In this document: positions 1 to 36,914 of the stretch, piece by piece
How the letters are laid out: each line of letters opens with the position of its first letter
Numbering within the stretch: position 1 is the first letter of the stretch
Assembly (NCBI GenBank): GCA_026129095.1
Contig: JAHCIT010000009.1
Coordinates: forward strand, 124,001-160,914
Origin: Deltaproteobacteria bacterium
Lineage (GTDB): Bacteria; JAGRBM01; JAHCIT01
DNA: 36,914 nt
Direction: 5' to 3'
Made by a program: the position numbers and the translations under genes
Notes under the pieces: model-generated
Seen by the model: the letters and a program-made list of their open reading frames with translations, nothing else
Told to the model about the DNA's origin: nothing
The model's database searches: none

Positions 1-1
1 G

Positions 2-451
2 GACGCCCTCATCTTCGGTATCGCCGACTACGCCGGCGACGTGAATGCCCGCGTCATGAAGGGCGACGAGCAGTTCCAGGTATTCCACTGGGCCAAGAGC
101 CAGGTGGTGACCGCCGCCCGCGCCGCGCTGATCGATTCAATCGACAACGTGACACTGGACTACAAGGATCTGGACCAGGTCCGCAAGGATGCCATCAACG
201 CCCGCAACATGGGGTTTGACGGCAAGTGGTGCATCCACCCGACACACGTCGAGGTGGTGAACGAGGTGTTCACTCCCTCCGACGAGGAGATCAAGCGGGC
301 CACCGAGATCATCGGTGCCTACGACAAGGCCGACAAGGAACAGGGCCTCGGCGCGATCACCTTCGGGACCGAGATGGTGGATGCGGCCACCCTGCGCGTG
401 GAACGCTGGAAGCTTTCCATCGCCAAGCGCGTCGGCAAGATCAGGGCCTGA
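2..451 (+). CDS. HpcH/HpaI aldolase / citrate lyase beta-subunit (CitE)-family CoA-ester lyase, 5'-truncated by the window edge
   Basis: Frame is open from base 2 (DALIFGIADYAGD...). It shows the family motifs GxxDY, GFDGKWCIHP, NEVFTPS and MVDAA. Confidence 0.85.
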   Translation, partial: DALIFGIADYAGDVNARVMKGDEQFQVFHWAKSQVVTAARAALIDSIDNVTLDYKDLDQVRKDAINARNMGFDGKWCIHPTHVEVVNEVFTPSDEEIKRATEIIGAYDKADKEQGLGAITFGTEMVDAATLRVERWKLSIAKRVGKIRA

Positions 452-2822
452 TCCGGTAAAGCGCAAAAACCGCCAAGGCGAGCCAGGCTGCCAGGCTGAT
501 GGCGAGCCCTGCCGTCACTGATGCCGGTTCGAAGCTGAACTCCACCCGGCTTTCGCCGGCCGGAACCCACGCCCCGAGCTGGTAGCCGTTCACCGCCAGC
601 ACGGGCTGGCGGACGTTGTTTACGTAGGCAACCCACCCCGGATAGTAGTTCTGGCGCAGGACCACCGGCCCCGGTTCCGGCCGTCTTGTGGAAACGACCT
701 TCAGTTCCGGCCTCCAGGCGAGAATGGTCACCTCGCCGCCTACGGTATCACCCGACACGGCGGGCGGCGGTGCCGGACTGGAGCCGGTGAAACGTCCGAT
801 GTATCCGGTGAGTTCCGGATTCCATTCCGGAGCCGAAACCGCGGCAACAAGGGATGCGGGATCGCCCGGGGTCTGCCATTGTCTCAACGCACGCGCGGCC
901 GGGAGCGTGTTCTCCAGATAGCACGCACGCGCCGGGAACCGGCTGAACGGCGCCGAGCATACCCATTCTTCGCCCTCCCCGGCCGCAACCGACCGGTCTA
1001 CAGGCACGATGACCGCCCGCAGGTTCTCGATCCGGTGACGCCTGCCGGGCGAGATGGTCCGGTTGGCCCGTTCGTGATCGGCCAGCCATGACGAATTGAT
1101 ACCGTCCACAACGCTGAACGGCGCCAGCATGACTATGTTTCCGCGCAGGGTGTCCCAGCGGTACCGGGTCTCGGCACGCACCGGGTCCGTATCCAGCGAA
1201 CCCAGTGGCAGATTGATATAGAGGAGAGGCGGCTCGACGGAAGGATCGGGGAATGCTTCCTGGAGGGCCGGAAGCAGGGCCGGCGCATGGGACACCGATT
1301 CGGCGGGAGCCGACGGCAGGCTGGATGGCGAAAGCCACAACAGTTCGGCGGACAACACGGCAAGCAGGCACCACATTCCTGCTTTCGGTGCCCAGCGAAG
1401 CATCCACAGGGAAATCAGCGATACCGCCAGCAGCAGCGCCCCCAGCCGGAAACTGCCCATGACATGCAAGTTAAATGCAGGATTGCCGGGAACACCGGTC
1501 AGCTTCGCCAGGGATGTGGCCCATCCACCGGAAAGTGCCCCGACTACCGCAAGAACCAGCAGCGCGCCGCTCCAGAGAGCGAAAGCCGTCCGGCCGGGCC
1601 GGATATCCGCCCCCGGTTTCAGCTGCTCCAGCGCCAGCGCGCCTGCCAGCCCCCAGGCAACAAACGCATGGAGCAGCAGCCGCTCCGGGAACCGGAACTG
1701 CCCCCATCCGGGAAGCAATTGCGCCAGCAGGCTGTAAAGGCCCCCATACGAGCCCAGTGAAAGCCAGATAGCGGTTCCCGCCAGTCCCATCAGCCAGGCG
1801 ATACGCCTGTCCCGCCGGGCGGCCACCAGTATCCACGGCAGGGCAGCCAGCAATAGCAGCGAGGGGTGGGCCCGGATGAAGTAAACGACGCCCTCATTCG
1901 CCGGTGAGCGTGCGATGGCCGAAAAATCGGCCTGTACACCAGCTGAAGATGTATCGAAAAGTCCCGGGGCCAGCCATTCCACAAACCTTACCGGGTGCAG
2001 TGACCAGGCATCGGACAGTCCCGACAGGTTCTGTTCGTGCCGGGACGAGTTCCGGGAGTATTCGAACCCGGGGACGATAACCGCCGCAGAGAGGATCGCT
2101 CCGGCAGCCATCGCGCTGCCGCCTGCCAGAACAGCTTTTCGTTTCGGCCCCGGCGCGACCGCGCACGAAGCCAGGGTCAGCAGCCCCAGCAGGTAGACAA
2201 GCTGAATATCCCCTGTAAAAACGAGGAGCGCAGTCCAGCCCGCCAGTGACGCCGCACGGGACAGCGAAGGAGAACGGCGCAGGGCTATCAGCGATGCGAG
2301 CGCCCAGCCCAGCAGGCTGAACCCGTAGAGAAACTGAAGGGCATAGTGGAGGGACAGCGCCACGGGCGAATAGGCGATGAGCGCCGACCCGGCGGCTGCG
2401 ACCCCGGGACGGCATTCCATCGTCCGAAGAAGCCGGTAGAACCCTGCCTGGGCAAACAGGAAATGCAGGCCAGCGACAAGCCCGTAAATCCAGAACGGAT
2501 TCAGGTACCCATAGAACAGATAGAACGGGAACTGGCCCGCATGGAGGATCGAGTTGACCGGATCGGCCCAGAACGGAAGGCCGCCATAAATGTGGTCCAC
2601 CCACAGGGGCAGTTCGCCGTTCCGGATGCGGGAGGCCAGCAACATCCGGTACGGCACGTAGTTTTCCAGAACATCGCGGTAGTAAAACACCCGCGTGCCC
2701 AGATAGACATCCCGGAACAGGAACAGGTTCAGCAGGAGCGAAGGAACTGCCGGAATGAGCATCCTCTGCCAGATCCCGCCGCTGGGGGCGTCTTCACCGG
2801 AGCAATTCGAGCTGGCTTGCAA
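441..2822 (-). CDS. YfhO-like polytopic membrane protein (putative GT-C glycosyltransferase)
   Basis: N-terminal RD..ENYVPYR and GELPLW..HIYGGLPFWADP, many TM segments, FRFPER, and C-terminal NYYPGWVAYVN...VNGYQLG..VPAGE..VEFSFEP plus a final TM helix. Start codon uncertain. Confidence 0.8.
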   Translation of the reverse strand: MQASSNCSGEDAPSGGIWQRMLIPAVPSLLLNLFLFRDVYLGTRVFYYRDVLENYVPYRMLLASRIRNGELPLWVDHIYGGLPFWADPVNSILHAGQFPFYLFYGYLNPFWIYGLVAGLHFLFAQAGFYRLLRTMECRPGVAAAGSALIAYSPVALSLHYALQFLYGFSLLGWALASLIALRRSPSLSRAASLAGWTALLVFTGDIQLVYLLGLLTLASCAVAPGPKRKAVLAGGSAMAAGAILSAAVIVPGFEYSRNSSRHEQNLSGLSDAWSLHPVRFVEWLAPGLFDTSSAGVQADFSAIARSPANEGVVYFIRAHPSLLLLAALPWILVAARRDRRIAWLMGLAGTAIWLSLGSYGGLYSLLAQLLPGWGQFRFPERLLLHAFVAWGLAGALALEQLKPGADIRPGRTAFALWSGALLVLAVVGALSGGWATSLAKLTGVPGNPAFNLHVMGSFRLGALLLAVSLISLWMLRWAPKAGMWCLLAVLSAELLWLSPSSLPSAPAESVSHAPALLPALQEAFPDPSVEPPLLYINLPLGSLDTDPVRAETRYRWDTLRGNIVMLAPFSVVDGINSSWLADHERANRTISPGRRHRIENLRAVIVPVDRSVAAGEGEEWVCSAPFSRFPARACYLENTLPAARALRQWQTPGDPASLVAAVSAPEWNPELTGYIGRFTGSSPAPPPAVSGDTVGGEVTILAWRPELKVVSTRRPEPGPVVLRQNYYPGWVAYVNNVRQPVLAVNGYQLGAWVPAGESRVEFSFEPASVTAGLAISLAAWLALAVFALYRIRP

Positions 2823-2837
2823 AATGGTCGCGCCCGC

Positions 2838-3431
2838 CTATTTCCCCTTCACTTCCACCCAGAAAAATCCGCGAAAATCCCCTTCGGCAAACCCGGTCGC
2901 CCGGTCGTCGGGATAGCGGGCCGCAATCGCCTCCCTCACCGAAACATCCACACTCGCACCATGACAGGTTAGGCAGAATCCCTGCACGCCGATCGGCTTC
3001 AGAAGCCCTGCGCCCTTCTCCAGCCGGATGGCAACGGGTTTCACCTGAGCGGCCTTCCTGCCGGCCGCCGCATCCAGATGGGGCTTCACCCAGTCCCGCG
3101 GAGCGTTCTTCGGATTGCGGATCTTGTGGCTGGTCCGGCCGATCTCAACGCCGAACTCCAGTGCAACAGTCGAAGCCAGTTCGCCTGCCTCGCGGCTGCA
3201 CACATCCACCGCCGCCGGGGCCCCGCCCTCCCCGAAGGCCGCCGTCAGGCGCGCCATGAGCCGCTGGGCAAGTGCCTGCGAGGCCTTGTCAGCCTGGGTA
3301 ACCAGGGGTTTCAGATCGTCCGGCGCATCGGTAGGAAGCCATGCTTCTCCGGCGCTCAACCGGACGGCCGCAGCGGCCAGCAGGCAGACCGACCCCGTCA
3401 GCATGAAGCGCAACCGTATTTTCCCGGTCAT
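2838..3431 (-). CDS. Periplasmic DUF3365 (Tll0287-like) monoheme c-type cytochrome
   Basis: Signal peptide, AVDVC, RTSHKIRNPKNAP, heme motif CLTCH, and YPDDRATGFAEGDFRGFFWV. Confidence 0.85.
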   Translation of the reverse strand: MTGKIRLRFMLTGSVCLLAAAAVRLSAGEAWLPTDAPDDLKPLVTQADKASQALAQRLMARLTAAFGEGGAPAAVDVCSREAGELASTVALEFGVEIGRTSHKIRNPKNAPRDWVKPHLDAAAGRKAAQVKPVAIRLEKGAGLLKPIGVQGFCLTCHGASVDVSVREAIAARYPDDRATGFAEGDFRGFFWVEVKGK

Positions 3432-3677
3432 AGGGAAATCCTCCTCATATCCACGAGATCGCCCTGTTTACTGCCAATCATAACCACACAGGCTGTACCA
3501 GGACTACGGCATCATTTTAGACTGGAAAAAATATCTCCTGATTTTCCAAGTAATTTTAAATAGTTATAGATAGATTTTAGACTCAAGTATAAAATTATAT
3601 TGCAATACATCAATGGTTTCATAATATGGGCCCCGGCAGATCCACATTGTGCTGCCAGAAATACCACAGGGGTTATC

Positions 3678-4595
3678 ATGAAAAACACCTTCAAAGCGCT
3701 CCCGAAAGCCGAACGTGAAAAGGTCAGAACGGTTTACATCCAGTACCTGAAGGAACGGAACGGCAAGCCGGATTTCGAGGCCCACACCTCCGCGCTGCGT
3801 GACGAGTTTTTCCGGGTTCTGGATTCCAATCCGACCCTGGTTTCCGCCAGGGGCCGGCTCAATCAGGAAGTGTTCACGCGCAACCAGCGGCGCGGAAGCC
3901 CGGAACCGGGCCTCGATCGCCGCACCCTGTGGGCCGTATGCGCGGCCAATGCAAACCTGACCGAAGACTACGGCGTCAAATACGGTTTTGAAGTGAAGCC
4001 GATGAAGGATCCCGAATACCCCTATTCCTGGGTCCAGATCGAGGAAAACTATCACACGCGGTTGCTCGCCGACTGCGTAAGGACGCTCGGCGTCCAGATG
4101 GAAATCATTCCACCCAAGCTCGGAACCCGGATGCTCCTGAACGTACTTGTGCAGCTTCCCTACTATTTCTCCAACATCCTGATTCTTTGCGCCGAGGCCA
4201 TTGGGCTCGTCGTGTTCAAGGGGCTCCAGCTCAAGGCCAGAGAACTGTTCGCCGACGAACCGGAAGCCCTCAAGCGGATCGACTCCCTTTTCGACCAGAT
4301 CATCATTGATGAAATCGGTCACGTGCGCTGGGTCCACAGCCAGATGGGGCAGTTCCGCCTGAGCTTCACCAGGGCCATCATTCCCTGGATCGCCCGCGCT
4401 TTCCTCCGTGACCTTCCCGACGTGGTGGAACTGCTCGGCAAGGACTGGATCATGAGCGAGGTCAGGAAAACCGCCGAAACCGGCATTATCGTCATGGACG
4501 ACGGCCGGGTGCATCCGCTGGACGTGATGCTCGGAAACGCCAAGGGCGAATCCCGGCAGCTCCAGTCGTTAATGACACTCGCACCGGCCGCCTGA
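3678..4595 (+). CDS. Ferritin-like superfamily di-iron carboxylate protein, function unknown
   Basis: Ligand pattern E (LTEDYG)...ExxH (EENYH)...E (CAEAIG)...ExxH (DEIGH). ATG at 3678 is preferred over the TTG at 3600, which lies in the AT-rich spacer. Confidence 0.7.
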   Translation: MKNTFKALPKAEREKVRTVYIQYLKERNGKPDFEAHTSALRDEFFRVLDSNPTLVSARGRLNQEVFTRNQRRGSPEPGLDRRTLWAVCAANANLTEDYGVKYGFEVKPMKDPEYPYSWVQIEENYHTRLLADCVRTLGVQMEIIPPKLGTRMLLNVLVQLPYYFSNILILCAEAIGLVVFKGLQLKARELFADEPEALKRIDSLFDQIIIDEIGHVRWVHSQMGQFRLSFTRAIIPWIARAFLRDLPDVVELLGKDWIMSEVRKTAETGIIVMDDGRVHPLDVMLGNAKGESRQLQSLMTLAPAA

Positions 4596-4672
4596 TCGCA
4601 GAAAGATAACGGACGGAATACCCCGCGCTTTTTCTGTTCCCATCCTGCCGGGCCTGATAGAATGCTGGCCGT

Positions 4673-5506
4673 ATGCAGGCTCCCTCCCACCGGCGCCTTC
4701 GGCTTCCCGTGACGGTCCTTGCCTTCATGACGGCCGTCTCGGTGGCTCCCCCGGCGATGACCAGCGAGCGCGCCGCGCCGGACCGTCCGTGGGAAGAACT
4801 TGAGCCGGGCCTCCACTACCGGCAGGACCGGCTGCCACCGGCTGCGGAAGGGCTGCCGATTACCCTGTACATGATCCGGGCCGATCTGGGCCGGTTTGCT
4901 GCCGCGGTGCGGGCCGCGCCCCCCTCCCGGCTGCGGGTTCCCCTGAAATCCCTCGAACAGGACGGCGACATCGCGATTATCAACGGCGGGTACTTCGAGG
5001 CCGATGGCCGCCCATCCGGCCTCGTGCGAAGCGCCGGGCAGACCCACGCAAAGATCTGGGGCGGCGGGAGCGGCGCCCTGCTTCTGTGGGGGCCCAAGGC
5101 GTCGATCATCTTCAAACGCGATTACCCGAAGGAAAATGAGCCCCCGCATGCACTTCAGGCCGGACCCGTCATGGTGGAACCGGACGGACTGCCGGGCATC
5201 AGGTCAAGATCGGGAAAAAGAGAGCGGCGGACGTTCGTTGCCCTTCTCAATGAAAAGACTGCCGTTTTAGGGGCCTCATCCGGTCCGATTGACCTGTACG
5301 ATCTCGCCGAGCACCTGAGAACTGCTGTTGGAGTCCGGAGCGCACTTAATCTGGACGGCGGACCGTCTGCGGGTTTTTACCTGCGGCATCCGGTTAAATC
5401 AGTAGTTATAGAACCCGATTCCGCCATCCCCAATGCCATCGTCATCACCCGGCAGGATTCGGCTGCACAATCGCAACTGTACGAGCCCGAATCGCTCCGG
5501 CCTTGA
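4673..5506 (+). CDS. Exported phosphodiester glycosidase (NAGPA/DUF2233) family protein
   Basis: Signal peptide; motifs INGGYF, QAGP, RT and ALNLDGGPS. Confidence 0.8.
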   Translation: MQAPSHRRLRLPVTVLAFMTAVSVAPPAMTSERAAPDRPWEELEPGLHYRQDRLPPAAEGLPITLYMIRADLGRFAAAVRAAPPSRLRVPLKSLEQDGDIAIINGGYFEADGRPSGLVRSAGQTHAKIWGGGSGALLLWGPKASIIFKRDYPKENEPPHALQAGPVMVEPDGLPGIRSRSGKRERRTFVALLNEKTAVLGASSGPIDLYDLAEHLRTAVGVRSALNLDGGPSAGFYLRHPVKSVVIEPDSAIPNAIVITRQDSAAQSQLYEPESLRP

Positions 5507-5539
5507 CCGTCCCCGGCACAGGCCATATCATTGCCTTTG

Positions 5540-5617
5540 ATGATGCGTTCTTCCGACATGCTGCTTGCCGGGCTTCTTGGCCTCCTCCTTAGCGGGGCCG
5601 GGAACCTGCGCGCATGA
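5540..5617 (+). CDS. Leucine-rich leader peptide of leuA (MMRSSDMLLAGLLGLLLSGAGNLRA)
   Basis: Short ORF with 7 Leu in 10 codons (5561-5590), followed by a terminator and then leuA. Start could be ATG 5540, 5543 or 5558. Confidence 0.8.
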   Translation: MMRSSDMLLAGLLGLLLSGAGNLRA

Positions 5618-5663
5618 AGGGCAAGATCACCAGAACCTAAAGCCCGGAACGCACCAGCAGGAA

Positions 5664-5701
5664 CCCCGGCCTCCCCCAAGGAGACCGGGGATTTTCATTT
5701 T
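5664..5701 (+). terminator. Attenuator terminator upstream of leuA
   Basis: Stem CCCCGGcCTCC (5664-5674) / GGAGaCCGGGG (5680-5690), 5-nt loop, then ATTTTCATTTT. Confidence 0.8.
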
Positions 5702-5766
5702 CGGGAGCCGTAAACTATCCCCCGCCGCAGACCGGCCGGGGGCGGAAACAGAGAGACAGGAAACAC

Positions 5767-7314
5767 ATGAGCGATCCGGCATCCAAAAACCGCGTCTACA
5801 TTTTCGATACCACCCTGCGGGATGGCGAGCAGTCGCCTGGCTGTTCCATGAACACCCAGGAAAAACTGCTCATGGCGCAGCAGCTCGCGAGACTGAATGT
5901 GGACATCATCGAGGCCGGGTTCGCCATCGCCAGCCAGGGAGATTTCGAGGCCGTGCGCGAAGTGGCCCGCACGGTGAAGGGTCCCCGGATCATGAGCCTG
6001 GCGAGGACCGACTTCGCCGACATTGACCGGGCGGCCGAGGCGGTCAAGCATTCCGACCGGTGTGGCATCCATACGTTCATCGCCACAAGCGACATCCATC
6101 TCAAATACAAGCTCCGCAAGACCCGCGAGGAAGTCATCACCGCCGCCGCCCGGGCGGTAGAACGCGCCCGTTCTCACGTGGAATGGGTGGAGTTTTCCGC
6201 CGAGGACTCGACGCGGTCGGACCCCGAGTTCATGTGCAAGGTACTTCAGGCTGCCGTGGAGGCCGGGGCCACCGTCCTGAACATTCCCGACACGGTCGGT
6301 TACACGATGCCCCATGAGTATTTCGATCTCATCACCACGATCCGCAAGGAAGTCCGCGGCGTCGACAACTGCATCATCAGCGTCCACTGCCACAACGATC
6401 TCGGGCTGGCGGTGGCCAATTCGCTGGCGGCGGTACGCGCCGGCGCCAGGCAGGTGGAATGCACGGTGAATGGCATCGGCGAGCGGGCCGGGAATGCCGC
6501 AATGGAGGAGGTCGTCATGGGCCTCCGGGTCCGGCATGACATCATGCCCTATGAAACCGGCATCGTGACCGAGCAGATCTACCCCTCGTCCCGGCTGCTT
6601 TCGACCCTGACCGGAACCTACGTCCAGCCGAACAAGGCCGTAGTGGGCGCCAATGCCTTCGCCCATGAGGCCGGCATCCATCAGGATGGCGTCCTCAAGC
6701 AGAAGATCACCTACGAGATCATGACCCCAGAGTCGGTGGGCATCCCCACCAACAAGCTGGTGCTCGGCAAGCACTCGGGCCGCCATGCCTTCCGTGACCG
6801 GCTGGAGCACCTGGGCTTCCACCTGTCGGATGAGGAGGTCCAGAAAGCCTTCACCCGGTTCAAAAACCTCGCCGACCTGAAGAAGGTCGTCTATGACGAG
6901 GACATCGAGGCGATCGTGACCGGCGAACTGATCGGGGCTGACGACCGCATACGGCTCAGGGCCCTGAACGTCTCGTCCGGAACCGAACTCCGGCCGAATG
7001 CCACCGTCACGGTGGAGATCGAGGGTCAGGCCCAGACTGCCGCCGCCTTCGGCGACGGACCCGTGGACGCGGCGCTGAATGCCATCCGGCAGATCACCGG
7101 AACGACCGCCACGGTAAAATCATACGTCGTGCAGGCCATTACCGGCGGCACTGACGCACAGGGCGACGTGTCGGTTACGCTTGAGGGCGACGGGAAAGTG
7201 GTGCGCGGTTCGGGGACCGACCCCGATATCGTCGTCGCCAGCGCCAAGGCCTATATACAGGCGCTGAACCACCTCGCCGTCCGGAGCCAGCGCCGGATTC
7301 ACGCCCAGGGATAG
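5767..7314 (+). CDS. leuA: 2-isopropylmalate synthase
   Basis: [57 protein letters not shown] and a C-terminal regulatory domain (GDGPVDA). Confidence 0.97.
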
Positions 7315-7350
7315 AGTGGCGGGACAGCAGCCACTATCCCGAACTTCTTT
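7308..7350 (+). terminator. Possible intrinsic terminator after leuA
   Basis: GGGAT(AG)AGTGGC...GCCACTATCCC hairpin spanning the stop codon, with a weak U-rich tail (CTTCTTT). Confidence 0.4.
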
Positions 7351-7476
7351 CCGGATTCCGCTGTTGTATCACCGCGATACACCAGCGTTTGCCGCTATTT
7401 GCAACTCCGGAGATTCGTTATAAATAGAAGCCGGACAGGGCGCATCGTCCTGCGCACGTCCGGGGTTCAGCAGGCA

Positions 7477-8244
7477 TTGAGAATCATTGACATCTATTCG
7501 ATCAAGGGCGGAGTCGGAAAGACCGCCTCCTCGATGAATCTGGCGGGAGAACTGGCTGCCCTGGGGAAACGCGTCCTGCTTGCCGACCTCGACCCGCTGG
7601 GGGCCTCCATCCTTGGCCTGATGCCAGCCAAGACCCGGGCCTCAAAACCCGAGACGGCGAAGCCAGGAGCCCTTGCCGCCAGTGTGCAGGTTTCCTCGGT
7701 CCCCAACCTCTCCACCATCTACCTGGGCGGTATCGCTGCCGAGAAGTTTCCGGACGAATCGACACTGGCTGGCTTGGGACCGGAGTTCCGTGAACTGGCA
7801 GGTCATTACGACGTGACGGTTTTGGACTCGCCCCCCGCCGGCGGTCCCTGGGTCAGATGGGGAATGAAGGTATCCCATTCCGTCGCCGCCATCGTGCAGA
7901 GTGAGCCGCTCGCCTTCCGCATCCTGCCGCAACTGCTGGAGCAGATCCGCGAAGCCCGTGGCGACAGTGTCACCCCGTATGTCGAAGGACTGCTGCTGAC
8001 CATGGTCGGGACCAGCAATGATCTCACGGCCCGGATCGCCGCGTACGCACAGAAACGCTATCCCAAGGCAGTATTCCGGACGACCATCCCCCGCGATCCG
8101 GTCATTCCGGAAGCCAACTACTACGGCCAGACCGCCTCGGGCCAGAACCCCGACAGCCCGGCCGCCCTCGCCTACAAGGCCTGGGCTGCGGAGGTGATGG
8201 AACGCTGGGCCCGCACCGACAAGCTGGTTCTGGAAAACGGCTGA
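7477..8244 (+). CDS. ParA/MinD/Soj-family ATPase (orphan, no parB in the window)
   Basis: Deviant Walker A KGGVGKT, DLDP, DSPP, VFRTTIPRD..EA, and AALAYKAWAAEV. Probable TTG start at 7477. Confidence 0.9.
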   Translation: MRIIDIYSIKGGVGKTASSMNLAGELAALGKRVLLADLDPLGASILGLMPAKTRASKPETAKPGALAASVQVSSVPNLSTIYLGGIAAEKFPDESTLAGLGPEFRELAGHYDVTVLDSPPAGGPWVRWGMKVSHSVAAIVQSEPLAFRILPQLLEQIREARGDSVTPYVEGLLLTMVGTSNDLTARIAAYAQKRYPKAVFRTTIPRDPVIPEANYYGQTASGQNPDSPAALAYKAWAAEVMERWARTDKLVLENG

Positions 8245-8370
8245 TCGTTTCGTTTCTTTACATTCCAGCCCACTTTTCACCTGACAGAAATTGCAGTTGA
8301 CGCTGGACTCGCTCCCCGGCAGCATCGACAATTGGCCATTCGGGTTCGGGGCGTCGGGAAGGAGAGGACT

Positions 8371-8826
8371 GTGTCCTTCAAAGAACCGCTGGCATGGCCA
8401 TTCAGGCAGGAGCAACTCGAGGCCCTGGCCAGCCGTATTTCCACATGGAACCGGTCGATGGTCGCGCCGTCCGCCGCGCAGGTGACGTGGAACACCCAGA
8501 CCGGCAGCCCGCTACTCCTGCACAGCCACGATGCCCGCCATGAGGAACCGGAACCTGCCCCACAGGCACCAGTGAATACAGAACCGGTGGCATTCGAATC
8601 GGCAACATCTTCTGACTTCTGGACCAGCGAGGCAAGCATCTCCGACGATGGCGAACCGCCAGTCGAGGCGGCCAGCATATCGGCGCCTGATACCGCCGGA
8701 GAAGAAACGTCTGCCGCCCGTTTTGTGCCCTCATTTGAACTCGACGTGGAAGATGACTCGGAACTGGATATCCAGCGGTCCGGTCCGGGAGAACCTCCAT
8801 CAGGAGAAGGTGGTGAGAGCGCGTGA
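8371..8826 (+). CDS. Hypothetical acidic, probably largely disordered protein
   Basis: SD AAGGAG before GTG 8371; E/D/S/P-rich C-terminal two thirds; its stop overlaps the next start (GTGA at 8823-8826). Confidence 0.6.
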   Translation: MSFKEPLAWPFRQEQLEALASRISTWNRSMVAPSAAQVTWNTQTGSPLLLHSHDARHEEPEPAPQAPVNTEPVAFESATSSDFWTSEASISDDGEPPVEAASISAPDTAGEETSAARFVPSFELDVEDDSELDIQRSGPGEPPSGEGGESA

Positions 8827-11516
8827 AAATCACCGCGATCATGCCCATCTCTCCACGTGCCGGCGCATCCACCCTGGGCGCCAATATCGCCGCCTACTGG
8901 GCGCTCGAACACCGGAATGCCGGCTTCCTCGATCTGTCCGATACGGCGGTCAACTGGCAGGGAATTCCCGAGGGGATGGATGTTCTGTCCGCCTACAGCC
9001 TGAAGAGCTATATCGATCGTGGCGACGCCGAGGGGCTTGCCGACCAGTTCGCCGGCCAGTTCCATCTGAAGAACGTCATCGTCACCCTGCCCTACGCCAA
9101 GCCCGCCTATCTATGGCCGCTGCTGCAACTGGATGCCGATCTCGTTCTGCTGGCACGGCTGGAAACCTCTTTCGCCCATTCGATGGAGGAGTTCCTCGGC
9201 ATGCTCGAAATCGCCCGGGAGGAACTGGGAGCATGTGGGCGAATCGCGGGACTGCTCCTGAAGCTGGCGACCCAGGGACCCCGGACAGACGAACTGCTGG
9301 CCGACTGCGCGAGGATATTCGGCCAGACACTGGTCTACTCACCGGTCCCGCATGTGCCCGAACTGGGCGAATCGGATCCCACGCTTCTTGCCACACGGCC
9401 ACGGATTGATCCGGTCGCACCCCTGATCCGGGATATCGCACTGAGAATCCTGGCTGTTTCAAGGGAAACCACACCCAGGCCGGACTTTCCTTCCCTCATC
9501 CGTCTTGCCAACCGGCTCGGCGGACATCTCCCCGGCTGGATCGGGCGAGCCGATGCCGAAGGACTGGAGGTTACAGAAACCCGCCGCAGCGAAGGCACCC
9601 CGAATGAAATCATCGACGAACTGGCCGGGGAGATCGAACTGCTCCAGAAGGAACTGGCCGAGGCCCGGCTGGTCCAGAAATCGCTTCAGGACCAAGTCGA
9701 TGCGTTCGAGGCATCCCAGAAAACACAACCTGCGTCCGGTCCGGATTCCAGCACCCTTGATTCATTGAAGGCAGAGATCGCCCGGCTTCAGGAAAAGCTG
9801 GCCTCTGCGGCCGATGATGCCGAACGGGTAGCCCAGGACCGGAATCTATTGCAGACCGAACTGGAGAGCCTTCAGTCCCGTTCCCTCCAGATCGACGACC
9901 TGCGAAGTGCGCTTCAGGCCCAGATCGATGCCCGTGAAGCCCGTGAGGCCGAGCTGGGCGCTCAACTGGAAGCCGCCCGCCAGGATGCCGAAAACCTGCG
10001 CGATGTGAATGACCGACTGGCCAGTGAACTCAGGGACACGCAAAACCATCTGCATGGTTTCCAGGCCGAACGGGATCATACCGAACAGCAGATCCAGAAA
10101 CTCCGCCATGAAATGGGCGAGATGCAGCAGGCAGCAGCCAGTTCACCCCCTTCCGGTGATCTGGAACGCCTCAGCGGAGAGGTGGAAGACCTCCGCACAA
10201 AACTGGCGGCCACCGAAAACCACCTGCATGGTTTCCAGGCTGAACGGGATTCCCTGGAAAACCAGCTTGTGGCTGCCCGCCGTCGTGTCAGTGAGCTTGA
10301 AAGGCCGCCGGCAATAGAAATGCCCGTCGAAATCGAGATAGAAACGGAAACCACGCCCGCCATTGAACCTGAAGCCATCGAGACCAGAGACCGGCAGATT
10401 GAACGTCTTCAGAGGCAGATCGGCGAGCTGGAAGCCCGTCTCGAAAAGGCCGAAAAGGCCCGGTCCGTGTTTGCACGGGAGCGTGCGGAACTTGTCGAGA
10501 AGCTGGAACTGTTCCGCGAGCAAAGCGCCGAGGCAGCCGCCAGCATGGACTCCATCGTCGCCAGCCAGTCGGAACTGATCGAAACGATCCAGAGCGACCG
10601 CAGCCGGGTGCAGACCGAACTGGACATCCGGGGCCACCTGTATGACAGCCTCCGGATGCAGTTGCTGCCACTTCGGCAGGCACTGGAGGCGGGAATCGCC
10701 GAACTACCTGCCGTGCGCCGCCGGGCCGAAGCTGCCGAGCAGCGTGTAACCGATCTGGATGAGCAGTGCAGGGCGCTCCGGGCCGAGCTTGAACAAGCCA
10801 GGGGGCAGGCTGACGATTCACAGATCAATGCCCTGCGCCGTGAAATTGATGCCGCCCGGACACAGCTCGGAGAAGCCGAAAGCCGGGCGGCGGAACTCGA
10901 AGCCCGGCTTCGAGACGAGTTTGGCCGCCGCGAATCGGACCTGAAGGAGAGCCGCGCCGCCCTGGAGCGTGAGATCGACCGGGTGCGCTCAGAAGGCGAA
11001 CTCGCGGCAATCCGGGCCAACACGGCGGAGAAGGCGCTGGAAACCAAGTCGAGAGAACTGGCCCATCAGCAGGCACAGGCCTCGGCCGTGCGGGAACAGC
11101 TCCAACGGCTGGAACCGGAACTGGCCTCGGCACGGGCCGAACTCGACCGGCTTCAGGTCCAGAGCCGCGAGATGGAAACCGTTCGTAACGATCTCGAACA
11201 GGCGAGAATCCAGTTATCCGCAGCGCGGACGATGACCGAGGAAGCAACAACGGCCCGGCACTCGCTCGAAAACCGTATCCGGGAGCTAGAGCGGCAGCTT
11301 GGCGACGCGCAGGGTCCGGACGGCCAGCGCACCAGCCGCTATGAGTCCCTGCTCCGGGAACTGGCCGACGCCCGGGAGGAGCTTGCCACGCTGAAATCCC
11401 GTCTCTCCCGTGCTTCCATGGCAGAAAAGTTTGCCACTGAACGGGCCGCCCGGATCATCGAACTGGAAGCCGAACTCGAAACGCTCCGGCAGAAACTCGA
11501 ACCACCGGCCAGTTGA
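8823..11516 (+). CDS. Degenerate ParA/MinD-like N-terminal domain fused to a ~630-aa coiled coil
   Basis: The N-terminus KITAIMPISPRAGASTLGANIA...GFLDL follows the ParA beta1/P-loop layout but lacks both lysines. From about residue 260 on it is an E/L/R/Q/A-rich heptad sequence. Confidence 0.75.
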   Translation: MKITAIMPISPRAGASTLGANIAAYWALEHRNAGFLDLSDTAVNWQGIPEGMDVLSAYSLKSYIDRGDAEGLADQFAGQFHLKNVIVTLPYAKPAYLWPLLQLDADLVLLARLETSFAHSMEEFLGMLEIAREELGACGRIAGLLLKLATQGPRTDELLADCARIFGQTLVYSPVPHVPELGESDPTLLATRPRIDPVAPLIRDIALRILAVSRETTPRPDFPSLIRLANRLGGHLPGWIGRADAEGLEVTETRRSEGTPNEIIDELAGEIELLQKELAEARLVQKSLQDQVDAFEASQKTQPASGPDSSTLDSLKAEIARLQEKLASAADDAERVAQDRNLLQTELESLQSRSLQIDDLRSALQAQIDAREAREAELGAQLEAARQDAENLRDVNDRLASELRDTQNHLHGFQAERDHTEQQIQKLRHEMGEMQQAAASSPPSGDLERLSGEVEDLRTKLAATENHLHGFQAERDSLENQLVAARRRVSELERPPAIEMPVEIEIETETTPAIEPEAIETRDRQIERLQRQIGELEARLEKAEKARSVFARERAELVEKLELFREQSAEAAASMDSIVASQSELIETIQSDRSRVQTELDIRGHLYDSLRMQLLPLRQALEAGIAELPAVRRRAEAAEQRVTDLDEQCRALRAELEQARGQADDSQINALRREIDAARTQLGEAESRAAELEARLRDEFGRRESDLKESRAALEREIDRVRSEGELAAIRANTAEKALETKSRELAHQQAQASAVREQLQRLEPELASARAELDRLQVQSREMETVRNDLEQARIQLSAARTMTEEATTARHSLENRIRELERQLGDAQGPDGQRTSRYESLLRELADAREELATLKSRLSRASMAEKFATERAARIIELEAELETLRQKLEPPAS
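10042..10250 (+). repeat. 35-bp intragenic direct repeat (10042-10076 and 10216-10250), 33/35 identical
   Basis: aaaaccaYctgcatggtttccaggcYgaacgggat occurs twice, 174 bp (58 codons) apart, encoding NHLHGFQAERD each time. Confidence 0.9.
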
Positions 11517-11529
11517 TTCCGAAATAACC

Positions 11530-12120
11530 CTATTCCGCCGCAGCGGCCTGCTCGTATTCGACCATGAATGCCGTGTCGTCGTCGCTCAGCTTGGCGTTCT
11601 GGGCCTTGCGGACCTCAAGGTATTTGTACTTGAGGTCGCGGTTATCAGTCTCCATCGTCAATGCCAGCTTGAAGTTCAGCTCCGCCGAAGTGAGGTTTTT
11701 CTGCGACAGGGCGGTAAAGGCCAGTTTCGCGTAGCGCTTGGCATTGGGATTCTTGCAGATGTCCTCATCCTTGACGGCCCGCTGCTTCGCCTGTTCCTCC
11801 TCATAGGAATAGCGCAGGTATTTCATCCGGTCCGGGCCCTGGATGCGCTTGTCATAAACGGGCTTGACGGCGGGATCGGTCAGCACCTGATGGGCCTCGA
11901 CCATCCGCTTGTACACCTGCGTGACCATGCGGTAGATGTCATCGGGAACCTGCCGGAAATACCGGTCCGGGTGCCAGTTTTTCGACTCCCGGCGGAATGC
12001 CTCCTTTACCTGTGCCGGTTCCGCGCCGAGCGGCAACCGGAGCAACTGGTAGTAGTCTCCCTTGTTGATTCCATTGAAATAGCGCTGAATCAGCTTGATC
12101 TGGTTATCATCGACCGGCAT
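11530..12120 (-). CDS. Class C J-domain protein with a short TPR-like C-terminus
   Basis: DYYQLLRL...VKEAFRRESKNWHPDRY...EAHQVLTDP..YD. No G/F region or Zn finger. Confidence 0.9.
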   Translation of the reverse strand: MPVDDNQIKLIQRYFNGINKGDYYQLLRLPLGAEPAQVKEAFRRESKNWHPDRYFRQVPDDIYRMVTQVYKRMVEAHQVLTDPAVKPVYDKRIQGPDRMKYLRYSYEEEQAKQRAVKDEDICKNPNAKRYAKLAFTALSQKNLTSAELNFKLALTMETDNRDLKYKYLEVRKAQNAKLSDDDTAFMVEYEQAAAAE

Positions 12121-12171
12121 AGGCGGACGATCCTGCCTCCCTGCAACATCGTGAACGTGGCGGAACGAAAA

Positions 12172-13728
12172 CTACTGGACGGCCTGACTCGACTGGCGGG
12201 CGGCCTCGACCGCTTCCTGTCCCATGGCACCATAGGCCGTAATCGAGATCGACTGTGACTGCCCGGTATCCTTGTCAATGGCCGTCACGTGGACGATTCC
12301 GTCAGTATCGATCTCGAAATTCACCGCGATCCTGGGCTCTCCTCGTGGAGCGGCCCGGATGCCCGTCAGGGTGAACTCGCCCAGTATCTCGTTCTCACCC
12401 TGCTTCTTGGACTCGCCCTGGAATACCGATATCTTCACCTGCGACTGGTTGTCGGAAGTCGTCGTGAACTCCTTGTTGATCTCAATAGGCAGGGGTGAGT
12501 TTTTCTCGATCAGGTGCTGGACCATCCCGCCAATGACTCCGATGCCCAGCGTCATCGGGGTCACATCGATGAGCAGCGCCTTCTGCGTGCCTTCGGCGAG
12601 TGCTGCACCCTGAATGGCCGCTCCGAGCGCCACGATTTCGTCGGGATCAATGCTCATCTGCGGCGTCTTGAAGAAGTATTTCTCCACGGACGAACGGATA
12701 ATCGGCATCCGCGTCGATCCGCCGACCAGGATCACGCTGTCCACGTCATGTATGGTCATCCGGGCGTTCTGGAGCGCCTCGTCACAGACCTTGAATGTCC
12801 GTTGCACCAGGTCCATGCACATCTGCTGGAAATGGTTCCGGGTCAGCACCGCATTCAGGTCAAGCGGCCCTTTCGGACCCTGGACGAAGTTGGGGACCGA
12901 TATCTTCACTTCGGTCTTCTCGGTAAGGGCCCATTTCACCCGCTCGGAGAGGGTCTTCAGCTTCTGAAGAGCGTCGAGATTCTGCTTGCAGTCGTAGCCG
13001 GTGGCTTTGAGGAACTCGTCCGAGAGGAAGCTCATGATCCGGTCGTCGAAGTCGTCGCCGCCCAGATAGGTATCTCCGGCCGTAGAAATCACCTCATAGA
13101 CGTCATTACCGATATCAAGGATCGAGATATCGAATGTGCCGCCACCGAGGTCGTAAATGGCCACCCGCTGGTTGAGCCCCTTGCCGAAACCGTAAGCGAG
13201 CGCGGCGGCCGTTGGCTCATTGATGACCCGAAGGACATCGAGACCGGCAACCCGGCCTGCGTCGATGGTTGCCTGCCGCTGGCCGTCGTTGAAAAAGGCC
13301 GGGCAGGTGATGACCACCTTGTCAACCTCCTCGCCCAGCGCCTGCTCGGCGATCTGCTTCATCTTCTTGAGCACCAGCGCGCTGATTTCCGGCAGGGCGT
13401 AATCCTTGCCGTAGATCTGGATGCGGACCTCGGCGTTGGGGCCTTCGACGATCTTGTAGGCGACGTGATGCTTTGCCTTCTTCACCTCTTCGGAGAAGAA
13501 CTTCCGGCCGATAAGCCTCTTGGCCGAATAGACCGTGTGACCGGGATCGGTGATGATCCGCTTCTTGGCGTCAGCCCCCACCAGGACCCTGCCATCCGGC
13601 AGAAAGGAAACGACCGATGGCTGGGTGTTTGCGCCCTCGCTGTCCCTGAGCACCTCGACGCTGCCGTCGGTAACCGTCGCCACGCAGCTGTATGAGGTTC
13701 CGAGATCAATTCCGACAACGCGGCCCAT
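12172..13728 (-). CDS. Hsp70/DnaK paralogue lacking most of the alpha-helical lid
   Basis: GIDLGT, INEPTAAALAYG, YDLGGGTFDISIL, LGGDDFD, LVGGSTRMP, FEIDTDGIV. It ends ~25 aa after SBD-beta. GGAG SD precedes ATG 13728. Confidence 0.92.
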   Translation of the reverse strand: MGRVVGIDLGTSYSCVATVTDGSVEVLRDSEGANTQPSVVSFLPDGRVLVGADAKKRIITDPGHTVYSAKRLIGRKFFSEEVKKAKHHVAYKIVEGPNAEVRIQIYGKDYALPEISALVLKKMKQIAEQALGEEVDKVVITCPAFFNDGQRQATIDAGRVAGLDVLRVINEPTAAALAYGFGKGLNQRVAIYDLGGGTFDISILDIGNDVYEVISTAGDTYLGGDDFDDRIMSFLSDEFLKATGYDCKQNLDALQKLKTLSERVKWALTEKTEVKISVPNFVQGPKGPLDLNAVLTRNHFQQMCMDLVQRTFKVCDEALQNARMTIHDVDSVILVGGSTRMPIIRSSVEKYFFKTPQMSIDPDEIVALGAAIQGAALAEGTQKALLIDVTPMTLGIGVIGGMVQHLIEKNSPLPIEINKEFTTTSDNQSQVKISVFQGESKKQGENEILGEFTLTGIRAAPRGEPRIAVNFEIDTDGIVHVTAIDKDTGQSQSISITAYGAMGQEAVEAARQSSQAVQ

Positions 13729-13839
13729 GTTCAGCAACTCCCGTCAGTGGGCGACAGTGTAGCTCGCCAAAAACGAAAATAAACAACCCGGAATTCCGGC
13801 TTGAGCCGAACGTGACGCCGGTCACTGGCTCGTGCCGGT

Positions 13840-15405
13840 TCAATCCTGCTCGAGAATCACGAATTCGACGCGCCGGTTGGTCTCCCGGCCCTCAGGAGTC
13901 GAATTGTCCGCGATGGGTATCGCCTCACCGAACCCGACTGCAACCAGACGGGAAGCTTCAACACCAGCCTGGACCAGGAACTTGACAACTTCGTTCGCCC
14001 TGCGCTCGGAAATCCGCTGGTTTTCGATCGCCCCGCCCACATCGTCCGTGTGGCCTTCAACCTGGACCTTCCGAATCCTCGGACTGGCCTTTATCGTCTG
14101 GGCGACCTGGGTCAGAACGGGGTATGAGGACTGCTCAATCGTCGTCTGGCCCATCCGGAAACGTATCTTTTCATCAATGACAATCTGGTCGTCTTCTATG
14201 CGGACAGCCGGTTTATCCACTGCGAGTGGCTGGAGAACGATTTCCACCTGGGATGTCTGGCCTTCGGCCAGCCGGACCGGCAGTTCATGCCGCTGGTAAC
14301 CTTCCGCCGTGCCGATAACCACGTATGAGCCGGGCGCGAGCTTCCGTTCAAAGCTGCCCGTATTCCGGTCTGCCACGATCGCCCCGGCCGGGTCGGGCGG
14401 ATCGAATACGATAATGGCGCCGCCGATCGGCCCCCCGTCCGGATTGCGGACCCGTCCACGCAGAACCGTCGGCAGCACCGGCGGCGCATCCTTTTTCAGC
14501 GGGTTGAGCCGGATCTCAATCTGCTGCACCCGGTTTGACATGATCTCGATCGTTTCCGACCTGGCCTCATACCCCTCGGCGGAGGCGACCCACTGGGCCT
14601 GGCCTGGATCGAGTTCGGGCGAGGCAAAGGTATTCTCGACCGGATCGAACTCGAAGGCCTGATCAACCGGCTTGCGGAGACGGACTTTTGCATCCGCCAC
14701 CGGCTGGCCGGATTTGGCATCCAGCACCCGGGCAGTGAACGAGCCCCGAAGCGGAGCGATGTGCTGGCCGCAAACGGCATTCGGATTGACCTGCCGCGCC
14801 GATATCTTCGCGGCCATCGGTTCGATCATTTCCCGCACCGCCAGTTGTGCCACCCGCGAGAGGGGATCCCGCTGGCTGGTGAAAATGGCAAACGACGTCC
14901 GGCTCATGGAGTTCGACCAGACAATCTCCCCGCTGGTCACGTCGAGCATCCGGACGTTCAGCCCGACTGTCGGTTCGTCACCCTGCAGCAGGTGGCCCGA
15001 GAAGTCCGTGCCTGTTGTATTCGGATACCAGTATTCCGACACCGAACCGTAGATGACTCCATCCACATTCAGGCGTTCGCCCAGCATCCGGGCGAACTCG
15101 GCATTCATCCGTGATGGCAGAGGGAGATTCACCGCATTCGCCTGCCGGATGACTTCCGTCCGCTCCATCACCCTGAACAGCCCCGTCGAATACAGGTCAG
15201 TCGCGATGAAATCCGCCACCACCAGACCGGCATTGGGATAAGTCGTCAGGTTGTCCAGCGGGAAAACGGCCACGCACTGCACCGGTTCCAGAGCCGCCGG
15301 CGACCGGACCCATTCACGCATGAACCGGTTTCCGCAGGCCGGCAGCAGGATCGCGGCGGCAAGAACGATCGCGACAGGCTGCCAGCGGACAGGAAGAGCG
15401 CTCAT
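13840..15405 (-). CDS. Lipoprotein: PelC/CsgG-like domain + two carboxypeptidase-regulatory-like beta domains + C-terminal OmpA peptidoglycan-binding domain
   Basis: Lipobox LPAC; VFPLDNLT.YPNAG, GSVSEYWY, EPTVGLNVRMLD..SGEIVWS; two SAEGYE/TAEGYQ domains; OmpA motifs VEGHTDD, SERRANEV and NRRVEF. Confidence 0.85.
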   Translation of the reverse strand: MSALPVRWQPVAIVLAAAILLPACGNRFMREWVRSPAALEPVQCVAVFPLDNLTTYPNAGLVVADFIATDLYSTGLFRVMERTEVIRQANAVNLPLPSRMNAEFARMLGERLNVDGVIYGSVSEYWYPNTTGTDFSGHLLQGDEPTVGLNVRMLDVTSGEIVWSNSMSRTSFAIFTSQRDPLSRVAQLAVREMIEPMAAKISARQVNPNAVCGQHIAPLRGSFTARVLDAKSGQPVADAKVRLRKPVDQAFEFDPVENTFASPELDPGQAQWVASAEGYEARSETIEIMSNRVQQIEIRLNPLKKDAPPVLPTVLRGRVRNPDGGPIGGAIIVFDPPDPAGAIVADRNTGSFERKLAPGSYVVIGTAEGYQRHELPVRLAEGQTSQVEIVLQPLAVDKPAVRIEDDQIVIDEKIRFRMGQTTIEQSSYPVLTQVAQTIKASPRIRKVQVEGHTDDVGGAIENQRISERRANEVVKFLVQAGVEASRLVAVGFGEAIPIADNSTPEGRETNRRVEFVILEQD

Positions 15406-16004
15406 TGGTGCCCTCCTATCCCCGCAACCAGGCGCCGTGCCATCTGGCTGGCGATCTTCTGCGCGATCCGGTTCACCGGATCGCGCTCGGTCGAGAACAT
15501 GTCATAGCTCGACATGGACATCGTGGTCGCCCAGATCACCGCCCCCGAGCGGACGTTGACCATCCGGACCGAGACAGCCACCGCAGGCTCTCGCGGCGCC
15601 TGCCGGCTCTTGTCCAGGCGGTAGTTGAACTCGTTGATAGACCCGATCACCAGCGCGTCGGCCTGGATTTTCCTGCCCAGTTCGGCCGCAAAACTGCGAT
15701 CCAGCAGCGGCGGCCACGGGAGCTGAGCCTCAGCCCCCAGCCTTACCGTCGTTTCGCGCTCGATCACCTTGTAACGTCCGAGCGCGATCAGTTCCGCGCC
15801 AACGATGTCGGCGACAACCTCGCCCGCGTTGGGGAAGTCCGTCAGGTTCTCAAATGGCGCGATGGCGATGACCGCTATGGGCTCGAACTGGTCGGGACTG
15901 GCCACATAGTGGCGGGCAAACTGGTTCCCGCACCCGGCGCAGAGAACGGCCAGCACAAACGCAACCATATTCCGTTTTGAAATTGTCCTGAAAAATACTG
16001 GCAT
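15402..16004 (-). CDS. Lipoprotein with a PelC/CsgG/DUF799-like fold
   Basis: Lipobox CAGC; APFENLTDFPNAG, GSINEFNY, EPAVAVSVRMVNVRSGAVIWA. ATGA overlap with the downstream paralogue. Confidence 0.75.
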   Translation of the reverse strand: MPVFFRTISKRNMVAFVLAVLCAGCGNQFARHYVASPDQFEPIAVIAIAPFENLTDFPNAGEVVADIVGAELIALGRYKVIERETTVRLGAEAQLPWPPLLDRSFAAELGRKIQADALVIGSINEFNYRLDKSRQAPREPAVAVSVRMVNVRSGAVIWATTMSMSSYDMFSTERDPVNRIAQKIASQMARRLVAGIGGHQ

Positions 16005-16147
16005 CAACGGCGATTCAACTCCCTGAAATCCCCAGCCCCCTGCATCAAAACGAGTCTGTCCACCTCAACATTGCTGCGCTTTTGCACAATTCCTGCCATT
16101 ACCGCATCTTCCATGGCCCCGGGTCCGCCCCTTACGGACCCCGGCCA

Positions 16148-16576
16148 TCAGTTCTTCTGACTTGGCAGGACGACAATGGCCGAACCCTTTACCGTCACAT
16201 TCCCCCGCTGAGTCGCGGTTTCAAACTCGCACTCAACCTCGCGGGTCTGTGCATTGACATTTTTCACGGTACCCTTGCAGGTGACCGTATCGCCCAGATC
16301 GGTCGGCGAGGTAAACCGCACGTCGATCACCTTGACGTGCGCCCTGGGGCCGGCCCAGTTCCTCACGTAGCGGCCCAGAAAACCCATCGACAGCATGCCG
16401 TGCGCGATACACCCTTTCAGGCCCGCCTTATGCGCGAAATCCTCATCGTAGTGAAGAGGATTGAAGTCCAGACTGGACCCGGCGTACTTGACCAGCTGAA
16501 CACGTGTAATCGGATCGGTTGTGAGCGGCGGCATCGAATCACCAGCCTTGATGTTCTCGATGAAAACCTGTCCCAT
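16148..16576 (-). CDS. MaoC-family (hot-dog fold) dehydratase
   Basis: Hydratase motif YAGSSLDFNPLHYD..FA...G..IAHGML. Confidence 0.92.
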   Translation of the reverse strand: MGQVFIENIKAGDSMPPLTTDPITRVQLVKYAGSSLDFNPLHYDEDFAHKAGLKGCIAHGMLSMGFLGRYVRNWAGPRAHVKVIDVRFTSPTDLGDTVTCKGTVKNVNAQTREVECEFETATQRGNVTVKGSAIVVLPSQKN

Positions 16577-16822
16577 GAATTTCTACCTGCTTCACGCCAG
16601 AGTTTGCTGCAGCAAGACCCCAAGAATGGGTCGCTGCGGCATCAAGCCCATTATTGCCTAATTTCACTCCAACATGGCAAGCGGTTTCTGGATGAATTCT
16701 TAAATGATTACCATGTGTTACCCGTGACCCCTCGCACAGTTCTGAACGACACGGCTTATTAAGCGGCCAATCTGTATCCAACTGGCACATATGCGCCAGA
16801 AAATCCCGATCCGGCGCACTGG

Positions 16823-18001
16823 CTAACTCTTCAAAAGATCGGCCACGCGATTAAGCCCGTGCAGGTCGGAGATGTCGGAATCAAGCTCCTCGACCCAGTG
16901 AAGGAACCGACCGGAAGGCAGCCGGCGGCGGACCAGATCGACATTGCGGCGGTCGTTGGCAAGCTGAATCTGGTGGAGCGCAAGATTCCGGGCAAGATGC
17001 GACATCACCGGGCGCAGGTCGCTCCCCGCCCCCAGCTGTCTCATAAGTTCCGGAACGAGCGTTTCGTCCACCCGGTCCAGTTCAGCCACCCGGCCGGGCA
17101 GATATCCTTCGGGAAGTTCTCCAACGAAATCCTTGCGGGTACGGTTGACAATAACACCGCTGGTATCGATTCCCATGCGGCGGAGCGTATCGACAAGGAA
17201 AAGAGCCTCCTCCACCGTGATCAGGTTCGTGCTCGTCACCACGAAAAACCCGCACTCGGAGGACCGGAACGCCCGTGACACCTGGTCTGAACGCTCGCCG
17301 AAGCCGCCCATCAGGTTGCTGAATGCGAGAAAGAACTCCGCCGCATCGCGGATGGCATGTTCACCTGTGACAAGCGCAGCCGTTCGAAAAAACAACCCCT
17401 TGCCCAGCTTGGCAAGCGAGAACCCGCTCCGGCCCGACGCCCGCATGGCTTCCACCATCAGCTTGATCATCGGATTGTCTTCCAGGATGCCGTGCCAGCG
17501 TTCCGGAGCGGTCACGAAATCAATGGCGTGCTTGGCCGGCGGCGTGTCAATGATCACGAGATCGTAGTCGCGCTCGTGGTACAGTTCATGGAACTTTTCC
17601 ATCGCCATGTAGTCTGGCGATCCCGACAGGGCGCTCGAACCGTGCACGTAGGCCGAGTTGGCAAAAATGGTCCGTGCGACGTCCTCGCTAGGAGACCGGC
17701 GCCGGATGAGATCGTCAAAGGTTTTCTTCGGGTTCAGCATCATGGCGTAGAGTTCGCCACGCACCTCGCAGCCCAGTATTCCTGCCGCGTCCACACGGCA
17801 CTCGGCATTGTCATCAAGCACGACACCCAGTGCACTCGCCAGCCGCCGGGCCGGATCGACCGTCATGACAATGACCTTGCGCCCCTCGCGGGCCGCGAGC
17901 AGCGCCAGCGCGGCGCTCGTCGTCGTCTTTCCGACGCCGCCGGAACCGCAGACAATAATGGCCTTCTTCGAGCGGACCGCCTCCAGTACCGAACCACTCA
18001 T
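16823..18001 (-). CDS. ArsA/Get3-family ATPase (second of a tandem pair)
   Basis: GSGGVGKTT, TVDPARRLA, DLVIIDTPP. Confidence 0.9.
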   Translation of the reverse strand: MSGSVLEAVRSKKAIIVCGSGGVGKTTTSAALALLAAREGRKVIVMTVDPARRLASALGVVLDDNAECRVDAAGILGCEVRGELYAMMLNPKKTFDDLIRRRSPSEDVARTIFANSAYVHGSSALSGSPDYMAMEKFHELYHERDYDLVIIDTPPAKHAIDFVTAPERWHGILEDNPMIKLMVEAMRASGRSGFSLAKLGKGLFFRTAALVTGEHAIRDAAEFFLAFSNLMGGFGERSDQVSRAFRSSECGFFVVTSTNLITVEEALFLVDTLRRMGIDTSGVIVNRTRKDFVGELPEGYLPGRVAELDRVDETLVPELMRQLGAGSDLRPVMSHLARNLALHQIQLANDRRNVDLVRRRLPSGRFLHWVEELDSDISDLHGLNRVADLLKS

Positions 18002-18966
18002 GCGATCTGCGTCTCCAGGCAGCGGGCGACTTCGTGAATCGTCGTCTTGTCGAACCTTTCGGCATAAATGAACGGCACCCGCACCACCGGAACTCCCTGT
18101 GGCCTGAGCTTTTCCACATGGGACGCCTCAACGGCGTGACGCTGGTTCCAGAGCCGCTCACATTCGGTAAGCGCACGGAGAATCCGGTGTTCGGGCGCAT
18201 CGCTTTTCGCCGTCCTGAGGGCCAGTTCCCGCACCTGGGCGGCAGCGGCTTCCTGCTCGGCCGGCACAGCCCGGTCGTGGAGCGCATTCAGAAACGTGCA
18301 ACCGATACTGATCTCCATCGTATCCCGTATCGACTGGATGAACTCCATCGTCTCCACCACCGGCATTTCCTGGGCGATGGTGACGAGATTCAGCTGGGTC
18401 CGGCGGGAATCCATCAGGAAACTGTTTACCCCCCGCGCAACCTGGATGAGCGGCCCCACCTTCACGATATCAATCAGCGTTTGGGGCATCTGGAGGAAGA
18501 AAAGCCCGTGTCCGGTGGGCGGGGCATCGTAAACAATCAGGTCGAACCGCTTGTGTCCGCGCCGGTCCTTTTCCTCGGAAAACCCATGGATCGCGAGAAT
18601 GATGAGCAGTTCCTTCACGCCGGGTGCCGCCGCGTAGGCCATCTTCACGAAGTCGGCATTGAATATGGCCCGCACCACGGTTCTGACCCGCACGATCCCG
18701 GTGATGTAATCCTCAAGGGCCTGGTCGGCGTTCAGCGAAGCGCCCCAGAGATTAGGAAAGATCTCCCGCGGGGTATGCCCCATCGGCGGCACCTGGAAGA
18801 TTTCGTGCAGACGGCCGAACGAGTCGGCCTTGGTGTCGCTCTCGACGAGCAGAACCCGCTTGCCCTTCCGGGCGGCAAGCACGGCCAAGGCAGCCGACAA
18901 TGTGGACTTCCCCACGCCGCCTTTGCCTGAATTGATCAGCAGGGACTTGTCGAGCAGCGGTACCAT
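17998..18966 (-). CDS. ArsA/Get3-family ATPase (first of a tandem pair)
   Basis: SGKGGVGKST, APGVKEL, DAPPTGH, EMPVVET. ATGA overlap with its partner. Confidence 0.9.
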   Translation of the reverse strand: MVPLLDKSLLINSGKGGVGKSTLSAALAVLAARKGKRVLLVESDTKADSFGRLHEIFQVPPMGHTPREIFPNLWGASLNADQALEDYITGIVRVRTVVRAIFNADFVKMAYAAAPGVKELLIILAIHGFSEEKDRRGHKRFDLIVYDAPPTGHGLFFLQMPQTLIDIVKVGPLIQVARGVNSFLMDSRRTQLNLVTIAQEMPVVETMEFIQSIRDTMEISIGCTFLNALHDRAVPAEQEAAAAQVRELALRTAKSDAPEHRILRALTECERLWNQRHAVEASHVEKLRPQGVPVVRVPFIYAERFDKTTIHEVARCLETQIA

Positions 18967-19068
18967 TCACACCCGGCGCAGAAGAAGGAATGCCGGGAGG
19001 CTAACACCAAATCACCCCGCCGCAAAACCGGCAGGGCTTCCATAAATGCCCGCGGGCAGGCGTATCAG

Positions 19069-19398
19069 CTACTTCTTGAAGAAGTTGATAATGCCCTTCA
19101 TCACGTTCTTGTCCGAACCGGCGACCAATTCCAGTTCGCCGTTGTCGAACCCGATGTAGCCGCAATCGTCGCACTTGTCGGCGACAACAACCTTGAAGTT
19201 GAACTCGCTCATGTGGCCGCCGCACTTGGGGCAGCGCATCCAGTGGGTTTCCTTGCGCTTTTGCAGTTCAAGCTGGGCCTTCTCCCTGTCAAGCTTCTCG
19301 CGGAGCTTCGACAACCGTTCGGCGTCCTGCTGCTTGAAATACTCTTCCTCAAGTGAAACGGCTTCCTGGGCGGTCAGTTTTTTCAGGTTGTCAGACAT
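19069..19398 (-). CDS. Small zinc-ribbon (zf-TFIIB-like) protein with an N-terminal coiled coil
   Basis: EEEYF, MRCPKCG...DKCDDCG..FDNGEL. Confidence 0.85.
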   Translation of the reverse strand: MSDNLKKLTAQEAVSLEEEYFKQQDAERLSKLREKLDREKAQLELQKRKETHWMRCPKCGGHMSEFNFKVVVADKCDDCGYIGFDNGELELVAGSDKNVMKGIINFFKK

Positions 19399-19530
19399 GG
19401 CGTTTTGGAGGTGAACCTTTCTTCATCGCGCCCGCCCCGGTGATGCGGACGGTTTGCATTGGCCAATGTGCGCGTCCCGTGGTTTCTTGTCAACGGCTGG
19501 ACCACGAACCCCGAAACCGGATGACTGTAA

Positions 19531-19546
19531 CTGACTCAGCAGTCAG
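19531..19546. promoter_or_regulatory. Palindrome CTGACT-N4-AGTCAG, candidate operator between the divergent zinc-ribbon and ecm genes
   Basis: Perfect 6-bp inverted repeat in intergenic DNA about 105 bp upstream of the ecm start. Confidence 0.35.
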
Positions 19547-19652
19547 CGGGCAGACGGTGACTGTTTTTTCTCCTCTGGACGCCCATGCTAGTTTGTCATG
19601 GCTGTATGGGGCCCCGGTCAACAGGGCTCCTGGGCTGCAGGTACAGGATCAG

Positions 19653-21668
19653 ATGGCAGAGAAAACCGCTTCCCCGAGCCGCAAGCGTGAAAACCCCTGG
19701 GTCATGCGGACCTATTCGGGACATTCATCGGCAAAGGCATCCAACGAACTTTACCGGACCAACCTCGCCAAGGGGCAAACGGGGCTGTCTATCGCCTTCG
19801 ATCTTCCCACCCAGACGGGATACGACTCGGACGACCCGATGGCGCGGGGCGAGGTGGGCAAGGTCGGCGTTCCTGTGTCGCACCTGGGTGACATGGAGAC
19901 GCTGCTGGACCAGATACCGCTGGACCGGATGAACACCTCGATGACGATCAACGCAACGGCGGCCTGGCTGCTTGCGCTCTATGCCGCCACGGCAAAAAAA
20001 CAGGGCGTGGGCCTGAACCTTCTTCAAGGCACCACGCAGAACGACATCATCAAGGAATACCTGTCCCGCGGCACACACATCTATCCGCCGGGCCCATCCA
20101 TGCGGCTCATCACCGACATGGTTGCCTATACGGTGACCGAGATCCCCAAGTGGAACCCCATCAACATCTGCAGCTACCATCTTCAGGAAGCCGGGGCCAC
20201 GCCGGTCCAGGAACTTGCCTACGCCCTCTGTACCGCCATCGCCGTACTCGACGCGACCAGGGCATCCAGAAAAGTCCCCGCCAGCCAGTTTCCCGAAGTG
20301 GTGGGCCGCATCAGCTTCTTCTGCAACGCCGGTATCCGGTTTGTCGAGGAGTGCTGCAAGATGCGGGCTTTCGTGGAACTGTGGGACCGGATTACCTGGG
20401 ACCGCTACGGCGTGCAGGACCCGAAGCTCCGCCGGTTCCGCTACGGAGTCCAGGTGAACTCGCTGGGACTCACCGAAAGCCAGCCCGAGAACAACATCCA
20501 GCGTATCGTTCTCCAGATGCTCGCTGTGACGCTCTCCAAGGATGCCCGTGCGCGTGCAATCCAGCTTCCGGCGTGGAACGAGGCGCTCGGCCTTCCCCGC
20601 AGGTGGGACCAGCAGTGGTCGCTCCGCATCCAGCAGGTACTGGCCCTGGAAACCGATCTCCTCGAGTACGACGACATCCTGAATGGCTCGCATGTGATCG
20701 GCGAGAAGGTGACCGGTCTTGTGGCCGAAGCCGAAGCCGAGATCGCCAAGGTGGAAGCCATGGGCGGAACGCTCAAGGCGGTCGAGAACGGCTACATCAA
20801 GGAGCAGCTTGTCGCATCCAACGCCCGGCGGGTCCGGGCCATTGAGAGCGGCGAAATCACGGTTGTGGGCGTCAACAAGTTCCGGGAAACGGAACCCTCT
20901 CCCCTGCAGACCGGCTCCAGCGACGACATTCTGGTAGTGGACGCATCTGCCGAACGCGAACAGATCGAGCGTCTCAACCGCTGGCGCAGCCAGCGGGATG
21001 CCGCGAAGGTCCGTTCCGCCATCGACAAGCTGAAGAGCGCCGCCGCCGGCGACACCAACATCATGCCCGCCTCCATCGAGGCTGCCCTCGCCGGCGTCAC
21101 CACCGGGGAGTGGGCACAGGCCCTCAGGGATGTTTTCGGGGAGTGGCGGGCCCCGACCGGAGTCTCCGGCGCCCTGCGGGCCATTTCCGGCCAGAAGCGC
21201 TCCGACAAGGAGACAGCAGTGCTGGAGCGGCAGCAGGCGGTTGCCAAGCAGATCGGCCACCCGGTCCGGTTCCTGGTGGGCAAGCCGGGACTCGACGGCC
21301 ACTCCAACGGTGCCGAGCAGGTCGCCGTCGCGGCCCGGAACGCCGGCATGGAGGTGATCTACGAGGGTATCCGCCTGACGCCGGAACAGATTGCCAAGAC
21401 GGCCGTCGAGGAGAACGTGGACGTGGTGGGCCTTTCGATCCTGTCCGGCTCGCACGCCGAACTGGTCCCGGAAGTGATTTCCCGCCTGAGGGAGCGTGGC
21501 GCGGCCGACATACCGGTCATCGTCGGCGGCATCCTGCCGGAGCCCGATCAGAAGCGGCTTCTGGAGGCGGGAGCTGCCCGCTGCTACAGCCCCAAGGATT
21601 ACGAACTGACGGCCATCATGGGCGATATCATTGAACTGGTGGCCTCACGGAACCGGAAGGCCAGCTAG
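19653..21668 (+). CDS. ecm: B12-dependent ethylmalonyl-CoA mutase (Ecm/MeaA), methylmalonyl-CoA mutase family
   Basis: PWVMRTYSGHSSA, GQTGLSIAFDLPTQTGYD, YGVQVNSLGLTE, QLPAWNEALGLP, and a fused B12-binding domain (GKPGLDGHSNG). ATG 19653 preferred. Confidence 0.88.
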   Translation: MAEKTASPSRKRENPWVMRTYSGHSSAKASNELYRTNLAKGQTGLSIAFDLPTQTGYDSDDPMARGEVGKVGVPVSHLGDMETLLDQIPLDRMNTSMTINATAAWLLALYAATAKKQGVGLNLLQGTTQNDIIKEYLSRGTHIYPPGPSMRLITDMVAYTVTEIPKWNPINICSYHLQEAGATPVQELAYALCTAIAVLDATRASRKVPASQFPEVVGRISFFCNAGIRFVEECCKMRAFVELWDRITWDRYGVQDPKLRRFRYGVQVNSLGLTESQPENNIQRIVLQMLAVTLSKDARARAIQLPAWNEALGLPRRWDQQWSLRIQQVLALETDLLEYDDILNGSHVIGEKVTGLVAEAEAEIAKVEAMGGTLKAVENGYIKEQLVASNARRVRAIESGEITVVGVNKFRETEPSPLQTGSSDDILVVDASAEREQIERLNRWRSQRDAAKVRSAIDKLKSAAAGDTNIMPASIEAALAGVTTGEWAQALRDVFGEWRAPTGVSGALRAISGQKRSDKETAVLERQQAVAKQIGHPVRFLVGKPGLDGHSNGAEQVAVAARNAGMEVIYEGIRLTPEQIAKTAVEENVDVVGLSILSGSHAELVPEVISRLRERGAADIPVIVGGILPEPDQKRLLEAGAARCYSPKDYELTAIMGDIIELVASRNRKAS

Positions 21669-21679
21669 GCCGCACTCCT

Positions 21680-23092
21680 ATGGCACGTAAACTTGGCGTC
21701 ATCGTCCTCGCCGCCGGTGAGGGCAAGCGGATGCACTCACCAGTGGCCAAGGTTCTGCATCCCGTCTGCGGACGGCCGATGCTGGACCGCGTGCTGGACG
21801 CCGCCGCCGGTCTGACACCGGGAGAAACCGTGGTTGTGGTCTCTCCGCTCCGGCCGGAAGTGAAAACCCATGCCGAAGGCCGGGGATTCCGGACTGAGAT
21901 CCAGAAAAGGCCTTTGGGTACTGGGGATGCCGTCAGGGCCGGGCTCGCAGGGCTCCGCACGGCGGATGACATCCTTGTGGTCTGCGGAGATACACCACTG
22001 CTCGATACCGGTACGCTGAGGGAGTTCGTGAGGTTTCACCACAGCTCGGAAGCCGCCATATCGGTCCTTACTGCCAACGTGGAAAGCCCTACCGGGTATG
22101 GACGCGTCATCAGGGGCCCCGGCGGAGACGTCGAACGGATTGCCGAGGAAAAAGATGCCACGCGGGACGAAAAAGCCGTCCGCGAGATCAACTCCGGCGT
22201 GTACGTCTTCGGGAGAAAGGATCTCGCCCGCTGGATTGCCGGCCTGCGGCCGGCCAACAGCCAGAACGAATACTATCTCACCGACACCGTGGGCCTTGCC
22301 CGCGGCGAGCATTCCAGGATCGCCGCCTGGAAGATCGAGACCGCCGCCCGCGTGAAAGGCGTCAACACCCAGGCCGAGCGCCGCGAGGCGGAAGCCTGGC
22401 TCTATGAATGGACGATCGGAAAACTCATGGCTGCCGGAGTCGTGGTGGATGCAGGAGTTTCTCCCCGTGTCGATCCGGAAGCGGCGGTGGCGCCCGGCGC
22501 GGAGCTGGGTTCGGGCGTGGAAATCCGTTCCGGTTCAGTCGTCGGAAAAGGCACACGGATAGATACCGGCTCGATCATCGAAAGCAGCTCGGTTGGTGCG
22601 GGCACCCACATCAAGCCCTACTCGGTCCTGTCCGGTTCAGAGGTCGGCAAGGAGTGCGAGATCGGCCCCTTCGCCCGGCTCCGGCCCGGCAGCCGGATCG
22701 GCGACGGCTGCAAGATCGGCAACTTCGTTGAAACCAAGAAGTCGGTCTTCGGCAAGGGGTCAAAGGCGTCGCATCTGGCCTATATCGGCGACGCGAAGAT
22801 CGGGAAAAACGTCAACCTGGGCTGCGGTACGATCACCTGCAATTATGACGGCTACCAGAAGCACGAAACGGTCATCGGCGATGACGTGTTCATTGGCTCC
22901 GATTCGCAGCTCGTCGCGCCGGTCACGGTGGGCCGTGGGGCATATGTCGCCAGCGGATCAACCATAACGGAAAATGTCCCGGCCGATGCCCTCGCCATCG
23001 CCCGGAGCCGCCAGGCGGTAAAGCCTGGCCGCGCAAAAGCCCTTCGCAAGCGGCTCTCCGCCGGAACCCGGCCACGGAAGGCGAAGAAGTAG
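21680..23092 (+). CDS. glmU: Bifunctional UDP-GlcNAc pyrophosphorylase / glucosamine-1-phosphate N-acetyltransferase
   Basis: LAAGEGKRM, LGTGDAV, EYYLTD, GPFARLRP, GNFVETK, HLAYIGD, ITCNYDG and hexapeptide repeats. Confidence 0.97.
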   Translation: MARKLGVIVLAAGEGKRMHSPVAKVLHPVCGRPMLDRVLDAAAGLTPGETVVVVSPLRPEVKTHAEGRGFRTEIQKRPLGTGDAVRAGLAGLRTADDILVVCGDTPLLDTGTLREFVRFHHSSEAAISVLTANVESPTGYGRVIRGPGGDVERIAEEKDATRDEKAVREINSGVYVFGRKDLARWIAGLRPANSQNEYYLTDTVGLARGEHSRIAAWKIETAARVKGVNTQAERREAEAWLYEWTIGKLMAAGVVVDAGVSPRVDPEAAVAPGAELGSGVEIRSGSVVGKGTRIDTGSIIESSSVGAGTHIKPYSVLSGSEVGKECEIGPFARLRPGSRIGDGCKIGNFVETKKSVFGKGSKASHLAYIGDAKIGKNVNLGCGTITCNYDGYQKHETVIGDDVFIGSDSQLVAPVTVGRGAYVASGSTITENVPADALAIARSRQAVKPGRAKALRKRLSAGTRPRKAKK

Positions 23093-23093
23093 C

Positions 23094-24914
23094 ATGTGCG
23101 GAATCGTCGGATACATGGGGCCGCGCCCCGCCGTGCCGGTCGTGATCGAGGGACTCCGCCGCCTCCAGTACCGCGGCTACGATTCAGCGGGTGTGGCCGT
23201 CCATACGGATGGCGGACTCTGCATTGTGCGCGCCACGGGCAAGCTGATCGAACTGGAAAAAAAGCTCGACGCCGAACCTCTGTCGGGACATCTTGCACTG
23301 GGTCACACGCGATGGGCCACTCACGGCCGCCCCAGCGAAACCAATGCCCATCCGCACCGGACCGGCGGCGTGGCCGTCATCCACAACGGCATCTTCGAGA
23401 ATGCCGAGCAGATCAAGGCGCGCCTCACGGGCAACGGCAGCCGGTTTCACAGCGAAACCGACACGGAAGTCCTCGCGCATCTGGTCCATAGCTCCCTGCG
23501 CACCGCGAAAAATCTCGCCGAGGCGGTTCGCAAATCGCTCCAGAAGCTCAAGGGAAGCTATGCCGTGGCCGTGATGTCGGAATCCACTCCCGGCACGCTG
23601 GTGGGAGCGCGAAGCGGCGCGCCGCTCATCGTCGGGATCGGTGAGGTTCCCGGCGAGTACATTCTCGCCAGCGACCTCCCCGCCCTGCTCCCCTTTACCC
23701 GCCGGGTGATCTTCCTGGACGATGGCGACATTGCTGAAATCACACCAAAGGGAATCACCGTCACGACAATGGACGGGAAAAAGGTCCGCCGGGCAGTGAC
23801 GCAGGTCGAAATGGATCCCGTCTCGGCCGAAAAGGGCGGCTACAAGCATTTCATGCTCAAGGAGATCCATGAGCAGCCGGTGGCCGTGTCCGATGCCCTC
23901 ACCGGACGGCTCACGGCCAGGGGACTGTCGTTCCCGGCCGGGAAACTCGACCTCCAGAAAATCGACCGGGTCATCATCCTGGGGTGCGGCACATCCTGGC
24001 ACGCGGCCCAGATTGGCCGCCAGTGGATCGAGCAGCTTGCCCGCCTTCCCGCGAGCGCCGAGGTAGCCAGCGAGTTCCGCTACCGGGATCCCGTGGTCTC
24101 GAAGTCCACGCTGGCCATCGCCGTGAGCCAGTCCGGCGAAACCGCCGACACCCTCCAGGCACTCCGGCTCGCCAGCGAGCGCGGAGCGCAAACGCTGGCC
24201 ATCGTGAATGCGCTCGGCTCCACCATGACCCGCGAGGCGGATGAAACCCTGCTGATGCACGCCGGTCCGGAGATCGGCGTCGCCAGCACCAAGTGCTTTA
24301 CGAATGCGCTGGTATGCCTGCTGCTGGCCGCCATGGAACTGGCCCGGATCCGCCGCAAGCTGGCGCCTGTCGGCCAGCAGCGTATCTTGCGCGAACTGAA
24401 ACATCTCCCCGTCTGGCTGGAAAAGGTTCTCCGGCTGGAGTCCGAGATCGAAAAACTCGCCATCCGGCACCGGGAAGCGCGCAACTTCCTGTTTCTGGGC
24501 AGAGGCGATCTTGCTCCCGTCGCGCTGGAAGGCGCACTCAAGCTGAAGGAAGTAAGCTACATCCACGCCGAGGGTTACCCTGCCGGCGAAATGAAGCACG
24601 GTCCCATCGCCATGCTGGACCGCTCCTTCCCGGTAGTGAGTATCATGCGGAAGGGCGCCCAGCTCGACAAAACCGCTTCCAATCTTGCAGAGGTCCGTGC
24701 CAGGGAGGCTCCGGTCATCGTCATTGCAGACCGTGCCGGCGCGAAGCTTGCCGCCAGCGGAGACGACCTCATCACCGTTCCCGACACCGGCGATCTCGTC
24801 GCCCCCATCATCCTGTCGGTGCCGCTCCAGCTCTTTGCCTATCATGTGGCGGTCCATAACGGCTGCGATGTGGACCAGCCGAGAAATCTGGCCAAATCGG
24901 TCACAGTTGAATGA
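23094..24914 (+). CDS. glmS: Glutamine-fructose-6-phosphate transaminase
   Basis: MCGIVG, YRGYDSAG, GHTRWATHG, SQSGETADT, EMKHGP, PRNLAKSVTVE. Confidence 0.98.
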   Translation: MCGIVGYMGPRPAVPVVIEGLRRLQYRGYDSAGVAVHTDGGLCIVRATGKLIELEKKLDAEPLSGHLALGHTRWATHGRPSETNAHPHRTGGVAVIHNGIFENAEQIKARLTGNGSRFHSETDTEVLAHLVHSSLRTAKNLAEAVRKSLQKLKGSYAVAVMSESTPGTLVGARSGAPLIVGIGEVPGEYILASDLPALLPFTRRVIFLDDGDIAEITPKGITVTTMDGKKVRRAVTQVEMDPVSAEKGGYKHFMLKEIHEQPVAVSDALTGRLTARGLSFPAGKLDLQKIDRVIILGCGTSWHAAQIGRQWIEQLARLPASAEVASEFRYRDPVVSKSTLAIAVSQSGETADTLQALRLASERGAQTLAIVNALGSTMTREADETLLMHAGPEIGVASTKCFTNALVCLLLAAMELARIRRKLAPVGQQRILRELKHLPVWLEKVLRLESEIEKLAIRHREARNFLFLGRGDLAPVALEGALKLKEVSYIHAEGYPAGEMKHGPIAMLDRSFPVVSIMRKGAQLDKTASNLAEVRAREAPVIVIADRAGAKLAASGDDLITVPDTGDLVAPIILSVPLQLFAYHVAVHNGCDVDQPRNLAKSVTVE

Positions 24915-24948
24915 ACCCCGGCCCGTTTGCGGCTACAACACCTCCGGC

Positions 24949-27204
24949 ATGTGGAGTCCCGACGATCTCAACCCCCCGCAGCGGGAAGCAGTCCTTCAGA
25001 CCGAGGGGCCGATGCTCATTCTGGCGGGTGCCGGGAGTGGCAAGACCCGCGTTATCACCTACCGGATCGCCCACCTGATCCACGAACTGGGAGTGGATCC
25101 CTGGGCCATCCTCGCCGTCACGTTCACCAACAAGGCGGCCCGCGAGATGGGCGGCCGTGTGGAAAAGCTGATCGGCCGTCCGCTTCCCGGCCTGTGGATC
25201 GGAACCTTTCACGGTGTGGCCGCCCGGATGCTCCGGCATGAAGCGCCGAATATCGGCTTCAAGGTGCCTTTCAGCATCTATGACGATTCGGAAACCCTCT
25301 CCCTGCTCAAGCGGGTGATTGCGGACCTCGATTTCGATCCGCGCATCTTCGAGCCCAAGCGGATGGCCTGGGGCATTGACCAGCTCAAGAACCGCGGCCT
25401 GCTGCCTGATGACGACTGGGGCGCCGATGAAGATCTTCCCGGCGACAGCCGGTTCCGCCGCATCTATGCCGCCTACCAGGACCGGCTCAGGCAGTCGAAC
25501 TCGATGGATTTCGGCGACCTGCTGCTCCACGTCACCCGGCTTCTCCAGACCGATCCCGTGGCGCGGGAACGATGGCAGCGGGCATTCAGCTATGTGCTGG
25601 TGGATGAATACCAGGACACGAACCTCGTGCAGTACCGGTTCATCCGCCACCTGGCCGAAACACACCGGAACCTTGCCGTCGTGGGCGACGACGACCAGTC
25701 CATCTACAGCTGGCGGGGTGCCGACACGCGAAACCTGAGGAGTTTCGAGGATGACTTCGGGCCACTCCGGGTGGTGAAGCTGGAGCAGAACTACCGCTCG
25801 ACGGCCCCGATTCTCCGGGCCGCCTCGACCCTCATCGCCCGCAACCGCGACCGGAAAGGGAAAACCCTCTGGACCGACCGCAAGGGAGGCGAAAAGGTCA
25901 GATTGTTTCTCGCCGAGGACGAGGCGGCCGAGGCCGATTTCGTCATTTCGGAACTGGTCCGGATGCACCGGGAAAGCGACCGGGAGTATCACGAGTTCGC
26001 CATCTTCTACCGGACCAACGCCCAAAGCCGCGTGTTCGAAGAACAGCTCCTCAGGCGGCACATTCCCTATGTGATCGTGGGTGGAATGCGGTTCTACGAG
26101 CGGGCCGAGATCAAGGACGCCCTCGCCTACGCCCGGCTCGCCGTGAACCCGGCCGACGACGAGGCGTTCCTCCGGGTCATCAACACCCCTGCCCGCGGCA
26201 TCGGCAAGACATCGGTCGAACATCTCATGGAGCTCGCCCGGAAGCACAGCCTTCCCCTCAGCAATGCGATTGGCCGGGCCAGTGAGGCCCTCAAGCCTGC
26301 CGCCGTGAAGAAGTTTGCCGGGTTTGAACGGATCATCGGGCAACTTCAGGCCGAAGTCCCCAGGACCGGCGTGAGGGATTTCATCGAACTGATCTTCCGG
26401 ACCAGCGGGCTCTGGGAAGCCCTCGAAAGCGAGGACACGCCCGAGGCCGAGGCCCGCCTGCAGAACCTCACCGAACTTCTCAACGCCGCCGAGGAGTTCG
26501 AGAAACGCACAGAGGAGCCGTCGCTCTCCCTTTTCCTGGAACGGGTTGGCTTGCTGTCACAGGCCGACACCCTGCCCGAACAGAACGACCGGGTGACGCT
26601 GATGACGGTCCACATGGCCAAGGGACTTGAGTTCCCCGTCGTGTTCGTTACCGGGCTTGAAGAAGGCCTCTTCCCGCTGGAACGCGCCGCCATGACGAGG
26701 GAAGGACTCGAAGAGGAGCGGCGGCTTGCCTACGTGGGCATGACCCGCGCCGAGAACCTGCTGTATCTTACCTGCGCCGAACTGCGCCGCACCTACGGCC
26801 AGATGTTCGTGCGCGATCCTTCACGGTTCCTCAGCGAAATCCCCGAAGACGTGATGGATCTCCTGTCCGAAAGCGGGCGGTCAGTCCGCAAGATGCCGCC
26901 ACGAAGGGCTGTCGCACTGGCCGAACACGAGGAACCACAACTCCCTGCGACACCACCCATCAAGACAAAAACCATCCGGCGCTCACGCCACGAGACCGGT
27001 GAGGACATATCTGCCGGAGCAGCGCCAGGCGGCCCCTCACCCTTCCGGGTCCAGGCGCGGGTGGAACACCCGGTCTTCGGGCAGGGCGTCATCATCGAGC
27101 GCGCTCGCGTCAACGGGCAGGAACAGGTGACAGTGAAGTTCGCCCATGCGGGCGAAAAGAAGATGATGGTCCGGTTCGCCAACCTGACCGTGCTGCCGTC
27201 CTGA
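24949..27204 (+). CDS. pcrA: UvrD/PcrA SF1 DNA helicase with C-terminal Tudor-like domain
   Basis: LNPPQ, AGAGSGKT, TFTNKAA, VDEYQDTN, LEQNYRST, HMAKGLEF, EEERRLAYVGMTRA, and C-terminal RVEHPVFGQG. ATG at 24949. Confidence 0.93.
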   Translation: MWSPDDLNPPQREAVLQTEGPMLILAGAGSGKTRVITYRIAHLIHELGVDPWAILAVTFTNKAAREMGGRVEKLIGRPLPGLWIGTFHGVAARMLRHEAPNIGFKVPFSIYDDSETLSLLKRVIADLDFDPRIFEPKRMAWGIDQLKNRGLLPDDDWGADEDLPGDSRFRRIYAAYQDRLRQSNSMDFGDLLLHVTRLLQTDPVARERWQRAFSYVLVDEYQDTNLVQYRFIRHLAETHRNLAVVGDDDQSIYSWRGADTRNLRSFEDDFGPLRVVKLEQNYRSTAPILRAASTLIARNRDRKGKTLWTDRKGGEKVRLFLAEDEAAEADFVISELVRMHRESDREYHEFAIFYRTNAQSRVFEEQLLRRHIPYVIVGGMRFYERAEIKDALAYARLAVNPADDEAFLRVINTPARGIGKTSVEHLMELARKHSLPLSNAIGRASEALKPAAVKKFAGFERIIGQLQAEVPRTGVRDFIELIFRTSGLWEALESEDTPEAEARLQNLTELLNAAEEFEKRTEEPSLSLFLERVGLLSQADTLPEQNDRVTLMTVHMAKGLEFPVVFVTGLEEGLFPLERAAMTREGLEEERRLAYVGMTRAENLLYLTCAELRRTYGQMFVRDPSRFLSEIPEDVMDLLSESGRSVRKMPPRRAVALAEHEEPQLPATPPIKTKTIRRSRHETGEDISAGAAPGGPSPFRVQARVEHPVFGQGVIIERARVNGQEQVTVKFAHAGEKKMMVRFANLTVLPS

Positions 27205-27210
27205 CGCCCC

Positions 27211-27855
27211 TCAGTATTCAAACCCGACGTCGTGCGTGTGGCCGCCGCTTGAGGTCGTCGTCTTTTCCACCGCCCCGCCAGCCAGGATTGCTTCCCGGTC
27301 GGCCGCGGACAGCGTGACCCGGTGGGTGTGGCCGGAATTGTTGCTGGAAACATAGTCCACATTGCCGAGATCGGACGTGAAGTGCGATCCCGGAATCGTG
27401 AACGTGTGCGTATGGGCAGTGGAGACTGTCGTGGTTTCCTCCAGATCATCGGCGACTTCCAGTTCCACATCATGCGTATGGCTGCCGGATTCGGTGCTTT
27501 CGACAAGAACCGCCGTGCCCTCCGCTATGTCCGCCCGCTGTTCGGCCGTCAGCGATATCTGGTGCATATGACCGTCACTGGATGCAGAGGTGTAGGTCTT
27601 GCCCCCCGTGGGCTCGATGAAATCCTCCACGGGGAAATCGAACCGATGGGTATGACCGTCTGACGTGCTGGACGTATACCGGAGGTTGAACGCCGTACCG
27701 GCGGTGTTGTTGCCGCACCCCTCGGCCTCGGGATCCTGTTCGCATACATTTCCACCCGTTTCCGCCAGCGAACTGCTCCCGCAACCGGCAATCGCGACGA
27801 TGATTCCGCCCGTGGCCGACCGGCCAATGACTTTCAGAACAGACCTGCGTTCCAT
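27211..27855 (-). CDS. Tat-signal lipoprotein with six HxH motifs (putative metal-binding protein)
   Basis: MERRSVLK...IAGC; GHTH, GHMH, SHTH, AHTH, GHTH, GHTH arranged in two repeated units. Confidence 0.75.
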   Translation of the reverse strand: MERRSVLKVIGRSATGGIIVAIAGCGSSSLAETGGNVCEQDPEAEGCGNNTAGTAFNLRYTSSTSDGHTHRFDFPVEDFIEPTGGKTYTSASSDGHMHQISLTAEQRADIAEGTAVLVESTESGSHTHDVELEVADDLEETTTVSTAHTHTFTIPGSHFTSDLGNVDYVSSNNSGHTHRVTLSAADREAILAGGAVEKTTTSSGGHTHDVGFEY

Positions 27856-27983
27856 GACGAATGCCCCCTGATCCGCTGGCACCTGATACCGGTTGCGGGA
27901 TATATGCCATCCTATCCAGCAAACCGGCAGCGGCGTCAAAGCCTGCGGGAGCAAAGACCCTTAACACATGGAGCATTTCCGCC

Positions 27984-28757
27984 ATGCCTGAGTTCATCGA
28001 ACTGAAAAAGGACGGCCGCCTCTTCACGGTAACGTTCAGCCGCCCGGAGGTGATGAACGCCTTACACCCCAAAGCACACGACGAGTGCCAGGCAGCCTTC
28101 GACGAGTTCGAAGCCGACCCCGATCTCTGGGTGGCCATCGTCACCGGGGCTGGGGACAGGGCGTTTTGCGCCGGGAACGATCTGAAGGCGGTTGCCAGCG
28201 GCGGAAGGCTCCCCTTCCCCCAAAGCGGCTTTGCGGGGCTCACCGCCCGGTTTCGATGCGTGAAACCCGTCATAGCTGCCGTGAACGGCCTTGCCGCCGG
28301 GGGCGGTTTCGAGGTGGTGCTCGCCTGCGACATCGCCGTCGCGTCCGATACAGCCTGGTTTGCCCTGCCGGAGGCCCGGCGTGGTGTGGCTGCGGTTTGC
28401 GGCGGGCCACACCGGCTTATCCGGCACATCCCCTACAAGACGGCCATGGGAGCGATTCTTACCGGCCGGAGGATCCCGGCCGATGAGGCCCTCCGCTGGG
28501 GGCTTGTGAACGAGGTCGTCCCGCAGGGGGAAGTGATGACCGCCGCCCGCCGGTGGGCGGAGCAAATACTGGAGTGCGCGCCCGTATCGGCCCGCGCCAT
28601 GAAACAGATGGCCGTTGAAGGCCTGGACGAACCCACGATGGAAAAGGCCTACCACAAGGCCTATGACCAGGTGATGCAGATGTTCCGGACCAGGGATTTC
28701 ATCGAGGGGCCGATGGCTTTCGCCCAGAAGCGAAAGCCCAACTGGACCGGCAAATAG
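27984..28757 (+). CDS. Enoyl-CoA hydratase/isomerase (crotonase family, CaiD-like)
   Basis: RPEVMNAL, AFCAGNDLK, KPVIAAVNG.A.GGGFE..LACD, FALPE, EGPMAFAQKRKPNW. GGAG SD upstream of ATG 27984. Confidence 0.93.
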   Translation: MPEFIELKKDGRLFTVTFSRPEVMNALHPKAHDECQAAFDEFEADPDLWVAIVTGAGDRAFCAGNDLKAVASGGRLPFPQSGFAGLTARFRCVKPVIAAVNGLAAGGGFEVVLACDIAVASDTAWFALPEARRGVAAVCGGPHRLIRHIPYKTAMGAILTGRRIPADEALRWGLVNEVVPQGEVMTAARRWAEQILECAPVSARAMKQMAVEGLDEPTMEKAYHKAYDQVMQMFRTRDFIEGPMAFAQKRKPNWTGK

Positions 28758-29717
28758 TCAGCTTCCCCAGAGGCGGCTCAGCCACGCGCCGATCTTCGCA
28801 ACGGCCTCCCGCGATTCGGGCACCAGCGGAACAGCCACCTGCCAGACGTGGATCATCTCGTCCCACACATCGAGTTCGCTTCTCACGCCCGCCTTCTCTG
28901 CCTTTTCATGAAGCCGGATGGCGTCATCCAGCAGGATTTCATCACTTCCCACCTGAATATAGAGCGGCGGCAGGCCGGTCAGATCTGCATAAAGGGGCGA
29001 TGCCAGCGGATTTCTGGGGTCTGCGCCGCCCAGGTAGCACGACGCGAAATGGCTGAGGTCATTTGCCGTCAGCATCGGATCGGCCTTCGCCTTCGACGCG
29101 ATGGAACCGCCGGTCATGGCGAGGTCGGTCCAGGGTGAGAGACACACGCCACCTGCCGGGAGCGGCCCGCCGGACTGCTTCAATTCCAGCATGGCGGCCA
29201 ATGTAAGCCCGCCGCCGGCCGAGTCGCCCGCAAACACTGCCTGGTCCGGCTTCAGCCCTTCGGCCAGGAGCGCCTTCCAGACGGCGACGGCATCTTCAAC
29301 CGCCGCCGGGAAGGGACACTCAGGACCCATCCGGTAGTCGAGCAGCACCACCTCCGCTCCGGTTTCCTTCGACAGCGCCGCCCCGAGCCCCCGGTGCGTG
29401 AGCGGCGAGAGATACACATACCCGCCGCCGTGGAAGTAGAGAATCGCCCGGCCCGCCTTTGCCGAGTTGTGCCGCAACCGGAGCGCCGGGACGCCGCCCA
29501 CCGTGGTGCTGGTGATAGTGGCATCCTTTGGCGCCGGAAGGCGCGCAAAGCGCATGCGATCTTCCTTCTTCCGTTTCTCCGGCGGCTGGAACGGTTCTGC
29601 CGCTGACGTCCGGCCCAGCAACCGGTCAATCACGGTCGGCCGGGGCGTGTAGGCCCAGGCCCGGGCCGGAGCCCACCGGAAGAATCCCCGCAGAAGGCGG
29701 AACTGGTACGACGGCAT
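28758..29717 (-). CDS. HSL-family alpha/beta hydrolase (esterase/lipase)
   Basis: HGGGY, GDSAGG, SPWTDL, ASPL, EILLDD, HVW. Confidence 0.93.
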   Translation of the reverse strand: MPSYQFRLLRGFFRWAPARAWAYTPRPTVIDRLLGRTSAAEPFQPPEKRKKEDRMRFARLPAPKDATITSTTVGGVPALRLRHNSAKAGRAILYFHGGGYVYLSPLTHRGLGAALSKETGAEVVLLDYRMGPECPFPAAVEDAVAVWKALLAEGLKPDQAVFAGDSAGGGLTLAAMLELKQSGGPLPAGGVCLSPWTDLAMTGGSIASKAKADPMLTANDLSHFASCYLGGADPRNPLASPLYADLTGLPPLYIQVGSDEILLDDAIRLHEKAEKAGVRSELDVWDEMIHVWQVAVPLVPESREAVAKIGAWLSRLWGS

Positions 29718-29737
29718 GAGTGTGCTGCCTCGGCCTG

Positions 29738-30151
29738 CTAGCGGAGCCGCTTCAGGCCCCGGCGGATCGTCTGCTCCAGCCCCGTCCGGATCACCGGCCC
29801 GACGAGCGGGATCTTCGACTCGAACTGGATGGTGTAGTGAAGCCGGGAACCGCCATTCGCCGTGGATGAAAACTCCATGACCCCCTTGTGGTTCTTGAGC
29901 GGGCTTCCGCGGGTGATCCTGTATTCAATCCGCCGGTCCTGCTCGAAGGCGGTCACGGTCTCGTCGAAACCGGGGAGCGGCCCCAGGTTGAGGGTCCGCA
30001 CCGACCCCAGGCCATTTACTCCGCCCTGCCCGTCCTTCGTCCGCCGGATCTTCGCGCCGAGAATCGGCCCCAGCTTCTCGTGATCGCTCAGGAGCGCGAA
30101 CAGTTCGCTGACCGGGCGACGAAACTCCATACTGATATCAATGTGTTCCAT
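29738..30151 (-). CDS. SRPBCC/START-family protein
   Basis: LFALLSDHE, GLGSVR, E.VTAFE....IEYRI, GGSRLHY.I. SD AGGAAGG before ATG 30151. Confidence 0.85.
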   Translation of the reverse strand: MEHIDISMEFRRPVSELFALLSDHEKLGPILGAKIRRTKDGQGGVNGLGSVRTLNLGPLPGFDETVTAFEQDRRIEYRITRGSPLKNHKGVMEFSSTANGGSRLHYTIQFESKIPLVGPVIRTGLEQTIRRGLKRLR

Positions 30152-30247
30152 GGTTTCCTTCCTAAAACCTCCGGCCCAACCGATATCCGGTCCGCAAAGG
30201 AAAAGGCAAAGCCGACAGGCCCCATCGAAACGCCCATATCCCCGCAC

Positions 30248-30280
30248 AAAAAAGCTGCGCCCGGGTAACCGGGCGCAGTT
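30248..30280 (-). terminator. Intrinsic terminator downstream of the acidic lipoprotein gene
   Basis: 10-bp perfect stem CTGCGCCCGG/CCGGGCGCAG, 4-nt loop, then CTTTTTT on the minus strand. Confidence 0.85.
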
Positions 30281-30330
30281 TCCGAACTCATTTCCGGCCA
30301 GATCCATCCGATCTGGCATGTTTCACTGGA

Positions 30331-31218
30331 TCACGGTTCCATGAACTCCCCGAAACAGGATTCGGTATCTCCGCCGAAGAAGATGAGAATGTCGTCGCCC
30401 TCATCCGCGCTTCCACCGTCAATATCCATGTACGTGCCGCCGGGTGTTTCAGAGGCGTAAAGACCCATATCCACGTCCAGCGTGGCAGTGGCCGGAAAGT
30501 CTGTTTCGTCAATTTTCGCTTCGATCACCCCTTCGGCCTCGCCGCAACCCGAGACGTCACAGACTTCCACCAGCGAGCCCACATCAGCCGTCAGCAGCCC
30601 CTGGAAATTCGTGCCGCCAAACACGCCGAACAGGGTGTCACCATTGAGAAGGTAAATGGCGGAGCCGACGCCACGAGGATCGTCCTGGTCACCCCACATG
30701 AACCCGCCGCACGCCACAGCCAGTTCACCCTGCTGGATCACTCCGCCGGTCATGCCGTTGAGTGGGCTTCCCACCGATGCCGAAGGTTCAAAGTCACCGG
30801 ACAGAGCCCCTTCCGCTGTGATGGTTCCAGTGCTGGTATACTCCCCACCATCAATATCTATCGTCATCTCATATGCGGTGCCGGTTACGGTGCCGGTGAT
30901 CTCCGCCGGGAACCCTTCTCCATCGGGCAGGGAAACCGGGTCGGGGTCCCCTCCCGCAACGGTAAACTCCGCTGTGCCGGTGATCTCGCCATCCTCGGCA
31001 ACCGTAATCTCTCCGTATCCAAATCCATACAGATAGTCGCCGATCTCGCTCGGACCTACTGGTTCATCCGACGTGACCACCACGCCAATCACATAGTCGC
31101 CCGGCAGGAACACCTCGCCGGGAGCGCCGTCGCTGCCGCAAGCGGCGACAGCGGCTACCAGGATGGCAGCAGCGAAAAGCGGGCGGCTCAGCTTCTGGAC
31201 GAAGGTCAGGAGATTCAT
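30331..31218 (-). CDS. Hypothetical, very acidic Gly/Thr-rich lipoprotein
   Basis: Lipobox VAAC; the mature part has only about one Arg and one Lys, four Cys and a beta-rich pattern. Confidence 0.75.
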   Translation of the reverse strand: MNLLTFVQKLSRPLFAAAILVAAVAACGSDGAPGEVFLPGDYVIGVVVTSDEPVGPSEIGDYLYGFGYGEITVAEDGEITGTAEFTVAGGDPDPVSLPDGEGFPAEITGTVTGTAYEMTIDIDGGEYTSTGTITAEGALSGDFEPSASVGSPLNGMTGGVIQQGELAVACGGFMWGDQDDPRGVGSAIYLLNGDTLFGVFGGTNFQGLLTADVGSLVEVCDVSGCGEAEGVIEAKIDETDFPATATLDVDMGLYASETPGGTYMDIDGGSADEGDDILIFFGGDTESCFGEFMEP

Positions 31219-31265
31219 GGGTTATTCACCTTTACTTATTAATGCGGGTTGGGGATCTGGAAATC

Positions 31266-31341
31266 TGGAGCGGGCTACGGGGCTCGAACCCGTGACCTCG
31301 ACCTTGGCAAGGTCGCGCTCTACCAACTGAGCTAAGCCCGC
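31266..31341 (-). tRNA. tRNA-Gly(GCC)
   Basis: GCGGGCTTAGCTCAGTTGGTAGAGCGCGACCTTGCCAAGGTCGAGGTCACGGGTTCGAGCCCCGTAGCCCGCTCCA; full cloverleaf with encoded CCA. Confidence 0.98.
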
Positions 31342-31362
31342 CTATATGGAGGCGCGGCGCAA

Positions 31363-31391
31363 TTTCTACTCACGGACCGGGATGTTGTCAA
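31363..31391 (-). promoter_or_regulatory. Sigma70-type promoter of tRNA-Gly
   Basis: TTGACA-17 bp-TAGAAA followed by a GC-rich discriminator (GCGCCGCGCC). Confidence 0.7.
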
Positions 31392-31442
31392 CATCTTCGC
31401 CGGAAACCCGCACCACCGCACCGGGGCCCGGAAAACCGGCAC

Positions 31443-31488
31443 AAAAAGCGGCCTCCGCGCCCGGACTCAACCCGGTAACGCGGAGGCC
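31443..31488 (-). terminator. Intrinsic terminator of the intergenic small transcript
   Basis: 10-bp stem GGCCTCCGCG/CGCGGAGGCC with an inner CCGG pair, followed by GCTTTTT. Confidence 0.8.
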
Positions 31489-31653
31489 ATGAAAACGGTA
31501 AGCTGTGAAGATTGGCCAAGGGCTGGTGTCGCCCCTGCGATGGCCGGCTTTCAGGCCGGCCCGGTCGAGTCCAGAGGGAGCAGCCTCTAGGCCTCAGCCA
31601 CCTCACTGTTCAAATGATGTTTAGCCAAGTCGGACCACCTCCTTTCTCAGTGT
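31443..31653 (-). ncRNA. Candidate ~210-nt structured sRNA / sORF mRNA (MAKHHLNSEVAEA, 31628-31587)
   Basis: Extended -10 TGtTATGCT (31668-31660), AGAAAGGAGGTGGTCC at the 5' end, a 13-codon ORF, three internal hairpins and its own terminator. Confidence 0.6.
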
Positions 31654-31705
31654 GCGGGAAGCATAACACACGGGAACGGGGGCCGCCGTTATTTTTCGTT
31701 AAGTC

Positions 31706-32419
31706 TCAGAACCGCTGGACGCGGGTGCCCTCGGCCGGAACGACCGTGAAGATAGCGTCGGGAATGTCGGCATTTTCCCGGATGTCGCTGAACCTGATCG
31801 TCGTGCGCGATCCCTGGGCGTCCGACTGGTACAACCCCCGGAGCTTGTACGTCACCGGATCGATGATGAGCGTCAGCGAGAAGTTCTCAAGCTTCGGGTC
31901 TTTCGACTCCAGAAGCAGGCGGTAGTTCCCCTCGCCGTCCACGAGCCCCAGGTCCGGCTCGCGCACGTTGAACGCTTCTTTCAGCTCGCCGAGCCCCTTG
32001 AGGAAGTTGGACGGCGTGGGGGAATCGAACGCCTCCTCCAGCTTCTTCACCGCGAGGTATTTCTCCTCCTCGTTGTAGTAGAAGAACACCTGCCCGTTGC
32101 TCACGTACTGCATCGCGCTTGGGCGCTGGTAGTCCCAGTTCATCTTCCCCGGAAGCTTGAACGACACCATTCCCTCGGCCGTGCGCGGGCGGCGCGCACC
32201 GGGGAGCCGTGTCTCCTGGACGAACTTCGCCTGGATGGTTTTTGTCTGGCGATAGTTAGCCTGCACCTTCGCGGCGATCTCGTCCACCGACGGACGTGCG
32301 GGAGAGGCCGTTGCTGCCGCAGGCGGCTGCGCCGGAGCCGACTGGCCAAACACCGGGACGGCAGAAACAGCGATCAGGAAAGACATAATGCTTTTGAACT
32401 GCATGGAACGGGAGATCAT
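31706..32419 (-). CDS. lolA: Outer-membrane lipoprotein carrier protein LolA
   Basis: Signal peptide; AKFVQ, G.V.FKLPGKMNWDY..P, VSNG...Y, TP..FL.G, T.IRFS, F..P.G. Confidence 0.88.
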   Translation of the reverse strand: MISRSMQFKSIMSFLIAVSAVPVFGQSAPAQPPAAATASPARPSVDEIAAKVQANYRQTKTIQAKFVQETRLPGARRPRTAEGMVSFKLPGKMNWDYQRPSAMQYVSNGQVFFYYNEEEKYLAVKKLEEAFDSPTPSNFLKGLGELKEAFNVREPDLGLVDGEGNYRLLLESKDPKLENFSLTLIIDPVTYKLRGLYQSDAQGSRTTIRFSDIRENADIPDAIFTVVPAEGTRVQRF

Positions 32420-32461
32420 TTTCTTTCCATACGCCGGAAAGGCTCGGCGGGCAAACGGAGA

Positions 32462-33949
32462 TTATTCCGCCTTCACGAGCGCGGCGACCAGTTCGGCCAC
32501 GTCGCGGCCGTTGGCCTGAACGAATCCCTGCGCGTCGAAATCCTCCATCGCATACTTGATGTAGCTCCGCTGCTCGACGGGCGATATCCGTTCGAGCGCC
32601 CGCTGGGCCCGCTGACGCACCGGCTGCGACACGGCCATGAGCACCTCGGTGGCGAGTGCCTTTGCCAGCCAGGTTTTCTCCTCCCCGGTTCCGGCCTTGT
32701 CGCGCCGGGCCCGGAATACGAAACGGAATGCTGGATGCAGGAACATTTTCTGCCCCTGAAGACTGGCGGCTGCCCTGCCGGTCGAGCCCCAGAAGAACTC
32801 CAGCGTATCCATGATCTCCAGCGCGGCCGGCACGAGGAGTCTCGTCATCTGGTGCGCCATGAGCACCTTGAGCGCCTTCGGCCACAGGGGACTCACCGGC
32901 TCCGGCTCAATGGGAGGAAGTTCCCGGTCATTCACGGCATATTCAAGGCCGTTCACCGCCACCATGTAGTGATGCTCGACCGGTTCCCCCAGGATGACGA
33001 GCGACGCGCGGAGCCAGCCGTCCGACCCGTCGTGCAGGACACGCGCCCCCTGCCGGACAAATCCCCCCACGACCGGCGTCGTGTAGCTCACGCCGTCGCA
33101 GACGAACCGCTCCACCTGGCCGCTGCGGATATGCACGGCGGCACTGTCGCCGAGAAGCCTGCGCTCATGGGGATGGGGGCGGAATGCGACTGGCGAGGTC
33201 ACCAGTTCCCCCTTGAGCGCCTGCTCCTCGACCCCGCGGGTGAACTGGGCCGCGAACACGGCGAGCCCCGTCCCGCGTTCAAGGCCGGAGCCTTCGGCGG
33301 GAAGCGGCTCGAACGATTCGAGGAGGGATTCCAGCAAGGCCTCGGTGGGGTACGGCCCCCGGTAGCGGGCCGCCTCGACTCCCTGATCCTGCATCAGCTC
33401 GGCAAAGACGTTCATCAGCGCCGCCCCCGCACCCGGTGGCAGCGCGCCCGGTTCATCCAGCGGAGGGATATGGGTGAGGCGCGCAAAGTCGCTCCGGGCG
33501 GCCCGGCACAGCGTCCGGGTCGGCGCGTTGTTCTGGCCGAGCAGCGCCACCGCGTCCGAGACGCCCCACTGCCCGTGCTCCTCCACCCCAGCCACCAGGC
33601 CGATCGAGAGCTTGCCCGGCAGTTCGAGACCAAACCGCTTGAGTTCCCCCGCCTCGTTCCACCGGAACCAGCTCAGGAGCCGGCCACCGGCATCGAACGT
33701 GGCGAGGCGCCTCGGCCTGCCGCCTCCCCACAACGGGAACCGGGGATCGGCCAGGACCAGCGTGCCGTGGGGTTCAAAACGGGCGATCTCGCGCAGGCTC
33801 CCGGCACCGGGAACCAGAAAGCGGCTTTCTTCGCGGACGACGGCTTCGAGCGGCAGTTCCCGCCAGGCCGCCACGGCATCCCGCACGCCGGGGCCGAGCT
33901 GCTCCAGAAAAGGCATGAAATCCGGGGATTCGGCGCTCTGGTCGCTCAC
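32462..33949 (-). CDS. Hypothetical cytoplasmic protein (~495 aa)
   Basis: Long ORF with host-like codon usage and no recognised family. Start is GTG 33949 or 34009. Confidence 0.7.
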   Translation of the reverse strand: MSDQSAESPDFMPFLEQLGPGVRDAVAAWRELPLEAVVREESRFLVPGAGSLREIARFEPHGTLVLADPRFPLWGGGRPRRLATFDAGGRLLSWFRWNEAGELKRFGLELPGKLSIGLVAGVEEHGQWGVSDAVALLGQNNAPTRTLCRAARSDFARLTHIPPLDEPGALPPGAGAALMNVFAELMQDQGVEAARYRGPYPTEALLESLLESFEPLPAEGSGLERGTGLAVFAAQFTRGVEEQALKGELVTSPVAFRPHPHERRLLGDSAAVHIRSGQVERFVCDGVSYTTPVVGGFVRQGARVLHDGSDGWLRASLVILGEPVEHHYMVAVNGLEYAVNDRELPPIEPEPVSPLWPKALKVLMAHQMTRLLVPAALEIMDTLEFFWGSTGRAAASLQGQKMFLHPAFRFVFRARRDKAGTGEEKTWLAKALATEVLMAVSQPVRQRAQRALERISPVEQRSYIKYAMEDFDAQGFVQANGRDVAELVAALVKAE

Positions 33950-34105
33950 CCCGCCCGTGTAGCCACTCCGCCCGCACCAATTCCAGAGGCGGGCCCAAAC
34001 CCTGTTCACTCCGAACGCCGTATGCTACCAGTGGCGGCCTTGCAGAGAGCCGCCCGATCGGCTTATCTGCGGTTTCCCTCCGCCGGACTCCCTCCGGCCG
34101 GAAAC

Positions 34106-34182
34106 GGGCGCGTAGCTCAGATGGATAGAGTGACGGTCTCCGAAGCCGTAGGTCGTGGGTTCGAATCCCGCCGCGCCCGCCA
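34106..34182 (+). tRNA. tRNA-Arg(CCG); probable integration site
   Basis: GGGCGCGTAGCTCAGATGGATAGAGTGACGGTCTCCGAAGCCGTAGGTCGTGGGTTCGAATCCCGCCGCGCCCGCCA; anticodon loop CT-CCG-AA, encoded CCA. Confidence 0.97.
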
Positions 34183-35670
34183 AATGAGACGACTGCCGTT
34201 TTCAACCCACATCGAGAACGGTTTTCTATAATCCCCACGCAGAGTTATGCCGTCGAGCATCGGGTTCGATAAGACGATGCGGGCAAGTTTTGCCCGCCGC
34301 CGTGGTTCCGCCGTTTCATAGAGTGATTTCGCACGCTTGGAGAGTTCTAACGCGGTCCCAAAGGCCTTATAGCCGCTTGCGACCGATGCAGACCCGTGCG
34401 CGGCAGCCTGTTCGGCCCCCGTGAGTTCCGCCCGCCAGGCACTCCATTTCTTCTGGAAGAATTCGTCGTCGATCCGGCCTTCGACGTGATCGGTATAAAG
34501 CCGGTCCAGTTTCACTTTAAGGTCCGATACACGCTTCCTGGCGTCGTTCTGACGCTGACGGACCACCACTGTCTCCGAACTCGCCAGATGGTCCGCAGTC
34601 GCTTTTAGCCACTGGGCAAACTCTTCCCCGATCTCGACCGCCCCGATCTTCTCGAAGAGCTGCCGGGAAAGTTCCTCTTCGCGGACATATTCTAAGCGGC
34701 ACTTTTGCTGGTTGGCGCACCGGTAGTAGACGTACCGGCCCTTCTTGATCTCGCCCGTGATCGTCGCCCCGCACCGGGCGCAGGTGAGGAGCCCGGAGAA
34801 GGCAAAGGAGTGCTTGCGGTGTTGCTCAGGGTGATTCTTCCTGCGGAGCTGCCTGTTCGCCCGGTCCCAGAGTTCCTTGGTGACGATGGGCTCGAATCTC
34901 CCCTTATACAGGCGGCCCTTCCATGCGAAATCGCCGTAGTAGATCGGGTTCTTGAGGGCCACTTCCACGCACCTGCGGGAGGCTACTTTCCCTTCCCGGC
35001 TCGTGAGTCCCTCCCTTGTCATCAGTTCCGAGAGCGTCGTGATGGAATAAAGGCCGGTCGCGTACCGCTCGAACATCACCCTCACGAGCGGCGCTTTCGC
35101 CGGGTCGTGGACGATCGAGCGTTTTTCCCGGTTCCAGAGGTAGCCCACCGGCGGACTGGACGGGTACTGGCCGATTTCGAGTTTCTGGTTGATGCCCTTG
35201 CGGACTTCCTCGGAGAGATTATCGACGTAGTTCTTGGCCATCAGCACCTTGATGCCGTGAATGAATTTCGTGTGGCTCGTCGCGTTGCGGCCGATGATCT
35301 CGTTTTCCTTGACGAGGTGGATCCGGGCGTCCTTCTCACGGATAAGGTCGTCGAGCGTCGTGTAGTCCTTGAGATTACGATAGGCCCGGTCGGTCTTCTC
35401 GACGAGGATAATTACTGGGTGCTTCGCTGACCGGATGAACCCGAGCATTTGGCCGAAATTCGTTCGGCCGGCATTACCGGCCGACTCGACGTCGATGAAT
35501 TCCGACAGCACTTTCAGGCCGCTACGCTGGGCGTAACCACGAAGCAGCCCAAGCTGCGAATCAATCGAGAATCCCTCCTCCTGATCCTTGGAAGAGACTC
35601 GGGCGTAAATCACGGCATAAGGGGTTTCGGGCGACGGCTCGTTCGCCGAGCGGCTTAAAGGGATTCGCAT
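34117..35670 (-). CDS. Large serine recombinase (integrase)
   Basis: Catalytic YARVSS..Q...SI..Q, EKTDRAYRN, recombinase domain (PVGY, NPIYYG), Zn ribbon CARCG...YYRC....C and a coiled coil. Confidence 0.95.
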   Translation of the reverse strand: MRIPLSRSANEPSPETPYAVIYARVSSKDQEEGFSIDSQLGLLRGYAQRSGLKVLSEFIDVESAGNAGRTNFGQMLGFIRSAKHPVIILVEKTDRAYRNLKDYTTLDDLIREKDARIHLVKENEIIGRNATSHTKFIHGIKVLMAKNYVDNLSEEVRKGINQKLEIGQYPSSPPVGYLWNREKRSIVHDPAKAPLVRVMFERYATGLYSITTLSELMTREGLTSREGKVASRRCVEVALKNPIYYGDFAWKGRLYKGRFEPIVTKELWDRANRQLRRKNHPEQHRKHSFAFSGLLTCARCGATITGEIKKGRYVYYRCANQQKCRLEYVREEELSRQLFEKIGAVEIGEEFAQWLKATADHLASSETVVVRQRQNDARKRVSDLKVKLDRLYTDHVEGRIDDEFFQKKWSAWRAELTGAEQAAAHGSASVASGYKAFGTALELSKRAKSLYETAEPRRRAKLARIVLSNPMLDGITLRGDYRKPFSMWVENGSRLIWRARRDSNPRPTASETVTLSI

Positions 35671-35708
35671 GGTACTGTTACGACCTCCGGTCCGGCTAAA
35701 GGCTAACC

Positions 35709-35915
35709 TTACAAAGTAGCCGAACTTCCGGCCGACGTCACTTCTTCGTCAGCTATCCACTCCATCCAGACCAGCGTGTTTTCCGCGATCTCCCTGGCTT
35801 CGTCCATGGTGACGGTACGCCCCATATGGCGCTCAAAGGTCAGAACCGTGAGCCGCAGGTATTCCTCGCGGAGCACGATCCGGCTCCTTGTGGTTCGGCA
35901 GACGACGTCACTCAT
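35709..35915 (-). CDS. Small hypothetical protein upstream of the integrase
   Basis: 68 aa; ATGA overlap with the upstream gene and SD GAAGG. Confidence 0.6.
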   Translation of the reverse strand: MSDVVCRTTRSRIVLREEYLRLTVLTFERHMGRTVTMDEAREIAENTLVWMEWIADEEVTSAGSSATL

Positions 35916-36914
35916 TCGCCTTCCCCATCGAGGGACCGCGAGAAGTGATAATGCTTGGCTCCCGAAACCATCCGGGTTTCGACCTTCCAGCCGGCCCGGT
36001 CCAGCACTTCGCGGGAATCCTTCACGCGGGAGCCCATCTGCTGGGCAGTCGAGAAGGGGTTATGGAAGCCTCGCTGCTTGGCGAGATAGGTGAATGCGCC
36101 GTGAAAGCTTAAGGCTGTTCCGCGGAATTTCACGAGACGGGGTTTGCCCCTGCCGTCGAGATCCAGATCGAACTTAAGTTTGTAGTTACGTCGGAATTCA
36201 TCCGGAGACTCTGCATAAAGCAGTTCGCTCTTGAGCTGGTCCAGAAGGAACAGAATCGTGTTCGTGTGGACTTCCGTCTCGCGGGCCTTGCTCTCCTGTG
36301 TAGCGAACATCTCCTCGATCAGTTCGCGGGCCATCTTGTCCACCGGGAGCTTGCGGCGGCGCTCGTCGGGGACATACCGCAGGATGGTTTCCAGAATCAC
36401 AAACAGACCGGCCAGGTATTCGTCCAGCCGGTGCTTGGAGTGGGCGGGGAAAAGCTGGCGGATGTAGCTGAGGTAAAACCGCTTGCGCCCCACCCAGCAC
36501 GGCAGGATTTCACGTGCGATGACGAGAAAAAAAGCCGACAGGATGGCCGAGCGGCTCTCTTTAAGCTTCTCCATCGCCAGCGACTTCTGAAACCCCGGAC
36601 TCTTGTGCTTGCCGTCGAAGTCGATGTTCCAGGTCCGGTTGTTGAGTTCAGGAAGTTCAAAGGGTTCGATGGCGGTGATGAGGACCTGGTTGTAGAGGCG
36701 CTCGTATACGTTTCCGCTGTCGGTTCCGCGTTCGCGCTTCTGGTTCACCGTCCCGGTGGCGGCCGAGAGCAGGAACTGCTGGACACTTCTGTCCATGTCC
36801 CGGTGTTCGAGGTTGTCCTTGATGAGCAGCGGGTTGACCATGCCGTCGGCATAGTCCGACGCCGTCTTGGACTTTCCCACCCAGTCCTCGCCGTAGATCA
36901 GCATCGAGCAGAGA
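35912..36914 (-). CDS. C-terminal part of a P-loop protein, probably the helicase/primase-helicase of the mobile element (5'-truncated)
   Basis: Walker A-like GEDWVGKS, Walker B-like LLIKDN, SAATG...KR, ITAIE, ELNNR, and a possible C-terminal winged helix. Confidence 0.55.
   Translation of the reverse strand, partial: LCSMLIYGEDWVGKSKTASDYADGMVNPLLIKDNLEHRDMDRSVQQFLLSAATGTVNQKRERGTDSGNVYERLYNQVLITAIEPFELPELNNRTWNIDFDGKHKSPGFQKSLAMEKLKESRSAILSAFFLVIAREILPCWVGRKRFYLSYIRQLFPAHSKHRLDEYLAGLFVILETILRYVPDERRRKLPVDKMARELIEEMFATQESKARETEVHTNTILFLLDQLKSELLYAESPDEFRRNYKLKFDLDLDGRGKPRLVKFRGTALSFHGAFTYLAKQRGFHNPFSTAQQMGSRVKDSREVLDRAGWKVETRMVSGAKHYHFSRSLDGEGE

Follow-up and report, generated by a model that had tools for sequence, protein, structure and literature searches.

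Among the described systems that invite comparison with the element studied here are the dual-function sRNAs SgrS/SgrT, RNAIII/hld and SR1/SR1P, as well as the prfB frameshift site, at which an internal SD-like element lies beside the stop codon. A liberated leader RNA with a short ORF is represented by rnTrpL/peTrpL (available text of PMC6614838). The closest described family is Ms_IGR-5 (Rfam RF02471), which is catalogued as "Actinobacteria sRNA" and to which the Mycobacterium smegmatis RNA IGR-5 (ncMSMEG15794c) belongs. According to the available portions of the respective reports, family members are transcribed as separate sRNA units in Streptomyces (PMC8079986; PMC8780764), and one member carries ribosome footprints in two mycobacteria (PMC4974804). 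The available portions of the literature naming Ms_IGR-5 or RF02471 describe no function, and nothing relevant emerged when we searched the literature for SD sponges or for conserved small ORFs.

The element resides on the minus strand of a 36,914-nt stretch of contig JAHCIT010000009.1 (assembly GCA_026129095.1), which was analyzed as a whole and is termed the window in the following. It shares with Ms_IGR-5 the 5' ACAC, the purine-rich AGGAGGUGRUCC, a mini-ORF ending in E-V-A-x-x-stop, GUGAGGUGGCUG, the 3' motif AAUCC...CAG..CACC and the terminator. In contrast to Ms_IGR-5, its host does not belong to the Actinobacteria but to a phylum of six genomes and is didermic, as judged from the gene for LolA that adjoins the element. 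Furthermore, the 3' motif of the element contains a 1-nt bulge and two G-U pairs, its H1 hairpin is of a degenerate form, and its central domain shows no sequence relationship to that of the family. Like dual-function sRNAs and liberated leaders, the element appears to combine a translated short ORF with RNA-level constraints in a small stable RNA; it differs from both in that its peptide is not conserved, its ORF is embedded in a covarying rod and its SD is a 13-16-nt complement of 16S rRNA. Like tmRNA, it would be a structured and stable RNA that engages ribosomes and contains a short ORF, but it lacks a tRNA-like domain and possesses its own SD and start codon, and neither ARAGORN nor Rfam detected a tmRNA at this position. 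The prfB site resembles it in the placement of an SD-like sequence a few bases 5' of the P-site codon with a stop codon in the A site; the spacing in the element is, however, 5 nt rather than 3, and there is no downstream frame to shift into, because the +1 frame runs through the terminator. 6S RNA is likewise a small structured RNA of ~200 nt, yet its architecture is different, and a 6S RNA match, named in the original prediction as a finding that would count against it, was absent at the element both at the Rfam gathering threshold and at E values up to 10.

Organization of the Element

The element is a single-copy sRNA of ~211 nt (31653-31443, minus strand) that has a promoter and a terminator of its own and is thus predicted to be transcribed separately. 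The -10-like promoter, the 16-nt 16S complement, the 13-codon TTG-started ORF and the terminator are all located as originally predicted. The parts, all on the minus strand, are as follows:

31660-31668, minus strand: extended -10, TG-T-TATGCT (TGTTATGCT), read from the sequence; the window has no -35 here
31648-31653, minus strand: predicted transcript 5' end with ACAC, placed by its fixed distance to the -10 in homologues
31652-31648, minus strand: 5' strand of helix P1, CACUG, from covariation across homologues
31632-31647, minus strand: SD1, AGAAAGGAGGTGGTCC, complementary to the host 16S 3' end over 16 nt, one G-U included, from the sequence
31608-31634, minus strand: hairpin H1, arms GUCCGA (31634-31629) and UUGAAC (31613-31608), one C-A mismatch
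31587-31628, minus strand: mini-ORF of TTG (31628-31626), 12 codons and TAG (31589-31587), MAKHHLNSEVAEA
31608-31604, minus strand: 3' strand of P1, CAGUG
31603-31598, minus strand: second SD-like core, GAGGUG
31602-31595, minus strand: 5' strand of helix P2, GGUGGCUG
31581-31593, minus strand: 5' strand of helix P3, GGCC-U-AG-A-GGCUG, stop codon inside; predicted duplex
31514-31525, minus strand: 3' strand of P3, CAGCC-CU-U-GGCC; predicted duplex
31506-31513, minus strand: conserved unpaired loop AAUCUUCA, family consensus AAUCC, from conservation in alignment A2
31497-31505, minus strand: 3' strand of P2, CAGC-U-UACC, anti-SD-like (YACC), partner of GGUGGCUG
31443-31488, minus strand: intrinsic terminator with a 10-bp G+C-rich stem (arms 31488-31479 and 31459-31450), an inner hairpin and five T's (31447-31443), from folding
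31266-31341, minus strand: tRNA-Gly(GCC), a separate gene outside the element, from Rfam and ARAGORN

Common to the homologues are the -10, the long 16S complement, an in-frame start, an ORF of 11-21 codons and the 3' motif AAUCC...CAG..YACC.

Assignment to Ms_IGR-5 and Occurrence

Comparison with RF02471 yielded a full-length match (model positions 1-184 of 184) at 31443-31653 on the minus strand with 31 bits and an E value of 2.5e-5 on 551 nt, a score that is lower than the curated gathering score of 45 bits; at the gathering threshold, Rfam reported only two tRNAs. When the whole genome was searched, the element was the best match (E 4e-5), followed by a 50-nt partial match of 19.9 bits (E 0.03). 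Five of 18 homologous loci scored passed the RF02471 cut-off, i.e., L063 (175.8 bits), L016, L015, L024 and L082, the latter from Blastocatellia (52.3 bits). The window aligns with these members in all conserved blocks, and P1, H1 and P2 covary across the joint set. Comparative sequence analysis thus shows the element to be a divergent member of Ms_IGR-5, and the earlier view that it belongs to no known family is superseded by the full-length match, the best in the genome albeit sub-threshold, together with the bridging homologues above the cut-off.

Our own covariance model R1, whose training alignment included the window, scored the window with 68.8 bits and found one match each in all six genomes of its phylum as well as matches in 7 of 146 other sampled families. 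A scan of genome contigs with a two-motif pattern retrieved at least 120 loci from Actinomycetota and Acidobacteriota. The sample obtained without fixing the second motif (SD1-only pattern and R1) comprises 22 plus ~10 loci that are related to each other. Ms_IGR-5 therefore reaches well beyond the Actinobacteria, into the Acidobacteriota, the six-genome candidate phylum and the additional families just mentioned.

Promoter, Terminator and Transcript Evidence

The predicted extended -10 was found at 31668-31660, and its TANNNT is positionally conserved: among the matches listed, the distance from the end of a TANNNT to the A of ACAC is 4-9 nt in all 120 loci with enough upstream sequence, 97 of which additionally exhibit a TTGACA-like -35. 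A strong terminator had been proposed to close the unit, and a stem followed by a T-run is indeed present at 31488-31443; terminators were read in the window and in ~20 homologues. A simple promoter/terminator scanner flagged neither the -10 nor the terminator at the element, the former because a -35 is lacking here and the latter because the loop is too long for the rule applied.

Short contigs of 151-160 nt, which by their nature do not reveal strand or ends, were present in three RNA runs from three studies; they are confined to 31456-31642 and differ from the window at 0-1 positions. One contig from run X1 spans the whole of 31258-31950 with 17 differences, which points to a related strain, and it may represent DNA or read-through. 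RNA runs X5-X23, with shares of at most 0.09, stand outside the transcript evidence, as do the uncovered portions of the stretch in runs X2-X4.

Complementarity to the 3' End of 16S rRNA

The original prediction of a 16-nt complement with one G-U was confirmed by comparison with the host's own 16S gene, as proposed there: this gene ends in GGATCACCTCCTTTCT, so the pairing is real for this organism. The complement was also borne out as exceptional, and it is more than a chance match. In the 3.67-Mb genome, the 12-nt 16S complement AAGGAGGTGRTC has just two occurrences, namely the element and the antisense of the 16S gene itself; the reversed control pattern gave eight matches in the whole-genome scan. 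The SD1 block is kept in more than 120 homologues with a complement of 13-16 nt. AGGAGGTGRTC is invariant in alignment A2 but was fixed by the search patterns used; since the pattern behind most loci fixed both SD1 and GTGAGGTGGC, their invariance is partly by construction.

The Mini-ORF and Its Peptide

The short ORF is real insofar as its frame has been preserved. In 120 of 121 homologous loci among the matches listed, the first start codon that occurs 4-15 nt past GGAGG is in frame, and the stop codon lies 15 nt past GAG in 120 of 121 loci of the same set, i.e., two codons beyond the invariant GAGGUG, although ORF length varies from 11 to 21 codons. The indels among the four closest relatives measure 12, 3 and 3 nt. 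GAGGUG is kept in every homologue inspected, including those recovered without requiring it. Preservation of the frame suggests actual translation of the RNA by ribosomes and not binding alone.

With regard to the encoded peptide, the picture is a different one. Its constant part is confined to E-V, which is encoded by the invariant GAGGUG without any synonymous change, and the GCU codon is retained in the G+C-rich Actinomycetota. The residue following E-V is A, P, S, V or T and tracks compensatory changes in P2, the residues preceding E (RTR, RPG, NS or HS) track covariation in H1 and P1, and the N-terminal part is variable in length and sequence. As the peptide is radically altered wherever the helices covary, these comparisons suggest that translation of the mini-ORF matters while the peptide itself is probably unimportant.

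Conserved Helices

Compensatory base changes in the aligned homologues support three helices. P1 is formed by the 5' end and the bases just 5' of GAGGUG, H1 is the hairpin containing the start codon, with UUG directly 3' of its 5' arm, and P2 joins GGUGGCUG to the 3' motif. For P1, the base that follows CAC can pair with the one that precedes GUG in 106 of 121 loci among the matches listed, with all four Watson-Crick types represented; counts for one P1 pair in alignment A3 are GC 46, UA 19, CG 17 and AU 3, and CGC/GCG variants occur in the window's phylum and elsewhere. For H1, the R of GGUGRUC and its partner are G-C in 88, A-U in 11 and G-U in three loci among the matches listed, 19 of the 121 not being resolved; a tool count of the same pair on the alignment gave GC 75, AU 7, GU 4 and other 12. 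In the window itself H1 is weak, with one C-A mismatch, and the helix finder failed to resolve it there.

Compensations in P2 comprise CCUG/CAGG (7/7, or 6/6 when locus L156 from the unpublished genome G190 is left aside), UCUG/CAGA (2/2) and one case each of GCGG/CCGG and GCGU/ACGC. The regular expression used to find the 3' motif imposed P2 pairs 1-3 and 8, and the distal pairs were recounted with an anchor-based script. These distal pairs look broken in ~50 alignment rows because cmalign left the 8-nt actinobacterial 3' motif un-re-registered.

For a further long-range helix, P3, the duplex energy predicted in the window is -19.4 kcal/mol. The 117 loci compared have a median of -17.0, as opposed to -9.6 for shuffled partners, P3 is stronger than the shuffles in 116 of them, and the stop codon falls inside the duplex in all 117. 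P3 also emerges unforced when the window RNA is folded with P1 and P2 as constraints. The hairpins AGAGG/CCTCT and AGGGGC/GCCCTT noted earlier are present but compete with this conserved helix. Pairing of the distal TTGGCCAA over the start codon, likewise suggested before, did not hold up: on visual inspection, the UUGG/CCAA tetramers are confined to the four closest relatives (family f1) and absent from G004 and G005.

In alignment A3 (98 sequences), 80.2% of the cells are paired as opposed to 75.4 +/- 0.4 in shuffled alignments, with none of 500 shuffles reaching the observed value; the covariation score is 0.143 versus 0.072 (again 0/500), and slid controls gave 20-59% pairing. Within the 3' loop (AAUCC), two A's and one C are at least 90% conserved in A2, and no conserved pairing partner for the loop was found within the RNA.

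The thermodynamics of the window RNA are ambiguous with respect to the P1/P2 fold. The predicted minimum free energy structure of the full 211-nt RNA (-96.2 kcal/mol) has SD1 paired to the 3' motif and the U-rich linker, and the conformer with P1 and P2 (-94.0 kcal/mol) is 2.2 kcal/mol less stable, both helices having a probability of ~0.03 in the ensemble. Single-sequence predictions for 116 homologues gave P1 a probability above 0.5 in only 14 and P2 in 58 cases, and the results were so heterogeneous that we rejected single-sequence folding as an arbiter of SD1 exposure. RNAalifold on 65 sequences returned seven pairs only, and just the four proximal pairs of P2 were recovered.

Proposed Mode of Action and Alternative Explanations

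Ms_IGR-5 is hereby given an anatomy that we did not find described in the literature searched: the genome's only long complement of the 16S tail apart from the rRNA antisense, an ORF with preserved frame and unconserved peptide, a further invariant SD-like core that precedes the last sense codon by 5 nt, and a rod of covarying helices in which the end of the ORF is buried. In combination, these traits point to an RNA activity that depends on translation of the mini-ORF. The reading we favor, and consider fairly probable, is that this Ms_IGR-5 member acts as an RNA switch that engages ribosomes and is gated by translation of the RNA itself, with the peptide as a by-product. It builds on the family membership, the conserved promoter, the ORF frame, the stop position and helices P1, H1, P2 and P3 established above; for docking of ribosomes, opening of H1 and a pause at the stop codon in the host, we infer the following course. 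The 5' end displays the 13-16-nt complement of the 16S tail followed by the mini-ORF, the 3' half of which, with the second SD-like GAGGUG and the stop codon, is paired to the 5' end (P1) and to the conserved 3' strand (P2, P3) as a rod. A 30S subunit would dock on the exposed GGAGG, and extension of the SD/anti-SD duplex into GGUCC would open the start-codon hairpin H1. The translating ribosome would then unzip P1, P2 and P3. Once it has reached the stop codon, the P-site codon is preceded by GAGGUG at a distance of 5 nt, which would allow the anti-SD to re-pair with GAGGUG and hold the ribosome, and the 3' strand with the AAUCC loop and the YACC anti-SD mimic would meanwhile be single-stranded. 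Possible outputs are that ribosomes are held, that the 3' strand becomes accessible to pairing partners, proteins or RNases, or that the RNA controls its own stability. Expression of the gene is known from M. smegmatis and Streptomyces.

We regard a cis-acting leader or attenuator of the downstream gene, in the window tRNA-Gly, as very unlikely. The tRNA gene follows 101 nt downstream on the same strand, an arrangement kept in two relatives, a leader ORF followed by a terminator is attenuator-like, and rpmE is the next gene in Bryobacterales. On the other hand, neighbors differ between clades both upstream (LolA, MsrA, aminotransferase IV, Fpg, ABC transporter, cyclophilin and others) and downstream (OPT, L31, MBL, MFS, subtilase), and the most widespread neighbor cluster is found in at most 21 of 123 loci among the matches listed. 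Conserved synteny was thus rejected, in agreement with the original proposal of a stand-alone unit that is not a tRNA leader. Neither a conserved downstream gene nor complementarity of the 3' motif to the terminator arms was found, and the latter means that no anti-terminator is evident; furthermore, in the available text on Streptomyces avermitilis, members are sRNA transcription units with both ends mapped.

A different possibility, which we rate as rather improbable, is a non-translated ribosome-binding RNA, i.e., a 30S sponge, a hibernation factor or a factor for 16S 3'-end maturation, in which the ORF is incidental and the 16-nt duplex serves to titrate the 16S 3' tail or to protect it. 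The conserved complement, unique in the genome, and the invariant second SD-like GAGGUG would suit such a role, and the mycobacterial footprints (available text of PMC4974804) would equally be expected from bound, non-translating ribosomes. A pure sponge, however, needs no preserved frame, so the start codon in frame with a fixed stop despite differing ORF lengths counts against it; GAGGUG is buried in P1 and P2 of the conserved fold, and, as the gene is single-copy, titration of ribosomes would demand a very high level of the RNA. The same footprints, the conserved start, frame and stop, and a strong SD implying high expression can also be read in favor of a micropeptide gene, in which the 11-21-residue peptide ending in x-E-V-A-x-x is the product and RNA structure only tunes expression. 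The originally considered functional micropeptide is nevertheless quite unlikely, given that residues on both sides of E-V change radically in step with base-pair covariation in P1, H1 and P2, that E-V itself and the retained GCU reflect fixed codons, and that the N-terminal part differs in length and sequence. A similarly slim chance is left for an ordinary trans-acting base-pairing sRNA without any ribosome role, its seed being the 3' strand AAUCC...CAG..YACC or the purine-rich 5' part. The original study of the M. smegmatis member was reportedly a heterologous-Hfq screen, which speaks for such an sRNA, as do the conserved unpaired AAUCC loop without an internal partner and the anti-SD-like YACC, which could mask SD regions of mRNAs; yet preservation of the frame would be left unexplained, and the conserved fold engages the putative seed in base pairing.

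Returning to the translation-gated switch, a broader and distinctly speculative extension, which we consider improbable as it stands, is that such RNAs form a widespread class of 'ribosome-parking' RNAs, which would capture a ribosome through 13-16 bp with the 16S tail, have it translate a throw-away mini-ORF, recapture it at the stop codon by the second SD-like site and thereby gauge or modulate the pool of free initiation-competent ribosomes. If this were true, the class would extend over Actinomycetota, Acidobacteriota, the candidate phylum of the window and ~5% of the other sampled families. It could then, for example, tip translation toward the SD-led or the leaderless mode or provide newly made 30S subunits with a test substrate, and the unzipped 3' strand would be its signal.

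Two further candidates arising from the ORF region were rejected. A 72-aa ORF in the +1 frame (31388..31606) runs through the terminator. RF1-specific sensing of the stop codon was considered in view of the usage among the matches listed (123 loci: TAG 101, TAA 12, TGA 10), yet whole clades use TGA or TAA.

Organization of the Element and Hints of a Discrete Transcript

The element, a small RNA of about 211 nt, is followed on its own strand by a tRNA gene and is laid out as follows.

31706..32419, minus: LolA-family gene, the stop codon of which precedes the element
31668-31660, minus: extended -10 TGTTATGCT
31653-31650, minus: ACAC
31647-31632, minus: complement of the 16S rRNA tail, AGAAAGGAGGTGGTCC (SD1)
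31628-31587, minus: mini-ORF with TTG start at 31628, MAKHHLNSEVAEA and stop TAG (31589-31587)
between mini-ORF and terminator, minus: several hairpins
end at 31443, minus: terminator, a 10-bp G+C-rich stem and five T's (folds with z -3.0 and -3.3)
31341-31266, minus: tRNA-Gly(GCC), downstream of the terminator

A simple promoter/terminator scanner raised no flag anywhere at the element. A small hairpin, AACGGCGGCCCCCGTT (minus strand; window 31675-31690), lies directly 3' of the LolA stop codon at the -35 position; it may represent the LolA terminator and may account for the reliance of the window copy on an extended -10.

Comparison with homologous loci agrees with the original prediction of a stand-alone unit and not a leader. 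All 120 listed loci with sufficient upstream sequence have a TANNNT whose end lies 4-9 nt (in most cases 6-7 nt) upstream of the A of ACAC, and 97 of these loci also carry a TTGACA-like -35; the genes flanking the element are unrelated from clade to clade. Since the neighbors differ between clades, control of a conserved downstream gene by attenuation was rejected. Same-strand genes found downstream of individual copies include rpmE (ribosomal protein L31; Pfam match for L061) at the Bryobacterales loci L046 and L061, the most divergent copies (31-37 bits with R1, the covariance model built here, and without clear 3' motif), and an OPT-family oligopeptide transporter gene at each of the Blastocatellia loci L058 and L082.

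Three RNA runs from three studies contain short contigs lying entirely within the element, with 0-1 differences.

RNA contigs within the element
156 nt: 31456-31611
160 nt: 31483-31642
151 nt: 31503-31639, then adapter letters

For one of these runs (X2) the flanking regions are covered by separate contigs, and from a fourth run comes a contig of 1356 nt that covers the whole region and, with 17 differences, belongs to a related strain. As such contigs reveal neither strand nor ends, they are a hint of a discrete transcript and not proof.

Assignment to Rfam Family RF02471

At curated thresholds, Rfam reported two tRNAs only and no match for the element. With relaxed thresholds, RF02471 (Ms_IGR-5, "Actinobacteria sRNA") aligned over its entire length (model positions 1-184) with 31443-31653 on the minus strand, at 31 bits (E 2.5e-5) and thus below the cut-off of 45. 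When the whole genome was searched with this model, the element ranked first (E 4e-5), followed by a 50-nt fragment (E 0.03). Among 18 homologous loci tested with Rfam, five pass the cut-off, four actinobacterial and one from Blastocatellia (52.3 bits), and the element of the window is therefore a remote family member. On grounds of homology, we regard it as a new member of RF02471 despite its score, which supersedes the earlier statement that no known family could be assigned; the family extends beyond the Actinobacteria. 6S RNA was ruled out as it matched at neither curated nor relaxed Rfam thresholds, and tmRNA as it appeared in neither Rfam nor tRNA/tmRNA searches.

In published passages mentioning the family, IGR-5 of M. 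smegmatis corresponds to ncMSMEG15794c (PMC10454040), Streptomyces family members are sRNA units validated by RNA-seq (PMC8079986, PMC8780764) and ribosome footprints are reported on MS_IGR-5 from both M. abscessus and M. smegmatis (PMC4974804); a function is assigned to the family in none of these passages. The family range and anatomy worked out here are absent from the papers searched.

Distribution of Homologues

With blastn, the element was found in all three other genomes of the window's own family; the four copies have in common GUGAGGUGGCUGAGGCCUAG, the 5' block and the ORF, in which the indels measure 12, 3 and 3 nt. The GTDB phylum of the window comprises six genomes only; a 5'-block-only pattern detects the element in four of them and R1, the training set of which contained the window sequence, finds one copy in each of the six. 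At E <= 1e-4, R1 matched in 7/146 genomes of other families (all >= 90% complete).

A two-block pattern scan of genome contigs retrieved at least 120 loci; most loci were gathered by patterns fixing both SD-like blocks, and the sequences are mutually related. Among the matches listed, about two thirds belong to Actinomycetota and about one third to Acidobacteriota (Terriglobia, Blastocatellia, Pyrinomonadaceae, Bryobacterales), the remainder being a single false positive and a single MAG that bears the label Heliobacteriaceae. This MAG (G045, locus L035) has a size of 8.4 Mb and its copy resembles those of Blastocatellia and Pyrinomonadaceae, so that label or bin may be wrong. The 5'-block-only pattern matched in 30 of 301 sampled Acidobacteriota genomes; among the 30 loci listed, two further matches being left aside, 22 read as real, seven as other genes and one is the 16S gene itself. 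A second 5'-block match in Mycobacterium sp. G042 (C5:492563-492583) may represent either an additional copy of the element or a strong SD of the usual kind.

Complementarity to the 16S rRNA and the Mini-ORF

The sole 16S gene detected in the host genome has the 3' end GGATCACCTCCTTTCT, and the proposed 16-nt complement with one G-U therefore holds for the host's own 16S rRNA. The 3.67-Mb assembly contains two copies of AAGGAGGTGRTC, one in the element and one antisense to the 16S gene; eight matches were counted for the reversed control pattern.

ORF frames were counted over 121 distinct loci among the matches listed. In 120 of these, the first ATG, GTG or TTG located 4-15 nt past GGAGG is in frame with GAG-GUG, about a third being expected by chance; the exception has no start codon in this interval. 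The stop codon follows 15 nt past GAG in 120/121 listed loci, and ORF length ranges from 11 to 21 codons. The peptide is constant at E-V alone, always encoded by GAGGUG. This dipeptide is followed by A, P, S, V or T and preceded by RTR in most Actinomycetota, by RPG in Terriglobia and by NS or HS in the window and Pyrinomonadaceae, and residue differences coincide with base-pair covariation. Of the proposed 13-codon micropeptide gene, the reading frame is thus preserved but not the peptide beyond E-V.

RNA contigs of runs X1, X3 and X4 (three studies) carry a change at window position 31612 (A>G, plus strand) that converts ORF codon 6 from TTG (Leu) to TCG (Ser) and a G-U into a G-C pair in helix H1 (see below).

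Covarying Helices

Four helices were delineated. In P1, the 5' CAC-N pairs with N'-GUG immediately before and into GAGGUG. N and N' are paired in 106/121 loci (G-C 52, C-G 24, U-A 21, A-U 9) and, on the model-fitted alignment A3 (98 sequences), as GC in 46, UA in 19, CG in 17 and AU in 3 cases (other 5); the second family within the window's phylum and three other genomes have CGC/GCG in place of CAC/GUG. H1 encloses the start codon and forms between GGUCC, with which the 16S complement ends on its 3' side, and GGAC just upstream of the P1 3' strand, with G-C (88), A-U (11) or G-U (3) at its G/A position (unresolved in 19); it is weak in the window (GUCCGA/UUGAAC, one mismatch). P2 is formed by GGUGGCUG and the 3' motif CAG(N)YYACC and shows the compensations CCUG/CAGG (7/7 loci, of which one belongs to the unpublished genome G190), UCUG/CAGA (2/2), GCGG/CCGG and GCGU/ACGC. 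Distal P2 pairs seem broken in about 50 actinobacterial rows of A3 because the 8-nt actinobacterial motif lies one column out of register, an artefact corrected in a separate P2 recount. P3 joins the 16 nt past P2, stop codon included (117/117 loci), to the stretch before the AAUCC loop, with a median of -17.0 kcal/mol versus -9.6 for shuffled partners, which it beats in 116/117 loci. When all helices are scored together on A3, the share of paired cells is 80.2% (75.4 +/- 0.4 shuffled; 0/500) and the covariation score amounts to 0.143 (0.072 shuffled; 0/500); slid controls reach 20-59% paired.

Results of thermodynamic folding count against this structure. Apart from a trivial hairpin, RNAalifold recovers just the four proximal P2 pairs. 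In the minimum free energy structure of the 211-nt window RNA (-96.2 kcal/mol), the 16S complement is paired to the 3' motif and the U-rich linker; the conformer with P1+P2(+P3) lies 2.2 kcal/mol higher, and each of its pairs has a probability of about 0.03. When 116 homologues were folded singly, a probability of 0.5 was exceeded by P1 in 14, by P2 in 58 and by a pairing between SD1 and the 3' tail in 16. This would mean that the RNA switches between two conformers or that the energy model cannot settle the matter; the conserved state favored by covariation is the one with P1, P2 and P3.

Proposed Mode of Action

The 5'-proximal 16S complement measures 13-16 nt, a distance of 5 nt separates the 3' end of the invariant GAGGUG from the last sense codon that follows it, the rod of P1, P2 and P3 buries ORF end and stop codon, and the conserved AAUCC loop is unpaired, the 3' strand bearing a YACC that resembles an anti-SD. 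We consider it probable that the element is a translation-gated, ribosome-engaging RNA with a dispensable peptide. After a 30S subunit has docked on GGAGG, the duplex would extend into GGUCC and thereby open H1 and free the start codon, and the ribosome would then unzip the rod. When the stop codon is reached, the anti-SD could re-pair with GAGGUG in an initiation-like geometry, which is proposed to prolong the open state. Candidate outputs are ribosome holding, control of the element's own turnover, and a 3' strand made accessible to pairing, to protein binding or to attack by RNases.

Sequestration of ribosomes by a non-translated sponge would likewise draw on the long 16S complement and retains a small share of our confidence, the in-frame start codons having to be set beside it. 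We consider a micropeptide gene, in line with the frame and at odds with the variable peptide, unlikely, and to the same degree a plain base-pairing sRNA, for which the unpaired loop could serve and beside which the frame again has to be set. A cis leader, with a tRNA gene downstream in the window and unrelated neighbors elsewhere, appears highly improbable. The favored translation-gated RNA would work somewhat like dual-function sRNAs and liberated leader RNAs, from which it differs in that its peptide is not conserved, its ORF sits in a covarying rod and its SD is complementary to nearly the entire 16S tail.

Elsewhere in the window, a 517-aa ORF (34117-35670, minus) has its 3' end within tRNA-Arg(CCG) (34106-34182, plus) and an N-terminus (..YARVSSKDQ..) that we take to resemble a large serine recombinase; an integrated element may be present at this tRNA gene.
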